DNA of 64,000 nt from an uncultured Actinomycetes bacterium (GTDB taxonomy: Bacteria > Actinomycetota > Thermoleophilia > Gaiellales > JAICJC01), in NCBI GenBank assembly GCA_963843705.1, contig CAWJLQ010000008.1:612144-676143 (forward strand). Direction: 5' to 3'. Both the position numbers and the translations under genes were made by a program. The notes beneath the pieces are model-generated. The model was not told the DNA's origin. It ran no database searches and was given only the letters and a program-made list of their open reading frames with translations. This document shows, piece by piece, positions 1 through 64,000 of the stretch. Position 1 is the stretch's first letter; every line of letters starts with the position of its first letter.

Positions 1-624
1 GAGCTGCACGGCGTCGCCTCCGGGCGCGCCGCCCGCAAACAGGCGGGCGACCTGCTCGAGCTGGTCGGCATCTCGGCCTCACGCGCCGACCGCTTCCCGC
101 ATGAGTTCTCCGGCGGGATGCGGCAGCGGGCCGCCATCGCGATGGCGCTCGCGTGCAACCCCAAGATCCTGCTCGCCGACGAGCCCACGACCGCCCTCGA
201 CGTGATGGTGCAGGCGCAGATCCTCGAGCTGCTCGTGCGCCTCACGAACGACCTCGGACTGGCGATGATCCTCGTCACGCACGACCTGCCGGTGGTGGCG
301 CAGGTGTGCGGCCGGGCGGCCGTCATGTACGCCGGCAAGGTGGTCGAGGCGGGGCCGATGGACACGCTCTTCCACGATCCCCGCCACCCGTACACGCGGA
401 TGCTGTTCCAGGCGACGCCCGACCTCTACGGCGACGAGGACGTGACGTCCATCCCGGGCGCGCCGCCGCGCCTCGACCGGCCGGTGCCGGGGTGCGCGTT
501 CGCCCCCCGCTGCGACTCGGCGTTCTCGCCGTGCGCCGACACCGAGCCGCGGCTGCACGGCGTCGGCGACGATCACACGGCCGCGTGCCATCTGAACGAC
601 GTCCCCGCCCAGGTGGCCGGATGA
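1..624 (+). CDS. ABC transporter ATP-binding protein, oligopeptide/dipeptide type (DppD/OppD-like); 5' end outside window
   Basis: Frame 1 is open from base 1. Translation has the ABC signature FSGGMRQR, Walker B ILLADEPTTALD, H-loop VTHDL and the Cys-rich C-terminal tail typical of peptide ABC ATPases. The TGA at 622-624 overlaps the next ATG (ATGA). Confidence 0.9.
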   Translation, partial: ELHGVASGRAARKQAGDLLELVGISASRADRFPHEFSGGMRQRAAIAMALACNPKILLADEPTTALDVMVQAQILELLVRLTNDLGLAMILVTHDLPVVAQVCGRAAVMYAGKVVEAGPMDTLFHDPRHPYTRMLFQATPDLYGDEDVTSIPGAPPRLDRPVPGCAFAPRCDSAFSPCADTEPRLHGVGDDHTAACHLNDVPAQVAG

Positions 625-1619
625 GCGCCGAGCCGCTGCTCGAGGTCTCGGGCCTCGTCACCCGCTACCCGATCGAGCGCAGCCTGGCGGCGACCGTCAT
701 GCGCCGCGAGCAGCTGTCCGTCCACGCGGTCGAGGGCGTCGACTTCAGCGTCGCCCCCGGGGAGATGCTGGCGCTGGTCGGCGAGTCCGGCTGCGGCAAG
801 ACCACCACCGCGCAGACCGTGATGCGGATGGTGGAGGCCGATGCCGGCCGGATCATGTTCCGCGGCCAGGACATCTCCCAGCTGTCGCACCGGCGGCTGC
901 GCCCGCTGCGGCGTGAGATGCAGATCATCTACCAGGACCCGTACGAGTCGCTCGACCCCCGCTACCGGGTGCGGGACACCGTCGCCGAGCCGCTCCTGAT
1001 CCACCGGATCGGCTCCTCGAGCCGGGAGCGGGGCGAGCTGGTGCGAAACGCCCTCGTCCAGGCGGGGCTGGAGCCGCCGGAGCTCTACCTCGACCGCTTC
1101 CCGCACGAGCTCTCCGGCGGGCAGCGCCAGCGCGTCGCGATCGCGGCGGCGATGGTGCTGAACCCGAAGCTGCTGCTCGCCGACGAGCCCGTCTCGATGC
1201 TCGACGTCTCGGTGCGTGCCGGCATCCTGCGGCTGCTCGACGAGCTGCGCCACGACGGCCTCGCAATCGTGATGATCACGCACGACCTGTCGACGGCCGC
1301 GCACTTCGCCGACCGGATCGCGGTCATGTACCTGGGCCGGATCGTCGAGGAGGGGCCGGCCCACGAGGTGGTGCGGAACCCGCAGCACCCGTACACCAAG
1401 GCGCTGATCTCGGTCGTGCCGAAGCGCGATCCCCGCGACTCGACGCGGCCCGAGATCCTCACCGGCGAGACGCCGAACCCCGTGTTCATCCCGTCCGGCT
1501 GCCGCTTCCATCCGCGCTGCCCGGTGGCCGAGGAGAGCTGCCTGTCGATCGACCCGGAGCTGCGCCGCCCGAGCGGCGCGACCGACCCGTCGCACCGAGC
1601 CGCATGCATCCTGGCATGA
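621..1619 (+). CDS. ABC transporter ATP-binding protein, oligopeptide/dipeptide type (DppF/OppF-like)
   Basis: Internal ATG 621 of tracked ORF 153..1619 gives MSAEPLLEVSGL. It has Walker A GESGCGKTT, signature LSGGQRQR, Walker B LLLADEPVSMLD and a C-terminal GCRFHPRCP motif. The part of the ORF upstream of 621 is out-of-frame readthrough of the previous gene. Confidence 0.9.
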   Translation: MSAEPLLEVSGLVTRYPIERSLAATVMRREQLSVHAVEGVDFSVAPGEMLALVGESGCGKTTTAQTVMRMVEADAGRIMFRGQDISQLSHRRLRPLRREMQIIYQDPYESLDPRYRVRDTVAEPLLIHRIGSSSRERGELVRNALVQAGLEPPELYLDRFPHELSGGQRQRVAIAAAMVLNPKLLLADEPVSMLDVSVRAGILRLLDELRHDGLAIVMITHDLSTAAHFADRIAVMYLGRIVEEGPAHEVVRNPQHPYTKALISVVPKRDPRDSTRPEILTGETPNPVFIPSGCRFHPRCPVAEESCLSIDPELRRPSGATDPSHRAACILA

Positions 1620-1647
1620 ATAACCGGTGCCAGGCACCGGATATCCA
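1617..1647. repeat. Imperfect copy of the 33-bp palindromic element (core CCGGTGCC-A-GGCACCGG with AT-rich outer arms)
   Basis: ATGAATAACCGGTGCCAGGCACCGGATATCCAG matches the perfect palindrome at 5973-6005 (reverse-complement orientation) at 29 of 33 positions. It starts on the TGA stop of the upstream gene. Confidence 0.8.
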
Positions 1648-1650
1648 GAC

Positions 1651-2583
1651 GTGACGCGCTGGCGTGACATCGCCGGGCCGGTGGGCCTCTTCCCGACCGG
1701 TCCCCGGAACTCGATCACCGATGTGCCCGGGGTGCTCGTCGGCCACGCGCAGGCGGCGAGCGGCGAGGCCACCGGCGTGAGCGTGGTCGTGCCGCCGCGC
1801 CTGCCCGTGCGGGCGGGGACGGACACGACGAACGGCGTCGGGGAGCTGACGAAGAAGCTCGAGATCGACGAGTGGGGGATCATCCAGTCGCCGGTGTGGC
1901 TGTGCGGGACGCACGCCGTCGGCATCGTCTACCACGCCGCCGTGCTCGCGGCCGGCGGCGATCCCGATCACACGGTCATCCCCGTGGTCGGGGAGTGCGA
2001 CGACTCCGACATGGGCGACTCGCGCACCGTCACCGTCGAGGACGCCCACGCGGCGCTCGCAAACGCCGGGGTCGACGCGGCCGAGGGCACGGTCGGGGGC
2101 GGCACCGGCATGACCTGCTTCGACTTCCCGGGCGGGATCGGCACGGCCTCGCGGCTCGTGGACGGGCACACGCTGGGCGTGCTCCTGATGTGCAACTTCG
2201 GCGACCGCGAGCGGCTGACCGCCGGCGGCCTGAGGCTGGAGCCGGCCGAGCCGCCGCCGCCGCCCGAGGGCTCGTGCATCGCTGTCTGCGCGACCGACGC
2301 CCAAATTGGCGCGCAGCAGCTGCGCCGATTGGCGCTGCGGCCGCTGCTCGGCCTTGCCCGGGCCGGGTCGTACGCGTCCAACGGGTCGGGCGAGATCGGG
2401 ATCGCCTTCACCGTCGCCGAGGAGGAGGGGTTTGCGAACGAGCGCCTCTCGCCGCTCTTCGCCGCCGCGTACGAGGCTGCCGAGGAGGCGGTCTACAACT
2501 GCCTGGTCGCCGCCGTGCCCGCTCGGCGGCGGAACGGGAAGATGCAGGACGCCTTCCCGGTGCACCTCGTCACGAGGCGATGA
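1651..2583 (+). CDS. P1/S58 family peptidase (DmpA / L-aminopeptidase-like)
   Basis: Tracked ORF 1627..2583. Segments NSITDVPGVLVGH, GGGTGMTCFDFPGGIGTASR and AVCATDAQI...LARAGS match my memory of the DmpA/BapA family. Start set at in-frame GTG 1651 because codons 1627-1650 are the palindromic repeat. Confidence 0.75.
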   Translation: MTRWRDIAGPVGLFPTGPRNSITDVPGVLVGHAQAASGEATGVSVVVPPRLPVRAGTDTTNGVGELTKKLEIDEWGIIQSPVWLCGTHAVGIVYHAAVLAAGGDPDHTVIPVVGECDDSDMGDSRTVTVEDAHAALANAGVDAAEGTVGGGTGMTCFDFPGGIGTASRLVDGHTLGVLLMCNFGDRERLTAGGLRLEPAEPPPPPEGSCIAVCATDAQIGAQQLRRLALRPLLGLARAGSYASNGSGEIGIAFTVAEEEGFANERLSPLFAAAYEAAEEAVYNCLVAAVPARRRNGKMQDAFPVHLVTRR

Positions 2584-3010
2584 CGATGCGGGCGAGGTAC
2601 TCGACGTCGTCGCTCCCGCTGCGCGGGTCGAGCGTCAGGAACCCTGCGCGGTGCACGCGCAGTCGCAGGACGGACGCCGCCGGCAGGCGATAGCGGTCGC
2701 GGCCGATCGCGGCCTCGACGGGTGCCGTCGGCGTGAAGCGGAGGTGGACGACCACGATCTCGCCCGCGCGGACGCGAACGCGCGGCAGGTCGGGGATGTA
2801 CCGGGGCGCGGGCCCGTCGCCGCATCCGGTGACGGTGGACGAGCCACTCCGCGCCGTCCAGCAGAAGCTCCCGGTCGCCAGCTTGCGGGTGCCGGACGGG
2901 CTCGCGATCGTCGCCGCCGGTGGCCGGGTCGAGCCGTGGTGCGGCGTCGCCCCGCCGCCGCAGGCCGTGGCGCAGAAGGCCGCCACGAACCCGAGCGCGA
3001 TCCGTATCAT
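2570..3010 (-). CDS. Hypothetical lipoprotein
   Basis: Tracked ORF 2570..3061. An internal Met gives MIRIALGFVAAFCATACGGG, a hydrophobic signal peptide ending in a lipobox-like ATAC. No recognisable domain. Confidence 0.5.
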   Translation of the reverse strand: MIRIALGFVAAFCATACGGGATPHHGSTRPPAATIASPSGTRKLATGSFCWTARSGSSTVTGCGDGPAPRYIPDLPRVRVRAGEIVVVHLRFTPTAPVEAAIGRDRYRLPAASVLRLRVHRAGFLTLDPRSGSDDVEYLARIVIAS

Positions 3011-3060
3011 CACGCCAATCGGACGCCCCCGGCGGCCGAACGGTTCCAAGGAGGAGCGCA

Positions 3061-3465
3061 ATGGAGGGGATGAAGGTCGAGCTGCGGGTGCGGCTCTCCG
3101 CGGCAGACGTGCACTACGGCGGCAACCTCGTCGACGGCGCCCACGGTCTCGAGCTGTTCGGCGACATCGTCACCGAGCTGGCCGTCCGCACCGACGGCGA
3201 CGAGGGGCTCTTCGCCGGCTACGAGAAGGTCGAGTTCCTGGCGCCGCTCTACGGCGGCGACTTCGTACGGGCCACGGGCACGATTGTGCGGATGGGGAAC
3301 ACCAGCCGCACCGTCGACCTGGAGCTCTGGAAGGAGATCAGCGCCCGCCCCGACGTCGGGGAGTCGGCGGCAGACGTGCTCGATCCCCCCGTGCTCGCGA
3401 CCCGAGCCCGCGGCACCTACGTCGTCAGGCGCGAGCATCACCGCGGGCCGGGCGGCCGCGGCTGA
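3061..3465 (+). CDS. Hotdog-fold protein (resembles the 3-aminobutyryl-CoA ammonia-lyase type)
   Basis: ATG 3061 inside tracked ORF 2920..3465 gives MEGMKVELRV. AADVHYGGNLVDGAHGLELFGD, VEFLAPLYGGDF and GNTSRT resemble that hotdog subfamily from memory. No search was run. Confidence 0.6.
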   Translation: MEGMKVELRVRLSAADVHYGGNLVDGAHGLELFGDIVTELAVRTDGDEGLFAGYEKVEFLAPLYGGDFVRATGTIVRMGNTSRTVDLELWKEISARPDVGESAADVLDPPVLATRARGTYVVRREHHRGPGGRG

Positions 3466-3469
3466 GCGG

Positions 3470-3521
3470 GGGGACGGTCCCCTTCGAGAGAGCGGGGCCT
3501 GGCCCCGAGGGGCCGGGCCCC
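3470..3521. repeat. Cluster of three GC-rich palindromes between convergent genes (probable bidirectional terminator; GGGGCC-N-GGCCCC family)
   Basis: GGGGACGGTCCCC (3470-3482), GGGGCCTGGCCCC (3494-3506) and GGGGCCGGGCCCC (3509-3521). The same motif and its AGAGC left flank recur at 20235 and 31619. Confidence 0.7.
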
Positions 3522-3578
3522 ATCCCAGCCGCCCGTCGTCGACGACGATCGCGGTCGCCGCCATGCCGCCGAGGCGCG

Positions 3579-4223
3579 CTACACCGACAGCTCGACCGCG
3601 GGCTTCGCCGTCGCGAGCAGGTCGACGACGCGCGCCTCGCTGACCTCGTCGAACCGCTCGTAGAACTGGCTGACCGCATGAAAGCGCTGCGGCGCGTGCA
3701 GGGTGACGAGGCGGTCGCACTCGCGCTCGAGCCGCTCGACCGCGAGCCGTGGCAGCACGGGGAGCGCGATCACGGTCTGGCGCGCCCCCGCGTTCCGCAT
3801 CACCGCGAGCGCCGCGCGGATCGACGCGCCCGTGGCCGCGCCGTCGTCCACGATGATGACGGTGCGCCCGACGAGCATCATCGGCACGCCGCCGCGCAAG
3901 CGCTCGTCCATCTCGCGCGCCGCGGCGGTCGCGGCGTCGTAGGCGGCGTCGATCTGCACCGCGTTCAGCCGCGCCGCGATCCGCCGGTTCGTGTACCGCT
4001 CTCCCTGCGGGGCGACGGCGCCCATCGCGAGCTCAGCGTGGCCGGGCGTCCCCACCTTGCGGATGCAGAGCACGTCCAGCGGCAGGTCGAGCAGCCGGGC
4101 CAGCTCGGCCGCCACCTCGACGCCGCCGCGGGCCAGCCCGATCACGGTCACGTTCGGCTTCTTGCGGAACTCAGGCAGGGCCGCCGCGAGTGCAGCGCCG
4201 GCCTGGGTGCGGTCCTGGAACAT
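3579..4223 (-). CDS. Phosphoribosyltransferase family protein
   Basis: Has the PRPP-binding loop VIIVDDGAATGAS and the N-terminal MFQDRTQAG typical of the putative phosphoribosyltransferase family. ATG 4223 is preferred; the ORF is open to 4259. Confidence 0.8.
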   Translation of the reverse strand: MFQDRTQAGAALAAALPEFRKKPNVTVIGLARGGVEVAAELARLLDLPLDVLCIRKVGTPGHAELAMGAVAPQGERYTNRRIAARLNAVQIDAAYDAATAAAREMDERLRGGVPMMLVGRTVIIVDDGAATGASIRAALAVMRNAGARQTVIALPVLPRLAVERLERECDRLVTLHAPQRFHAVSQFYERFDEVSEARVVDLLATAKPAVELSV

Positions 4224-4277
4224 CACGCGATGATGCATCAAGAACGCCGCGGCGGTCAAGGTTCTGCGCCGCAGGAT

Positions 4278-4305
4278 TTGGCGCGCAGCGGGGCGTTGCT
4301 ATACT
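4278..4305 (+). promoter_or_regulatory. Candidate sigma-70-type promoter for the infC leader
   Basis: TTGGCG (4278-4283), a 16-nt spacer, then TATACT (4300-4305). Judged by eye only. Confidence 0.3.
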
Positions 4306-4311
4306 GAACGC

Positions 4312-4429
4312 CTGGAAAAGCAGAGGCATCACGCCCCTCACCCGTCCGGCCTGGAGCCGGCGGGTTCAACCGAATTGTTCGGAAGCCGCCCGCAGGGCGG
4401 GTTATGGGTGCCGAGTGCGCCCATTTTTT
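4312..4429 (+). promoter_or_regulatory. Structured 5' leader of the infC-rpmI-rplT operon ending in an intrinsic terminator (putative attenuator)
   Basis: Three hairpins: CCGGC-ctgga-GCCGG (4346-4360), CCGAA-ttg-TTCGG (4370-4382) and CCGCCC-gcag-GGGCGG (4386-4401). They are followed by the terminator hairpin. It lies directly upstream of infC, where an L20-responsive leader is known in Firmicutes. Confidence 0.4.
4404..4429 (+). terminator. Intrinsic terminator-like hairpin with a T6 run
   Basis: ATGGGTGC-cgagt-GCGCCCAT forms an 8-bp stem including one G-T pair, followed by TTTTTT. T-runs are rare in this GC-rich sequence. Confidence 0.55.
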
Positions 4430-4484
4430 CGTGTCGACGAGAGGAGCTCCACCGGTTGATGATGATCGTGACTAGGCGCAGGTC

Positions 4485-5069
4485 TTGAGGCCCCGAAGGC
4501 AGCTCGACCAACGGCCGCAGGAGCCGACGACGCGGATCAACGAGGCGATCCGCGTCCCCCAGGTGCGTCTGATCGACGCGGACGGCACCCAGATCGGGAT
4601 CAAGAGCACCGACGAGGCCCAGCGGTATGCCTGGGACAAGAACCTCGACCTGGTGGAGGTGGCGCCGGAGGCCCGGCCGCCGGTCTGCCGGGTGATGGAC
4701 TATTCGAAGTACCGCTACGAGCAGGAGCAGAAGGCCAAGCTCGCGCGCAAGCACCAGTCGACGATCACGATCAAGGAGATCAAGCTGCGGCCAAAGATCG
4801 GGATTGGGGACTACGAGACCAAGAAGGGCCACGTGGTTCGCTTCCTGAAGCAGCGGGCGAAGGTCAAGGTCACCATCATGTTCCGCGGGCGCGAGATGAC
4901 GCACCCGGAGCGAGGCCGAGATCTGCTGCTGCGCCTCGCCGACGATGTGAAGGAGCTCGGCTCGATCGAGTCCCAGCCGCTGCAGGACGGACGCAACATG
5001 GTGATGATGCTCGCGCCGAACAAGGCCGTCGCCCCGCCGCAGGCGGACGAGGCCGCGGCCGGCGCCTGA
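4485..5069 (+). CDS. infC: Translation initiation factor IF-3
   Basis: [43 protein letters not shown] and the C-terminal domain are recognisable. An in-frame TAG at 4473 leaves TTG 4485 as the first usable start, and there is no in-frame ATG before the conserved N-terminus. Confidence 0.9.
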
Positions 5070-5082
5070 AGGAGACAGACGC

Positions 5083-5280
5083 ATGCCCAAGACGAAGAGA
5101 TCTTCCGCCGCGAAGAAGCGGTTCAAGCTGACCGGAACCGGCAAGCTGCTGCGCCGGCGCGCCTTCCGCACGCACCTGCTCGAGCACAAGAGCGCGAAGC
5201 GACGACGGGTGAAGCGCCGCAACCGCGAGATGGTGCCGGCCGACCGACGCGAGGCCCTGCGCCTCCTGGGAAAGCGATAA
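5083..5280 (+). CDS. rpmI: 50S ribosomal protein L35
   Basis: [33 protein letters not shown] is canonical L35, and the gene sits between infC and rplT. Confidence 0.95.
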
Positions 5281-5289
5281 GGGGGCTCG

Positions 5290-5649
5290 ATGGCACGCGT
5301 CAAGCGCAGCGTCAGCGCGAAGAAGAAGCGCCGTGAGGTGCTGGAGCAGGCCAAGGGCTACCGCGGCCTGAAGAAGAACACCTACCGGAAGGCGAAGGAG
5401 CAGGTGATGAAGTCGCTCACCTACGCCTACCGCGACCGCCGGGTGCGCAAGCGCGACTTCCGCCGCCTGTGGATCATCCGCATCAACGCCGGTGCCCGCA
5501 GCCACGGCCTCTCCTACAACCAGTTCATGCACGGGCTGCGCAAGGCCGAGATCGAGCTCGACCGCAAGGTTCTGGCCGACATCGCCGTTTCGGATCCGAA
5601 GGCCTTCCAGGCCCTCGCCGAGACTGCCAAGGCTGCGCTTGCCGCATGA
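5290..5649 (+). CDS. rplT: 50S ribosomal protein L20
   Basis: [26 protein letters not shown]...[14 protein letters not shown] is canonical L20. Confidence 0.97.
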
Positions 5650-5653
5650 CGAC

Positions 5654-6454
5654 GTGCCGGCTCTCGAGCCGATCACGTCCCGCGCCAACGCGCGGCTGAA
5701 GCACGCGCGCAAGCTCCAGGCCCGCCGTCATCGCCGTGTCCTCGGCCAGTTCCTGGCCGAAGGTGAGGATCTGGTTGAGGAGGCGCTTGCGGCGGGGATC
5801 CTGCCGGTCGAGACGCTGATCGCCGCCGACCGGCCGCCCGACGAGGGGCTGGTCGCGCGGCTGGCCCGCGGCGGCCCGGTGCACGCGGTCCGCGACTCGC
5901 TCCTGGCCGAGGCCGGCGGCCTCGGCCATCCGGCCCGCGTGATCGGGATCTACGCGATCGACAGCCTGCCGCGTGAATATCCGGTGCCTGGCACCGGATA
6001 TTCACCGCTGGCGGTGTATCTGCACAGGGTGATCGACCCGGGCAACGTCGGCACGGTCGTGCGCGCGTGCGGGGCGCTCGGGCCGGCGCGGCTCGTGCTC
6101 TCGCCGGGTTGCTCCGACCCGCTGGCGGGGAAGGGTGTGCGCGCGTCGATGGGGGCGGTCTTCCGCGTCCCGATCGCCACGGGCGCCGACCTGCCCGCCG
6201 GCGCGACGCGGATCGCGCTCGTGGCCGGGGCGGCGACGCCGATCTGGGAGCTCGACCTGACCGGCCCCGCGACGCTCGTCGTCGGCGCGGAGCGGCACGG
6301 ACTGCCAGACGAGATCGTGGGGGCGTGCGACGCGGTCTGCGCCATCCCCCAGGCGGCCGGAGCCGAGTCGCTGAACGCCGCCCAGGCGGCCTCGCTGGCG
6401 CTCTACGAGGCGGTCCGGCAGCGGGCTCAGGCCGCCAGCCGGAACGGCGGGTAG
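5654..6454 (+). CDS. TrmH/SpoU family RNA 2'-O-methyltransferase carrying an in-frame palindromic insertion
   Basis: GTG 5654 inside tracked ORF 5492..6454. Has the SpoU motifs DPGNVGTVVRACGALG, LVVGAERHGL and AESLNAAQAASLALYE. It occupies the position after rplT that the YsgA-type methyltransferase takes in Bacillus. Confidence 0.85.
   Translation: MPALEPITSRANARLKHARKLQARRHRRVLGQFLAEGEDLVEEALAAGILPVETLIAADRPPDEGLVARLARGGPVHAVRDSLLAEAGGLGHPARVIGIYAIDSLPREYPVPGTGYSPLAVYLHRVIDPGNVGTVVRACGALGPARLVLSPGCSDPLAGKGVRASMGAVFRVPIATGADLPAGATRIALVAGAATPIWELDLTGPATLVVGAERHGLPDEIVGACDAVCAIPQAAGAESLNAAQAASLALYEAVRQRAQAASRNGG
5973..6005. repeat. 33-bp perfect palindrome inside the methyltransferase CDS
   Basis: GTGAATATCCGGTGCC-T-GGCACCGGATATTCAC has 16-nt arms and a 1-nt centre. 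It is 33 nt (11 codons) and is read through in frame as (R)EYPVPGTGYS(P). Confidence 0.9.
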
Positions 6455-7071
6455 GCGTCGGTGACCAGCGCGAACGCGTAGCCGCCGACGCGGGTCCCCC
6501 ACCGCATCACGCCCTCCACGAACCCGAATGCGCCGCGCGGATAGTGGCCCGTGAAGAGGATCGCGAGCCAGGCGTAGATGAGGACGAAGAACGTTGCGAT
6601 GCCCAGGAAGAACAGGACGACGTAGTGGGGGATGGCCAGCAGCCACTTCACCAGCGGCAGCCACCGGTTCAGCTCCGGGCCGGCGACCTCCGGGAAGTCC
6701 AGGTGCACGGACTGGTGCTCGTCGGTCGACGGGTAGCTGTCGTCCATGAGCGCGCCGTAGACGACGACGCGGCTGGAGAACCGGGACAGCTCCAGGTTCC
6801 AGTTCCACCACCAGCGCGGGTACTTGCGCCGGAAGAGCAGCATCAGCACGACCGGGAGGACGAGGATCCCGCCGCCCGTCTGGATCGTATGGGTCGTGGT
6901 CGTCCCGGCCGACGTGGTTGTGTGCCAGACCGTGCTGGAACCGCCCTCGAGCGCCCCGAGCAGGATGGCGATCGGGATCACCGTGAGGATCCGAAACGCG
7001 CTCGTCAGCCGGTTGAGCGAGCGGTCGGGGTAGTCGACCGAGAACGTGACGGGATACGACTCCACCGTCAC
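6427..7071 (-). CDS. DUF4389-like membrane protein
   Basis: This is the C-terminal part of tracked ORF 6427..7743: YPVTFSVDYPDRSLNRLTSAFRILTVIP...AIPHYVVLFFL...LFTGHYPRG. GTG 7071 overlaps the upstream gene's stop (GTGA). Confidence 0.7.
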   Translation of the reverse strand: MTVESYPVTFSVDYPDRSLNRLTSAFRILTVIPIAILLGALEGGSSTVWHTTTSAGTTTTHTIQTGGGILVLPVVLMLLFRRKYPRWWWNWNLELSRFSSRVVVYGALMDDSYPSTDEHQSVHLDFPEVAGPELNRWLPLVKWLLAIPHYVVLFFLGIATFFVLIYAWLAILFTGHYPRGAFGFVEGVMRWGTRVGGYAFALVTDAYPPFRLAA

Positions 7072-7787
7072 GAGGGTATCGCGTCCGTCGGACGGCGGGC
7101 GACCCAGACCGAGTCGGTGGCGCCGGGGGTGAGTGGCCGCCGGTCGAACCACCCGAACGCCTGGACGTCCGCAAACCCGGCCTCCTCGAGCAGCCGCCGC
7201 CACTCGCGCGGCGCAATCCACCACAGCTGCATCTGCGCCTCGACACCGCCTGATCGCACCGACAGCACCAGCTGCCGGCGAGCCTCGTCCCAGGCCGCGT
7301 GCTCGGAGATGCCGGGCTCGCGCTCGATCCAGCGCCCGTGCGTCTCGGCGATGTCCTCGCGGTCGGGATGGAACACGTCGAACGCGAGCACGCCGCCGGG
7401 CTCGAGCCGGGCGAACAGGGAGCGCAGCACGGCCAGCCGCTCGTCGTCGTCGCGCAGGTGCAGGAACGCGCGGAACGGCACCAGCACGAGCGCGAACGAG
7501 CCCAGGTCGGGCAGCTCGCGCATGTCGGCGCGCACGAGCTCGAGCTCGACCCCGTGCGGCGCCGCCCGCTCGCGCGCCAGGTCGAGCATGACCGGCGAGC
7601 TGTCGACGCCCACCACCGGGACGCCCGCGAGCGCCACCGGCACGCCGATGCGGCCCGACCCGACACCGACCTCGAGCACGCGCCCGCCCGCGGCCAGCGC
7701 CAACTCGACGTAGAAGGGGATGTCCTCCGTCACCGACCGGCACCAGGCGTCATAGCGGCGGCCAAGGCGGTCGTAGGCCGAGGGCAC
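7068..7787 (-). CDS. Class I SAM-dependent methyltransferase
   Basis: Has the SAM-binding motif RVLEVGVGSGRIGVPVA and an acidic loop VVGVDSS. The whole tracked ORF is used. Confidence 0.8.
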   Translation of the reverse strand: MPSAYDRLGRRYDAWCRSVTEDIPFYVELALAAGGRVLEVGVGSGRIGVPVALAGVPVVGVDSSPVMLDLARERAAPHGVELELVRADMRELPDLGSFALVLVPFRAFLHLRDDDERLAVLRSLFARLEPGGVLAFDVFHPDREDIAETHGRWIEREPGISEHAAWDEARRQLVLSVRSGGVEAQMQLWWIAPREWRRLLEEAGFADVQAFGWFDRRPLTPGATDSVWVARRPTDAIPS

Positions 7788-7809
7788 GCAAGTACACTAC
7801 CCGGCCACC

Positions 7810-8838
7810 ATGGACGACCTCGAAGCCCTCGTCGCCGACGCCCGCAGCAGGGTTGCGGCCGCCGCCGACCCTGACGCGCTCGAGGCGGTGCGGATCGAGG
7901 CGGTGGGCCGCAAGGCCCCGCTCGTACTGGCGCTGCGCGAGCTGGGCTCGCTGCCGGCGGACGAGCGGCGCGCGCGCGGAGCCGAGCTGAACACCGCCCG
8001 CCGCGCGATCGAGGCGGCGATCGACCAGCGCTCGGCCGAGCTGCGCGGGGCCGACCTGGAGCGGCGCCTGCGCACGGACCGCGTCGACGTCACCCTGCCC
8101 GGCGCACGCCGTCCGCGCGGCCACGCCCACCTGATCGAGCAGACGCGGCGCGACATCCTGGACGTCTTCGTCGGCTTCGGGTACGAGATCGCCGACGGGC
8201 CGGAGATCGACACGGTCTACTACAACTTCGACGCGCTGAACCACACCCCGACGCACCCGTCGCGGCAGGTGACCGACACCTTCTACGTCTCCGCCGACGT
8301 CGTCCTGCGCACGCACACCTCGCCGATGCAGATCCGGACGATGGAGGCGCACCCGCCGCCGGTCTACATGGCCACCGCCGGCCGCTGCTACCGGCGCGAC
8401 ACGCCGGACGCCACACACACCGCCATGTTCACGCAGATCGAGGGGCTGGTCGTCGACCGCGGGATCACGCTCGCCCACCTGAAGGGGACGCTCCTGCACT
8501 TCGCCCGGGCGATCTTCGGGGAGGAGCGCGAGGTGCGCCTGCGGCCGCACTTCTTCCCGTTCACGGAGCCGTCCGTCGAGGTCGACGTCAGCTGCTTCAA
8601 CTGCGCCCGGGACGGCTCGCCGTGCCGCGTGTGCCGCGGCGAGGGCTGGATCGAGATCCTCGGCGCCGGCATGGTCGACCCGAACCTGTACTCCTACGTC
8701 GAGGGTTACGACCCGGAGGAGGTGTCGGGCTTCGCGTTCGGGCTCGGCGTCGAGCGCGTGGCCGGCCTGCGCCACGACATCCCCGACATCCGCCTCCTGT
8801 GGGAGAACGACCTGCGGTTCATGGAGCAGTTCGGATGA
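7810..8838 (+). CDS. pheS: Phenylalanine--tRNA ligase alpha subunit
   Basis: Class II motifs are present (FRPHFFPFTEPSVEVD, GWIEILGAGMVDPNL, GFAFGLGVERV). Confidence 0.97.
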   Translation: MDDLEALVADARSRVAAAADPDALEAVRIEAVGRKAPLVLALRELGSLPADERRARGAELNTARRAIEAAIDQRSAELRGADLERRLRTDRVDVTLPGARRPRGHAHLIEQTRRDILDVFVGFGYEIADGPEIDTVYYNFDALNHTPTHPSRQVTDTFYVSADVVLRTHTSPMQIRTMEAHPPPVYMATAGRCYRRDTPDATHTAMFTQIEGLVVDRGITLAHLKGTLLHFARAIFGEEREVRLRPHFFPFTEPSVEVDVSCFNCARDGSPCRVCRGEGWIEILGAGMVDPNLYSYVEGYDPEEVSGFAFGLGVERVAGLRHDIPDIRLLWENDLRFMEQFG

Positions 8839-11192
8839 GGGTGCCGGTCTCGTGGCTGCGCGAGTACGTCGCGTTCGACCTCGACCCCCGCGACCTCGGC
8901 GAGCGTATGTCCATGACGGGGACGAAGCTCGAGGCGTTCCACCGCCGCGGCGTGCCCGCCGGGCTCGACCGCTACGTCGTCGGCCGGGTGCGCTCCCGCG
9001 AGCAGCACCCGAACGCCGACCGCCTCAGCCTGTGCAGCGTCGACATCGGCGCCGCCGAGCCGCAGCAGATCGTCTGCGGCGCGCGCAACTTCGAGGCCGG
9101 CGCGACCGTGGCGGTCGCGCTGCCGGGCGCGGTGCTGCCGGACGGGACGGAGCTGCGGGTGGCCAAGCTGCGCGGGGTCGAGTCGCACGGGATGATGCTC
9201 TCCGAGCGCGAGCTCGAGCTCGGCCAGGACCACGACGGCATCATGCTCCTTCCGGACGCGTGGCCGGTCGGCGACGCCCTGATCGACCACCTCGCCATCG
9301 CCGACGACGTGCTCGAGTTCGAGATCACGTCGAACCGGCCCGACTGCCAGAACGTGTACGGGATCGCCCGCGAGGTGTCCGCCGTGCTCGACACGGACCT
9401 CGCGCCGTGGCCGGGCGCGGAGCCGGCGGCGACCGGCGAGGGGACGGTGGACGACCACGTGCAGGCGCGCATCGATGCCCCCGACATGTGCCCGCGCTGG
9501 GCCGGGCGCGTGTTCACGAACGTCCGCGTCGGCCCGTCACCGCCGTGGCTCAAGGCCCGCATCGCGGCCGCCGGCATGCGCCCGATCTCGAACGTCGTCG
9601 ACATCACGAACTACGTGATGCTCGCGATCGGCGAGCCGACCCACGCCTTCGACCTCGACAAGGTGGCCGGGCGCGAGATCGTCGTCCGGCGCGCGACGGC
9701 GGGCGAGCGGGTGACGACGCTGGACGGGCAGGATCGCGTGCTCGACACCGAGACGCTGGTCATCGCCGACGCCGAGAAGCCGTCCGCCGTGGCCGGGTTG
9801 ATGGGAGCCGAGTGGAGCGAGGTGTCCGACGCGACGACGACCGTGCTGATCGAGTGTGCGAACTTCGACGGCCCGACCACGCAGGCGTCGTCGATCCGGC
9901 TCGGCCTGCGCACGGAGGGCTCGTCGCGGTGGGAGAAGGGGCTCGACCCGCACCTCTCGCCGCGCGCGCTCGCGCTCGCGTCGCAGCTCATGGTCGAGCT
10001 GTGCGGCGCGACGCTCGTGCCGGGCACGATCGACCTCCACGGCGACCTGCCCGAGCCGCCGGTCGTGCCGCTGCGCCGCGAGCGGCTCGAGGCGGTGATC
10101 GGCGCGGAGTACACCGATGCCGAGGTCGCGCGCTCGCTCTCCCGGCTCGGCTACGAGGCCGTCGACGGCGGATGGCGGGTGCCCACCTGGCGGATGTCGG
10201 ACACGACCCGCGAGATCGATCTGGTCGAGGAGGTCGCGCGCGTCTGCGATCTCGAGCGCGTCCCGATCCGGATGCCCGGCGGCGCGCCGCGCGGAGGGCG
10301 GCTCGGCGACGACGAGCGGCTCCGCCGCGCCGTGGTCGACATCCTGCGCGGGGCGGGCCTCTCCGAGGCTGCGACGCTCACGCTGTGGGACGTCGGCGTG
10401 CCCGACCGCCTGCGCCTCGCGGCCGGCGATCCCCGCCGCGCGCTGGTCGAGCTCCAGAATCCGATGAGCGCCGAGTGGGCGGCGATGCGCACCCTCGTGT
10501 TCCCGGGGCTGCTGCACTCCGCGCGCCGGAACCTGGCGATGTCGGCGCCGCGGGTGGCGCTCTTCGAGATCGGCCACGTGTTCCTGCGCGGCGAGGGGGC
10601 GCTGCCCGACCAGCCGGCCCGCGTCGCCGGCGTGATTGCCGGCGACGGCGCCGGCTTCTTCGACGCGAAGGGCGTGATCGAGACGCTGCTCGCCGGCATG
10701 CACGTCGACGCGGAGGACTACGCCCCGGCCGACGAGCCGTTCCTGCATCCCGGCCGCTCGGCCGCGTTCGGGAACGGGTTCGTCGGCGAGCTGCATCCGC
10801 TGGTCGCCGATGCGTTCGGGATCGAGGGCGGGGCGGCCGTGTTCGAGCTCGGGCTCGAGGGGCTGCGCGGCCGCCCGCCCGAGCAGGTGCGCTACCGGGA
10901 CGTGACGAGCTTCCCGCCGGTACGCCAGGACATCGCGGTCGTCGTCGCCGAGGACGTTCCCGCCGGGCGGGTCGTCGGGATCGTGCGGGACGCGGCCGGA
11001 GCCGTGCTCGCGAGCGTCGAGGTGTTCGACGTCTACCGCGGGCCGCAGGTGGGGGAGGGCCGCAAGAGCCTCGCGCTGCATCTGGTCTTCCAGGCCGACG
11101 ACCGCACGCTCACCGACGCGGACGCCGACGCCGTCCGCGAGCGCGTTGTGGCCGAGCTGCGGGCGAAGGCCGGCGGAGAGCTGCGCGGATGA
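8835..11192 (+). CDS. pheT: Phenylalanine--tRNA ligase beta subunit
   Basis: ATG 8835 overlaps the pheS stop (ATGA) and gives MRVPVSWLREYV. The tRNA-binding, B3/4, B5 and FDX-ACB regions are recognisable. The tracked ORF start at 8622 is upstream readthrough. Confidence 0.97.
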   Translation: MRVPVSWLREYVAFDLDPRDLGERMSMTGTKLEAFHRRGVPAGLDRYVVGRVRSREQHPNADRLSLCSVDIGAAEPQQIVCGARNFEAGATVAVALPGAVLPDGTELRVAKLRGVESHGMMLSERELELGQDHDGIMLLPDAWPVGDALIDHLAIADDVLEFEITSNRPDCQNVYGIAREVSAVLDTDLAPWPGAEPAATGEGTVDDHVQARIDAPDMCPRWAGRVFTNVRVGPSPPWLKARIAAAGMRPISNVVDITNYVMLAIGEPTHAFDLDKVAGREIVVRRATAGERVTTLDGQDRVLDTETLVIADAEKPSAVAGLMGAEWSEVSDATTTVLIECANFDGPTTQASSIRLGLRTEGSSRWEKGLDPHLSPRALALASQLMVELCGATLVPGTIDLHGDLPEPPVVPLRRERLEAVIGAEYTDAEVARSLSRLGYEAVDGGWRVPTWRMSDTTREIDLVEEVARVCDLERVPIRMPGGAPRGGRLGDDERLRRAVVDILRGAGLSEAATLTLWDVGVPDRLRLAAGDPRRALVELQNPMSAEWAAMRTLVFPGLLHSARRNLAMSAPRVALFEIGHVFLRGEGALPDQPARVAGVIAGDGAGFFDAKGVIETLLAGMHVDAEDYAPADEPFLHPGRSAAFGNGFVGELHPLVADAFGIEGGAAVFELGLEGLRGRPPEQVRYRDVTSFPPVRQDIAVVVAEDVPAGRVVGIVRDAAGAVLASVEVFDVYRGPQVGEGRKSLALHLVFQADDRTLTDADADAVRERVVAELRAKAGGELRG

Positions 11193-12037
11193 CCCGCGAC
11201 GAGCTGGTCGCCCGGCTCGACGCCTATTTCGGCACGCTTGATGTGCGCGGCGACGACTGGGCCGGTCTCTTCGACCTCGTCTATCCCGACCCGTACTGGC
11301 GCGAATTCGCCGAGCCGGGCTACGAGGGGCGCTGGAACGGGCTCCTGGTGAGCGGCGCCGACGCGGTCGACCGGGTGGCGACGTGCGTCTTCCCGTCCGA
11401 CCGCGTGATCGGCCTGCTGGCCCCCGGCACGTTCCTCTTCTCCGAGCATCCGATCGACTACGCGGACGAGCCCGGCTTCCTGCCGCTCGCCCGGTCGAGC
11501 TTCGAGCGCATGCGCGCCGACGGCATCTCCTTCTACCACGTGCACGCCCCGATCGACCATCACCCCGAGGTGTCGCCGTCGCGCCTGTGCGCCGCGGCGA
11601 TGGGAGTGACGGTCGAGCAGGAGTACCTGCCGATCGCCGAGGGCATCGGCGGCGGGGCGGCGGTGATCGGCCGCTCCGACGCGACGGTGGACGAGCTCGC
11701 GGCCCGGCTCTCGGCCGAGCTCGGCCCGGACGTGCCGGTGCGGGTCGTCCGCCGTCGCGCCGGCACCGACCTGGCGGGGCGGGTGGCCGTGGTCGGCGGC
11801 GGCGGCGCCGACCGCGAGGCGCTCGAGGAGTCGCTCGCGCGCGGCTGCGAGACCTTCGTCACCGGCGGGACGTTCACGCGCTGGGCGACGGAGTTCCTCG
11901 CGCTGGCGGACGACGCCGGCGTGGCGGTCGTCGACGGGACGCACTACGGCACCGAGGTGCCGCCGCAGATCGCGATGGCCGCGTGGTTCCGCGGGCTCGG
12001 GCTCGAGGCCGAGTTCGTCCCCGACGGCCCGAAGTAG
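11189..12037 (+). CDS. Nif3-like dinuclear metal centre protein
   Basis: ATG 11189 overlaps the pheT stop (ATGA). FSEHPID, FYHVHAPIDHH and DGTHYGTE correspond to the metal-binding His/Asp positions of the NIF3 family. Confidence 0.8.
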   Translation: MTRDELVARLDAYFGTLDVRGDDWAGLFDLVYPDPYWREFAEPGYEGRWNGLLVSGADAVDRVATCVFPSDRVIGLLAPGTFLFSEHPIDYADEPGFLPLARSSFERMRADGISFYHVHAPIDHHPEVSPSRLCAAAMGVTVEQEYLPIAEGIGGGAAVIGRSDATVDELAARLSAELGPDVPVRVVRRRAGTDLAGRVAVVGGGGADREALEESLARGCETFVTGGTFTRWATEFLALADDAGVAVVDGTHYGTEVPPQIAMAAWFRGLGLEAEFVPDGPK

Positions 12038-12062
12038 CCCGCACATCGAGGGAAAATCCTCC

Positions 12063-12091
12063 TTGACGCGGATTCCCCGGGGAAGTAGCTT
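12063..12091 (+). promoter_or_regulatory. Candidate promoter
   Basis: TTGACG (12063-12068), a 17-nt spacer, then TAGCTT (12086-12091). It is followed by the hairpin GACCACTC-aacaggc-GAGTGGTC. Confidence 0.3.
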
Positions 12092-12166
12092 CCCGGTGGC
12101 AGAAGTTGTCGGACCACTCAACAGGCGAGTGGTCGCCGCTGCCGGGTTCTTCGCAGGCAGGTGCGA

Positions 12167-12379
12167 ATGGCTGTGCAGGTGGACGTAGGTCGGACGGAGG
12201 ACGGGGAGGCCGTCACCGTCGTCTTTCACGGCTTCCCGGTCGAGGAGTCGCTCCTCATGCGCATCCTGATCTCCGACTGTTCGGGCGACGTCGACGTCGT
12301 CGCCACACGGCTGCGCCGCATCGCGGAGCGGCTCGAGCAGGGTGCGCTCGGGGCCGGCGCGGCCCGCGAACGCGCCTGA
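12167..12379 (+). CDS. Hypothetical small protein (70 aa)
   Basis: Tracked ORF 12161..12379 has third-codon positions mostly G/C and a CCGCCT-gagtg-AGGCGG hairpin just after the stop. No domain recognised. Confidence 0.35.
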   Translation: MAVQVDVGRTEDGEAVTVVFHGFPVEESLLMRILISDCSGDVDVVATRLRRIAERLEQGALGAGAARERA

Positions 12380-12520
12380 TCGCATCCGCCTGAGTGAGGC
12401 GGCGGCCGGTGCTGCGTGACGGCCGTCACACACCGCGTGCATCGGCGGATGTGGACGGCGTGGACGTGCGTCCGTAGCGTTCTGCGCATGATGGTTTCCC
12501 TTCACGGAAGGACCAGGACG

Positions 12521-12898
12521 ATGATCACCTTCACCCGCACCACCCGTGTCGTGCTCGTGGCGGCCGCCGCGCTGGCGGTCGCGGCGCCCACCGCCTCCGC
12601 GAAGCCGATCGGGCCTCGCACCACCCCGGCCGTGACCTCCACGGCGGGGTACCAGGGCAGCTACCGGCCCGACACCGCGAGCATCGCACTCCCGCCGGAT
12701 CGCGTCGACCGGATCGGGACGCTCGGCGGGGCCGTCACCAGCCACCCGGTCGTCGTGTCGACGCGGACGGCGCGCGGCTCGAGCTCGTTCGACTGGACGG
12801 CCGCCGCCATCGGAGCGGGCTCCGTCGCCTCCGCGGTGCTGATCGGCGCCGGCGCCGTGGGCCTGCGCGGCCGCCGGCGGATGGCGCTGGGCGTCTGA
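12521..12898 (+). CDS. Hypothetical secreted protein with a C-terminal membrane anchor
   Basis: ATG 12521 is preceded by GGAAGGA. It has a signal peptide MITFTRTTRVVLVAAAALAVAAPTASA and a C-terminal hydrophobic stretch followed by RGRRR. Confidence 0.55.
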   Translation: MITFTRTTRVVLVAAAALAVAAPTASAKPIGPRTTPAVTSTAGYQGSYRPDTASIALPPDRVDRIGTLGGAVTSHPVVVSTRTARGSSSFDWTAAAIGAGSVASAVLIGAGAVGLRGRRRMALGV

Positions 12899-12929
12899 GC
12901 GGCACCACCCGGGCACGTCGCGTGCGTCA

Positions 12930-12963
12930 ACCGGGCGGGCTTCCCAGGGGAGGCCCGCCCGGT
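12930..12963 (+). terminator. GC-rich hairpin downstream of the 12521-12898 gene
   Basis: (A)CCGGGCGGGC-12 nt-GCCCGCCCGG(T) forms an 11-bp stem with no T-run, a common terminator form in high-GC genomes. Confidence 0.45.
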
Positions 12964-12987
12964 CCACGCCGGCGCGACGGCCTTCGC

Positions 12988-13654
12988 AACCTCGACGGCG
13001 TGCCGTCCTTCCGCACGGCGGCGAACGGCAGCGTCGATGAGTTTGCGGCCGCCGACCGGTCAACCCGTCGATGAGCCGCACCCGCTACCCGGCGTCGGCG
13101 GCGAGCGCCTGCACGGCTGGATGCGCGCTCTGGCGGCCTGGCGCCGCGACGCCGGTCTGGAAGGCGGGGTCGAGCACGCGAGCACGGCCGTCTACGAGGC
13201 CGGCGGCGAGAACATCGGCGCCATCGTGATGGGCCGCAACATGTTCGGCGGCGGCCCCGGGCCGTGGCGGGATCCGCCGTGGAACGGCTGGTGGGGAGAG
13301 GAGCCGCCCTTCCGGCTGCCCGTGTACGTGCTCACGCACCATCCGCGGCCTCCGCTCGCGTGCCGGGGCGGGACGACGTTCACGTTCGTCACCGACGGCA
13401 CGCAGGCGGCCGTCGCGCGGGCGTCCGAGGCGGCGGGTGGCCGCGACGTGGCCATCGCCGGCGGCGCGGCCGTGGCGAAGCAGCTGATCGGAGCACGTCT
13501 CGTCGACGAGATCGCGATCCACCTCGTCCCGGTCATCCTGGGCGGCGGGGTGCGCCTCTTCGAGGGCGACGGGTTCGCGGAGCTGGGTCTCGAGCAGGTG
13601 CGCGCGATCGAGGCCCCCGGCGTGACGCACCTCACCTACCGGCGGAGCGGCTGA
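12988..13654 (+). pseudogene. Dihydrofolate reductase family (RibD C-terminal domain) gene, probably disrupted at its 5' end
   Basis: Intact ORF 13037..13654 encodes PLPGVGGERLHGWM...IVMGRNMFGGGPGPW...VAIAGGAAVAKQLI...LVPVILGGGVRLF. The expected N-terminal (S/N)LDG...NGSVDE segment lies in another frame (12988-13041), separated by a 34-nt offset bounded by two GTCGATGAG copies. There is no start codon upstream. Confidence 0.5.
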
Positions 13655-14312
13655 CCGCCTTCGGCGGGACGGGCGGGTGCGCCTGGATGTGCAGCCGGGT
13701 GAGCCGCTCGGCCTCGTCGGCGTCGCCGCGGTCGATCGCGTCGACGATCCGCTCGTGCTCGTCCGCCCAGGCCGACGGGCCGGCCGGCTCGGCGGCCTGG
13801 GCCTGGTAGATGGGGACGCCGATTCGGGGCACCCACAGCATCTCGGCGAAACGGGTCAGGTGGGGGTTGCCCGACGCCGCGGCGAGCGCGAGGTGGAACG
13901 AGCGGTTGGCCTCGAAGCTCGTGCCCCTGTCGCCGTCGGCGCTGCGCTGGGCGCCGATGGCGTCGCGCATCGCCCGGATCCCGTCCCCGTCGCGCCGCTC
14001 GGCGGCGAGGCGGGCTGCGCCGGGCTCGAGCGCCACCCGCGCCGCCCAGGCGTGGCGCATGTCGCCGAAGTCGAGCTCGGACACGGTGGCGCCGCGGTTC
14101 GGCGAGAAGTCCACCAGGCCCTCGGCCGAGAGTCGCCGCAGCGCCTCGCGCAGCGGCGTGCGCGACACGCCCAGCTCGTCGGCGAGCGTCGCCTGGCGCA
14201 GCTTCGTCGCGCGGGGGAGATCGCCGGACAGGATCCGCTCGCGAAGCGCGGTGTAGACGTGGTCGACGACGCTCTGGATCTGGAGGCGTCCGTTGGCGGA
14301 ATTGGCGCTCAT
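13632..14312 (-). CDS. GntR family transcriptional regulator (FadR/FCD subfamily)
   Basis: Has the winged HTH LRQATLADELGVSRTPLREALRRLSAEGLV plus a C-terminal FCD-like helical domain. Start is ATG 14312 (or 14324). The rest of tracked ORF 13632..14588 is upstream readthrough. Confidence 0.85.
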   Translation of the reverse strand: MSANSANGRLQIQSVVDHVYTALRERILSGDLPRATKLRQATLADELGVSRTPLREALRRLSAEGLVDFSPNRGATVSELDFGDMRHAWAARVALEPGAARLAAERRDGDGIRAMRDAIGAQRSADGDRGTSFEANRSFHLALAAASGNPHLTRFAEMLWVPRIGVPIYQAQAAEPAGPSAWADEHERIVDAIDRGDADEAERLTRLHIQAHPPVPPKAVSRSAGR

Positions 14313-14424
14313 TGCTCTTTGCATACAGTACGCCGCCCTCTCACGTGCGCAAAGGCGGCGGGTCTTGACAGCGATCCGGCCTGGGTGCGAATGTATCCAA
14401 TTACTCGACCCCAGGAGGAAGCCA

Positions 14425-15951
14425 ATGGCAGCCACGCCATCGCCGCCGGCCAGCGGCGGCCAACTCGGCGAGCGTCGACTCGGCACGATGGCCGCAGTCG
14501 CACAGTCGCTCGCGATCGGCCCGATGTTCTCGACGGCGCTCGTGCTCAGCCTGGTATCGAACCCGGACAACGGGTCGCTGTTCAACACCGCGCTCAGCGT
14601 GCTGCTCGCCGGCCTCGGCGTGCTCGCGATCGCCTATGCGATCTCCCTCTTCGCCCGCCGCTACCAGGGGGCGGGGGCGGTCTACGAGTACCTGACGCAC
14701 GGCGCGCATCCGTCGGTCGGAGTCTTCGTCGCCGGCGTCTTCTTCGTCGGCACGCTCTTCCTCGGCGGCGGCGGCATCTACCTCGGCCTCGGGATCCTCA
14801 CCCAGGGCTTCTGGGTGTCGCACATCACCACCTCGACGATCCCGGCGTGGTGGGTCTTCGCGCTCATCTTCCTCGTCCTCGTGCTCGCGCTGAACTACGT
14901 CGGCATCCGCCTCGCCATCGGGCTCATGCTCGGCTTTGCGGCCATCTCCTTCACCGCGATGACGATCCTGGCGCTCGCGATCATCTTCCAGGGCGGCCAG
15001 GACGGGAACACGCTGCAGATGTTCAACCCGGGCACGACGTCGATCGGGACGATCTTCGACGGGGTGCTCCTGGGGATCCTGCTCTTCGTCGGCTTCGAGG
15101 CGGCGGCGTCGATCGGCGAGGAGAGCCACGACCCGCACCGCTCGATCCCGCGCGCGCTGCTCGGCACCGTCGCGGTCTCGGCGGCCTTCTACGTGCTGAT
15201 GGCCTACGCGATCGAGGTCGGCCTGGGCAAGGCCGCGGTCGACAAGGGAGCGTGGCTCGATCCGGCCGCCCTCGACAACATGGCCAAGCAGTACGTCGGC
15301 TCCTGGTATGCCGGCATCATCGACCTGGTCGTCATCCTCGATGCCACCGCGCTCGCGCTGGCCATCTGCGTCACCATCGGCCGCGGCTACTTCGCCCTCG
15401 GTCGCGACGGCCTGCTGCCCTCGGTGTTCGCGCGGACGTCCCGCCACAACACGCCGTGGGTGGGCAACCTGATGGTCATCGTCGGCGGCGGCGGCCTGAC
15501 CCTGATCGCCGCGTACAGCCACACCATGGACCGGTTCATCCCGATCGCCGGGACGCGCGAGTTCAGCGCCTTCCTGGTGTCCGCGACGGCCGGCTCGTTC
15601 GCCATCGAGCTCGTCTACCTGGCGCTGGCGATCGCCGCCGTCGGCCTGCTGATGCGCTACGGCGGCACCTGGTGGCAGTACCTCGTCGTGCTGGTCGCGA
15701 TCGCGACGCCGGTGCTCGGCTTCTACGGGGCGCTGCACCCGGGGCCGCACAACTCGACGAACCTGAACTGGCTCGCGTTCTACTGGGCGCTCGGCGTCGT
15801 CGTGCTCTCGGCGGTCTGGTACGCCGTCATGCAGGTGTGGAAGCCCGACCGGATCCGCAACGCCGCCGCCCACGCGGCGGCGCACCACGGCGTTGCACCG
15901 CTGGACGAGAACGTCGACTTCAGCCCGGCGCCGCCGGACACGGCGGTGTAG
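14425..15951 (+). CDS. APC family amino acid permease
   Basis: ATG 14425 has AGGAGG 7 nt upstream. About 12 hydrophobic segments are visible, with GFEAAASIGEES typical of APC transporters. It is divergent from the GntR gene. Confidence 0.85.
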   Translation: MAATPSPPASGGQLGERRLGTMAAVAQSLAIGPMFSTALVLSLVSNPDNGSLFNTALSVLLAGLGVLAIAYAISLFARRYQGAGAVYEYLTHGAHPSVGVFVAGVFFVGTLFLGGGGIYLGLGILTQGFWVSHITTSTIPAWWVFALIFLVLVLALNYVGIRLAIGLMLGFAAISFTAMTILALAIIFQGGQDGNTLQMFNPGTTSIGTIFDGVLLGILLFVGFEAAASIGEESHDPHRSIPRALLGTVAVSAAFYVLMAYAIEVGLGKAAVDKGAWLDPAALDNMAKQYVGSWYAGIIDLVVILDATALALAICVTIGRGYFALGRDGLLPSVFARTSRHNTPWVGNLMVIVGGGGLTLIAAYSHTMDRFIPIAGTREFSAFLVSATAGSFAIELVYLALAIAAVGLLMRYGGTWWQYLVVLVAIATPVLGFYGALHPGPHNSTNLNWLAFYWALGVVVLSAVWYAVMQVWKPDRIRNAAAHAAAHHGVAPLDENVDFSPAPPDTAV

Positions 15952-15963
15952 AGGGAGCGACGA

Positions 15964-16290
15964 CTAGGTGACGCCCTGCGTGGCCACGGGGCGGACGTCC
16001 GAGAGACGCCGCTCCAGCTTCAGCGTGGCCACGATGCCGACGGCGTCGAGGGTGCCGAGCCGCTTGCGCACGAGCTGCGCGGCGGCTCCGTACCCGTAGG
16101 TGTGGGCGGCCCGGAAGTGGAAGACGCCGCTGCGCCAGTCCTGGTCGTGCCACGGGTTGAGCGGCGACATCACGAGCGCGCACTCCTCGGACTGGACGGC
16201 GTCGCGCAGCCGCAGCTCGAGGAAGAGCGACGACCAGTCCGACGGCTGGGCGGCGACGATCGCGTCCCACTGCTCCACGAGGCCCGACAT
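15964..16290 (-). CDS. Hypothetical protein (108 aa)
   Basis: The tracked ORF gives a plausible globular sequence. It lies 25 nt downstream of the CopC/CopD gene on the same strand. Confidence 0.55.
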   Translation of the reverse strand: MSGLVEQWDAIVAAQPSDWSSLFLELRLRDAVQSEECALVMSPLNPWHDQDWRSGVFHFRAAHTYGYGAAAQLVRKRLGTLDAVGIVATLKLERRLSDVRPVATQGVT

Positions 16291-16315
16291 GCCGGGGATC
16301 GTACAGGCGCCACGT

Positions 16316-18757
16316 CTAGGCGGGCGGCACGACCCGGGGCGCGCGGTTCAGGTCGAGCTCGCGCTCGCTCATGAAGTGGGCGGTGGTGATCATGCGCAAC
16401 CGGACGACGACACCGCTCCGGCGGTCGATCCACAGCCGGAAGAAGGTCGGCCCGCCGGGTTGGACGAGGGTGATCTGCACCGTGCGGCGGCCGCCGCCGG
16501 CGACGTAGACGGCCTGCGCCGTCGGCGCCCAGAACGGATCGGGCTGGCGCACGCGCGCCGTCGTGGACCGCTTCCAGCCGCCGCCGGTTTGCCTGGTCCA
16601 GCGGGTCGTGCCGATGATGCGCGCGACCTCGCCCCCGTGGACGTCGATCGAGAGCCGGTCCGGCGCGTTGGCGATGTAGGTCGTGGTGACGGCACGGCCG
16701 GGCGCCGACGCGAGCACGTTCAGCGCACGCAGGCTGCGCAGCGCCGCGAACCGCCGCGCCGCGCGGCGCAGGAGCGCATCCGCGGGGCGGGCGGCGGCCG
16801 CCGGGAGCGCGATCCGGGCCGCGACGGGCGCCCGCCCCGGTCGCGCGATCGAGACCGCCAGCGTGGTCGCGGCCGCCGGAGCGGGCGCCTGGTAACACAC
16901 ACCCTGTGCGCCCGGGCACGGCGTGGCGACGTGCCCGCCGGCCACGATCAGCGCATCGGGCACGCCCGCGCCCGTCTGGGAGAGCAGCGTCAGCCGCACC
17001 GTCCGCCGGCCCGACCGCTGCACGCCGACCGCGAGGTCGCCGGCCTCGGCGGCCGCAACCGGGCCGGTGCGCTCGGGGGCCGCCACCGTGGGCGGCGCCG
17101 CGCTCCTCGCCCCCAGCGTCACGGCCGCCCGGAAGGTGCGTGCGCGGTCCGTGATCGTGAGCGGTGTCCGTCCCGCAGGGAGGCTGGCCAGGAGGCCGGC
17201 ATAGGTGCCGTCGGCGGCGCGGTGGAGGGTCGCCCGCCGGTGATCCGCCGCCACCGTCGCCGTGGCGGCGTCGCCCGGGAGGCGGAGGGCGACGACGTTG
17301 CGCCCGGCGACCCCCGGCCACAGCACGATCGCGGCGGCCGCGCCCAGCCGGAGACGAACCGGCCCCCCGCTCGCCCCGGACGGGAGGCCGGCGAATCCGG
17401 GCGTGTTCGACGGCGGCAGGTCGGTCAGGAGCGCGACGACGGCCACGACGCACGCGAGGAGGGCGAGCTCGGCGGCGCCGCGGCGACGGATGCCGCCGAC
17501 CGCGGCGATCCGGCGCCGGTTGAGGTACCCGAGCACCACCAGGGCGGCCAGCAGGATCGTCTTCGCGACGAGCGCCCGGCCGTAGCCGGTCCGCAGCAGC
17601 TGCGACGGCTCCGACACCGCCCACAGCGCCCTCGCGGCGCCCGTCAGGGCGAGGACGACGACGCTCGCGACCGCGATCCGGGAGAAGCGGGCCGCCGCGG
17701 CGGAGCGGATCCGCGCGCGCTCTGCGTCCGGAAGGCCGCGGGTGGCATGCGGCGTCACCAGCACGAGCTGCGCGAGCCCGCCGATCCAGACGGCGGCGGC
17801 GGCGGTGTGCAGCGCATCGACGGCCACCGCCGGATCCCCGAGTCCGGGGTCGCCCGCGTGCCCGGACAGTCCCGGCACGATCACCGCCCATGCGCCCAGG
17901 AGCGCCGCCGGTACGGCGACCAGGAGCGCGCCGGCGCGGGTGCGGCGGGCGAGGGCGAAGGCGGCCGCCGTGGCGACGCAGAACGCGGCGCCGAGGTCGA
18001 TCCCGCGCCCGAACTCGCGTCCGAAGCGGGTGGCGTCGAGCGCCGACCCGATCGGCCCGCGGTGGTTGAACGCCTGCCAGAACGAGACCCCGGCAACCTC
18101 GGCGCCCTGGCGGGTGAGCGCGACCCATCCGCCGGCCAGCATCAGCCCCGCCGCGGCCAGGAGGAGCGAGTTCGCACGGGCGCCCTCGCGCAGCTCCGCC
18201 ATCTCGCGCCCGCGGCCCGTGACGGCCGAGATCGCCGGCCGGAAGACGGCGATGCGGTAGACGGCGCCGCCGACCAGCAGCATCAGCCCGAGGAAGTAGG
18301 CGAAGCGGGCGACCAGGAACGGCCAGTCAAGCGCGGACGACTCCGTCGTCGCAGCCTGCGGAGCGGGCGCGCCGCGGCCGACGCCGATCGCGACCACCCC
18401 CGACACGATGTGGCCGTCGCTCGAGACGACCTTCCAGCGCACCGTGTAGTCGCCGCGGCCGAGCCCGGGCCGCAGCGGCACGATCAGGGCACGGGGGTCG
18501 CCGGGAGCGGCGTGCGCCCGGCCGGACATGACCGATGCACCGCTCGATGCGACGGCGCGGGTACCCGCGTCCTCGACCGGCTCGTCGAAGTGCAGCACGA
18601 TCCGCCCCGGCGCCCGCGCGACGACCGTCCCGGCCGCCGGATCGGTGCGCAGCAGGCTGGCGTGCGCCTGCGCCTGTGCCGGAAGCGCGGCGGGCGCGAG
18701 CAGCACGACGAGGGCGAGCGCGCGCACACGCAGCTTCCAGGGCACGAACGTGCGCAT
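16316..18757 (-). CDS. CopC-CopD fusion copper resistance/uptake protein (YcnJ-like) with a long C-terminal extension
   Basis: ATG 18757 gives a signal peptide (MRTFVPWKLRVRALALVVLLAPAALPAQAQA) and a mature N-terminal His (HASLLRTDP). A CopC segment (YTVRWKVVSSDGH) is followed by about 8 TM segments of CopD type, then roughly 330 extra residues. Confidence 0.8.
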   Translation of the reverse strand: MRTFVPWKLRVRALALVVLLAPAALPAQAQAHASLLRTDPAAGTVVARAPGRIVLHFDEPVEDAGTRAVASSGASVMSGRAHAAPGDPRALIVPLRPGLGRGDYTVRWKVVSSDGHIVSGVVAIGVGRGAPAPQAATTESSALDWPFLVARFAYFLGLMLLVGGAVYRIAVFRPAISAVTGRGREMAELREGARANSLLLAAAGLMLAGGWVALTRQGAEVAGVSFWQAFNHRGPIGSALDATRFGREFGRGIDLGAAFCVATAAAFALARRTRAGALLVAVPAALLGAWAVIVPGLSGHAGDPGLGDPAVAVDALHTAAAAVWIGGLAQLVLVTPHATRGLPDAERARIRSAAAARFSRIAVASVVVLALTGAARALWAVSEPSQLLRTGYGRALVAKTILLAALVVLGYLNRRRIAAVGGIRRRGAAELALLACVVAVVALLTDLPPSNTPGFAGLPSGASGGPVRLRLGAAAAIVLWPGVAGRNVVALRLPGDAATATVAADHRRATLHRAADGTYAGLLASLPAGRTPLTITDRARTFRAAVTLGARSAAPPTVAAPERTGPVAAAEAGDLAVGVQRSGRRTVRLTLLSQTGAGVPDALIVAGGHVATPCPGAQGVCYQAPAPAAATTLAVSIARPGRAPVAARIALPAAAARPADALLRRAARRFAALRSLRALNVLASAPGRAVTTTYIANAPDRLSIDVHGGEVARIIGTTRWTRQTGGGWKRSTTARVRQPDPFWAPTAQAVYVAGGGRRTVQITLVQPGGPTFFRLWIDRRSGVVVRLRMITTAHFMSERELDLNRAPRVVPPA

Positions 18758-18796
18758 GTGCGGCGTGAGTATCGCAGCGCCGGTTACCATGGGCGC

Positions 18797-19993
18797 GTGC
18801 TCTCCGAAACGCTGGACAGGATGGCCGCGCTCGCAGTCGGGTTCGGAGCCAACGTCCAGGCCGGGCAGCGCGTGATGGTGCTGGCGGCGCTGGGGCAGGA
18901 GGAGCTCGCCCGCCGCATCGTCGAGCGTGCGTACAAGGCCGGTGCGGTGTACGTCGACATGACCTACCGGGATCCCTACGTGCAGCGCGCCCGGCTGGTT
19001 TACGGCGTCGACGAGGCGCTCGGGTACGAGCCCGAGTGGATCGTCGAGAAGGTGCGCCAGCACGGCATCCACGAGGGCGCCCAGATCGCGCTCTCCGGGC
19101 CGACCGAGCCCGGGCTGCTCGACGGCATCGACCCCGCCAGGATCGGGCTCGACCGTCCCCCCGGCCGCGTGCAGGGGCTCGAGAACATGACCGCGGCCCG
19201 CAACAACTGGACGATCGTCCCCTGTCCGACGCTCGGCTGGGCCCAGCTCGTGCACCCCGACATCGAGCCGGAGGCGGCCCTGACCAGGCTGTGGGGCGAG
19301 ATCGAGGTCGTGTGCCGGCTGGACGCCGACGACCCGGTGGCGGCGTGGACGGATCGGATCGCGCAGCTGAAGCGGGCATGCGACGCGCTGAACGAGCGCC
19401 GGTTCGACGTCATCCACCTGGAGGGGCCGGGGACGGATCTGCGCGTCGGCCTGCTGCCGGGCTCGCGGTGGAACGGAGGCGGCATGGAGACGTCCTGGGG
19501 GCTGCCGCACCGGGCGAACCTGCCCACCGAAGAGGTGTTCACGTCGCCCGACCCCGAACGCGTGGAGGGCGTCGTGCGTTCGACGAAGCCGCGCGAGCTC
19601 TCGGGCACGATCGTGCGCGACTTCGAGGTGCGGTTCGAGGGCGGCCGCGTGGTGTCGATCGAGGCCGCCGAGAACGGCGACGTGCTGAAGGCCTACGCCG
19701 AGCGGGACGAGGGCGCCGGGCGTTTGGGCGAGCTCGCACTCGTCGACGGCAGCGGCCGCATCGGGCCGCTCGACACGGTCTTCTACGACACGCTGCTCGA
19801 CGAGAACGCCGCCAGCCACATCGCGCTCGGGCAGGGCTTCGACTGGGCGGTCGCCGAGGATGACCGGCCGCGCATCAACCGCAGCGAGGTGCACGTCGAC
19901 TTCATGATCGGCTCACCCGAGGTCGACGTCACCGGGATCACCGGCGGCGGCGATCGCGTCCCGGTTCTGCGCGGCGGCGCCTGGCAGATCTGA
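18797..19993 (+). CDS. M29 family aminopeptidase (AmpS/PepS-like)
   Basis: GTG 18797 inside tracked ORF 16100..19993. NWTIVPCPTLGWA, PTEEVFTSP, DENAASHIALG and EVHVDFMIGS are recognisable. The first roughly 900 codons of the tracked ORF are antisense to CopCD and R/G/P-rich, so they are an artefact. Confidence 0.85.
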   Translation: MLSETLDRMAALAVGFGANVQAGQRVMVLAALGQEELARRIVERAYKAGAVYVDMTYRDPYVQRARLVYGVDEALGYEPEWIVEKVRQHGIHEGAQIALSGPTEPGLLDGIDPARIGLDRPPGRVQGLENMTAARNNWTIVPCPTLGWAQLVHPDIEPEAALTRLWGEIEVVCRLDADDPVAAWTDRIAQLKRACDALNERRFDVIHLEGPGTDLRVGLLPGSRWNGGGMETSWGLPHRANLPTEEVFTSPDPERVEGVVRSTKPRELSGTIVRDFEVRFEGGRVVSIEAAENGDVLKAYAERDEGAGRLGELALVDGSGRIGPLDTVFYDTLLDENAASHIALGQGFDWAVAEDDRPRINRSEVHVDFMIGSPEVDVTGITGGGDRVPVLRGGAWQI

Positions 19994-19998
19994 GCGGC

Positions 19999-20218
19999 AT
20001 GGAGAACGTCGCGGTGGTGCGGAGCTACCTCGGGCTCCTCGAGCGGCGTGACCTCGATCGCGACCAGCGGCGCGAAGATCTCCACGGTGCGTGACGGGCG
20101 GATCGTCCGCACGCCGGCCACGACGACGTGCTCGGCGTCCCGCGCCGGCTCGGGGTCGCCGAGCTGCCCGGCGAGCGCACCTCGGATTGAGGTGCAGCCC
20201 CCAGCACGCGAGTCGTGA
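19999..20218 (+). pseudogene. Remnant of a SnoaL/NTF2-like gene
   Basis: ATG 19999 gives MENVAVVRSYLGLLERRDLD (a typical SnoaL N-terminus) and stops after 31 codons. The +1 frame then reads ISTVRDGRIVR (a typical C-terminal strand), with further pieces in a third frame. Confidence 0.3.
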
Positions 20219-20234
20219 GAGAGGGCCGAAGAGC

Positions 20235-20318
20235 GGGGCCTGGCCCCGGTGTACCGGGGCCAGGCCCCAGGGCGACGGGATCCGTTACACCGGGGCCAGG
20301 CCCCAGGGCGACGGGATC
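20235..20318. repeat. GGGGCC(T/A)GGCCCC palindromes (3 copies), including a 30-nt exact direct repeat with a 36-nt period
   Basis: Palindromes at 20235-20247, 20256-20268 and 20292-20304. ACCGGGGCCAGGCCCCAGGGCGACGGGATC occurs at 20253-20282 and again at 20289-20318. The cluster lies between convergent genes. Confidence 0.85.
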
Positions 20319-20345
20319 GGGCACCGTTCCCCGTCTGACCCCGGT

Positions 20346-20807
20346 TCAGGCGGCGCCGGTGCGCATGCGGAAGATCGTGGCGATGACCTCGGCCGGGTCG
20401 AGATCGTCGTCGTGCCCGAGGCTTCCGCCCCGCAGTCGCAGCGACGTGTACGCCATCAGGTCGCGCATCGAGATGACGCCCACCACGTGGCCGTCCTCGT
20501 TCACGATCGGGAGGTGGCGGAAGTGCCCGTCCACCATGAGCGCCATCGCCTCGGGGATGGCGGTCTCGGGCGAGGCCGTGAGCACGTGGCGGGTCATGCG
20601 CTGCTCGAGGGGTGTGGCCGGGTCGGTGCCGTCGCTGACGCAGCGCATCAGGTCGCGTTCGGTGATCACGCCGACGAGCTCCCCGTCCCCGTCCAGGACC
20701 ATGGCCGCGCCGACGTCCGCGTCCACCATGCGGCGGGCGGCGTCGCCGATCCGCGTGGAGGGCGAGACGGTGACGACATTCGTCGCCATGACATCGGTGA
20801 GCTGCAT
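20346..20807 (-). CDS. CBS domain pair protein
   Basis: Contains two CBS repeats (VVTVSP...AARRMVDADVGAAMVLD...GVITERDL and VLTASPETAIPEAMALMVDGHFRHLPIV...GVISMRDL). Confidence 0.85.
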   Translation of the reverse strand: MQLTDVMATNVVTVSPSTRIGDAARRMVDADVGAAMVLDGDGELVGVITERDLMRCVSDGTDPATPLEQRMTRHVLTASPETAIPEAMALMVDGHFRHLPIVNEDGHVVGVISMRDLMAYTSLRLRGGSLGHDDDLDPAEVIATIFRMRTGAA

Positions 20808-20835
20808 CAGGTCGAGTGTACGTGCGAGCCGGTGG

Positions 20836-22128
20836 TCATGCGAGCAGGAGCGTCGGCGCCTCCAGGAGCCGCTTCACCGTCTGCAGCAGGCGCGCCCCGT
20901 CCGCGCCGGAGCAGGCACGGTGATCGCACGAGAGCGTGACGGACATGATCTTGCGCGGCACGATCGCCCCGTCGCGCACGACCGCGCGCTCGGCGACGGC
21001 CGACACGGCCAGGATCGTCGATTCGGGCGGGTTGATGATGGCGGAGAAGGACGACACGTCGAGCATGCCCAGGTTGGACACGGTGAATGTCCCTCCCTCG
21101 ATCTCGCTCTGCCGTAGCTTCCCGGTGCGTGCGCGTGCGGCCAGGTCTCGCGTCTCGGCCGCGATCCGGCGCACGCTTTTCGTGTCGGCGTCGCGCAGCA
21201 CGGGCACGATCAGGCCGTCGTCGAGCGCGACCGCGATGCCGGCGTGCACGTGCGCGTGATAGACGTGCGTGCCGTCGACGTAGGAGCGGTGCGCCTGCGG
21301 GTGCTGCATGAGCGCCTGGGCGCAGGCCCGGACGATGAGGTCGTTGACGCTCACCTTCTCGCCGGTGTCGGCCAGCGCGGCGTTCAGCTCCGCTCGCAGC
21401 TCGAGCGCGCGGGTCATGTCGATGTCGGAGCTGACGTAGAAGTGGGGGACGGTCGCCTTGGCGTCGGCCATCCGCTTCGCCACCGCCTTCAGCATCGGCG
21501 TCAGCTCGCGCACCTCGTCCTCGCCGGGGGCCGGCGGGGCCGGGGGCGGTGGAGCCTGGAGCGGAGCCTGCGGCGCAGTCTCCTGCGCCGGGGCGCTCGG
21601 CGCGGCGGTCGTGGCGGTCGCGCCGCCGGCCAGCGCGCGCTCCACGTCGGCCTTCACGATCCGGCCGTCGGGGCCCGTGCCCTGACCGGCCAGCGTGCGC
21701 AGGTCGAGGCCGGCCGTATCGGCCATGCGGCGGGCGATCGGGCTCGCCCGGAAGCCGCCGTCGTCGCCATTCGCAGTCGGCGCGGACCGCGCCTCCGGCG
21801 GTGCGGTCACGGCCGGCGCGGCGGCGGCCGGGCCGTCGCCGTCGCCGTTGGCGGCCGCCGGGCGGCCGGCATCCTCCGGCACCTCCTCGCCCTCGGCGCC
21901 GACGATCGCGATCGGGGCGCCGAGCGCCGCCGACTCGCCGTCGCCGACGAGGATCTTGAGCATCGTGCCGTCCTCGTAGGCCTGGAACTCCATCGTCGCC
22001 TTGTCGGTCTCGATCTCGGCGATCACGTCGCCCTCGTGGAAGCTCTCGCCCTCCTGCTTCAGCCAGCGGCCGATCGTCCCCTGCTCCATCGTGTCCGACA
22101 GGCGCGGCATGGTGAGCTCTTCCGACAT
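20836..22128 (-). CDS. 2-oxoacid dehydrogenase E2 (dihydrolipoamide acyltransferase), PDH type
   Basis: ATG 22128 gives MSEELTMPRLSDTMEQGTI. It has a lipoyl domain (EIETDKATMEF), an Ala/Pro linker, an E3-binding domain (ASPIARRMA) and a catalytic domain ending in DHRACSGADGARLL. Confidence 0.9.
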   Translation of the reverse strand: MSEELTMPRLSDTMEQGTIGRWLKQEGESFHEGDVIAEIETDKATMEFQAYEDGTMLKILVGDGESAALGAPIAIVGAEGEEVPEDAGRPAAANGDGDGPAAAAPAVTAPPEARSAPTANGDDGGFRASPIARRMADTAGLDLRTLAGQGTGPDGRIVKADVERALAGGATATTAAPSAPAQETAPQAPLQAPPPPAPPAPGEDEVRELTPMLKAVAKRMADAKATVPHFYVSSDIDMTRALELRAELNAALADTGEKVSVNDLIVRACAQALMQHPQAHRSYVDGTHVYHAHVHAGIAVALDDGLIVPVLRDADTKSVRRIAAETRDLAARARTGKLRQSEIEGGTFTVSNLGMLDVSSFSAIINPPESTILAVSAVAERAVVRDGAIVPRKIMSVTLSCDHRACSGADGARLLQTVKRLLEAPTLLLA

Positions 22129-22139
22129 CGGCCCGAACC

Positions 22140-23129
22140 TTACAGCCCGCACTCGGCCAGCAACGAGCGCGCCGCGGCCTCGATCTTGGCTTCGAGCGGG
22201 AGCGCCGCCAGCTCGAGCGGCTTGGAGTAGGGCATCGGCACCTCGGCCTGGCCGACCCGCTCCACCGGTGCGTCGAGATCGTCGAAGCACACGCGCTGGA
22301 GGCGGGCGGCCAGCTCTGCGCCGACGCCGTAGGTCGACCAGCCCTCCTCGGCCACGAGCACGCGGTTCGTCTTGCGCACCGACTCCGCCACGGTGTCGAC
22401 GTCGAGCGGGCGCAGCGAGCGCAGGTCGATCACCTCGGCTGAGAGCCCGTCGTGGGCGAGCCGGTCGGCTACGCGCAGCGCCCGCTGCACCGTGTAGGAG
22501 TGCGCGACGATGGTGAGGTCGGCGCCCTCACGGGCGACCGCGGCGCGGCCCAGCGGGATGGCGCCGTCGCCGTCGTCGGGCAGCGGGCCGGTCAGGTTGT
22601 AGAGCACGAGGTTCTCGCAGAAGAGCACCGGGTCGTCGTCGCGGATGGCCGTCTTCAGCATCCCGTAGGCGTCCGCCGGGGTCGCGGGCGCGACCACCTT
22701 GAGGCCGGGACAGCCCGCGAACCAGACCTCGAGCGACTGCGAGTGCTGGGCGGTCAGCTGGGCGCCGGCGCCGCCGGGGCTGCGGATGACGAGCGGCACG
22801 CCGACGGTGCCGCCGAACATGTACCGGATCTTGGCCGCGTGGTTCACGACCTGGTCCATCGCGACCAGGATGAAGTTGATCGTCATGATCTCGATCACCG
22901 GCCGCAGGCCCATCATGGCCGCGCCGATGCCGGCGCCGATGAAGCCCTCCTCGGAGATCGGCGTCTCGCGGACGCGCACGGGGCCGTACTTCTGCCACAG
23001 GCCGGCCGTGACCTTGTAGGAGCCCTCGAAGCGGCCGATCTCCTCGCCCATCAGGAAGACGTCGGGGTCGCGGCCGAGCTCCTCGTCGAGCGCGAGGCGG
23101 AGCGCCTCGCGGTACGTCACGTCGGCCAT
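22140..23129 (-). CDS. 2-oxoacid (pyruvate) dehydrogenase E1 beta subunit
   Basis: MADVTYREALRLALDEEL...MGEEIG...RVRETPISEEGFIGAGIGAAMMGLRP is typical E1 beta. The first roughly 85 codons of tracked ORF 22140..23384 are not used. Confidence 0.92.
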   Translation of the reverse strand: MADVTYREALRLALDEELGRDPDVFLMGEEIGRFEGSYKVTAGLWQKYGPVRVRETPISEEGFIGAGIGAAMMGLRPVIEIMTINFILVAMDQVVNHAAKIRYMFGGTVGVPLVIRSPGGAGAQLTAQHSQSLEVWFAGCPGLKVVAPATPADAYGMLKTAIRDDDPVLFCENLVLYNLTGPLPDDGDGAIPLGRAAVAREGADLTIVAHSYTVQRALRVADRLAHDGLSAEVIDLRSLRPLDVDTVAESVRKTNRVLVAEEGWSTYGVGAELAARLQRVCFDDLDAPVERVGQAEVPMPYSKPLELAALPLEAKIEAAARSLLAECGL

Positions 23130-24193
23130 GTCTGGCCGTCTCCGCGCTCGCCGAAGGGCGCCCCGGCGCGCATGCGCGCGAACTGCTCGCCCGAGCTCGG
23201 GTCGCCGTAGAGGTGGTCGTACAGCCCTTCCCGGGGCGGAAACGAGGCCGACAGCGCCCGGTCGATGGCGTCCTTCACGGTCGTCGAGACCTCCTGCCAG
23301 ATCGCGTCGAGGTCCGCGCCCGTCGCCAGGCCGCGCTCGCCGAGCAGCAGGCCGTAGCGGGTGATCGGGTCGCGCTCGCGCCACGAGCGCACCTCGTCCG
23401 GCGTGCGGTACACCTTGCCCGCGTCGGCGACCGAGTGGCCGCGGTAGCGGTAGGTGATCGTCTCCAGCAGCGCCGGCCGTCGCTCCTCACGCGCCTGGCG
23501 GAGCAGCCGGTCGGCCGCCTCGCGCACGGCGAGGATGTCGTTTCCGTCCACCTGCTCTCCGTGCATGCGATAGGCGGCGGCCCGTTTCCACAGGTCGGGC
23601 TCGGCGTTCGACTGGGCGACCGAGGTGCCCATCCCGTACTGGTTGTTGATCGCCTGGAAGACGATCGGCAGCTCCCACAGCGACGCCAGGTTGAGGGCCT
23701 CGTGGAACGACCCCGTCGCGACCGCCCCGTCGCCGAACTGGCACAGGACGGCGGACTGTTGGTCACGGTAGGACATGGCGAGCGCCGTCCCCGCCGCGAT
23801 CGGCAGGTGGGCGCCGACGATGCCCCAGCCGCCGTAGAAGTGCCGCTCCACATCGAGCAGGTGCATCGACCCGCCGCGGCCGTGGGCGACGCCGGTCTCC
23901 TTGCCGAAGAGCTCCGCCATCACCGCGGCCGCCGGGCTGCCGACGGCCAGCGCCGTGGCGTGGTCGCGGTAGCTCGCGTAGAGCGCGTCGCCCGGCTCGA
24001 GCGCGTCGATCGACCCCACCGACGACGCCTCCTCGCCGATGGCGAGGTGGCAGTAGCCGCCGATGCGGGCGCGGGTGTACTGCTCCTCGGTGCGCTCCTC
24101 GAACCGGCGGATCAGCGCCATCTGCCGGAAGAGGGCGAGCGCGTGCCCGCGGTCGTCCAGAACCGCGGCATGGGTCTCGGCGGGCTTCGCCAT
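23117..24193 (-). CDS. 2-oxoacid (pyruvate) dehydrogenase E1 alpha subunit
   Basis: Has the ThDP motif GDGAVATGSFHEALNLASLWELPIVFQAINN and YRYRGHSVAD. Start is ATG 24193. It overlaps the E1 beta start by 13 nt. Confidence 0.92.
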   Translation of the reverse strand: MAKPAETHAAVLDDRGHALALFRQMALIRRFEERTEEQYTRARIGGYCHLAIGEEASSVGSIDALEPGDALYASYRDHATALAVGSPAAAVMAELFGKETGVAHGRGGSMHLLDVERHFYGGWGIVGAHLPIAAGTALAMSYRDQQSAVLCQFGDGAVATGSFHEALNLASLWELPIVFQAINNQYGMGTSVAQSNAEPDLWKRAAAYRMHGEQVDGNDILAVREAADRLLRQAREERRPALLETITYRYRGHSVADAGKVYRTPDEVRSWRERDPITRYGLLLGERGLATGADLDAIWQEVSTTVKDAIDRALSASFPPREGLYDHLYGDPSSGEQFARMRAGAPFGERGDGQTWPT

Positions 24194-24238
24194 GTCCCCG
24201 AACCTTAGCCCGGCCGAACGGGTAGTCTCCGAGCCGCG

Positions 24239-24493
24239 ATGGCGACCGCGGTGACCGTGCCAAGGCTGGGGGAGGAGGCCGCCCCCGCCGTCCTGATCAG
24301 GTTCCTGGTGGAGCCCGGGGCACCGGTGCGCCGGGGCGACCCGCTGTATGAGCTGGACACCGACAAGGTGACCCAGGAGGTCGAGGCCGAGGCCGACGGC
24401 GTGCTGCTGGAGGTGGTCGGCACGCCGGGGGTCGAGTATCCGCCCGGTGCGACGATCGCCTGGATCGGCGAGCCCGGCGAGCCGGTCGCGTGA
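24239..24493 (+). CDS. Free-standing lipoyl/biotinyl attachment domain protein (84 aa)
   Basis: It is a single lipoyl-type domain: VTVPRLGE...GDPLYELDTDKVTQEVEAEADGVLLEV, with the DK lysine in the usual hairpin position. Only 45 bp separate its ATG from the divergent E1 alpha ATG. Confidence 0.75.
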   Translation: MATAVTVPRLGEEAAPAVLIRFLVEPGAPVRRGDPLYELDTDKVTQEVEAEADGVLLEVVGTPGVEYPPGATIAWIGEPGEPVA

Positions 24494-25143
24494 GCGACGC
24501 CTTCCGCATCGCCCATCTCGACGATCTGGAGCGGCTCGAGGCGGCCGGCGTGCTCTACCGGCCGATCCGGCGCGCGCTCGGCGTGCGGGCATTCGGGGTG
24601 AACGCCTACACGGCCGCGAGGGCCGGCGACCAGGTGATCGAGCAGCACAGCGAGGGCGCCGGGGGCGGCTCCGGCCGCCAGGAGGAGCTCTACGTGGTGC
24701 TCGCCGGCCGCGCCGAGTTCACCGTTGCGGACGAGACCGTCGACGCGCCCGCCGGCACGATGGTGTTCGTCGGGGACGTGACGGCCAGGCGGGGCGCGGT
24801 CGCGACGGCCGACGACACCACCGTGCTCGTCGTCGGCGGCCCCGCCGACCAGCCCATCCCCACCTCGCCGTTCGAGTACTGGTTCGCGGCCGAGCCGGCC
24901 TACAGGGCGGGCGACTACGACCGCGCCGTCGAGATCGCGTCGGCCGGGCTCGCAGAGTGGCCGGAGCACGGGATGCTGAACTACCAGCTCGCGTGCTACC
25001 ACGCCCTCGCCGGCCGCAGGGAGCAGGCGCTGGAGCGGCTCGCGATCGCGGTGGCGGACGACCCCGGCACGCGTGCGTTCGCGCAGGACGACGAGGATCT
25101 CGACGCCATCCGCGCCGACCCCGCGTTCCCCGCGCCGCCCTGA
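24490..25143 (+). CDS. Cupin-domain protein with a helical (TPR-like) C-terminal half
   Basis: GTG 24490 overlaps the upstream stop (GTGA). A cupin-like core (VIEQHSE...EELYVVLAGRAEFTV...GTMVFV) is followed by helical repeats (YRAGDYDRAVEIASAGL...NYQLACYHALAG). Confidence 0.6.
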   Translation: MSDAFRIAHLDDLERLEAAGVLYRPIRRALGVRAFGVNAYTAARAGDQVIEQHSEGAGGGSGRQEELYVVLAGRAEFTVADETVDAPAGTMVFVGDVTARRGAVATADDTTVLVVGGPADQPIPTSPFEYWFAAEPAYRAGDYDRAVEIASAGLAEWPEHGMLNYQLACYHALAGRREQALERLAIAVADDPGTRAFAQDDEDLDAIRADPAFPAPP

Positions 25144-25183
25144 ACTAGGATGCCGGGCGGAAGCGAGCCGGAGGAGCGAGTCG

Positions 25184-26605
25184 ATGGAGTGTGACGTCGC
25201 CGTCCTGGGCGGCGGGCCGGGCGGGTACCCGGCCGCGATCCGGGCGGCCCAGCTGGGCGCGAACGTGGTGATGATCGAGCAGGCCCGCGTCGGCGGGACC
25301 TGCATCACGGTCGGCTGCATCCCGACCAAGACGTGGGTGCAGACCGCCCACGCGCTCAAGGAATCGCGCGAGACCTTCGCCCAGATCGGTGTCCGCGTCG
25401 CCGAGGCCGAGCTCGACTTCGGCCAGGCCCAGCAGAACAAGACCGGGATCGTGGACGGCCTCGTGACCGGGATCACCGGCGTCGTCAAGGCGAACGGGGT
25501 CACGATCGTGAACGGCCGCGGCGAGTTCGCCGGCCCGAACACGATCGCGGTCGAGGGCGGGGAGGACGTGACGTTCAAGTCGGCGGTGATCGCCACCGGC
25601 TCGCATCCGCTGCGCCCGCCGGTGAAGGGCATCGACGGGCCGAGGTGCGTCGACTCGACCGGACTGCTGGCGATCGGGGAGGTGCCGCGGCGGCTCGTGA
25701 TCCTCGGCGGCGGCGTGATCGGCGTCGAGTTCGCGTCGATCTTCCGCCACTTCGGCAGCGAGGTGACGATCGTCGAGATGCTGGCGCATCTGATCCCGAT
25801 GGAGGACGAGGACGCCTCGAAGGAGCTCGAGCGGTCGTTCAAGCGCCGCGGGATCGGCATGCACCTGGGCGCGCGCGCGACCGAGGTGGCCGAGTCCGGC
25901 GACGCCGTGACCCTGCGCTTCGAGGGCGCCGACGGCAAGCCCGGCGAGATCGAGGCCGACCTCGTCCTGGTCGCGACCGGCCGCGGTCCGAGCGTCGAGG
26001 GCGTGGGCCTGCAGAAGGCGGGCGTCGACTTCGACCCCCGCCGCGGCGTGATCGTCGACCGCCACATGCGCACGAACGTCGCGCACATCTACGCCGCCGG
26101 CGACGTCGCCGGCGTCTACCAGCTGGCGCACACGTCATTCCGCGAGGGCGAGGTGGCGGCCGAGAACGCGCTCGGCCACGACGCCGAGATGGACTACGCG
26201 GCCGTCCCCCGGTGCGTCTACACCGACCCGGAGGTGGCCGCCGTCGGCCTGACCGAGGCGCAGGCGCGCGAGCGTCACGGAGACGACGTCGTCGTGGGCC
26301 GGTTCCCGTTCTCGGCGTCGGCGCGCGCGCAGATGTACGGCGAGAAGGCCGGCTTCGCCAAGACGATCTCCGAGACCCGCTACGGCGAGCTGCTCGGGAT
26401 CGTGATCGTCGGCGTGCAGGCGACCGAGCTCGTGAACGCCGGAGTCGTCGGCATCAGCGCCGAGTCCACGATCGACACCCTCGCCGACTCGATGGCGGCG
26501 CACCCGACCCTGGCGGAGGCGCTGAAGGAGGCCGCGCTCGTGTCGCTCGGCCGCCCGATCCACCTGCCCCCGCCGCGCCGGCGGGCCAAGGCCGCCGCCC
26601 GGTGA
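25184..26605 (+). CDS. lpdA: Dihydrolipoyl dehydrogenase (E3)
   Basis: ATG 25184 has GGAGGAG upstream. It has an FAD motif (VLGGGPGGYPAAIRAA), a redox disulfide (GGTCITVGCIPTK), an NAD motif (ILGGGVIGVEF) and a C-terminal HAHPTLAEALKEA. Confidence 0.92.
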   Translation: MECDVAVLGGGPGGYPAAIRAAQLGANVVMIEQARVGGTCITVGCIPTKTWVQTAHALKESRETFAQIGVRVAEAELDFGQAQQNKTGIVDGLVTGITGVVKANGVTIVNGRGEFAGPNTIAVEGGEDVTFKSAVIATGSHPLRPPVKGIDGPRCVDSTGLLAIGEVPRRLVILGGGVIGVEFASIFRHFGSEVTIVEMLAHLIPMEDEDASKELERSFKRRGIGMHLGARATEVAESGDAVTLRFEGADGKPGEIEADLVLVATGRGPSVEGVGLQKAGVDFDPRRGVIVDRHMRTNVAHIYAAGDVAGVYQLAHTSFREGEVAAENALGHDAEMDYAAVPRCVYTDPEVAAVGLTEAQARERHGDDVVVGRFPFSASARAQMYGEKAGFAKTISETRYGELLGIVIVGVQATELVNAGVVGISAESTIDTLADSMAAHPTLAEALKEAALVSLGRPIHLPPPRRRAKAAAR

Positions 26606-28305
26606 GCGGCAGCGCCGACGCCTCCCGCTTCCTGATCCCGACGCTCAAGGACGATCCGGCCGACGCGGAGGCGATCAGTCACAAGCTGCTGGTCCGGGGC
26701 GGATTCGTGCGCCAGGTCGGCTCGGGGCTCTACACGTACCTCCCGCTGGGCTGGCGCGTGCTCCGAAACACGATGCAGGTCATCCGCGAGGAGATGGACA
26801 CGATCGGCCTCGAGATGCTGATGCCGGTGCTGCAGCCGGCCGAGCTGTGGGAGGCGACCGACCGCTACGGCATCGACGTGCTGTTCAAGCTCGACGGCTC
26901 CGGCGACAAGCGCTACGTGCTCGCCATCACACACGAGGAGTGCGTCACCTGGCACGCCGCCCGGGAGATCCGCTCCTACCGCGAGCTCCCGCAGATCTGG
27001 TACCACCAGCAGACGAAGGAGCGCGACGAGCCGCGGCCCCGGGGCGGGATCCTGCGCACGCGCGAGTTCATCATGAAGGACTCCTACAGCTTCGACCGCG
27101 ACCGGGCCGGGCTGGAGGAGTCGTACGCCAAGCACCGCGACGTCTACATCCGCATCTTCGACCGCTGCGGCCTGGAGGCGTGGCCGGTCGAGGCGGACGT
27201 CGGCATGATGGGCGGCTACGGCGGCGAGGAGTTCGTCGCCCCCAGCCCGAACGGCGAGGCCGAGCTCGTTCGCTGCTCGAACTGCGACTACGCCGCCAAC
27301 GTCGAGGTGGGGCGCTCGGCCCCGCGCCCGCCGCAGTTCCCGCCGCGCCTGGACGCGCCGCAGGAGGTGGAGACCCCGGGGGTGACGACCATCGAGGGGC
27401 TGGCGGAGTTCCTGGGCGTCGACCCGGCGGCGACGGCCAAGGCGATGCCGATCGTGGCCGGCGGGAAGGTCGTCCTGGCCCTCGTGCGCGGCGACCACCG
27501 CCTGCACGAGCTGAAGACCCGGAGCGCGCTCGGCGCGGAGTTCCGGGCGGCGCATCCGGACGAGATCCGGGCGGCGTTCGGCGCCGACCCGGGCTCGATC
27601 GGGCCGGTGGGGACGGACGTCCGCATCATCGCCGACGAGTCGCTGCGCGACGGCCAGTTCGTCGGCGGCGCCAACCGCACCGGGTGGCACCTGCGCGGCG
27701 TCGAGGCGGGCCGCGACTACCGGGCGGAGTTCGCCGACCTGCGCGAGGTCTCCGCCGGCGACGCGTGCGCCGTGTGCGGCAACGGCGTGCTCAGCATCGA
27801 GCCGGCGATCGAGGTCGGGCACATCTTCAAGCTGGGCACGCGCTACTCCGTGCCGCTGGACGCGACCTATCTCGACGAGGAGGGCCGGGAGCACCCGATC
27901 GAGATGGGCTCCTACGGCATCGGCCCCGCCCGGGTCTCGGCCGCCGTGGTGGAGCAGCACCATGACGACAAGGGGATCACGTGGCCGGCCGGCCTGGCGC
28001 CGTTCCACGTGCACATGGTCGTGATCGGGGGGCCGGACGATCCGCAGTTCCCGATCGCCCGCGAGATCCAGGCGGAGATCGAGCGCGACGGTCTCACCGT
28101 CCTCTTCGACGACCGCACGGCCAGCCCCGGCTCGCGCTTCGCCGACGCCGAGCTGATCGGCATGCCGGCGCGGGTCACCGTCGGCAAGCGCACGGCGACC
28201 GACGGCACGGCCGACGTCCAGATCCGGCGTGGGCGCGAGCAGCGGTCGGTGCCGGTGGCCGACGTCGGGGCCGCGGTGCGCGCCGCCGTCGGCGCCGCTC
28301 AGTGA
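26602..28305 (+). CDS. proS: Proline--tRNA ligase (bacterial type with INS editing domain)
   Basis: GTG 26602 overlaps the lpdA stop (GTGA). Class II motifs (FIMKDSYSF, GHIFKLGTRYS, GSYGIGPARV) and an inserted editing domain (LVRGDHRLHELK) are present. Confidence 0.95.
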   Translation: MSGSADASRFLIPTLKDDPADAEAISHKLLVRGGFVRQVGSGLYTYLPLGWRVLRNTMQVIREEMDTIGLEMLMPVLQPAELWEATDRYGIDVLFKLDGSGDKRYVLAITHEECVTWHAAREIRSYRELPQIWYHQQTKERDEPRPRGGILRTREFIMKDSYSFDRDRAGLEESYAKHRDVYIRIFDRCGLEAWPVEADVGMMGGYGGEEFVAPSPNGEAELVRCSNCDYAANVEVGRSAPRPPQFPPRLDAPQEVETPGVTTIEGLAEFLGVDPAATAKAMPIVAGGKVVLALVRGDHRLHELKTRSALGAEFRAAHPDEIRAAFGADPGSIGPVGTDVRIIADESLRDGQFVGGANRTGWHLRGVEAGRDYRAEFADLREVSAGDACAVCGNGVLSIEPAIEVGHIFKLGTRYSVPLDATYLDEEGREHPIEMGSYGIGPARVSAAVVEQHHDDKGITWPAGLAPFHVHMVVIGGPDDPQFPIAREIQAEIERDGLTVLFDDRTASPGSRFADAELIGMPARVTVGKRTATDGTADVQIRRGREQRSVPVADVGAAVRAAVGAAQ

Positions 28306-28807
28306 GCGCCGCGGCCGCGGTCGAGCCCGAGTGACTCAAGCGCTTGGCGCAGGCGCGGCGGCAGGTTCGCGGCGCGCCACCGGCCCAGGGCGAAGGCACG
28401 CGTCGTGGTGAGACGCCCTCCGGTGCCGACCACGCCGTTGGAATTCGTGGCGCCGAGCGCCTGCGACAGGGCCGGGCTCTTGGCCGCCCCGGCCCCCGCG
28501 GAGCCGGGCGTGCGCTGGGTCGGCGCGATGGTTGCACCTGCGACCTCGGTGGCGGTACCCCCACCGCCGCCGACGCTGGGCGAGCTCTGGAGGCCGTGCC
28601 CGATGCCCACGACCAGCGCCGCGAAGGCGCATATGACCGCGGCGACGGCGCCCAGCGGCCGCCAGGAGCGGCGTCCGCGCGGCCGGATCCGGCGCGGCCG
28701 CGGCTCGGCCCGCACCTGCAGCATGACGTCGGCGCGCAGCCGCTCGGGCGCCTGCGCTCCGGCCTCGGCCCGCAGGCGGGCGGTGATCTCGTCGTGGCGC
28801 TCGTCGC

Positions 28808-28811
<4 letters not shown>
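28299..28811 (-). CDS. Putative anti-sigma factor / single-pass membrane protein
   Basis: GTG 28811 overlaps the ECF sigma stop (GTGA). It has one TM segment (WRPLGAVAAVICAFAALVVGIG) and a Gly/Ala-rich extracytoplasmic tail. The function is inferred from position only. Confidence 0.5.
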
Positions 28812-29395
<584 letters not shown>

Positions 29396-29448
29396 CCCTC
29401 TTCTGACTCCCGGGGGCGGCTCCGGGTTCCCGATATACTCGACGTCCG

Positions 29449-29522
29449 CGGGGCGTGGCGCAGTCTGGTAGCGCACCCGGCTGGGGGCCGGGCGGTCGGA
29501 GGTTCGAATCCTCTCGCCCCGA
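29449..29522 (+). tRNA. tRNA-Pro (anticodon GGG)
   Basis: Folded by hand into a 74-nt cloverleaf. Acceptor CGGGGCG/CGCCCCG, D stem GCGC/GCGC, anticodon stem CCCGG/CCGGG with loop CTGGGGG, T arm GGAGG-TTCGAAT-CCTCT, discriminator A. No encoded CCA. Confidence 0.92.
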
Positions 29523-29547
29523 TCACACGAGACGGCTGGAGACACGA

Positions 29548-29745
29548 CTAGCCCGGCCGGCGCCAGGAGTACTGCCGCTCGACCAGGCCAACCCTGACGG
29601 TGTACTCCTCGTACCACCGTTCCTGTCCGAGGCGCTGGACGGCCAGCTCGTCCGCCGCCGCGAGGTACCCGTCGTCGTCCCCGGTGCGCCGCACCGTGAT
29701 GACCGCCACGTGGTACGGCGGGTCGGGCGTCCGGGCAAACATCAT
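29548..29745 (-). CDS. Short ABM (antibiotic biosynthesis monooxygenase)-like protein, possibly truncated
   Basis: An internal Met gives MMFARTPDPPYHVAVITVRRTGDDDGYLAAADELAVQ, which resembles the PYYAVIFTS.R...GY core of ABM/DUF4188-type proteins. It is only about 65 aa long. Confidence 0.4.
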   Translation of the reverse strand: MMFARTPDPPYHVAVITVRRTGDDDGYLAAADELAVQRLGQERWYEEYTVRVGLVERQYSWRRPG

Positions 29746-29821
29746 CCCCGACCCGGAACACTCGATGTCGGGCTGACGGGGGCTTCGGCCAGGGCGATGG
29801 TCCGAGGAGGGCATCCCGCGA

Positions 29822-29938
29822 TCATGGCGCCACGAACCTGAAGTCGAACGCCGCGAAGACGAGGACGATGCCGACGTTCGCCGCCAGCCGCTCCCACACG
29901 TTTCGAGCGGCGGGCGCGCCGGGAACAGAGGACGGCAT
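29822..29938 (-). CDS. Candidate small hydrophobic peptide (38 aa)
   Basis: MPSSVPGAPAARNVWERLAANVGIVLVFAAFDFRFVAP has nearly all third-codon positions G/C and one TM-like segment. Its ATG (29938-29936) is back to back with the ATG of the divergent gene at 29937. Confidence 0.25.
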   Translation of the reverse strand: MPSSVPGAPAARNVWERLAANVGIVLVFAAFDFRFVAP

Positions 29939-30161
29939 GAACCGCGACAACGGTCTGGCGTCCTCGATCGTGAAGGCGCGCCCGAAGCGGTACCGGTCGA
30001 CGACCACCGGCCGGTACGTCTCCGAGGAGTTCGCGCGCGAACATCCCGGCGAGACGCGGGCCGTCAGCCGCAAGCCTTCTGCGCCGCTCGCGATCGGCGC
30101 TCTGGCGGTGGTCGCCGGCCTGGGGCTGACCGCCGCCGCCTACCGCCGCGCGCGCCGGTAG
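29937..30161 (+). CDS. Hypothetical small protein with a C-terminal TM helix
   Basis: MNRDNGLASSIVKARPKRYRSTTTGRYVSEEFAREHPGETR, then APLAIGALAVVAGLGLTAAAY. GC3 is high. The TGR(Y/F)VS...HP motif is one I recall from small actinobacterial proteins. Confidence 0.5.
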   Translation: MNRDNGLASSIVKARPKRYRSTTTGRYVSEEFAREHPGETRAVSRKPSAPLAIGALAVVAGLGLTAAAYRRARR

Positions 30162-30806
30162 CGGTGCTGCAGATGGGCCGCCGCGCGCCGGGCGCTCGCG
30201 CGTGGGCTGCACGACCGCCTGTGGGAGGGTGGAGGCGACGCGCGACGGCCCGGGTAGCGCAGGCCCCGTCCGACCAGTCGAGGAGATCGATGTCCTGCCC
30301 AGAACGTGACCCACGGCGAAGAGTACCCCCAGGGACGCCCGGAAGACAAGTGTGTCACCAACGTGTCATCGGGTCTCCCGCGGCTCTGGCAACTCCTGGT
30401 GGAATTTCGGCGTCCTACCTGTTGCGGCGGTTCGGGGACGGCGAGGCCCCTCCTCAGCGCCTCGAGCCGCCGCCGGGCCGCTCGCCCGGAGGGGCTCCTC
30501 GTGCACTCCGGGGCGCCCCGGCCCATGCCGTGGTCATTTGCCTTACCATGTCTTGCCTTTGCCGGTTGGCAGCGTTATCCTGCGCCGCGGTCATCTCGGG
30601 CGTGTGCTTCCTCCGCGTGTGATCGCGCGAGCATGGCTGTGGGCGGATGGTTCGGCCGGTCGTCGCACACGACCCCACGCAGACACGTGCGGCGGCCGGC
30701 CGTGGCCACGCAGGATGGGGGTTTCTCCCCATTGTGGGCGGACGTCGCGTCCGCGTAGAGTCGAGTCACCGTCGGCGTAGGACTGGACGCCGGCGGCGTG
30801 GACTCT

Positions 30807-30850
30807 CGAAGGCCGCCCGGCGCACGACCCCTTCCGCCGGGCGGCCTTCG
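30807..30850. terminator. 16-bp perfect-stem hairpin downstream of the DUF4242 gene
   Basis: CGAAGGCCGCCCGGCG-12 nt-CGCCGGGCGGCCTTCG. It ends 11 nt from the stop of the minus-strand gene at 30861. Confidence 0.55.
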
Positions 30851-30860
30851 ACTCCGACGT

Positions 30861-31160
30861 CTACGCCGCGGCCGGAGTGGGATCGGGGCGAACGAGCACC
30901 ATGTCCGCGATGGCGATGATCTCGTCGGCGGGCAGGTCCGCCCGCGACGCATGCTCGCGGACCGCCTCGGCGCTCGATGCCTGGTAGATGCACACGGTGC
31001 CGACGCTGCCGTCCGCCTCCTCGAGCATGTAGCTGCGGATCCAGCGGATGTCGTCCGACATCTCCTCGTCGCCGACGCGCCGCGACCGCTCGGCCGCCGC
31101 TCCCAGCTCCTCGGCGCTCATCCAGCCGTTGCGGCGCAGGATCGCGTAGCTCTTCAGCAT
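30861..31160 (-). CDS. DUF4242-like protein
   Basis: MLKSYAILRRNGW...IRWIRSYMLEEADGSVGTVCIYQASSAEAVREHASRADLPADEI matches my memory of DUF4242 (W..SY...D....C.Y.A.s.EA.reHa...glP.d.I). Confidence 0.7.
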   Translation of the reverse strand: MLKSYAILRRNGWMSAEELGAAAERSRRVGDEEMSDDIRWIRSYMLEEADGSVGTVCIYQASSAEAVREHASRADLPADEIIAIADMVLVRPDPTPAAA

Positions 31161-31618
31161 ATGGAGCCTCCTCCGTGTCGATGCGAAGCGGGCGCTCGAG
31201 TGAGCGCCGTTGCAAACCGGACGAGGGCGCGTGGGGAAATCGTCCGCCGCCTGGAGTCGGCGCTGCGCAGGGTGGGGGAGATCACGTTGGCGGCGCTGAT
31301 GCTGCTGGCCGTCCCGCTCTCCGTCGGCACCGTCGCGCGGTCGGCGTCGTGGCGGGGCGCCGCGCCCGCCGGGCTCGTCCGGGCGCGGCGGATCCTGCGC
31401 ACGATGTCCGGTGGCGGTGCGCGGATCCGCCTGAGCGAATGCGCGTGGTCGGCCGACAGATCACGGATCTCGTGCCGGGCGGTCGGCGCCTGGGCCGGTG
31501 CCTGCACCTTCGACTCGAACGGCGCCGGCGGCTGTCACGGGAGCGGCCGCGACGGCACATGGGTGGTCATCATCGGAGGCGACCGGCGCGGATGATCATT
31601 CAGCCAGGCCACCAGCCC

Positions 31619-31649
31619 GGGGCCTGGCCCCGAACCGGGGCCAGGCCCC
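31619..31649. repeat. Pair of GGGGCC(T/A)GGCCCC palindromes
   Basis: GGGGCCTGGCCCC (31619-31631) and GGGGCCAGGCCCC (31637-31649). This is the same family as the copies at 3494 and 20235. Confidence 0.8.
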
Positions 31650-32332
31650 AACACTGCTCCATCTCCTGCCGCGACGCGAGGGCTTTGCGTACGACGAGCG
31701 CCAGTCCGGCCCCCGATCGTGGCGACGTCGAGCAACGCGTGCGTCGGCCCATCGCACGCCCGTCCGTTGCGATGGTGCCGCGGACGCCGCTCGCGCCCAC
31801 TCGGCGTCCCCCGAGGGGTCACGCCCGAGGGACACCGGCGGAGCGGCGTCCGCGACGCCTCCAGTTTCCCCCGGATGTGACCTGATGGCAATATTTGGCA
31901 GGGAATTTCCCGCTGGTCGAGCCGACCGGTGCCGCGGCCTCCAGCGCGGCACCGGCCGGCCGGCTGCGAGCCGGGGAGCGGACCGGCTCGCGCCGGCGAC
32001 GGCCCCCGGAAGGCCGCCGGCGCGGTCATAGCCGCGATCGGCTACCACCCTCCTTACCGCGCCGGCGGCCATCCCGAGCGTCCTCGTCAGACGGCCCGAC
32101 CCGTACCCACGACACTTCACAGCCGCAAGAGCAACCGTACATGTTCCGCATTCAGCCGCTGGGCATGGTATGAAATGTCTTTACACAATACTTGCGACGG
32201 TCGAACGGCCCCATTGGGCCTCGGGAGCAGCCTGCACCCGGAAACCGTGACTGGCTCCGTCCACCGGCGGGAGCTAGGATCGGGGTGCAGGATCCGGGGG
32301 TGGCGTCAAGACCACATGGGAGGCTCTTGAGC

Positions 32333-32731
32333 ATGCGACGCATCGCCCTACTCGCCGTAACGATCGGCGCCGCGCTCTTCCAGGCGCAGGTCAGCTCCGC
32401 CGCCGCACCGACGCTCACCCGGTACGGGTCGCACTTCTACTCGCGGACGCAGCCCTCGCCGTGCTTCGCGCATGCGCCGAAGGGGCTGCCCAACCGGCTG
32501 GCGCTCGGCTGCGTCTGCCCCAAGGGCGAGTTCGCCCCGAAGGCGCCGACGGCAACCTACCGGTTCGCCCTGAAGGCGGGCACGCCGTTCACCTACGCGG
32601 TCACGTGGGGTGGACACAAGCCGAAGGTGAAGACGCACCAGAAGGGGCGCTGGTCATACGTGACCGTCCGCGGCCCGCGGCGGTGCTCCCTCGTTGGCGA
32701 GATCTTCCGCGTGCACGTGACGCCGCGCTGA
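32333..32731 (+). CDS. Hypothetical secreted protein
   Basis: ATG 32333 has GGGAGG about 10 nt upstream. It has a signal peptide (MRRIALLAVTIGAALFQAQVSSAAAP) and 4 Cys in the mature part. No domain recognised. Confidence 0.55.
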   Translation: MRRIALLAVTIGAALFQAQVSSAAAPTLTRYGSHFYSRTQPSPCFAHAPKGLPNRLALGCVCPKGEFAPKAPTATYRFALKAGTPFTYAVTWGGHKPKVKTHQKGRWSYVTVRGPRRCSLVGEIFRVHVTPR

Positions 32732-32799
32732 TCCCGCCGTCCCGGTCGGGGGGCGAATCCGTCGGGTCGCGCCGTCGCGCCCCGGTACACTCCCAATGA

Positions 32800-33315
32800 G
32801 TGTTGCGGCCGATCGCCAACGTCCTGACTGCGGTGCGGCTCGCGGCGGTGGTCCCGTTCACGGTGCTGCTCGCGACGGCCGGGCACCACGCGAGCTGGCC
32901 TGCCGCCGCCGTGTTCGCGGGAGCGTCGGCGACCGACTTCCTCGACGGCTACCTCGCCCGCCACACCGACCGGCCGTCACGGTTCGGGCGGATCGCCGAC
33001 CCGCTGGCGGACCGCCTGCTGATCAACATGGCGCTCGTGCTGCTCTGGTACCAGGACCGGCTGCCCTGGTGGCTGGCCCTGCCCGTGCTCCTGCGTGACG
33101 TGTGGCTGGCCGCGTTCTTCCGCGCCCGCCGGATGGAGTCGCGGGTGGCCGTGAACATGACCGGAAAGACCGCCACCGCGCTGATCATGTGCTCGCTCGT
33201 CCTGCTCATGCTGACGACCGCGCCGTGGCCGCAGGTGCTCCTCGCCGCGGGGCTCGTGCTCTCGCTGGCGGCGGCCGCGCGCTACACGCGCCACCCGACC
33301 GAGGCGCAGACGTGA
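32800..33315 (+). CDS. CDP-alcohol phosphatidyltransferase (PgsA2/ClsA-type, short)
   Basis: Has the family motif [26 protein letters not shown] (D-x2-DG-x2-AR-x8-G-x3-D-x3-D) and several TM segments. Start is GTG 32800 or TTG 32803. Confidence 0.85.
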
Positions 33316-35810
33316 AGGCTGTCGTCATGGCGGGCGGCGAAGGCACCCGCCTGCGGCCGCTGACGTCCAATCAGCCCAAGCCGATGGTGCCCGTCGCCGG
33401 GAAGCCCTGCATGCAGCACATCATCGAGCTGCTGCGCCGCCACGGGATGACCGACATCGTCGTGACGGTCGCGTACCTGCCGCAGGTGATCCGCGGCTAC
33501 TTCGACGACGGCGGCGCGCTCGGTGTGGAGCTGCACTACTCGGTCGAGGAGCGCCCGCTCGGCACCGCCGGCAGCGTCAAGAACGCGGAGGAGCTGCTGG
33601 ACGACACGTTTCTGGTGATCTCCGGCGACGCGCTGTGCGACTTCGACCTGGACGCCCTCGTCGCCGCCCACCGTGAGCGCGGCGCCGCGGCCACGCTGGC
33701 GTTGAAGTCCGTCGACAACCCGCTCGAGTTCGGCGTCGTCATCATCGACGCCGACGGCCGGGTCGAGCGGTTCCTGGAGAAGCCGTCGTGGGGACAGGTG
33801 TTCTCGGACACGATCAACACGGGCGTCTATGTGCTCGAGCCCGACGTGCTGCGGGCGGTGCCGCCGGGGATGCCGTACGACTTCTCCAAGCAGCTCTTCC
33901 CCGACCTGCTCGAGCGGGGCAAGCCGATCCACGGCCACGTCGCCGAGGGCTACTGGCAGGACATCGGCAATCTCGACCAGTACCGGCAGGCGAACTACGA
34001 CGCGCTCGACGGCCGCGTCGAGCTGGAGCTCTCCGGGATCCGCCTGCGCGACAACGTGCTGCTGGGCGAAGGGGTGCAGCTGCCGGATCTCGAGCAGATC
34101 GACGGCCCCGCCTTTGTCGGCAACTTCTGCCAGATCGACGCCGGCGCCCGCATCGGCCCGTACACGGTGCTCGGGCCGAACGTGATCGTCAAGGAGGGCG
34201 CGACCGTCGTTCGCAGCATGGTCGACTCGGGCAGCTACGTCGGCCGCAGCGCCCGCCTGGAGGGCACGATCCTGGGCAAGGGTGTCGACGTGCGCGCCCA
34301 CGCCGTCCTGAACGACGGCGTCGCGGTCGGTGACGAATGCTCGATCGGCGCCGAGGCCACGCTCGCGCCCGGCATCAAGGTGTACCCGTTCAAGACGATC
34401 GAGGCCGGGGCCGCAATCCACACCAATCTGATCTGGGAGTCGCGTGGCATCACGACCCTGTTCGGGCGCGACGGAGTGACCGGGCTCGTGAACGTCGACA
34501 TCACGTCAGAGGCGGCGGCCCGGCTCGGTGTGGCCTACGGGACGACCCTCCCCCGCGGCGCCCGGGTCGTCTGCAGCCGCGATGCGCATCCATCGTCGAG
34601 GATGGTGAAGCGGGCCATGATCGCCGGGCTCGTGTCGACCGGCGTGCAGGTGGCCGACCTGCGGGTGGCGCCGCCGACGGTGAACCGGCACGAGCTGAAG
34701 GTGGGGGAGCGGGCCGGCGGGCTCCACGTCCGGGTCGCGGCCGACGATCCCGACCTCATCCAGATCAGCTTCTTCGCGCCTCCGGGCATCCTGGTGGCCG
34801 GAGGGGATCTGAAGGTGATCGAGCAGACGTACTCCCGTCAGGAGTTCCGCCGGGTCAGCCCGGCCGAGATCGGATCGCTGACGTATCCGGCGCGGGCGAC
34901 GGAGAGCTATGTGCAGGAGCTGCTGGAGACGCTTGACCGGGAGGCCATCCGTGCGCGCGGGTTCCGGATCGTCCTGAACTATGGGCTCTCCGCGGCGGCG
35001 CTCGTCGTCCCCTCGCTGATCGGGGAGCTGGGAGTCGAGCTGGTTGCGCTGGAAGCGTTCGTGGACGCCTCGACCACCCCGCGCCAGATCGACCGGGAGC
35101 GCGCCCTGGACGACACCGCCGCCCTCGTGCGAGCCGTCGGCGCGGACATGGGGGTGGTCATCGACAACCCGGCCGAGCGCATGTGGCTGATCGACGAGCA
35201 CAGCCGCCGGATCGCCCCCGAGACCGCCTTGCTGCTGTTCATCCGCGAGCTGGCGGGGTCCAACGGCGGCGGCCGCCTGCTGGTGCCGATCAACGAGTCG
35301 CGCATGGTCGAGCAGATCGCCGACGGCCATGCGCTGCGCGTCGAGCGCACGAAGGCGGCGCTCGGCGACCTGCTCGCCGCCGCCGCCGCCGGCGACGTCG
35401 TCTTCGCCGGCGCATCGGGCGGGGGCTACGTGTTCCCGGAGTTCCTGCCCGCCTACGACGCCGTGATGTCGCTGGGCAAGCTGCTGGAGCTCGTGGCGCG
35501 GTCCGGCCGGGCGCTGTCGGAGCTCGTGGCCGACCTCCCGCAGAGCACGCTCGTGCACGTGCGCGAGCCGTGCCCGTGGTCGGCCAAGGGCCTGGCGATG
35601 CGACAGCTGATCGAGGCCGTCAAGGGCATGGACGTCGACAACCTGGACGGCATCAAGGTGTTCGAGCCCGAGGGCTGGGTGCAGGTGCTACCGGACCCGG
35701 ACGAGCCGGTGTTTCACGTCTACGCCGAGGGCGACTCGCTGGAGGACTCCCACCGGTTGGAGGAGAAGTACCGCTCGCTGCTCGACGGCTTCGTCTCGGC
35801 CACCGCCTGA
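33312..35810 (+). CDS. Nucleotidyltransferase / left-handed beta-helix / phosphohexomutase fusion (ManC-like, 832 aa)
   Basis: GTG 33312 overlaps the upstream stop (GTGA). It has an N-terminal sugar-1-P NTP-transferase ([21 protein letters not shown]), hexapeptide repeats, and a C-terminal PGM/PMM-like half. The adjacency to a CDP-alcohol transferase resembles the Streptomyces cls/manC pair, from memory. Confidence 0.8.
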
Positions 35811-35895
35811 CGACGCTGCGGGCAAACCCTCAACCACAACTTGAGGAACGGTCCGAGGCCGTCTAGACTTCGGCCGTCGACCTGCGACGAAACGG

Positions 35896-36186
35896 ATGCT
35901 GCCAATGGACGTCCTGCCCGACTTCACCACCATCTCCGACGACGAGCTGAAGGCCCTGATCGAGCGCTACGTGCGTGAGGAGGAGGAGGTCTCCTACCGG
36001 CGGCGGCTGCTGCACGGGAAGATCGACATCCTCCGCGCCGAGCTTGTCGACCGGGTCAAGCGGCGCGCCTCGGGGTCGTCGACCCCCCTGTCGGAGATCG
36101 ACATCGACCGGCTGACCGACATCCTCGCCCACCGCGGCCCGCCGCCGGGTCTCGAGGACGAGCACGGGTCACCGCCGGGGGCGTGA
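35896..36186 (+). CDS. Small helical protein with an RsiG-like c-di-GMP-binding-type motif
   Basis: MLPMDVLPDFTTISDDELKALIERYVREEEEVSYRRRLLHGKIDILRAEL contains E29-x3-S33-x2-R36-x3-H40-x3-D44. The RsiG motif, as I recall it, is E-x3-S-x2-R-x3-Q-x3-D. Confidence 0.5.
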   Translation: MLPMDVLPDFTTISDDELKALIERYVREEEEVSYRRRLLHGKIDILRAELVDRVKRRASGSSTPLSEIDIDRLTDILAHRGPPPGLEDEHGSPPGA

Positions 36187-36244
36187 GGGCGGCCCTGCGG
36201 ATGCCCGATTTCCGGCGCCGGCGACCATCCGGGGGCCGGTAGGC

Positions 36245-36700
36245 ATGTCCTACTGCCCGGAGTGCGGTCACCACAACCGCGAGTCGGCCCGCTTCTGCGG
36301 CCGCTGCGGCGCGAGCCTGCTCGAGCCCGACGCCGGCGAGCCGACGCAGGCGTTTGCGGCCTACGTCGAGGACGAGGGCGAGGAGGCGGGCGACGAGACG
36401 GAGGGCGCGGTGCTCGTGATCCGCGTCGGCGGGGGGCGGGCGGGCGAGCAGTTCCGCATCGACGCCGACAAGATGGCGATCGGCCGTGCGCCGACCGCCG
36501 GCGTGTTCCTCGACGACATCACCGTCTCCCGCGAGCATGCCATCCTCGAGCGGCGCGCCGACGGCCTGCACCTGTCGGACGCCGGCAGCCTGAACGGCAC
36601 CTACGTGAACCGCCAGCGCATCGAGAGCGTGCGCCTGGCCGACGGCGACGAGGTCCAGATCGGCAAGTACCGGCTCACCTACATCGAACGGGGGGCGTGA
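36245..36700 (+). CDS. garA: GarA/OdhI-like FHA-domain regulator with an N-terminal zinc ribbon
   Basis: The FHA region is near-colinear with M. tuberculosis GarA as I remember it (VFLDDITVSREHA, GSLNGTYVNR, GDEVQIGKYRL). EPTQAF sits where GarA has ETTSVF. The N-terminus adds CPECG-x11-CGRCG. Confidence 0.8.
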   Translation: MSYCPECGHHNRESARFCGRCGASLLEPDAGEPTQAFAAYVEDEGEEAGDETEGAVLVIRVGGGRAGEQFRIDADKMAIGRAPTAGVFLDDITVSREHAILERRADGLHLSDAGSLNGTYVNRQRIESVRLADGDEVQIGKYRLTYIERGA

Positions 36701-36701
36701 G

Positions 36702-37391
36702 ATGTCCGCCGAGGCCACAGAGGGGCGCAGCGCCTCCCGGCTGACGATCGGGACGGTGTGCAAGTCGCTGCAGGAGGAGTTCCCCGACATCTCGATCTCG
36801 AAGATCCGGTTCCTGGAGGACCAGCGCCTGATCACGCCCCGGCGCACGCCCGGCGGCTACCGCCTCTACGGCGAGGAGGACGTCGAGCAGTTGCGCGCCA
36901 TCCTGCGCATGCAGCGCGACGAGTTCCTGCCGCTGCGCGTCATCCGCCAGGTCATCGCCCAGGGCCGGTCGGCCGCAGGCACAGGCCGGCGGCCGCGGCT
37001 CGTGGGCGGCGTGGAGGACCGGCTCACCTTCGACCAGCTGCTCGCCGCGACGGATGCCGACCCGCTGTTCGTCCGCGAGCTGGAGGAGTTCCAGCTGGTC
37101 GAACGGCACGCGAGCGAGTCCGATGCCGTCTTCACCCGCGCCGACGTCGAGATCGTCATCCTGTGCCAGCGGCTGGCGCGCTACGGGGTCGCCGCCCGGC
37201 ACCTGAAGGCGTTCCGCTCCGCCGTCGAGCGCGAGGCGGGCCTGCTCGAGCAGATCCTTGCGCCGGCGCTGCGCTCCCACAACCCGGATCGCCGCGAGGC
37301 CGGCCTGCAGGAGCTCGAGGCGCTTGCCGAGCTGACGAGCCAACTCGCCCACCTGCTGCTCGTGCGCGACCTGCGCGACCTCGCCCGGTAG
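36702..37391 (+). CDS. MerR family transcriptional regulator (FtsR-like position after garA)
   Basis: Has the HTH TIGTVCKSLQEEFPDISISKIRFLEDQRLITPRRTPGGYRLY. A second MerR-like repeat is present in the C-terminal half (FTRADVEIVILCQRLARYG). Confidence 0.85.
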   Translation: MSAEATEGRSASRLTIGTVCKSLQEEFPDISISKIRFLEDQRLITPRRTPGGYRLYGEEDVEQLRAILRMQRDEFLPLRVIRQVIAQGRSAAGTGRRPRLVGGVEDRLTFDQLLAATDADPLFVRELEEFQLVERHASESDAVFTRADVEIVILCQRLARYGVAARHLKAFRSAVEREAGLLEQILAPALRSHNPDRREAGLQELEALAELTSQLAHLLLVRDLRDLAR

Positions 37392-37431
37392 GTTGCCACC
37401 CGTCCCGGCCGGGTATGTAAGCTCGGACACG

Positions 37432-37644
37432 ATGACGGACGCCGGCACCTGCGCATTCCCGGAGTGCGCCCAGCCGCATGACGGCGGCGACCTGCCCTTC
37501 TGCCCCGAGCATCGCACGCTGCTCCTTGACGACCCGGGCGAGTTCCGGCGGCGTTGGGGCGCCCTCGACCCGCGGCCGGGCGCGGAGCGCCCCTATCTGC
37601 CGCGGCACATGGGGGGCACCGCGACCGACCCCGACGACGCCTGA
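37432..37644 (+). CDS. Hypothetical small Cys/His protein (70 aa)
   Basis: MTDAGTCAFPECAQPHDGGDLPFCPEHRTLL has a CxxxxC...CPEH pattern suggesting a small zinc-binding fold. No family recognised. Confidence 0.4.
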   Translation: MTDAGTCAFPECAQPHDGGDLPFCPEHRTLLLDDPGEFRRRWGALDPRPGAERPYLPRHMGGTATDPDDA

Positions 37645-37647
37645 GCG

Positions 37648-38178
37648 CTACTCCGACTCGTACTGCACGAGCGAGTGGACGTCGTAGCCGTAGAGCTTGT
37701 CGCGGCCGTTCAGGAACCTCAGCTCGACGACGAACGCCAGCCCGACCACCTTCGCTCCCAGCTGCTCGACCAGATCGATCTTCGCCCGTGCGGTGCCGCC
37801 GGTCGCGAGCAGGTCGTCGTGAATCAGGACGCGGGCGCCGCGGATGAGGGCGTCGACGTGCATCTCGAGCGCGTCGAACCCGTACTCGAGCGCGTACTTC
37901 GCGCCGACGGTCAGGAACGGCAGCTTGCCCGGCTTGCGCGCCGCCGCGAACCCGCAGCCGAGGCGGTACGCCATGGCCGCGCCGAGGATGAACCCGCGCG
38001 CCTCGGCGCCGACCACGATGTCGACGTTGCGCGGCTCGGCCCACTCGGCCAGGTCGTCGACGGCCTGCCGCAGGGCGGCGGCATCCGCCAGAAGCGGCAT
38101 GATGTCCTTGAAGACGATCCCCGGTTTGGGAAAATCGGGGACATCGCGGATGCGGGAACGGAGATCGATGTGCGGCAT
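37648..38178 (-). CDS. apt: Adenine phosphoribosyltransferase
   Basis: MPHIDLRSRIRDVPDFPKPGIVFKDI..., EARGF, and the PRPP loop VLIHDDLLATGGTA. Start is ATG 38178 inside tracked ORF 37648..38235. Confidence 0.92.
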   Translation of the reverse strand: MPHIDLRSRIRDVPDFPKPGIVFKDIMPLLADAAALRQAVDDLAEWAEPRNVDIVVGAEARGFILGAAMAYRLGCGFAAARKPGKLPFLTVGAKYALEYGFDALEMHVDALIRGARVLIHDDLLATGGTARAKIDLVEQLGAKVVGLAFVVELRFLNGRDKLYGYDVHSLVQYESE

Positions 38179-38233
38179 TCGGCGCGGCGATGCTAACACG
38201 GAGCGCCGAAACGGTCGATAGACCGGGGGACCC

Positions 38234-38851
38234 ATGTATGACGTGTTGCGAGCGGCGTATCGTTTTCACTGTCCTCGCCGCCCCGGGGGCGAGCTGACCC
38301 GCGTCGCGCTGTCGTCGTTCCGGCTGCTCGAGCGGCTCCCGGGAGCCGCCCATCCGGCCGTCTTCCGGGTGGAGTACGACTGCCAGTGTGGCGACCGCCA
38401 TCAGGGCCTCGTGTCACATGCCGACCTCGACTACGGGCCCCTGCACCCGGTCGAGATCGAGTTCCGCAACCTGCTCACGGGGCGCACCGAGCCCGTCGGC
38501 GACGAGCTGGCCGAGCTCGCCCGCATGCACGTCCAGCGCGGCAACTGGCCGTGGCGGCTGTACTGCTCGCCCGAGTCTCGCCTGCGGCCGGTGTGGCCGT
38601 CGAACCTGGCGATGGTCGCGCCGGCCGGCGAGGGCCGCGACGACGTCCTGGGCGTGGCGATGAGCTGCCCCGCCTGCGGCGAGCTGTCCCTGAACCTCGT
38701 GAGCGGCGCCCACCTGGACGTGCCGTTCTACCACGACCGGGTCGTCCGCTATGTCGAGCGGCCGTTCGGCGACGCGCGCGACCTCACCGTGGAGGGCTTC
38801 CACCACCAGCTGCACTCCGCCCGGTTCGACGTCGAGCGGGCGGATCTCTAG
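38234..38851 (+). CDS. Hypothetical protein with Cys/His clusters
   Basis: The tracked ORF contains the clusters FHCP, YDCQCGDRH and MSCPACGE. No family recognised. Confidence 0.55.
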   Translation: MYDVLRAAYRFHCPRRPGGELTRVALSSFRLLERLPGAAHPAVFRVEYDCQCGDRHQGLVSHADLDYGPLHPVEIEFRNLLTGRTEPVGDELAELARMHVQRGNWPWRLYCSPESRLRPVWPSNLAMVAPAGEGRDDVLGVAMSCPACGELSLNLVSGAHLDVPFYHDRVVRYVERPFGDARDLTVEGFHHQLHSARFDVERADL

Positions 38852-38855
38852 GCGG

Positions 38856-39185
38856 TTACTCCGGAAGGTCGAGCTGGACGGCTCCGGACGAGGAGCCCGG
38901 TCGTGGCCGTCGAGGTTCTCGGACACCGCGCTGCTCGCCGCCGTTCCCGCCGCCCTCGCGCCCGGTGGGCGACGGAGCAACCTCGTGGAGCACCAGTGGC
39001 CACCGCCACCAGCGCCCCGGCTCGCGCACGACATCCCAGCACACACCGGGCAGCCCCGGCAGCTTCGCTCGTCGCGCCGCGCGGTCGGCCTCGGCCATCG
39101 CCTCCTCGAACGTGTCGAAGCGGGCAACCACCTCGCCGAGCGGGTTGCGGACGCAGTAGCGGCGGATGGTCTGCGCCTCAGCCAC
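38856..39185 (-). CDS. Hypothetical protein
   Basis: In the tracked ORF, the N-terminal 60 aa look globular (MAEAQTIRRYCVRNPLGEVVARFDTFEEAMAEADRAARRA) and the tail is low complexity. Confidence 0.4.
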   Translation of the reverse strand: MAEAQTIRRYCVRNPLGEVVARFDTFEEAMAEADRAARRAKLPGLPGVCWDVVREPGRWWRWPLVLHEVAPSPTGREGGGNGGEQRGVREPRRPRPGSSSGAVQLDLPE

Positions 39186-39328
39186 GTGTCAAGGATAGGC
39201 CCGCCGCGGTCAGCCGGCGACACGCTCGCCGGCCCGCGGCGGAGCGGGGGCGGGGGAGACGACGGCGATCGCCGCCGCCGCGACACCACGCGCGCGGCCG
39301 GGAACCTCCCGGCGGCGGCGGACGAAAC

Positions 39329-41470
39329 TCAGCGCGACCAGAAGCTCAGCCGGCGGGCGGCGCCGGACGACTCGCCGTCGCCGTCGCCTGTCGCCGGTGC
39401 CGTGGCGGCCGGCTCCGGATCGGGATCGGCCGGCAACGGCGCCGACACGCCCTGCTGGAGCTTGCGGGCATAGAGCTCGAGATCGGCCTCGCGCCGCTGC
39501 AGCATCGCCTGCTGCTCGGCCAGCCGGCGCTCCTGCGCCTGAAGCTGCGCCTCGCGGCTCTTGACGGCGGCGTGCGCCTGGCCGAGCTTGCCGGCGTCGC
39601 GCCCGGAGACGCCGTTCTCGGCGGCGGCCCGCACCGCGTCCTCGAGCTCCTCGCGTGCGGTGTTCTCACGGGCCTCGATCTCGGCCATCCGCCGTTGGAG
39701 GACGGCGCGCTCGCGGTCGACCGCCTCCTCGGCGTCGGCCAGCGCGGCGCGCTGCGCGTCGAGCTCGGCCTCGATCCGGTCGGCGCGCACCGTCAGCCTG
39801 GCGACGTCGGCCTCGCGCTCCTGCAGCTGGGCGTCGCGCAGCTCCATGCCGTCGTGGCGGGTGTCGAGCTCGCGCTCGCGCGCATCCAGCGAGTCCTGGC
39901 GGCGGTCGAGGCGGCTCTCGCGCCGCTCGATGTCGCTCTCGGCGGTCACCAGCCGCGACTCGCGCTGGCGCAGGTCGGCGGCCAGCCGCTCGACCTCGAC
40001 CGCGGCGCGCGCTTCGGCCTCGGCGATGGCGCGGTCGGCCTGCTCGTGCAGGCGCGCGGCCTCGGCCTGGAGCTTCTCGGCGGCGACCCGGGAGGCGGAC
40101 ACCTCACGCTCGTCGTCCTCGACCCGCTGCCGGCGCAGCTCGACGTCGGCGATGCGCTCGTCGACGCCGTCCAGGCGCTTCTCCATCTCGGCCAGCTCGG
40201 CCATCCGCTCGTCCGTGTGCGTGCGCTCGGTGACGAGCCGTTCGCGCTCGGCCGCGGCGACCTGGGCCGCCTCCTCGGCGCGGGTGCGGGCCTCGTCGAG
40301 GCGCGCCAGCTCCGCCTCGCGATCGGCGAGCTCCCGTGTGTGCGCCTCGAGCGCCGCCTCACGGGCGGCAACGTCGGCGGTCGCAGTCGCGACGGCGGCC
40401 GCCGCCTGCTCGACCTCGACCAGCTTGGCGTCCACCTGCGCCAGCGCCTGCTCGCGCTCGGCGAGCGCGGCGAACCTATCCTCGACCTCGGCCGCACGGC
40501 GCTCCGCGTCGGCGTGCACGGACGCGACCCGCTCCTGGGTCTCGGCCAGCATCGACTCGCGCTCTGCGGCCGCAGCCGACGCCTCCTCGAGCTGGGCCTG
40601 GCGGGCGGCCAGCTCGTCGAGCGACCGGGCCAGGTCGGCCTCGCGCGCATCGACCGCCGCCAGACGGGCCGACGACTCCTCGGTCAGGGCGGCGGCAGCG
40701 GTCTCGCGCTCCGCAACGGCGGCCTGCGCCTCGCGGACGGCTTTCTCGCCGGCCTCGAGGGCCTCCGCGCGCTGCTCGAGGTCGGCGCGCAGGGCGTCCA
40801 CCGAAAGCTCCTTCTGCGTGAGCACCTTCTCGACCTTCTTCGCGCGATGCTCGCGGTCGTCCAGCTCCGCCGAGCGGGTGATCAGGCCCGCCTCCTGTTC
40901 GGCCAGCGCCGCCGAACCGAGCGCGCCGCGCTCACGCAGCTGCTCCACGAGACCGTCGCGTTCGTGCGCGACCTGTCCGCGCAGGTGCTGCTCGTGCTCG
41001 ACCTGGCGCCGGAGGGAGGTGAGATCGTCCTGCAGCGCGGCCGCCTGCTGCTCGTGCACGGCCACGCGCTCGGCCACGATGGCGTCGATGTCGACGTCGC
41101 CCGCGTGCGCAGGCTCGGCCTCGCGCTGCGCGAGCGCCTGTTCGCGCGCGTCCAGGTCCGCCGTCCGGCGGATGAGCTCGGCCTCGAGCTCGGCGAGGCG
41201 GGCGCGCTCGTCCTCGGAGTCGGCGCCGACGTGTGAGGAGGCGATGCCCTCGCTGACGGCCACCGCCGCCTCGCGCTTGGCCAGGTCGCGCTCGCGCCGG
41301 GCGAGGCGGGCCTCGCGCTCGGCGAAGACGACCTTGGCCTGCTCCTGGAGGGCGGACTGCTCGCGCTGCAGCCGCTCCTCGGCCTGGCGCAGCGACGTGA
41401 GGCGGTCCTCCATCGCGCGGCGCAGGCCGCTTGGCGTTTCGTCGTTCGCGGGCGTCCGGCCGTCACTCAT
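39329..41470 (-). CDS. Large coiled-coil protein (713 aa, Ala/Glu/Arg-rich)
   Basis: AGGAGAGG lies 8 nt upstream of ATG 41470. The sequence is an almost uninterrupted A/E/R/L/Q helical repeat (for example REAELARLDEARTRAEEAAQVAAAERERL). It has no TM segment and no enzymatic motif, and ends in RRLSFWSR. Confidence 0.75.
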   Translation of the reverse strand: MSDGRTPANDETPSGLRRAMEDRLTSLRQAEERLQREQSALQEQAKVVFAEREARLARRERDLAKREAAVAVSEGIASSHVGADSEDERARLAELEAELIRRTADLDAREQALAQREAEPAHAGDVDIDAIVAERVAVHEQQAAALQDDLTSLRRQVEHEQHLRGQVAHERDGLVEQLRERGALGSAALAEQEAGLITRSAELDDREHRAKKVEKVLTQKELSVDALRADLEQRAEALEAGEKAVREAQAAVAERETAAAALTEESSARLAAVDAREADLARSLDELAARQAQLEEASAAAAERESMLAETQERVASVHADAERRAAEVEDRFAALAEREQALAQVDAKLVEVEQAAAAVATATADVAAREAALEAHTRELADREAELARLDEARTRAEEAAQVAAAERERLVTERTHTDERMAELAEMEKRLDGVDERIADVELRRQRVEDDEREVSASRVAAEKLQAEAARLHEQADRAIAEAEARAAVEVERLAADLRQRESRLVTAESDIERRESRLDRRQDSLDARERELDTRHDGMELRDAQLQEREADVARLTVRADRIEAELDAQRAALADAEEAVDRERAVLQRRMAEIEARENTAREELEDAVRAAAENGVSGRDAGKLGQAHAAVKSREAQLQAQERRLAEQQAMLQRREADLELYARKLQQGVSAPLPADPDPEPAATAPATGDGDGESSGAARRLSFWSR

Positions 41471-41672
41471 GTGCTGGTACCTCTCCTGGTGGAGTCTGCG
41501 AGGCCGTTGGCTGGAGCACGAGCCTTCGGCAGGGCGTTCGGCGGGCCGCCGTCGTATCCGAGGATGGGTATCGGCGATCGAGGCCCGTTGCTTGAGTGTC
41601 CGTGTGCCGCGCGAGGGCCGTCAAGATGCGGACGCCTGCGGGATCGCAGGACGGGGCGGCGGGTCGTTAACG

Positions 41673-41724
41673 CGCCGCGCCCCTGCACGACGGTGGCGAA
41701 CGACCGTCCTCCAGGGGCGCGGCG
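41673..41724. other. Two-tier GC-rich hairpin in a 463-bp divergent intergenic region
   Basis: CGCCGCGCCCCTG (41673-41685) pairs with CAGGGGCGCGGCG (41712-41724). An inner stem GACGGT/ACCGTC is also present. Confidence 0.5.
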
Positions 41725-41933
41725 AGAACCTGTCGGCTTGTCGGAGATCCCGCCGATGTGGTTTGACAATCAGGAAACTCGTCCTAACCAAACCGGCTTG
41801 AGATGTCGATAAGCCGTTGAGAACCCGTCTGATTTACCAACCCTTGATCGGCATTTCGATCCCCCTTCGCTGATCCAGTACCCCGAACGAGGGGCACTAT
41901 AGCCCCTCTGTCACGTGATGTCAAATAACCCGT

Positions 41934-43337
41934 ATGAGTGAGACAATGTCTCATCCCGAACGCCTTGGCGCGATCCGCCTGTACGCGGCGATCCTGGCCG
42001 CGATGGCGCTTTGCTCCACCGGTTTCGCCGCCGCCACCGCCGGCGTGGGGCGATGGGACGTGGTGGCCGTGCTCGCCGCCGTCGGGTACGCAGCCGAGTC
42101 GAGGACCATCCGCATCTCCACGCGCGTGGAGCTCTCGGGCTCGCTGATCCCGCTCTCGATGGCGGCCGTGCTGTTCGGCCCGGCCGCCGCGGCGATGGTC
42201 GGCTTCGCGTCGATGCTCTCGGACCGGCGCCGGCCGGCCGAGCGGTTCGTGATCTTCAGCGGTGGGCGCGCGCTCGCGGGCGCATGCGCGGGCGCGGGAG
42301 CGCTGGCGGTGGGGGCGGCGGGACTCGGCCCGGGCCTCGGCCGGCTGGTGGCCGCAAGCGCGGCGGCCGCCGCACTCGCCACCGCCGTCGAGTTCTCGGT
42401 CACGACGCTCACCCTCTGGCTCCGTCACCGCACGCCGCCGCGGGAGCTCTGGGGGCTCGCGCGCATGTACTCGTTCGTGACCGTCGCGCTGTGCGCCCCC
42501 GTGGCCGCCCTGTTCGCCTACGCCTATGGCGGCGCCGGCGTGTGGGTGCTCGCCTTCTTCGGCATCCCGGTCGCCGCAACCCGGTTCGCGTTCGGCATGA
42601 ACGCGCCCAAGGAGCAGCTGATCAAGGCGCTCGAACAGACGAACGCCGACCTCGAGGCCGCCAACAGCCACCTGCGTCGCATCAACATGAGCTTCGCCGA
42701 GGCGCTGGTGAAGGCGATCGACGGCCGCGACGCCTACACGGCCGGCCACTCGAAGGCGGTCGCGGAGTACTCCCGCGACGTCGCCGCGGAGCTCGGGCTC
42801 ACCCGTGAGGAGGTGCAGCGCATCCACCTCTGCGGGCTCGTGCACGACATCGGCAAGATCGGCGTGCGCGCCGAGGTGCTCGAGAAGCAGGCGGCCCTCG
42901 ACGACGGCGAGTGGGACGAGATGCGCCGCCACTCGGCGATCGGCGAGGCCATCCTGCTCGAGGTGCCCGGCTACGCCGACATGGCCGAGGTGGTGCGCAG
43001 CCACCACGAGCGCTGGGACGGGGGCGGCTACCCGGACAACCTCGTCGGCGAGCAGATCCCGCCCCTCGCGCGCATCATCGCGGTCGCCGACTCGTACAAC
43101 GCGATGACGTCCGACCGGCCCTACCGGCTGGCGATGAGCCCGGAGCGGGCGATCGAGCAGCTCGTGCTGGGTAAGGGCAGCCAGTACGAGGCCGCGCCGG
43201 TCGACGCGTTCCTGCGCGTGCTCGGACGCGCGCCGGAGTGGTACCGCAAGGGCTGTTTCCCGATGGACGACGCGGAGCCCGCCCGATCCGACCCGGCGCC
43301 GTTCCCGACCGTCCTCGCCCCGCGCGCGGCCGCGTGA
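41934..43337 (+). CDS. Membrane-anchored HD-GYP domain protein (putative c-di-GMP phosphodiesterase)
   Basis: The N-terminal half has multiple TM segments. The C-terminal half has HSKAV, LVHDIGKIGV and HHERWDGGGYP. Confidence 0.85.
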   Translation: MSETMSHPERLGAIRLYAAILAAMALCSTGFAAATAGVGRWDVVAVLAAVGYAAESRTIRISTRVELSGSLIPLSMAAVLFGPAAAAMVGFASMLSDRRRPAERFVIFSGGRALAGACAGAGALAVGAAGLGPGLGRLVAASAAAAALATAVEFSVTTLTLWLRHRTPPRELWGLARMYSFVTVALCAPVAALFAYAYGGAGVWVLAFFGIPVAATRFAFGMNAPKEQLIKALEQTNADLEAANSHLRRINMSFAEALVKAIDGRDAYTAGHSKAVAEYSRDVAAELGLTREEVQRIHLCGLVHDIGKIGVRAEVLEKQAALDDGEWDEMRRHSAIGEAILLEVPGYADMAEVVRSHHERWDGGGYPDNLVGEQIPPLARIIAVADSYNAMTSDRPYRLAMSPERAIEQLVLGKGSQYEAAPVDAFLRVLGRAPEWYRKGCFPMDDAEPARSDPAPFPTVLAPRAAA

Positions 43338-43381
43338 GCATCGGTTCTCAAGCCTCCGCGCCGCCCGCCGATAGTTGAGTG

Positions 43382-44107
43382 ATGCGCGAGGTCCGCCTGA
43401 TCGAGATCCTGGCCGACGCGGCCGCCGCTCTGGCGGCGCCGCAGGCCGACCCCGGCGGCGTCGAGTGCGTCCTCGCGGATGCCCTCGAGCGCGCGGCCGT
43501 GTCCGCGACGCTGCATCCGACCTCCGCGGGCATCGAGGTGCAGTACGAGAGCAGTCCCGGACGCCTCGAGGCGGCCTTCCTGACCGTGCTGTCCGAGTCG
43601 GCCCGGCTGGCACTCGCCGCCGGCGGCGCCTGCGCCGGGCGCACGCTGGACGCGCACGGGTTCGCGCTCGAGCTCGAGCGCGCGGCGGCGATCGCGCGCT
43701 GGCGCGGTCAGCCGCTTGCCGTGGCGGTGTTCGAGATCCTCGGGCTCGAGATGGGCCCTGGCATGGTCGACCAGGCCGACGTCGTCGACGAGGTGGGGGA
43801 GCTGGCGCTCTCGGCGGTGCGTCAGGACGATCGCGTGGGCCACGTCGGCGCAGCCCAGTTCGCGATGCTCTTCCCGCGCGCAGGCACCTTCGAGGCCCGG
43901 TCGGCGTTCAAGCGCGTCCGCGCAGCGCTGGCCGCCAACGACCGCGTCTCACGTGACGTCGCGATCGGCGCGGTGGGATTCGCCGAGCTCGGCGAGCACC
44001 GGACCGGCGCCGACCTGCTCGCGATCGCCCGCGACCGCCAATCCAAGACGCGCATGCGCCGCGTCTATCTCGCGCCGGTCGACCCGACGCACCCGCTGGC
44101 CGGCTAG
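43382..44107 (+). CDS. Degenerate GGDEF-like domain protein
   Basis: PLAVAVFEILGLEM...VVDEVGELALSAVRQDDRVGHVGAAQFAMLFP aligns by eye with the GGDEF core (vaRlGGDEFavll), with GAAQF in place of GGDEF. Start is ATG 43382 or GTG 43379. Confidence 0.55.
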   Translation: MREVRLIEILADAAAALAAPQADPGGVECVLADALERAAVSATLHPTSAGIEVQYESSPGRLEAAFLTVLSESARLALAAGGACAGRTLDAHGFALELERAAAIARWRGQPLAVAVFEILGLEMGPGMVDQADVVDEVGELALSAVRQDDRVGHVGAAQFAMLFPRAGTFEARSAFKRVRAALAANDRVSRDVAIGAVGFAELGEHRTGADLLAIARDRQSKTRMRRVYLAPVDPTHPLAG

Positions 44108-44265
44108 GACGCGTCCAGCGCCCTTCCGTCGATACCCGCGAGCGGGCGAGCGCCGCATCCGTCGCGCCGGCCGCCCCGCGACCGGAGGGACGACGAAGAC
44201 CACGGTCAAGCCCGCTCAGCTTCAACTTGACATAACCGGCATTATCGTGCGTCGGCGAAGAGGGC

Positions 44266-45216
44266 TTATCCGGGCTGGACGCTGTCGTCGGTGCGCGGCG
44301 CCCGCGCCCGCCAGGGCAGCCGCCGCAGCGTGAGCCAGATCGCGATGCCGCCCGCCACGGCATTCGACAGCGTGATCGCGACCTGCATGCCGATGCTGAA
44401 CGCGAGCACGCGGCTCGTCGCGGCCGCGTTCCGGAACATGTAGCCCAGCAGGGCCTGCTGCGGCCCGACGCCGCCCGGCGTGAACGGCAGCAGCGTCGAG
44501 GCGCTCTGGGCGGAGAGCGCGAGCGCGGCGTCGACGACGCCGGCCGGGACGCGGAACGCGGAGAGGAACCAGTACATCGCGGCGATGCGGCAGCCCCAGC
44601 CGGCCACCTGCAGCGGCACCACGGTGCGGAAGTACCGCCGCGGCGTGAGCAGGATGGCGAGGCCGAGCCGCACGCGCGACCAGAAGCGCGCCACGTGCCG
44701 CTCGACGTAGGTGAAGAAGACGCCCAGGAGGATCAGGGCGACGGCCAGGCCGAGCATGAACCAGCGCGCGTGCGATGCGAAGAAGCTGTACTCGAAGGCC
44801 GCCAGGTGGCCGAGCGCGGGCAGGCGCGGGATGCGGCCGGTGAGGTACGCGGCGATCAGGAACACCGGCCCGATGACGACGTCGACCAGCGTCTCCGCCA
44901 GCAGGCTCGACGTGATCGTCGTGTAGGCGGCCTGCGGCATCGCCCGGTGCGCCAGGTACACCTTCATGACGTCCCCGCCGCGCGCCGGGACGATGCTGTT
45001 CACGCCCACGCCGGCGAGATATGCGGCGACGATGCTGCGCCAGCGAACGCGTCCCTCCGGGTAACCCGCCTGGAGGATGATCCGCCACGCGCTCGCCCGC
45101 AGGATCAGGTTCGCGAGCGTGAACCCGACGGCGATCAGGAGCGCCTCGACCCGGACGTCGGCCAGGTGCGACCAGAACGCCGTGGTCGCGTGCCAGAAGG
45201 ACTGCAGCGACTTCAC
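44266..45216 (-). CDS. Flippase-like / LPG-synthase-TM (UPF0104) family membrane protein
   Basis: About 8 TM segments are visible. RASAWRIIL...AAYLAGVGVNSIVPARGGDVMKVYL is typical of the family. Confidence 0.75.
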   Translation of the reverse strand: MKSLQSFWHATTAFWSHLADVRVEALLIAVGFTLANLILRASAWRIILQAGYPEGRVRWRSIVAAYLAGVGVNSIVPARGGDVMKVYLAHRAMPQAAYTTITSSLLAETLVDVVIGPVFLIAAYLTGRIPRLPALGHLAAFEYSFFASHARWFMLGLAVALILLGVFFTYVERHVARFWSRVRLGLAILLTPRRYFRTVVPLQVAGWGCRIAAMYWFLSAFRVPAGVVDAALALSAQSASTLLPFTPGGVGPQQALLGYMFRNAAATSRVLAFSIGMQVAITLSNAVAGGIAIWLTLRRLPWRARAPRTDDSVQPG

Positions 45217-45273
45217 GTCATGAAGTCTGCCAGCCGGTGGCGCCGGCGCCGGCAGCGGCCGCCGGGCGGGCGG

Positions 45274-46287
45274 CTAGTCCTGGCCGCGGAGGAAGTCGCG
45301 CAGGCCCGGGTTCTTCGACTCCAGCTCGCGCAGCGCACGCGTCTCGATCTGGCGCACGCGCTCACGGGTCACGCCGATCTCGGCCCCGACCTGCTCGAGG
45401 GTTGCGGGCTCGCGGTCGTTCAGGCCGAAGCGGGCCTCGAGGACGTGGCGGGTGCGCTCGTTGAGCTCCTCGAGCGCGGCGCGCAGCTCCTGCTCGCGCT
45501 GGCTGCGCACGAGCAGCGTGTCCGGCTGGCGGACGTTCATGTCCTCGACCATCTCCGAGAAGCTCGACTCGCCGTCGCCGACCGGCCCCTCCAGCGAGAC
45601 CGGGTCCTCGACGATCCGCTGCAGCTCGATCACGCGCTCGACGGGCAGCTTCAGCTCGGCGGCGAGCTCGGAGGTGAGCGGATCGCGTCCCAGCTTCTGG
45701 GTCAGCGTGCGGTTGGCCCGGTGCAGCTTCTTGATCACGTCCAGCACGTGCAGCGGCAGGCGGATGGTGCGCGCCTGGTCGGCGATCGCGCGCGACATCG
45801 ACTGGCGGATCCACCAGGTGGCGTACGTCGAGAGCTTGTAGCCGCGGCTCGGGTCGAACTTCTCGACCGCGCGCATGAGCCCCATGTTGCCCTCCTGGAT
45901 CAGGTCGAGCAGCGGCACCCCCGAGGACGAGTACGCACGCGCCATCGAGATCACCAGGCGCAGGTTCGCCTCGACCAGGCGGCGCTTCGCCTCCATGTCG
46001 CCGCGATCCTTGCGGCGCGCCAGCTCGAGCTCTTCGGCCCGGGTCAGGAGCGCGCCGTCGCCGATCTGGCGCACGTACGTGTGGAGGAGGTCGACGGCGG
46101 GGGCCGGCGCATCGGTCAGATCGAGCTCGTCGACGGCGTCCGCCGCGTCGAAACCGGGCTCGGCCGGGGTTGCGGGCGCATTCGCGTTGTCGTCGGGCGT
46201 TGCGGGGGTCACGGGGAAGCTTTCGGTCGCGGGCCGTCGTCGGGTGGGTTCACCCTCTGCCACTGTCAATCGGCGCTGGGACCGCAT
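45274..46287 (-). CDS. Sigma-70 family RNA polymerase sigma factor, group 1/2 (RpoD/SigA-like)
   Basis: Region 1.2 ([11 protein letters not shown]), region 2 ([27 protein letters not shown]), region 3 and region 4 ([19 protein letters not shown]) are all present. Start is ATG 46287 inside tracked ORF 45274..46455. Confidence 0.9.
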
Positions 46288-46402
46288 GTCTTGAGCGCCG
46301 ATGCGCCGGTTCGGGGACGATTGCGCGGGTTTGCATCCGACCCGGTGTGCGTTAGCACGGTCGGGGGATGGCGGGCGATCGGGGCCCGCCGAATACCAGC
46401 CC

Positions 46403-46831
46403 ATGCACACTCCCGCCCACGCACACCGAGTCCGGGGGATCAGCCCCGGCGACACCCGGCGGATCTCCGCCGGCTGCTCGCACGCGCTGGTCCCGGCACA
46501 TCCGGCCGCCCGCGGGTACCGCTACGTCGACCTGGGGGGCGCGGAGCCGCCGTTCTACCTCCTGCGGATCGGCTCGGGCGACGCCTGCGCCTCGGTGTCG
46601 CTGTGTGCGCCGATCGAGCTGTCCTCGGCGGGTGAGGCCGAGCCCGGCGCCGCGGCCGTCGCCCAGATCAAGGTGACCGTCGGCCTGAACACCATCCGCT
46701 GGGACCGGCTGCTCGATGTCGAGGTGCGCTCCGGCGTCTGGGGCGACCTGCTCGCGCAGGCGCTCGCCGAGGTCGCCGCGCTCGACCTTTTCGAGCGCGG
46801 GTCGTGCCCGATCTGCTCGCCGGTTGGCTAG
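46403..46831 (+). CDS. Hypothetical protein
   Basis: ATG 46403 lies inside tracked ORF 46301..46831. No recognisable domain. Its stop overlaps the convergent gene's stop at a CTAG. Confidence 0.4.
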
Positions 46832-47511
46832 CTGACGCGGCCTTCCGGGCTGATCGATACCCCGCGCTGCTCGAGCCGCTTGCGGATCAGGTACTGGAAC
46901 GTCGACCACGCGCCCCGGCGGGCGTCGAACATGCGGTAGACCTGCCACTCCGTCAGCATCGACGGGTCGCTCCGGCGCGCCTGCGCCCAGTCGGCGAACT
47001 TCGGCAGCCGGCCGCTGCGCAGCGAGAGCGCCGCGCCCTGCTCGACGGCGCGCTCGAGCCGCTCCTCGCCGACCGGGACGTCGAAGCCGGCCTGCTTGAG
47101 CGCGTTGTTCAGCGAGCCGAAGGTGTGCCAGTAGAGCGACTTCGACGGCATCGCGCCCTTGCGGGCCTCGATGTCTTTCGCGGTCGGCACGCGGCCGAGC
47201 TCGTCGCCCAGGTCGCGCAGCAGCCGCAGCAGCTCGTCCTGGGTCGCGAACCGGCGCGGGACGAGCCCCGCCAGCCGCTTGGCCCGGTTCCACGACTTGA
47301 AGTGCTCGATGACCGTCTGCGGGTGCACGGTCGTGCCCGAATCGGCCTCGAACTCGCGCATCGTCGGCGAGCGCCCGAGCCGCTGCGCGCACGCGCGCAG
47401 CTCCTCGAGGATGTGCTCGTCGGAGTAGCGCTTGCGCATTCCGGCCTGGAACTGCTCCAGCTGGCCGCGGTCGATGCCCTCGATCGCGCTGTACACCGTC
47501 TTGCGTCTCAT
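46828..47511 (-). CDS. Protein made of three homing-endonuclease-associated-type repeats, with no nuclease domain
   Basis: Three roughly 55-aa repeats follow the pattern (S/T)xxELLxxLRxLxxxLGRxPTxxEF...F(G/K)SWNxAxxxAG(L/F). They are YSDEHILEELRACAQRLGRSPTMREF, TQDELLRLLRDLGDELGRVPTAKDI and a third, degenerate copy. Start is ATG 47511. Confidence 0.6.
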   Translation of the reverse strand: MRRKTVYSAIEGIDRGQLEQFQAGMRKRYSDEHILEELRACAQRLGRSPTMREFEADSGTTVHPQTVIEHFKSWNRAKRLAGLVPRRFATQDELLRLLRDLGDELGRVPTAKDIEARKGAMPSKSLYWHTFGSLNNALKQAGFDVPVGEERLERAVEQGAALSLRSGRLPKFADWAQARRSDPSMLTEWQVYRMFDARRGAWSTFQYLIRKRLEQRGVSISPEGRVS

Positions 47512-47550
47512 CGTGGCACTCCCCCAGGCTCGGATTCGCCTTTGGCGGAG

Positions 47551-47578
47551 GTTATAGCAAAAGCTCGAAACCGTGCAA
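47551..47578 (-). promoter_or_regulatory. Candidate sigma-70 promoter for the 46828-47511 gene
   Basis: The minus strand reads TTGCAC, a 16-nt spacer, then TATAAC. A GGGGGAG Shine-Dalgarno follows before the ATG. Confidence 0.45.
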
Positions 47579-47634
47579 GTGAAACAGACGTGCCTTGAGA
47601 GGGCGTCAACGGCCACCTGGGTAGAGTTCCGGCA

Positions 47635-48996
47635 GTGACCGGGTTCTCGGCAAAGGTGGCGGCCGCCCGCGCGGCGGCCGGACTCTCGCGGCGCACGCAC
47701 GCCGGCGGCGGGACGACGCTGCCCGGCAAACTGCTCCTGCGGATGGCCCCCGACGCGATCGAGCGGATGACGCCGCGCCTGCGCGATGGATCGGTGGTGA
47801 TCTCGGCGACGAACGGCAAGACGACGACCGCGAAGATGCTGGCGGCGCTGCTCGAGCCCGAGCGCAGCCTGTGCCGTAACACCGCCGGGGCCAATCTCGA
47901 CTCCGGCGTCGCATCGGCGCTCCTGCACACCCGCGCCGCCGACCTCGGCGTGTTCGAGGTCGACGAGGCCGCTCTCCCCGGCGTCGCCCGCAGCCTGCGC
48001 CCGCGCGTGACCGTCCTCGGCAACCTGTTCCGCGACCAGCTCGACCGCTACGGCGAGCTCGAGGCGATCGCCGCTCTGTGGGAGGAGACGACCGCCCGCC
48101 TCCCGGACGGTGCCCAGCTCGTCCGCAACGGCGACGACCCGCTGCTCGCCTCGCTCGATCACGCCGGGCCCGGGCTCGTCTTCGGCATCGACGATGCCCG
48201 CTCGGCGCTGCCCGAGCTGCCGCATGCGAGCGACTCCAAGTGGTGTCCGGCGTGCGGCACGCGGCTGCGGTACGAGCACGTGTATCTGGGCCACATGGGC
48301 GAGTGGAGCTGTCCCGGGTGCGGCCGCCGGCGTCCGCCGCTCGAGGTGTGGGCCGACACCGTCGAGCCGCACGGCCTCGACGGCACCCGGTTCGTCCTGC
48401 GCACCCCGATCGGGGACGCCGCCGTCGAGCTGCCGATGCCGGGTCTCTACAACGTCTACAACGCACTCGCCGCGGCTGCCGCGGCGTGCGCCGTCGGCGG
48501 CGTGGACATCGGCCGCATCGCGTCGGGCCTCGAGCGGTTCGACGCCGCCTTCGGGCGGTTCGAGCGCCTGCGCGTGGGCGAGCGCGACGCCGTGCTGCTC
48601 CTGGCCAAGAACCCCGCGGGCGCCAACGAGCTGATCCGCACCCTGGCGGCCGACGACCGGCCCAAGCAGCTGCTCCTGGCGCTGAACGACCGCATCGCCG
48701 ACGGCCGCGACGTCTCCTGGATCTGGGACGTCGACTTCGAGCTCCTGGCCGGCGGCGTCCAGGAGGTCGTGACGACGGGCACCCGGGCGGCCGAGATGGC
48801 GATGCGGCTGAAGTACGGCGGCGTCGATCCGTCCCGGTTGGTCGTCGTCGCCGGCGGCCCCGGCGCCGCGATCGACCGCGTCCTCGCCGGTGGCGTCGGG
48901 CCCGCCTACCTGCTCGGCACCTACACGGCGATGCTCGAGCTGCGGGCCGAGCTCCAGCGCCGCGGCGTCGTGCGGCCGTACTGGGAGGCGGCGTGA
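47635..48996 (+). CDS. murT: Lipid II isoglutaminyl synthase subunit MurT (Mur ligase family)
   Basis: Has a Mur ligase P-loop (SATNGKTTT), the MurT-specific Cys4 ribbon (CPACG...CPGCG) and a DUF1727-like C-terminus. It is followed by gatD with a GTGA overlap. Confidence 0.88.
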   Translation: MTGFSAKVAAARAAAGLSRRTHAGGGTTLPGKLLLRMAPDAIERMTPRLRDGSVVISATNGKTTTAKMLAALLEPERSLCRNTAGANLDSGVASALLHTRAADLGVFEVDEAALPGVARSLRPRVTVLGNLFRDQLDRYGELEAIAALWEETTARLPDGAQLVRNGDDPLLASLDHAGPGLVFGIDDARSALPELPHASDSKWCPACGTRLRYEHVYLGHMGEWSCPGCGRRRPPLEVWADTVEPHGLDGTRFVLRTPIGDAAVELPMPGLYNVYNALAAAAAACAVGGVDIGRIASGLERFDAAFGRFERLRVGERDAVLLLAKNPAGANELIRTLAADDRPKQLLLALNDRIADGRDVSWIWDVDFELLAGGVQEVVTTGTRAAEMAMRLKYGGVDPSRLVVVAGGPGAAIDRVLAGGVGPAYLLGTYTAMLELRAELQRRGVVRPYWEAA

Positions 48997-49721
48997 CCGA
49001 TCTGCGCGTCTGCCACCTCTACCCCGAGCATCTGAACATCTACGCCGACCGCGGTAACATCGCCGTCCTGCGGGCGCGCTGCCGGTGGCGCGGGATCGGG
49101 TTCCGGGTGGACGCGTGCGGGCCCGGCGACGCGCTGCCCGACGCTGACCTCTACTACGTCGGCGGCGGCCAGGACCGCGACCAGCTGCTCATCGCCGACG
49201 ATCTGGTCGGGCGGGCCGACGGCCTGCGCGCCGCCGTCGACGCCGGGTCGTGGCTGCTGGCCGTCTGCGGTGGCTACCAGATGCTCGGCCACTACTACCG
49301 CGGCCACCTCGGCGACGAGATGCGTGGCACGGGGCTCGTCGACCTCGTCACCGAGGCAGGGCGGACGCGGATGATCGGCAACATCGCCATCGACTGCGAG
49401 CTTCGCCCCGGGGAGCCGATGGCGGTGGTCGGGTTCGAGAATCACGCCGGCCGCACGCAGCTCGGCGACGGCGTGCGGCCGCTGGGCCGCGTGCTCCACG
49501 GACACGGCAACAACGGCCGCGACGGGGGCGAGGGCGTCCACCACGGCCGGATCGTGGGCACCTACGTCCACGGCCCGCTCCTGCCCAAGAACCCGGCCCT
49601 CGCCGACCTGCTCATCGCCCAGGCGCTCGAGCGCCGTCACGGGACGGTGGTGCTCGAGCCGCTCGAGGACGGGCTGGAGCATACGGCCCACGATGTGGCC
49701 ATGGCGATCGCCGCACGCTAG
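48993..49721 (+). CDS. gatD: Glutamine amidotransferase GatD (CobB/CobQ-like), partner of MurT
   Basis: MTDLRVCHLYPEHLNIYADRGN, the nucleophile motif LAVCGGYQMLG and YVHGPLLPKNP are present. Confidence 0.88.
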   Translation: MTDLRVCHLYPEHLNIYADRGNIAVLRARCRWRGIGFRVDACGPGDALPDADLYYVGGGQDRDQLLIADDLVGRADGLRAAVDAGSWLLAVCGGYQMLGHYYRGHLGDEMRGTGLVDLVTEAGRTRMIGNIAIDCELRPGEPMAVVGFENHAGRTQLGDGVRPLGRVLHGHGNNGRDGGEGVHHGRIVGTYVHGPLLPKNPALADLLIAQALERRHGTVVLEPLEDGLEHTAHDVAMAIAAR

Positions 49722-49986
49722 TCCGGCCGCCGTCGTCGCACCTCGCCGCGGCCGTGGTCGCTCGGCCGGCGGGTGCCGTCGAGCGAGAAGCCGGCCCGCT
49801 CGTAGAACGCCGCGGCCGCATCGTTGCCGGCGAAGTGCCAGAGGACGATTGGGCCGTGGCGGGACGCGAGGTCGGCGACGGCGTGCGCGAAGAGGGCGCG
49901 GCCGAGGCGGGTGCCGATGCGGGCGGGTTCGACGTAGGGGCCGTGTACCTCCCCTGTCCCGGCGGGGACGGCCGCCCTGACCGGGT
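49718..49986 (-). pseudogene. C-terminal remnant of a GNAT acetyltransferase
   Basis: ...EVHGPYVEPARIGTRLGRALFAHAVADLASRHGPIVLWHFAGNDAAAAFYERAGF is the acetyl-CoA-binding half of a GNAT. There is no ATG/GTG/TTG before it, and the upstream part of the tracked ORF overlaps the Nudix gene out of frame with nonsense-like sequence. Confidence 0.45.
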
Positions 49987-50439
49987 TCAGCGGCCCCAGA
50001 GCTCGCCGAGGTGGACGAACGGGTCGCCGGGGCGCCAGCGCTCGAGGAAGCGGTGGATCGGCGGGCGCAGGTCGATCGTGCCGAGCTCGCCCGCGTGCAT
50101 CAGCCGGTGCCCGTGGATCGCGCCGTCGACCGACGTGACGCCCGCCAGATCGCGGCCGGAGAGGTCGGCGTGGAAGAGGACGTGGACGACGTGCTTTCGC
50201 GGCCGCATCCCCGACGGCGAGATCGACTCCACGATCGCGATCGGCCCCTCCAGGGCGAGGCCCTCGAGCCCGCACTCCTCGGCCAGCTCCCGCGCCAGGG
50301 CGACATGCAGCGACTCCCCCTCCTCCACCCCGCCCCCGGGCAGCAGCCAGTAGGAGCGCCCGCCCTTCTCCTGCTGCAGCAGCAGCACCGCGTCGCCGTG
50401 TCGCAGGAGCGCTGCGACGCGGATGCGCGGCCCGCTCAT
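49987..50439 (-). CDS. Nudix hydrolase
   Basis: Has a complete Nudix box GGGVEEGESLHVALARELAEECGL. ATG 50439 overlaps the dut stop (ATGA). Confidence 0.85.
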   Translation of the reverse strand: MSGPRIRVAALLRHGDAVLLLQQEKGGRSYWLLPGGGVEEGESLHVALARELAEECGLEGLALEGPIAIVESISPSGMRPRKHVVHVLFHADLSGRDLAGVTSVDGAIHGHRLMHAGELGTIDLRPPIHRFLERWRPGDPFVHLGELWGR

Positions 50440-50882
50440 CGGGGGCGGCCCACCGCCGAGGAGCCGAAGCCGCGTTCGGCCCGATCCGATCGAGGCAGCT
50501 CCGAGACCTCGACGACCGCCACCGCGGGCAGCTCGATCACGACCAGCTGCGCGATGCGGTCGCCCGGCTTGACGTGGAAGGGCTCGTCGCGGTCGGTGTT
50601 CAGCAGCACCACCTTCAGCTCCCCCCGGTACCCCGAGTCGATCAGCCCGGGCGCGTTCACCACCGTGATCCCGTGCCGCGCCGCCAGGCCCGAGCGCGGC
50701 TGGACGAACCCTGCGTGCCCGTGCGGGATCGCCACGGCGAGGCCCGTCGCCACCGTCGCCCGCTCGCCCGGCCGCAGCACGACGTCCTCGACGCTTGCCA
50801 GGTCGAGCCCGGCGTCGCCCGGGTAGGCGCCGGTGGGCAGGTGGGCGTCGGGATGGAGGCGGCGGACGAGGAGGTCGCTCAT
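50436..50882 (-). CDS. dut: dUTP diphosphatase
   Basis: The conserved dUTPase motifs AGLDL, PRSG, GLIDSGYRGEL and RGFGSS are present. Confidence 0.95.
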   Translation of the reverse strand: MSDLLVRRLHPDAHLPTGAYPGDAGLDLASVEDVVLRPGERATVATGLAVAIPHGHAGFVQPRSGLAARHGITVVNAPGLIDSGYRGELKVVLLNTDRDEPFHVKPGDRIAQLVVIELPAVAVVEVSELPRSDRAERGFGSSAVGRPR

Positions 50883-52144
50883 ACGCGGTAGGCGGCGAAC
50901 CGGCCCACCATCTCACGCGGGAGCCGCGCCGTCACGAGCACGCCCTCGGCCGCGTCCTCGCGGGCCGTGATCGGGGCGCCGGTCGCGTACAGGGCCGACA
51001 GCTCGCCGCCCTGACCGTGCGGCACCAGCAGACGGACGTCCACGTAGCGCCCGCTGAAGAACTCGGCGATCCGCCGCTTCAGCTCGTCCAGGTTCTCGCC
51101 GGTCCTGGCCGAGATCAGGACGGCCTCGGGGAAGCGGTTCTGCAGCCGCCGCACGGCGAGCGTGTCGACGGCGTCGATCTTGTTGATGACGAGCAGCGAC
51201 GGGAGCGAGTCCGCGCCGATGTCCGCCAGCACGGCCCGCACCTCGTCCAGCTGCCGGCGCAGCCCCTCCTCGCCCGTCGACGCGTCGGCGACCAGCAGCA
51301 CGAGGTCGCCGGCGAGCGTCTCCTCGAGTGTGGCGGCGAACGCCTCGACGAGCATGTGCGGCAGCTTCCCGATGAACCCGACCGTGTCGGTGACGAGGTA
51401 GGCGCGGCCGTCCTCCCGGAACGCCCGCGTCGTCGGGTCGAGCGTCTCGAAGAGGCGGTCGTCGACGCTCACCTCGGAGCCCGTCAGGGCGTTCAGTAGC
51501 GTGGACTTGCCGACGTTCGTGTACCCGGCGAGGGCCACCGCGGGCATCGCCGAGCGGCTGCGCCTGCGGCGCATCACGCCGCGGCGGGCCGCCACCTCTC
51601 GCAGCCTCGTGCGCAGCAGCGCGAGCCGCCGCCGCGCCATCCGCCGGTCGGACTCGAGCTGGGTCTCGCCCGGGCCTCTCGTGCCGACGCCGCCGCCGAG
51701 CCGCTCGAGGTGCTTCCACATGCCGCGCATGCGGGCCAGCGAGTACTCGAGCTGGGCGAGCTCCACCTGCAGCTTGCCCTCGGCGGTGTGCGCGTGCTGG
51801 GCGAAGATGTCGAGGATGACCGCCGTGCGGTCGACGACGCGCATCTGCAGGGCATCCTCGAGCGTGCGCTGCTGGCGCGGGGTGAGCTCGTCGTCGGAGA
51901 CGACCACCTCGGCCTCGAGCTGCCCCGCCAGCTCGCGCAGCTCGTCGAGCTTCCCCGGGCCGAGGTAGCTGCGGGGGTCGGGCCGGCGCCGGTGCTGCAC
52001 GAGCGTCGCGACGGCGTCGACCCGCGCGGTGCGCAGGAGCTCGCGCATCTCGGTCAGCTCCTCCGCGCCGTCGGTGCCCGGTGCCAGCGACGCCACCACC
52101 ACCGCCCGCTCGGGCTCGGCGTCGTGAGTGGTGATGTGCGTCAC
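50879..52144 (-). CDS. hflX: GTPase HflX
   Basis: An HflX N-terminal domain is followed by G1 (GYTNVGKST), G3 (DTVGF) and G4 (NKID). Its stop overlaps the dut ATG. Confidence 0.93.
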   Translation of the reverse strand: MTHITTHDAEPERAVVVASLAPGTDGAEELTEMRELLRTARVDAVATLVQHRRRPDPRSYLGPGKLDELRELAGQLEAEVVVSDDELTPRQQRTLEDALQMRVVDRTAVILDIFAQHAHTAEGKLQVELAQLEYSLARMRGMWKHLERLGGGVGTRGPGETQLESDRRMARRRLALLRTRLREVAARRGVMRRRRSRSAMPAVALAGYTNVGKSTLLNALTGSEVSVDDRLFETLDPTTRAFREDGRAYLVTDTVGFIGKLPHMLVEAFAATLEETLAGDLVLLVADASTGEEGLRRQLDEVRAVLADIGADSLPSLLVINKIDAVDTLAVRRLQNRFPEAVLISARTGENLDELKRRIAEFFSGRYVDVRLLVPHGQGGELSALYATGAPITAREDAAEGVLVTARLPREMVGRFAAYRV

Positions 52145-52187
52145 GATGAGCAGTATAGGGAGGCGCTCGTTCCGCCCCCGGCCGCCG

Positions 52188-53357
52188 TCAGACGGCCACG
52201 CGCAGGTGCTGCTCGATCCGCGCTACGGCCTCGCGGAGGTCGGCGTCGGGAAGGGTCAGCGAGAGCCGCACGTAGCCCTCGCCGTTCGGCCCGTACGAGG
52301 AGCCGGGCGACACCACCACGGCGGCCTGATCGAGCACGAGCTCCGCGAACGACACGGACGTATGGCCCTCGGGCACGGGCACCCAGATGTACATCGTGCC
52401 CTTGGGCGCGGGGACGTCAATGCCGACCGCGTGCAGCGCGGCGATCGTGAGGTCGCGGCGGCGGCGGTAGACCGCGCACATCTCGCGGACGTGGTCCTGC
52501 GGGCCGGTGAGCGCGGCGGCGGCCGCGAGCTGGACGGCGTCGAAGACGCCGGAGTCGATGTTGGTCTTCAGCTTGTGCAGCGCGGCGATCATCTCGGCGT
52601 TGCCCACCGCCGCACCCACGCGCCAGCCCGTCATGTTGTAGGCCTTCGAGAGCGAGAACATCTCCACGCCCGCCTCGCGCGCCCCCGGCGCCTCCAGGAA
52701 GCTCGGCGCCCGGTATCCGTCGAAGGTGATCTCGGAATAGGCGTTGTCGTGCACGATCGGGATGCCCCGCTCGAGCCCGAACGCTGCCAGCCGCTCGAAG
52801 AAGGCGACGTCGCAGACGGCGCCGGTGGGGTTGTTCGGGTAGTTGCAGAAGAGCAGGTTCGCCCGCTCGCCGGCCGCGGCCGGGATCGCGTCCAGGTCGG
52901 GCAGGAAGCCGTGCTCGGCGGTGAGCGGCATGAGCACCGGCTCGGCGCCCGCGAGCAGCGTCCCCGAGGTGTAGACCGGGTAGCCGGGGTCGGCGGCCAG
53001 GCACGCGTCGCCGGGGTCGAGCATCGCGAAGCACACGTGCGCCACCCCCTCCTTGCCCCCGAGCAGCGGCAGCACCTCGGTGTCGGGGTCGAGCGCCACG
53101 CCGAAGCGGTTCGCGTAGAACGCGGCCACGGCCTCGCGGAACGCGGCCAGGCCGCGGTTGGAGGGGTACCGGTGGGTGTCCGGCCGCGCCACCTGGCGCT
53201 GCATCTCCTCGACGACGTTCGCGGGCGTGGGGATGTCCGGGTCGCCGATCCCGAGCGAGATCACCTCGATCCCGGCCGCCCGCCGCTCGGCGATCTTGCG
53301 CTCGAGCTCGGCGAAGAGGTACGGCGGCAGCGACTGCACACGCTGGGCGATGCGCAC
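52188..53357 (-). CDS. dapL: LL-diaminopimelate aminotransferase-type class I aminotransferase
   Basis: SLPPYLFAELE, GIGDPDIPTP, NYPNNPTG and the PLP lysine in SLSKAYNMTGWR are present. It lies immediately downstream of the dapF homologue. Confidence 0.78.
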   Translation of the reverse strand: MRIAQRVQSLPPYLFAELERKIAERRAAGIEVISLGIGDPDIPTPANVVEEMQRQVARPDTHRYPSNRGLAAFREAVAAFYANRFGVALDPDTEVLPLLGGKEGVAHVCFAMLDPGDACLAADPGYPVYTSGTLLAGAEPVLMPLTAEHGFLPDLDAIPAAAGERANLLFCNYPNNPTGAVCDVAFFERLAAFGLERGIPIVHDNAYSEITFDGYRAPSFLEAPGAREAGVEMFSLSKAYNMTGWRVGAAVGNAEMIAALHKLKTNIDSGVFDAVQLAAAAALTGPQDHVREMCAVYRRRRDLTIAALHAVGIDVPAPKGTMYIWVPVPEGHTSVSFAELVLDQAAVVVSPGSSYGPNGEGYVRLSLTLPDADLREAVARIEQHLRVAV

Positions 53358-53360
53358 GGT

Positions 53361-54164
53361 CTAGAGCACCTCCAGCGCCGCCAGGAAGGCGGCCGAGAAC
53401 TCGCCGGTGTGCACGCGCTGCACCGGTCCCGTGAGCCGGATGGCGAGGTCGTCCGCGACCGCGACGACGAGCACGCCGCCGTCGGTGTGGACGTTCACGG
53501 GGCTGCGGGCGCGGCCCGCGACGACGGCCGCGACCGCCGCGGCGCTCGATCCGGAGCCGGACGAGAGCGTCTCCCCCGCCCCGCGCTCCCAGACTCGCAT
53601 GCGGATGTCGTTTCCGCCCAGCGGCCGGTAGAACTCGACGTTCGTGCGGTTCGGGAACCACGGGTGGCGCTCGATCGGGGGCCCGGCCGTCGCCAGGTCG
53701 ATCGCGTCCACCCCTTCGGACTCGATCACGCAGTGGGGGTTGCCCAGCGACACGAACTGGTAGATCGGGGCCGGTGGGTCGCCCGCGTCCGGCCGGTGAT
53801 CCGAGCCTTCGAGCGCCGCGATGCCGGCGTCGATCGTGACCGAGCCGCCGTCGACGGTTCCCGAGACGGTGCCCTTGAGCGTCTCGAGCACGACGTCGGC
53901 GCGTCCGTCTCGACCGGCGACGTAGCCGGCGGCGATCCGGCTGCCGTTGCCCGAGAACTCCGCCTCGCTCCCGTCGGGGTTCAGGATCTGGACGCGGTCG
54001 TGCCCCGGAGCGAGCGGGTCGAGCACGAGGATGCCGTCGCTGCCCGCCCCGAGATCGGGATGGCAGATCCGCTCCACCTGGGGCGCGCGCAAGGGCGCCG
54101 GGAGGTCGGTGCGCTCGATCACGAGGTACGCGTTCCCGGCCGCCTGCCACTTCTCGAACCGCAT
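53361..54164 (-). CDS. dapF: Diaminopimelate epimerase homologue with Ser at both catalytic Cys positions
   Basis: It is colinear with E. coli DapF as I remember it (GNAY/GNDF, NPDGSEAEF-S-GNGSR vs NADGSEVAQ-C-GNGAR, SLGNPHCV, ERGAGETLS-S-GSG vs ERGAGETQA-C-GSG). The Ser codons are TCG at 53952-53954 and TCC at 53559-53561. Confidence 0.8.
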   Translation of the reverse strand: MRFEKWQAAGNAYLVIERTDLPAPLRAPQVERICHPDLGAGSDGILVLDPLAPGHDRVQILNPDGSEAEFSGNGSRIAAGYVAGRDGRADVVLETLKGTVSGTVDGGSVTIDAGIAALEGSDHRPDAGDPPAPIYQFVSLGNPHCVIESEGVDAIDLATAGPPIERHPWFPNRTNVEFYRPLGGNDIRMRVWERGAGETLSSGSGSSAAAVAAVVAGRARSPVNVHTDGGVLVVAVADDLAIRLTGPVQRVHTGEFSAAFLAALEVL

Positions 54165-54273
54165 CGCACGGGAGGATACCGGCGGGCGCCCGGCCCCCGC
54201 ACGCCCTCTCCCAGGTGTTTCCTGTCCCTCGCCTTGGGGAATATCGTATTACGATGTAAATGGATAGGAGGGC

Positions 54274-55032
54274 ATGATGAGTGCAATCCGGCACGAATCC
54301 GTGCGCGGCGGCACCCGAACCGAGAACGGCGCCGTTCGCTCGTGGGACGGGATCCCCGCCAGGATCTTCCTGCAGCCAATCGCGGCTCCCAGCGTGCTGG
54401 GGCTGTTCGGGTTCGCGGGCGCGACGTTCATGGTCGCCGCGAACCTGGCGGGCTGGTACGGATCGACGACCACCTCGCCGATGTTCCTGTTCCCGTTCGC
54501 CGCGGTGCTGGGCGGAGTCGCCCAGTTCACGGCGGGAGTCTGGGCGTACCGCGCGCGTGACGCGCTGGCCACCGCGATGCACGGCACATGGGGATCGTTC
54601 TGGATCGCCTACGGCATCTTCTGGTGGCTGGTCGCGAATCACACGATCACACCACCCGCGGGGAGCACGTTCGTCCCGCTCGGGTACTGGTTCATCGTCC
54701 TCTCGGCGATCACCCTGAGCGGCGCCCTGGCCTCGCTCGCCGAGAGCGGCGCGCTGTTCTCGGTGCTGGGCAGCCTGACCACAGGCTCGATCCTGCTCGC
54801 GATCGCCTACCTGATCGGCTCGAGCACGGTGCTCACCTGGGCCGGCTGGGTGCTGGTCGTCTCGGCCTGCCTGGCCTGGTACACGGGCACCGCGATGATG
54901 CTCGCCGCCACCACGGGCCGCACCGTCCTGCCGCTGTTCAAGCGGTCGCGCGCGGCCAACGTGCCCGGTGGCCAGCCGATCGTCCCGGTGCAGTACGCCG
55001 AGGGCGAGCCCGGCGTGAAGATGGGGCAGTAG
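54274..55032 (+). CDS. GPR1/FUN34/YaaH family acetate (succinate) transporter-like protein
   Basis: Six TM segments. PSVLGLFGFAGATFMV, GGVAQFTAGVWAY and TAMHGTWGSFWIAYG are typical of the family. Confidence 0.8.
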   Translation: MMSAIRHESVRGGTRTENGAVRSWDGIPARIFLQPIAAPSVLGLFGFAGATFMVAANLAGWYGSTTTSPMFLFPFAAVLGGVAQFTAGVWAYRARDALATAMHGTWGSFWIAYGIFWWLVANHTITPPAGSTFVPLGYWFIVLSAITLSGALASLAESGALFSVLGSLTTGSILLAIAYLIGSSTVLTWAGWVLVVSACLAWYTGTAMMLAATTGRTVLPLFKRSRAANVPGGQPIVPVQYAEGEPGVKMGQ

Positions 55033-55110
55033 GCCCGGTCGCAGCCCGACACGCGTCGCCCCGGCCGCCGCGGCTGCCCCCGAAAGGGCGGTCCGGCGGC
55101 CGGGCGCGCG

Positions 55111-55515
55111 TCAGTGCGTGCCGAGCAGCGCGCCGAGGACGATGACGGCGGCGAGGACGGCGCAGACCAGCGCAAAGCCGATCACGATCGGCCATGTGGC
55201 GGGCAGGCCGTCGACCACCGCGAGTCCCGCCACGATCGCGATCGCCATCAGCGGGACGCGGGTGACGGTGTGCGGCCGGGCGCGCAGGAAGCGGGCGCCG
55301 ACGCGGTCGGCCAGGAGCAGGGCCGAGCCCAGCGTGCCGAGCAGGAGCACCGCCACCACGAGCGGCCCGATCACCCACTCGGCCCACCCGCGGATGTTCC
55401 CGCCCGCGACACCCAGGAGCAGCGCCAGCACGGCCACCGCCGGGGCCGCGGCGGCCAGGATCACGAGCGCGTCGCGTGCCTCGCGGACGGCGTCGTGCTC
55501 GCGCCGGCCGCTCAC
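55111..55515 (-). CDS. Hypothetical membrane protein
   Basis: GTG 55515 overlaps the miaA stop (GTGA). Four hydrophobic segments are visible. Confidence 0.5.
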   Translation of the reverse strand: MSGRREHDAVREARDALVILAAAAPAVAVLALLLGVAGGNIRGWAEWVIGPLVVAVLLLGTLGSALLLADRVGARFLRARPHTVTRVPLMAIAIVAGLAVVDGLPATWPIVIGFALVCAVLAAVIVLGALLGTH

Positions 55516-56414
55516 AGCGACTCCGCCACGCGCCCGGCCACCGCGGCCGGGTCGCCGGCGGCGTCGACGCCGACGAGGTCGGGCAGCCGGCGCATCCACG
55601 TGCGCTGGCGCTTGGCGTAGCGGCGCGTGCGCACCATCAGCCGTCGTTCCGCCTCGCCGCGGTCGATCCTGCCCGCGATCAGGTCGGAGAGGTCCTGAAG
55701 GCCGTGGATCCGCTCCGCCGGGACGGAGAACCGACGGGCGGCCCGCGCCGCCCGCACCTCGTCGACGACGCCGTGCTCGAACATCGCCCGCGTGCGGGTG
55801 GCGATCCGCTCCGACACGACCGCGGCCGGCAGCTCGAGGCCGACGACGGTCGTCGGATGCCGGCGGTCGCGCGCCCACAGCCGGTCGGCCGCCGGCGCGA
55901 GGCTCGCCCCGGCGGCGTGCAGCTCGAGCGCGCGCACCACCCGGCGGCGGTCGTTCGGGTGCACCGCCGCCGCGGCGGCCGGGTCGGCCGCGACCAGAAG
56001 CGCGTGAGCGGCTGCGGCGCCCGTCCGCTCATACAGCTCGTCGAATCGCATCCGCTCGTCCGCCGGCACCTGCGGCGGCAGCGCCAGGTCGGCCAGGGCG
56101 GCACGCAGGTAGAGGCCGCTGCCACCGCACACGATCGGGATGCGGCCGCGGGCGAGCACGGCGTCGATCGCGGCGTGCGCGAGCTCGGCGTACTCGGCCA
56201 CGGATCCTGCGTGGTCGGTCTCCCACACGCCGATGAGGTGGTGCGGGGCCGCGTCGCGCTCCGCCGCCGTCGGCTGGTTCGTCAGCACCGGCAGGCCGCG
56301 GTAGAGCTGCATCGCGTCGCACGAGACGATCTCGCCGTCGACCAGCCGCGCCAGGGCGATCGCGACGGCGCTCTTGCCGGACGCCGTCGGGCCGAAGATG
56401 GCGACGATGGGCAA
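55512..56414 (-). CDS. miaA: tRNA dimethylallyltransferase
   Basis: Has the P-loop GPTASGKS, plus SCDAMQLYRGLPVLTNQP and YAKRQRTWMRR. It is inferred to start at TTG 56414, just after the miaB stop. Confidence 0.9.
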   Translation of the reverse strand: MPIVAIFGPTASGKSAVAIALARLVDGEIVSCDAMQLYRGLPVLTNQPTAAERDAAPHHLIGVWETDHAGSVAEYAELAHAAIDAVLARGRIPIVCGGSGLYLRAALADLALPPQVPADERMRFDELYERTGAAAAHALLVAADPAAAAAVHPNDRRRVVRALELHAAGASLAPAADRLWARDRRHPTTVVGLELPAAVVSERIATRTRAMFEHGVVDEVRAARAARRFSVPAERIHGLQDLSDLIAGRIDRGEAERRLMVRTRRYAKRQRTWMRRLPDLVGVDAAGDPAAVAGRVAESL

Positions 56415-56416
56415 GG

Positions 56417-57736
56417 CTAGACGGCGACGGGCGCGGGCGTGCGCCCGGCGAGCGTCTGCGACGTCGACGCGGTGATCTCGACGTCCACGAGCGTCCCCGG
56501 GGCGGCGGCGCCGGGGAAGTTCACGGCCTTGTTCGTGCGCGTACGCCCGCGCCGCACCGTCGGGTCGGTGCGGCTCGGTCCCTCGACCAGCACCTGCTGC
56601 ACCGTGCCGACCAGCGCGGCGTTGTGGGCTGCGGCGTGGTGCTGCACGCGGTCGACGAGGCGCTGGATGCGCTCCTTCTTGACGTCGTCGGGGATCTGGT
56701 CGTCCATCCGGGCGGCGTCCGTCCCCCTCCGCGGCGAGTAGACGAACGTGAAGGCGTGGTCGTAGGCAACCTCGTCGACGAGCGAGAGCGTCTGGTCGAA
56801 CTCGGCGTCGGTCTCGCCCGGGAAGCCGACGATGATGTCCGTGGTGAGCGCGATGTCGGGGATCGCGGTGCGGATCCGCTCGACGAGCGCCAGGTAGCGC
56901 TCGCGCGAGTACGTGCGCCGCATCGCCTTGAGCACGCGCGTCGAGCCGGACTGGACGGGCAGGTGCAGGTGCTCGCACACCGCCGCCGACTCCGCCATCG
57001 CGGCGATCACGTCGGCGCGCATGTCCTTCGGATGCGGGCTGGTGAACCGGATCCGCTCGATGCCCGCCACGGCGTCCAGCGCCCGCAGGAGCTCCGCGAA
57101 GCTCGTCGTGATCGCCGGCCGCAGGTCGCGTCCGTAGGAGTTCACGTTCTGGCCGAGCAGCGTCAGCTCACGGACGCCGTCGGCGGCCAGCGCAGACGCC
57201 TCGCGGACGAGGTCGCCGGGATGACGGCTGTGCTCGCGCCCGCGCACGCTGGGGACGATGCAGTAGGAGCAGTTGCAGTTGCACCCCGTCGAGATCTGCA
57301 GCCACGCCTGGTGCGGGCGGTCGCGCTTCAGCGGCAGGTCGCCGGCGAAGCTGTCGAAGGTCGAGAAGTGCCCGCGCGGGATCTCGCCGCCGGCCTGCAC
57401 GAAGTCGCCGAGGCGGTGGATGTTCCCGGGGCCGAAGGCCAGGTCGACGAACGGGAACTCCTCGAAGAGAGCGTCCTTCATCGACTCCGACCAGCACCCG
57501 CCCACGACGATCACCTTGCCGGGATCGCGCTGCTTGGCGGCGCGCGCGTCCATGAGGTGCGCCACCAGGCGGTCGTCGGCCTTCTCGCGGATGGTGCACG
57601 TGTTGAAGACGAGGAAGTCGGCGTCCTCGGGCGCCTGGGCCTCCCCCAGCCCGACCGACTCGAGCAGGCCCTTGATCCGCTCCGAGTCGTGCACGTTCAT
57701 CTGGCAGCCGAACGTCGTCACGTGATAGCGCTTCAT
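56417..57736 (-). CDS. miaB: tRNA-2-methylthio-N6-dimethylallyladenosine synthase
   Basis: Has the MTTase N-terminal Cys triad (TFGCQMN, NTCTIRE, GGCWSE), a radical-SAM motif (GCNCNCSYCIVP) and a TRAM domain. Start is ATG 57736. Confidence 0.93.
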   Translation of the reverse strand: MKRYHVTTFGCQMNVHDSERIKGLLESVGLGEAQAPEDADFLVFNTCTIREKADDRLVAHLMDARAAKQRDPGKVIVVGGCWSESMKDALFEEFPFVDLAFGPGNIHRLGDFVQAGGEIPRGHFSTFDSFAGDLPLKRDRPHQAWLQISTGCNCNCSYCIVPSVRGREHSRHPGDLVREASALAADGVRELTLLGQNVNSYGRDLRPAITTSFAELLRALDAVAGIERIRFTSPHPKDMRADVIAAMAESAAVCEHLHLPVQSGSTRVLKAMRRTYSRERYLALVERIRTAIPDIALTTDIIVGFPGETDAEFDQTLSLVDEVAYDHAFTFVYSPRRGTDAARMDDQIPDDVKKERIQRLVDRVQHHAAAHNAALVGTVQQVLVEGPSRTDPTVRRGRTRTNKAVNFPGAAAPGTLVDVEITASTSQTLAGRTPAPVAV

Positions 57737-57788
57737 CTCCCTGCGAACTGTATCGGCCGCGCCCTCGTTGCCGACCGGCAACGAGGCT

Positions 57789-58211
57789 ATGCTTGTGCCC
57801 GTGGGTAGGAGGCTCGTGACCGCCGTCGGCGTCGTGCTCGTCGCGATGGGCGTGCTCGCGGCCGCCGCGGACGCCAAGCTCGTCATCCGGGCGCAGAATC
57901 CGGACCTCGTCGTGCGCGTCCAGATCTGGCCGCGGCACCCGAAGGTCGGCGACACGATCGTGGCGCGCGTGCGGATCACGAACACCACCGGCCACAAGCT
58001 GCTCGACGCACAGGCCGGCGACATCTGGACCACCCCGACATACGGCCTGGGCGGCGCCATCGCGGGCACGCTCGGGAAGGGTGTGATCTGGCAGGACGTC
58101 TTCCGCTACAAGGTGACGGCCAAGACGCCGAAGGGCCGGTTCGTGATCGAGGGCGACGCATCCGACCGCCGCGGCGATTCACACGCCGCGCTGGCCGTCA
58201 CGTTCCCGTAG
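57789..58211 (+). CDS. Hypothetical secreted protein
   Basis: Has a signal-like N-terminus (MLVPVGRRLVTAVGVVLVAMGVLAAAADA) and a beta-rich mature part. No domain recognised. Confidence 0.5.
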   Translation: MLVPVGRRLVTAVGVVLVAMGVLAAAADAKLVIRAQNPDLVVRVQIWPRHPKVGDTIVARVRITNTTGHKLLDAQAGDIWTTPTYGLGGAIAGTLGKGVIWQDVFRYKVTAKTPKGRFVIEGDASDRRGDSHAALAVTFP

Positions 58212-58222
58212 AGACGGTCTGT

Positions 58223-58483
58223 CTAGCGGCGGGCGACGCCGCGGCCGCTCAGCGCCTGCAGGCACAGCAGCAGGACGACTGCGCCGACGATCGAGGCCAG
58301 GAAGCTGGCCGACTGGCCGCTGTGGTAGATGCCCGCCGCCTTGCCGCCGGCGGTCGCGACCACGGAGCCGGCGATCCCGACGATCGCCGTCACGATCAGG
58401 CCCGTCGGGTGTTTGCCGGGGACGAGCAGGCGGGCGATCCAGCCGACGATCAGCCCGATGATGACGGCCTCGACGATCCACAT
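58223..58483 (-). CDS. GlsB/YeaQ/YmgE family stress-response membrane protein
   Basis: MWIVEAVIIGLIVGWIARLLVPGK...GLIVTAIVGIAGSVV is canonical for the family. Confidence 0.85.
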   Translation of the reverse strand: MWIVEAVIIGLIVGWIARLLVPGKHPTGLIVTAIVGIAGSVVATAGGKAAGIYHSGQSASFLASIVGAVVLLLCLQALSGRGVARR

Positions 58484-58495
58484 GGGGAGATCGTA

Positions 58496-59002
58496 CTAGG
58501 CGCGCTCCCAGCGGGTCTCGATCGCCGGCGGGTCGGTCAGCGTCTGCATCACGACGCAGTAGCGCTCGGTACGCCGGCGCAGTCCTTCGAGCTGCTCCTC
58601 GGTGGCGCCGGGAGCGTCGATGTCGAAGGCGACGCGGATCGCGCTGAACCCGACGGGCGCCTCACGGTCGACGCCGAGCGTGCCCCGCAGGTCGAGGTCG
58701 CCCTCAACGGTGACCGCGATGTCGTGCACGTCGAGGCCCATGGCCGCCGCCACCATCTGACAGGTGATCTGGGCGCACGCGGCCAGCGCCCCCAGCAAGA
58801 GGTCACCCGAGCATGCGCCCGTGCCCGCGCCGCCGACGCCGGCGTGCGCCTGGGCCGCGTAGATCGCCCGGCCGAGGTCGACCGAGCAGGCGATCGGCCC
58901 GTCGGCGGCCAGGCCGCTGCGGGCGGTCAGCGTGATCCGGCCGCTCTCCGGCTCGGCCCGATAGCCGGCCTTGAGCGGCTCCTGCAACGCACGTAGATCC
59001 AT
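58496..59002 (-). CDS. OsmC family peroxiredoxin-like protein
   Basis: It has OsmC-family length, with both conserved Cys regions present ([19 protein letters not shown] and RYCVV). Confidence 0.85.
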
Positions 59003-59040
59003 CCGATGCTCCTTTCCCGGCCGAGGGTATCGTGCCGCAG

Positions 59041-59577
59041 ATGGGCGTGCGGTTCGAGTTCGTGCAGGGCGACATCACCACGGTGGCCGTCGATGCGATC
59101 GTGAACGCGGCCAACGGCACGCTGCTCGGCGGCGGGGGCGTCGACGGGGCGATCCACCGGGCAGGCGGGCCGGCCATCATGGCCGAGTGCCGCCGGCTGG
59201 GCGGGTGCGACACCGGCGACGCCAAGGCGACGACCGGCGGTGACCTCCCAGCCCGGTACGTGATCCACGCGGTCGGGCCGGTCTGGCGTGGCGGCGGAGC
59301 GGGCGAGGCGGACCTGCTCGCGTCGGCGCACCGGCGCGCGATCGAGCTCGCCGACGAGCTCGGCTGCGAGTCGGTCGCCTTCCCGGCGATCTCGACCGGC
59401 ATCTACGGATACCCCGTCGGGCGGGCGGCCGAGGTGGCGCTGACCGCAGCCGGCGCCGCCGCAGCGGACGCCGCGAACGTGCGCAGGGTGGTCTTCGTGC
59501 TGTTCTCTGCGGGTGACCTGGACGTCTTCCTGCGCACCGCGGCGGGGCTGCGGCTGCCGCTCGAGCACGGCGACTGA
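59041..59577 (+). CDS. Macro domain protein (O-acetyl-ADP-ribose deacetylase, YmdB-like)
   Basis: [37 protein letters not shown] and [13 protein letters not shown] are present. Start is ATG 59041 (GTG 59032 is also possible). Confidence 0.88.
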
Positions 59578-59595
59578 GCGCTCGCGGCGCGCCGC

Positions 59596-60036
59596 CTACC
59601 GGCTGAGGACGCGGGCCGCCTGGTCGCAGACCGCCTCGGCGACGGCCGCGAGCGCGGGAGCGTCCACGATCAGCTGCACGGCCACGCCGCTGCGGGTCGG
59701 CAGCTGCGTCTGGGCGCGGCCGGCGTCCACCCACACCGCGATGCCGACCTCGTCGATCGCCCGGGGGACGCTTGGCGGCGCCAGGTCGAGCCCGAATACC
59801 TCGTCGGCGGGGACGAAGTGGCCGAACCCGTCGGCGGCGGCGTCGAGCAGCGCGTGACCGAGCGCGAAGAGCTCGGCCGGCGTGAGCTCCGCGCCCGGCA
59901 CGTGCGCCACCGGGCTCCCGCCCGCGTGCAGCGTCAGCTCGTAGGGCACGGACTCGGCGAACGGCTCGGCCGTGATGACCAGCTCGACGCTGATGCCCGA
60001 GACGTCCTGCTCGGTGTCGCACAGCCGGATCCTCAT
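59596..60036 (-). CDS. Hypothetical protein translationally coupled to the histidine kinase
   Basis: ATG 60036 overlaps the kinase stop (ATGA). The 146-aa product is acidic, with no signal peptide and no recognised domain. Confidence 0.55.
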
Positions 60037-61439
60037 ATCGCCCGCCGGCGCTTCTTCCGCGGCAGCGAGAGGGTGAACGTCGAGCCCTGGCCGGGCTCGC
60101 TCTCCACCGACAGGCGGCCTCCGAGCGCGGTCGCGAGCTCGCGGGCGATCGAGAGACCGAGGCCGGTGCCGCCCTCGCCGCGGCGGCTGTAGAACGGGTG
60201 GAACACCGTCTCGAGCTCGGCGGGCGAGATGCCGCGGCCGGTGTCGGACACGCGGATCGCCGCCAGGCCGTTCGAGGTGTTGCACCCGAGCTGCACGGTG
60301 CCGCCGCGCGGCGTCCACCGGAACGCGTTGTCGAGCAGGTTGTTCACGATCTGGAGCACGCGGTCGCCGTCGGTGATGATCGTCGGGGCCTGGTCGATCG
60401 GCGTGTGGAAGATGACGTCATTCGTGCGTGCCTTCTCGCGGAACGACGCGGCCGCCCGCTCGAGCAGCGCCGCCAGCCCCACCTCTTCGCTGACGACGCG
60501 GAACTGGTGCGCCTCGAGGCGCGTCAGGTCGAGCAGGTCGCCGACGAGGCGGTCGAGCCGGCGCACCTCCTCGTTCACGGCTGCCAGCGAGCCGTCGAGG
60601 TCGTCCGGCCCCACCACGCCCTCCGCCAGCGCCTGGACGTGCCCGGAGATGGCGGTGAGCGGCGTCCGCAGCTCGTGCGTCACCCGCATCAGGAAGTTGC
60701 GCTCGAGCTCGTCCACCTCGCGCAGGCGGTCGACCATGCCCTGGAACCGCGTCGCCAGCTGACCCAGCTCGTCGTCCGAGGTGCGCCTGCCGATGACGTT
60801 CACGTCCAGGTCGCCGCGCGCGACCTTGTCGGCCGCGGAGCCGATCACGCGCAGCGGCATCGTGATCCGGCGGGCGACGTAGCTCGCCAGGATGATCGCG
60901 ACGATCAGCCCGACGGCGACGCCGGCGGCGACCAGGCCGATCACGTTCTTCCAGGCGTTGTTCACGTCGGCGAGCGGCTTCGCGAGCACCACGGCGCCGA
61001 TCGGCTGGTCGCCATCGAAGATGGGAGCGCCCACACCGATATAGGTGGTCGATGCGCCGGTCGGGGTGAACTGGAACACCGGCCGCGATGTCGCGCGGAG
61101 CTTGCGATAGTTCAGTGCGATGCCGGAGGTGCGGATATTGCGGGCGCCCTGGACCGGGAAGAGCGGCTGCCCCGCGTAATAGAGGCGGGCGTCGCTGACG
61201 TGCTCGAACTCGGATGCCAGCACGCGCGCCGGGTGCTTGGTGCCCTGCGCGAAGGTCGCGGTGAACGAGCGCTGGTAATAGCTCGCCACGCCCGTGACCT
61301 GCTTCCGAAGCTCCGCCTCGGTCTGCGAGCGATTGTAGTTCTGGTACAGGCTGACGACGACCACGCTCGCAATGACCGTGGCCAGGACGAGCGTGCCCGT
61401 GAAGAGGAACGCGAGCCGTGCTCTAAGTGACTGCAGCAT
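60033..61439 (-). CDS. Sensor histidine kinase (two TM segments, extracytoplasmic domain, HAMP)
   Basis: TM1, then a roughly 150-aa external domain, TM2 and a HAMP domain. It has an H box ([16 protein letters not shown]), an N box ([10 protein letters not shown]), and G boxes ([16 protein letters not shown]). Confidence 0.88.
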
Positions 61440-62118
61440 CGTCAGCGACCTTGTAGCCCACGCCCCATACGGTCGCGACCGGGCAGTCATCGCCGAGCTT
61501 GCGCCGCAGCTGGCGCACGTGCACGTCAACGGTGCGGGTGTCCCCCGCGAAGGTGTAGCCCCACACCCGCTCGAGCAGCTGGTCGCGGGTCAGGACGAGC
61601 CCGCGATGGTCGAGCAGCTCCCAGAGGAGGTCGAACTCCTTGGGGGCGAGCTGGATGTGCCGCCCGGAGACCGTCACCTCGCGGCGGCCGGCGTCGATGC
61701 GCAGGTTGCCGTGCTCCATCGCCGCCTCCTGCGGACGCGACGAGCGCGCGGCCTGGCTCGAGCGGCGCAGGATCGACTTGATCCTCGCCACCAGCTCGCG
61801 CGGGTTGAACGGCTTCGTCAGGTAGTCGTCCGCCCCCACCTCCAGGCCGACGATCTTGTCGACGTCGTCGTCGCGTGCAGTCAGCATCAGGATCGGCACG
61901 TCGGAGGTCGACCGGATCTGCCGGCACACCTCGAGCCCGTCGATGTCGGGCAGCATGAGGTCGAGCACGACGAGATCCGGCTTGACGCTGTCGGCCTTTG
62001 ACAGGGCCTCGGCGCCGTCCCTGGCGATGTCCACCTGGTAGCGGGCGTTCTTGAGGTACATCGCGACGAACGACGCGATGTTGCGCTCGTCCTCGACGAC
62101 GAGGATCTTCTCGGCCAT
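61423..62118 (-). CDS. OmpR-family response regulator
   Basis: Has a receiver domain ([23 protein letters not shown]) and a winged helix ([21 protein letters not shown]). The kinase ATG lies 17 nt inside its 3' end. Confidence 0.92.
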
Positions 62119-62150
62119 CCTCGTAGCGTACAGCCTTGCCAGGCCGGAGC

Positions 62151-62612
62151 CTAGAAGTGCAGCCTGGTCGCGTGCTTCGGCCAGCTGTGCGACTTGTGGT
62201 TGAGGATGTACGTCCCCTTGCCGGCGATCTTGCCGCTGCCGTCCACGACACTGCAGATCTGGATGCTGGGCCCCTGCAGCTTGACCCAGAACTTCCCGGT
62301 CGCGTTGATGGTCATCGAATGCTTCGAGGTCGCCCTCCAGCCGTCCCGGCCCAGGTACTTCCACGTGATCCCCGAGCCGCGCACCCATCGCTTCGGATTA
62401 CCCTTGCCGGTGCGGTCGCGGACCCAGATCGTGCCTTTCGAGAGTGAGCCCCACTCGGCGCCGTTGCCCACCACGCTCACCCAGCCTGATCCCTTCGCCT
62501 GGAAGGTGGAGCACGTCGAGCCGCAGTTCTTGGCGAGCATGACGGCACCCGATGCGGGCGCGGCCGCCGCGAGGACGGCGAGGATGCTGGTGATGAAGGC
62601 GAGTCGTCGCAT
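62151..62612 (-). CDS. Hypothetical secreted protein, Lys/Gly/Trp-rich, visibly lower GC than its neighbours
   Basis: Has a signal peptide (MRRLAFITSILAVLAAAAPASGA). The mature part is rich in K, G, S and W (GKGNPKRWVRGSGITWKYLGRDGW). It lies between rny and the two-component genes. Confidence 0.55.
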   Translation of the reverse strand: MRRLAFITSILAVLAAAAPASGAVMLAKNCGSTCSTFQAKGSGWVSVVGNGAEWGSLSKGTIWVRDRTGKGNPKRWVRGSGITWKYLGRDGWRATSKHSMTINATGKFWVKLQGPSIQICSVVDGSGKIAGKGTYILNHKSHSWPKHATRLHF

Positions 62613-62681
62613 GCGACCTGTATCGGCACGGTCACGGGCGGCTCCAGTAAGCCTTCTGTAAACCTCACAATATGCGCGGGG

Positions 62682-64000
62682 CTACTTCGCGATCTCTGTC
62701 GCGCGCGATTCGCGGATGACCGTCACCTTGATCTGACCCGGGTATTCGAGCTGATCCTCGATCTCGCGGGCGATCTGGTGGGAGAGCAGCGCGGCCGTGT
62801 CGTCGTCGACCTGCTCCGGCTTCACCATCACCCTGATCTCGCGCCCGGCCTGCATCGCATAGCAGCGCTCGACGCCGTCCTTGGCCGTCGCGATCTGCTC
62901 GAGCGCCTCGAGGCGCTTGATGTAGTGCTCGAGGCTCTCGCCGCGGCCGCCGGGGCGGGACGCCGAGATGGCGTCCGCGGCGATCACGAGCACCGACTCG
63001 ACGGTCTGTGGCTCGACGTCGTGGTGGTGCGCCTCGATCGCGTGGCAGACGCTCGGCGACTCGCGGTACTTCTTGGCCATCTGGGCGGAGATGACCGCAT
63101 GCGGCCCCTCCACCTCGTGCGTGACGGCCTTGCCGATGTCGTGCAGGAGCGCCGCCCGGCGGGCGGTCTTCTGGCTCGCGCCGAGCTCCGCCGCCATGAT
63201 CGAGGCCAGGTGGGCGCACTCGACCGAGTGCTTCAGCACGTTCTGCCCGTAGCTCGTGCGGTAGCGCAGCCTTCCGAGGATCTTGACCAGCTCCGGATGC
63301 AGCCCGTGGACGTTGGCCTCGAAGCAGGCCTGCTCGCCGGCCTGCACGATCTGCTCCTCGATCTGCGCCTTGGACTGGTAGTACATCTCCTCGATCCGCG
63401 ACGGATGGATGCGGCCGTCGGCGATCAGGCTCTCGATGGTGAGCCGGGCGATCTCCCGGCGGACGCCGTCGAACGCCGACAGCACCACCGCCTGCGGCGT
63501 GTCATCGATGATCACGTCCACCCCGGTCAGGTTCTCGAGCGCGCGGATGTTGCGGCCCTCGCGGCCGATGATGCGGCCCTTCAGGTCGTCGGAGGGGAGC
63601 TGGACGACCGAGACGGTGGTCTCCGCCGTGTGGCTGGATGCCGTGCGCTGGATGGCCACCGACAGGATGTTGCGGGCGCGCTTGTCCGCATCGAGGCGCG
63701 CCTCCTCCTCGATCCGGCGCACGAGCTTGGCCATGTCCGTGCGCGCCTCCTGCTCGACGCGCTCGAGCAGGGCGGTGCGGCCGTCGGCCGCCGTCATCCC
63801 GGCGACTCGCTCGAGCGCGGCCAGCTCGGCGTCGCGCGCCGCCTTCAGGTCTTCCTGCAGCTGCTTGGCGTGCGTCTCGCGGTCGGCGATCGACTGCTCA
63901 CGGCGGGCGAGCTCGTCGCCGCGAAGGTCGGCCTGCATCTGGGTGGCCGCCATGCGTTCCTCGGCCTTGATCAGCTCGGCGCGCCGGTCGGCGAGCTCGC
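62682..64000 (-). CDS. rny: Ribonuclease Y; 5' end outside window
   Basis: Has a KH domain ([19 protein letters not shown]) and an HD domain (HSVECAHLA...LLHDIGKA). The frame stays open through base 64000 (…[20 protein letters not shown]), so the N-terminal anchor is not in the window. Confidence 0.9.

Follow-up and report, generated by a model that had tools for sequence, protein, structure and literature searches.

Among the closest known counterparts of the repeat discussed here are the REP elements of the Proteobacteria. Di Nocera et al. (2013; PMC3733652) reported that the termini of both GTAG and CGTC REPs supply stop codons to flanking ORFs, that REPs between convergent genes lie 20 bp or less from both ORF ends, and that a variable number of REPs sit wholly inside ORFs, among them the Rickettsia elements RPE-4 and RPE-6, which were equated with CGTC REPs. 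In E. coli, REPs located no more than 15 nt from a stop codon have been linked to translational control (PMC12306157). Stop-codon donation and intragenic copies are therefore already known for REPs, and in the light of these reports (PMC3733652, PMC12306157) the behaviour of the Gaiellales repeat described below is known as well. What is new is the family itself, with its TGA head and nearly perfect symmetry, its host lineage, and the well-resolved history of one insertion in a TrmH gene; a search of the literature found no description of palindromic repeats in Gaiellales.

The palindrome in question lies in a 64 kb stretch of DNA, which was analysed as a whole and is called the window throughout. 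The palindrome probably belongs to a REP-like repeat family that is restricted to one soil lineage of the Gaiellales/Thermoleophilia. The family is dispersed, has been copied from master sequences, is polymorphic for presence at orthologous sites, and prefers the 3' ends of genes. The features of the window that matter for this account are collected in Table 1.

Table 1. Positions of the two repeat copies and of the neighbouring genes in the window
Feature	Position	Strand	Remarks
oppF-like ABC transporter ATPase	621..1619 (start approximate)	+	Pfam ABC_tran + oligo_HPY; C-terminus ...ACILA, then stop
Copy B of the 31-nt repeat	1617..1647	.	TGAATAACCGGTGCC-A-GGCACCGGATATCCA; family-profile match
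Peptidase S58 (DmpA-like)	1651..2583	+	Pfam PF03576; start GTG ACG CGC TGG (VTRWRDI) kept in relatives
TrmH/SpoU-family RNA 2'-O-methyltransferase	5639 or 5654 to 6454	+	Pfam PF22435 + PF00588
Twelve linker codons, R-E-Y-P-V-P-G-T-G-Y-S-P	5972..6007	+	Between N-terminal substrate-binding domain and SpoU-domain strand 1
Copy A of the 31-nt repeat	5974..6004	.	TGAATATCCGGTGCC-T-GGCACCGGATATTCA; family-profile match E 9e-15

The sequence at 5973-6005, GTGAATATCCGGTGCC-T-GGCACCGGATATTCAC, is a perfect palindrome, its two 16-nt arms being 100% complementary and separated by one central T, exactly as the initial annotation had quoted it. The hairpin, for which that annotation had left the stability to be predicted, comes out as a strong one in the folding predictions: folded alone, copy A reaches -18.5 kcal/mol as DNA (z -7.5) and -28.2 kcal/mol as RNA (z -6.6), so that z is about -7. 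The placement of the peptide EYPVPGTGYS in a linker ahead of the DPGN motif also holds, the palindrome lying 9 codons upstream of IDPGN. Some points of the initial description needed to be revised. The length of 33 nt is right, but the claim of exactly 11 codons fails on alignment, the palindrome beginning at codon position 2; and the 33 nt do not correspond to the element, since the family unit has 31 nt and the pairing of copy A merely runs one pair past it, the outer G...C pair being of the kind expected by chance. The 17-nt core CCGGTGCCNGGCACCGG is found twice in the window (1624-1640 and 5981-5997) against 0.23 occurrences expected, and an nhmmer search of all 64 kb with the family profile returned copies A and B and no others. 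Rfam gave no family match at either copy.

Palindromes can arise and self-correct by intrastrand template switching. Copy A could in principle be a chance or locally evolved palindrome of this kind, made for example by template switching in the linker and unrelated to the copy at 1617. We regard this as having almost no probability. The 31-mer with 3 or fewer mismatches is observed twice in the window, where shuffled sequence gives an expectation of 0.00; the AT-rich codons of copy A (GAA, TAT and TCA) stand amid flanking gene sequence with a GC3 of 0.94-0.98; and the same 31-nt consensus is shared by dozens of copies at loci unrelated to one another, so that the family data refute it.

The family unit can be written as TGAATAT-CCGGTGCC-W-GGCACCGG-ATATTCA, that is, AT-rich ends that start with TGA on either strand, placed around an 8-bp GC stem. 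Its consensus head, TGAAT, often follows a G or CG, and a GTAG or CGTC head is absent from the consensus. Outside the 31 nt the flanks are merely GC-rich, and positions -2..0 pair with positions 32..34 at the frequency expected of independent bases; it is this chance-level pairing that sets the unit at 31 nt. A longer palindrome of the form CG-TGAAT..ATTCA-CG, or a target-site duplication, was considered for these flanks and dropped on the same independent expectation. Up to 15 pairs form in the unit and most copies carry a mismatch at pair 7/25, so the perfect form seen in the TrmH gene of the window is a minority state within the family. Asymmetric sub-variants, such as TGCATAA-core(loop A)-ATATTCA, recur at different loci, which argues for copying from variant master sequences rather than for convergence.

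An exact-pattern scan of GTDB species genomes for the core with AT gave at least 118 loci, mostly chance matches to the core in unrelated taxa. Among the matches listed, the full unit TGAATAT-core-ATATTCA was present in at least about 26 copies, in MAGs of Thermoleophilia, Gaiellales or 'Actinomycetes'. The TGAAT../..ATTCA flanks were not required by the pattern, and the consensus extends well past the bases that the searches demanded. A second scan, of the whole JGI set of metagenome contigs with the pattern ATAT plus core, yielded 50 contigs in total, nearly all from soil or rhizosphere and with the full 31-nt unit; 12 of them represent the TrmH site. Pooling genomes and metagenomes gives 57 distinct sequences, which fall at about 35 different sites among the matches listed; this bears out the initial suggestion of a small dispersed palindromic element with further copies elsewhere. 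Several MAGs hold at least 3-8 copies each; the copy number of the family appears low, and the data suggest a handful to tens of perfect-core copies per genome. Many of the sites are common to related species and thus do not demonstrate recent mobility. The collection of plasmids gave a single 20-nt chance match and the viral contigs none. Repeat families of other kinds, in another Gaiellales MAG and in Ilumatobacteraceae, are likewise built around the conserved 17-nt core CCGGTGCC-W-GGCACCGG.

The family is very strongly associated with stop codons. Coding frames at the sites were called from GC3, which is about 0.9-1.0 in the genes of these genomes, and several of the calls were checked by Pfam. 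Among the matches listed, the stop codon of an adjacent gene falls inside the element at 16 of about 35 sites, and is supplied either by the terminal TGA (positions 1-3) or by a TAA or TGA at positions 5-7, as in the TGAATAA and TGCATGA variants. Of random positions in these loci, 0.7% score as stop-supplying, giving a binomial P of about 6e-26 (n=33). Two convergent genes both stop inside the element at each of two loci (L075 and L133), and at a third (L173) the stop codon of the second gene abuts the far end of the element. The native end of the protein is kept: an oxygenase, for example, ends at the last position of its Pfam profile. About 33 of the 35 or so sites among the matches listed are extragenic or overlap a stop codon only, with about 17 of those listed being plainly intergenic, tandem pairs (L009, L079) included.

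Copy B is a case in point. The initial annotation had placed a second copy correctly at 1617-1647, but its figure of 29/33 identical positions does not stand; copies A and B agree at 28/31 positions and differ at two arm positions and in the loop. Folded alone as RNA, copy B reaches -14.4 kcal/mol. The oppF-like gene takes its stop codon from the first three bases of copy B, TGA (1617-1619), and the copy separates this gene from that of the S58 peptidase, whose GTG start follows 32 nt downstream. In the relatives compared, the ...ACILA C-terminus of the oppF-like protein is identical with or without the element. The orthologous junction in locus L123 is empty, with stop and start overlapping as GTGA, so that the window has 35 extra nt there; L120 carries a degraded copy, L119 a different hairpin, and L010 and L124 short spacers unrelated to the element.

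Only two of the approximately 35 sites among the matches listed are intragenic, one in the TrmH linker and the other in aroE, so that the intragenic position, where the palindrome had first been noticed, is the exception. Both are read as EYPVPGTGYS. The second site (L005) is in the C-terminal half of a shikimate dehydrogenase in which SDH_C was found; the element is read there as HEYPVPGTGYSS, in the same frame as in TrmH, and lies just after the NATPxGM loop, where the protein has 6-7 residues more than the solved AroE structures. Each strand of the element offers two open frames (EYPVPGTGYS and NIRC(L/Q)APDI) and one closed by TGA, which means that an insertion within a gene would be survivable if a tolerant loop and an open frame coincide. 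The original comparison with Rickettsia palindromic elements, as repeats able to sit in coding sequence without breaking the frame, is thus borne out by TrmH and, independently, by aroE. The N-terminus of an HNH ORF (L111) was considered as a third in-frame case and rejected, homologues of this ORF starting after the element.

The TrmH copy has a well-resolved history. Its host gene was rightly assigned to the TrmH family: the protein has an MRM3-like substrate-binding domain at its N-terminus (PF22435, E 3e-11) followed by SpoU_methylase (PF00588, E 2e-27), and the frame is open throughout. P0001 (271 aa) is 100% identical to it, and its relatives in the PDB include 5kzk, 4x3l and 1x7o. Named homologues assign the organism to the Gaiellales (Thermoleophilia). 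The gene belongs to the cluster infC-rpmI-rplT-trmH-(DUF4389, methyltransferase)-pheS-pheT, and the synteny is preserved in L119-L125. The twelve linker codons directly precede PLAVYLHRVIDPGN.

Among the best 120 homologue clusters, the linker has 12 residues in 34, 7 in 55, and 4, 6 or 8 in 12. The 12-residue type is (R/H)EYPVPGTGYSP, the element-free 7-residue type xRxxxAD. The two lengths point to one ancestral event, in which 33 nt took the place of about 18 nt, and not to a clean insertion of 11 codons; where about 11 inserted residues had been proposed, the orthologue alignment gives a net gain of 5. As read from these alignments, the TrmH copy arose once, in the ancestor of a TrmH clade (+33/-18 nt), and has been translated as EYPVPGTGYS since. 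Distant orthologues lack the peptide and the palindrome alike. The same element occupies the same codons in the window and in 16 orthologous loci, and in the TrmH orthologues of many assemblies the frame is open through the element, with GC3 at 0.93-1.0 on either side. Position 7 is T in 17/17 TrmH copies, where an A would create an in-frame TAA, while it is A in 22/57 sequences of the family; this is consistent with the segment being translated.

The exact peptide EYPVPGTGYS is kept in 14/34 clusters. The others illustrate a stepwise decay, through EYSVPGTKYS, AYPVPGTHHS and DYQVPGAGYS, finally to QASPDGAGGTS and QAAAAGAAGAS. The direction of the decay in some lineages is toward GC-rich Ala/Gly codons, and in others, the window included, the palindrome is perfect. 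At the DNA level the element is perfect in the window and in L010, the flanks of which are only 82% identical; L119 keeps 12/15 pairs, and L123 and L121 keep 9/15. The site of this insertion may well be one that tolerates an added segment, to judge from the AlphaFold2 model of the host protein (pLDDT 89.6), in which the two domains are joined by a coil of residues 105-118, the linker residues 108-117 included; internal confidence is lowest in the block 111-120, with a pLDDT of about 70. Solved structures of the TrmH family have a similarly long or longer linker at this point.

An alternative is that the 31-mer is a functional cis-element under selection and no selfish repeat. It would then be either a portable 'gene-end cassette', which brings stops in two frames on both strands together with a hairpin that terminates transcription bidirectionally or stabilises the mRNA, or the binding site of a dimeric protein, and the TrmH copy would be conserved because its DNA or RNA structure matters. 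We think this unlikely. In its favour, the sites are positionally conserved across species and the copy number is low. In the TrmH orthologues found by pattern the element is 93-100% identical against 58-71% at flanking third codon positions; this figure is, however, inflated by ascertainment, since the contigs were found with a pattern requiring a perfect core, and in three orthologues found by protein instead the element is 80-90% identical, with pairing of 9-12/15. For the same reason the 12 metagenome contigs at the TrmH site, mostly perfect palindromes retrieved with a pattern that demanded a perfect core, cannot be used as an argument for selection. The L143 orthologue, a single case, has changed symmetrically at two positions, to TGCATAT..ATATGCA; 15/15 pairs are retained, at the price of replacing E by A and S by A in the protein. 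Such a change favours a conserved structure; hairpin-templated correction, conversion from a TGCAT-type copy and selection could each account for it.

Gene-end function finds a further point in its favour in a scan with the terminator consensus, which left copy A unflagged and picked out copy B on one strand only, the minus strand, where TTATTCAT comes after a GC stem. The TGAAT/ATTCA half-sites presumably resemble those of ARG boxes, which would suit a bound protein. An ArgR reading of TGAAT..ATTCA was considered and dropped, there being no canonical ARG boxes in the window and no relation among the neighbouring genes. That the neighbours are functionally unrelated speaks against a cis-element, and so does the location of the copies, which lie at 3' ends or within genes and show no promoter placement. 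An internal mismatch at pair 7/25 is carried by most family copies, the peptide is exact in less than half of the clusters and has in some decayed to QAAAAGAAGAS, and both the presence/absence differences and the asymmetric sub-variants point to copying.

Some of these differences can be followed in detail at loci other than the two in the window. L017, whose sequence is about 85% identical to the syntenic stretch 22645-29522 of the window, has about 150 bp composed of three hairpin modules and closed by the element; the window has nothing at the corresponding place (25134-25145). A second hairpin type, GGGGTCNGACCCC, stands beside the element in L017, L023 and L057 and is absent from the window. 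At the GcvT/HNH/MFS locus, the HNH gene of L111 is flanked by a copy on each side and L127 has two copies 138 bp apart. L135 and L158 lack the HNH gene and carry one hybrid copy, and L176 and L177 have the gene and no copies. We read these states as insertions followed by deletion between copies. The HNH_2 gene of L111, which has a lower GC3 and is bracketed exactly by two copies, was considered as a mobiliser and rejected as a resident gene: its homologues, of 295 aa, start after the element, and it is found at the same position without elements in L176 and L177. In the loci examined this is the only gene bracketed by two copies, and no transposase is so placed.

A repeat made of two halves could also be a minimal MITE of a DDE transposon, with two 15-bp terminal inverted repeats, a 1-bp spacer and a cut-and-paste transposase. 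Many DDE elements have TG...CA ends. The unit does start with TG and end with CA, it is an inverted repeat of two equal halves, and about 120 bp of further hairpins in L017 and L057 lie between a half-element (TGMATAACCG...) and a full one. What makes a MITE very improbable is that a target-site duplication is found at 0 of 57 distinct copies, their flanks pairing or repeating at chance level; moreover, no larger autonomous element with these ends is present in any locus examined, and neither the plasmids nor the viral contigs gave a match to support it.

A REP-like family, our preferred reading, would have spread in another manner. From the small size, the hairpin, the absent target duplications and the BIME-like clustering we infer a single-strand hairpin intermediate, which would be handled in trans by an enzyme of the HUH/Y1 type, either a RAYT or one like those of IS200/IS605. 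The TGA head may serve as the target or cleavage motif, as GTAG does for classical REPs. All ORFs of the window and of 87 loci, 588 kb together, were searched by phmmer with E. coli RayT as the single query sequence; nothing scored below E 0.7, a weak negative for a query of one sequence. Once at the end of a gene, the hairpin would form a 3' structure in the mRNA; judging from its position and shape, a role as stabiliser or as weak bidirectional terminator is plausible. The TrmH copy probably has no function except to lengthen the linker.

One could go further and suppose that this is something different from a RAYT-driven REP, namely an undescribed actinobacterial 'gene-end cassette'. A putative core-binding protein would target it to stop codons, the element would then be retained for the stop codon and the 3' hairpin that it brings, and the perfect palindrome in TrmH would be no passive relic, since selection or hairpin-templated correction would actively preserve it. 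We find this version quite unlikely.

If the REP-like reading is right, a REP-like family is added for the Gaiellales/Thermoleophilia, the Gaiellales being a poorly studied and mostly uncultured actinobacterial order. The TrmH copies, in dozens of orthologues and from one insertion into the linker of a housekeeping methyltransferase, provide a natural series of a palindromic repeat becoming protein, from the perfect hairpin that encodes EYPVPGTGYS to an ameliorated Ala/Gly linker. The strong link to stop codons makes two questions testable, whether the repeats target stops and whether they persist through a dependence of genes on them for termination. There is also a practical benefit for annotation, as knowledge of the 31-mer helps to place gene ends and to avoid false ORFs that start at ATGAATAT.

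It is instructive to set the family beside the known systems. With the REP/PU elements of Proteobacteria, in the GTAG- and CGTC-tagged super-families (PMC3733652; Nunvar et al. 2010, PMC2817692), it shares a stem-loop of 20-40 nt with a common consensus, a dispersed distribution in which most copies follow closely on genes or separate convergent ones, termini that frequently provide the stop codon of flanking ORFs, occasional translated copies wholly within ORFs, and BIME-like arrays with other hairpins (here L017). It differs from them in its head, which is (G)TGA and not GTAG or CGTC, in a palindrome that is almost fully symmetric, in its actinobacterial host (Gaiellales), in a copy number that is apparently low against more than 100 per genome for classical REPs, and in that the single-sequence phmmer search brought up no RAYT in the 588 kb examined. 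The Rickettsia palindromic elements are likewise palindromic repeats carried in frame by coding genes. They occur in surface or linker regions, which tolerate the short peptide so added. RPE-1, however, has 100-150 bp and adds 30-50 residues, compared with 31-33 nt and 10-11 residues here; the sequence and the host phylum are unrelated, and intragenic copies are a small minority in our family. The MIRUs of Mycobacterium tuberculosis are a small actinobacterial repeat between the genes of operons that overlaps or provides the flanking stop and start codons, a placement which we take copy B of the window to resemble. MIRUs are 40-100 bp long, tandemly repeated and not simple perfect hairpins, unlike the 31-nt unit. 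Bidirectional intrinsic terminators, lastly, have the same succession of an A-rich tract, a GC-rich stem-loop and a T-rich tract, right after the stops and between convergent genes. The T tract of the Gaiellales repeat (ATATTCA) is a weak one, able to pair with the upstream arm, and one and the same 31-mer is found again at many loci, as is not the case for terminators.

Among the loci from related MAGs and metagenome contigs (L-numbers), one MAG carries two copies of the 31-nt palindromic element, one on each side of an HNH_2 gene annotated as a putative restriction endonuclease (L111 4682-5664). The same gene is cut down to a 107-bp remnant in L127 (2150-2318), and is missing from L135 (357-387) and L158 (2708-2738), where a single hybrid element remains. 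Judged from this series of sequences, it looks like the HNH_2 gene was lost through recombination between the repeat copies. The comparison also took in L176 and L177. Another case of an element at each gene end is a GNAT-like acetyltransferase ORF, which in L152 (1467-2410) and in L175 (2619-3562) lies between two copies about 910 bp apart.

In the TrmH-family methyltransferase orthologue of L143 (930-960), the in-frame palindrome has a symmetric double substitution, TGCATAT...ATATGCA, which leaves 15/15 pairs intact, while two residues of the encoded peptide, E and S, each become A. The 17-nt core, CCGGTGCC-W-GGCACCGG, also forms the centre of further repeat families whose palindromic flanks differ: it is found as CCTGACGTACAT-core-ATGTACGTCAGG in Ilumatobacteraceae (L050, L055, L070, L115), and as ACAAAT-core-ATTTGT, part of a repeat of about 100 nt, in another Gaiellales MAG, ant_bin.151 (L043, L048, L107).

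The GGGGAC-G-GTCCCC type seems to represent a second family of hairpin repeats in these genomes. This hairpin type occupies the oppF/S58 junction of L119, the gene boundary that holds an element copy in the window; in L177, two hairpins of this type lie downstream of the HNH gene. In the window, three small GC hairpins at 3465-3530 separate the convergent thioesterase and phosphoribosyltransferase genes (see the table). At 20235-20304, a further perfect palindrome with 16-nt arms, GGGGCCTGGCCCCGGT/ACCGGGGCCAGGCCCC, is followed by a repeated unit, ACCGGGGCCAGGCCCCAGGGCGACGGGATC (70-nt self-match, 82%); this region and the hairpin at 3495 have GGGGCCTGGCCCC in common.

Hairpins and promoter-like site in the window
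Feature	Position	Location
Promoter-like site	4278-4305	upstream of infC-rpmI-rplT
Terminator-like hairpin	4404-4424	upstream of infC-rpmI-rplT
GC hairpin GGGGAC-G-GTCCCC	3470-3482	
GC hairpin GGGGCC-T-GGCCCC	3495-3507	
GC hairpin GGGGCCGGGCCCC	within 3465-3530	third of the trio

The promoter-like site is followed by a sub-threshold match to the Rfam ribosomal protein L20 leader (4312-4434; 29.3 bits vs a gathering cutoff of 58.7, E 0.015) and by the terminator-like hairpin. Since all three lie upstream of infC-rpmI-rplT, the segment 4278-4434 could represent an autoregulatory L20 leader that has diverged.

A filled and an empty site can be compared at one gene end, where the window is empty (25134-25145) and the relative L017 has about 150 bp (2396-2548). 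The insert begins with TGAATAA, the source of the stop codon, continues with two hairpins centred on GGGGTCAGACCCC, and has the 31-nt element at its end. It is a BIME-like mosaic, partly common to L023 and L057.
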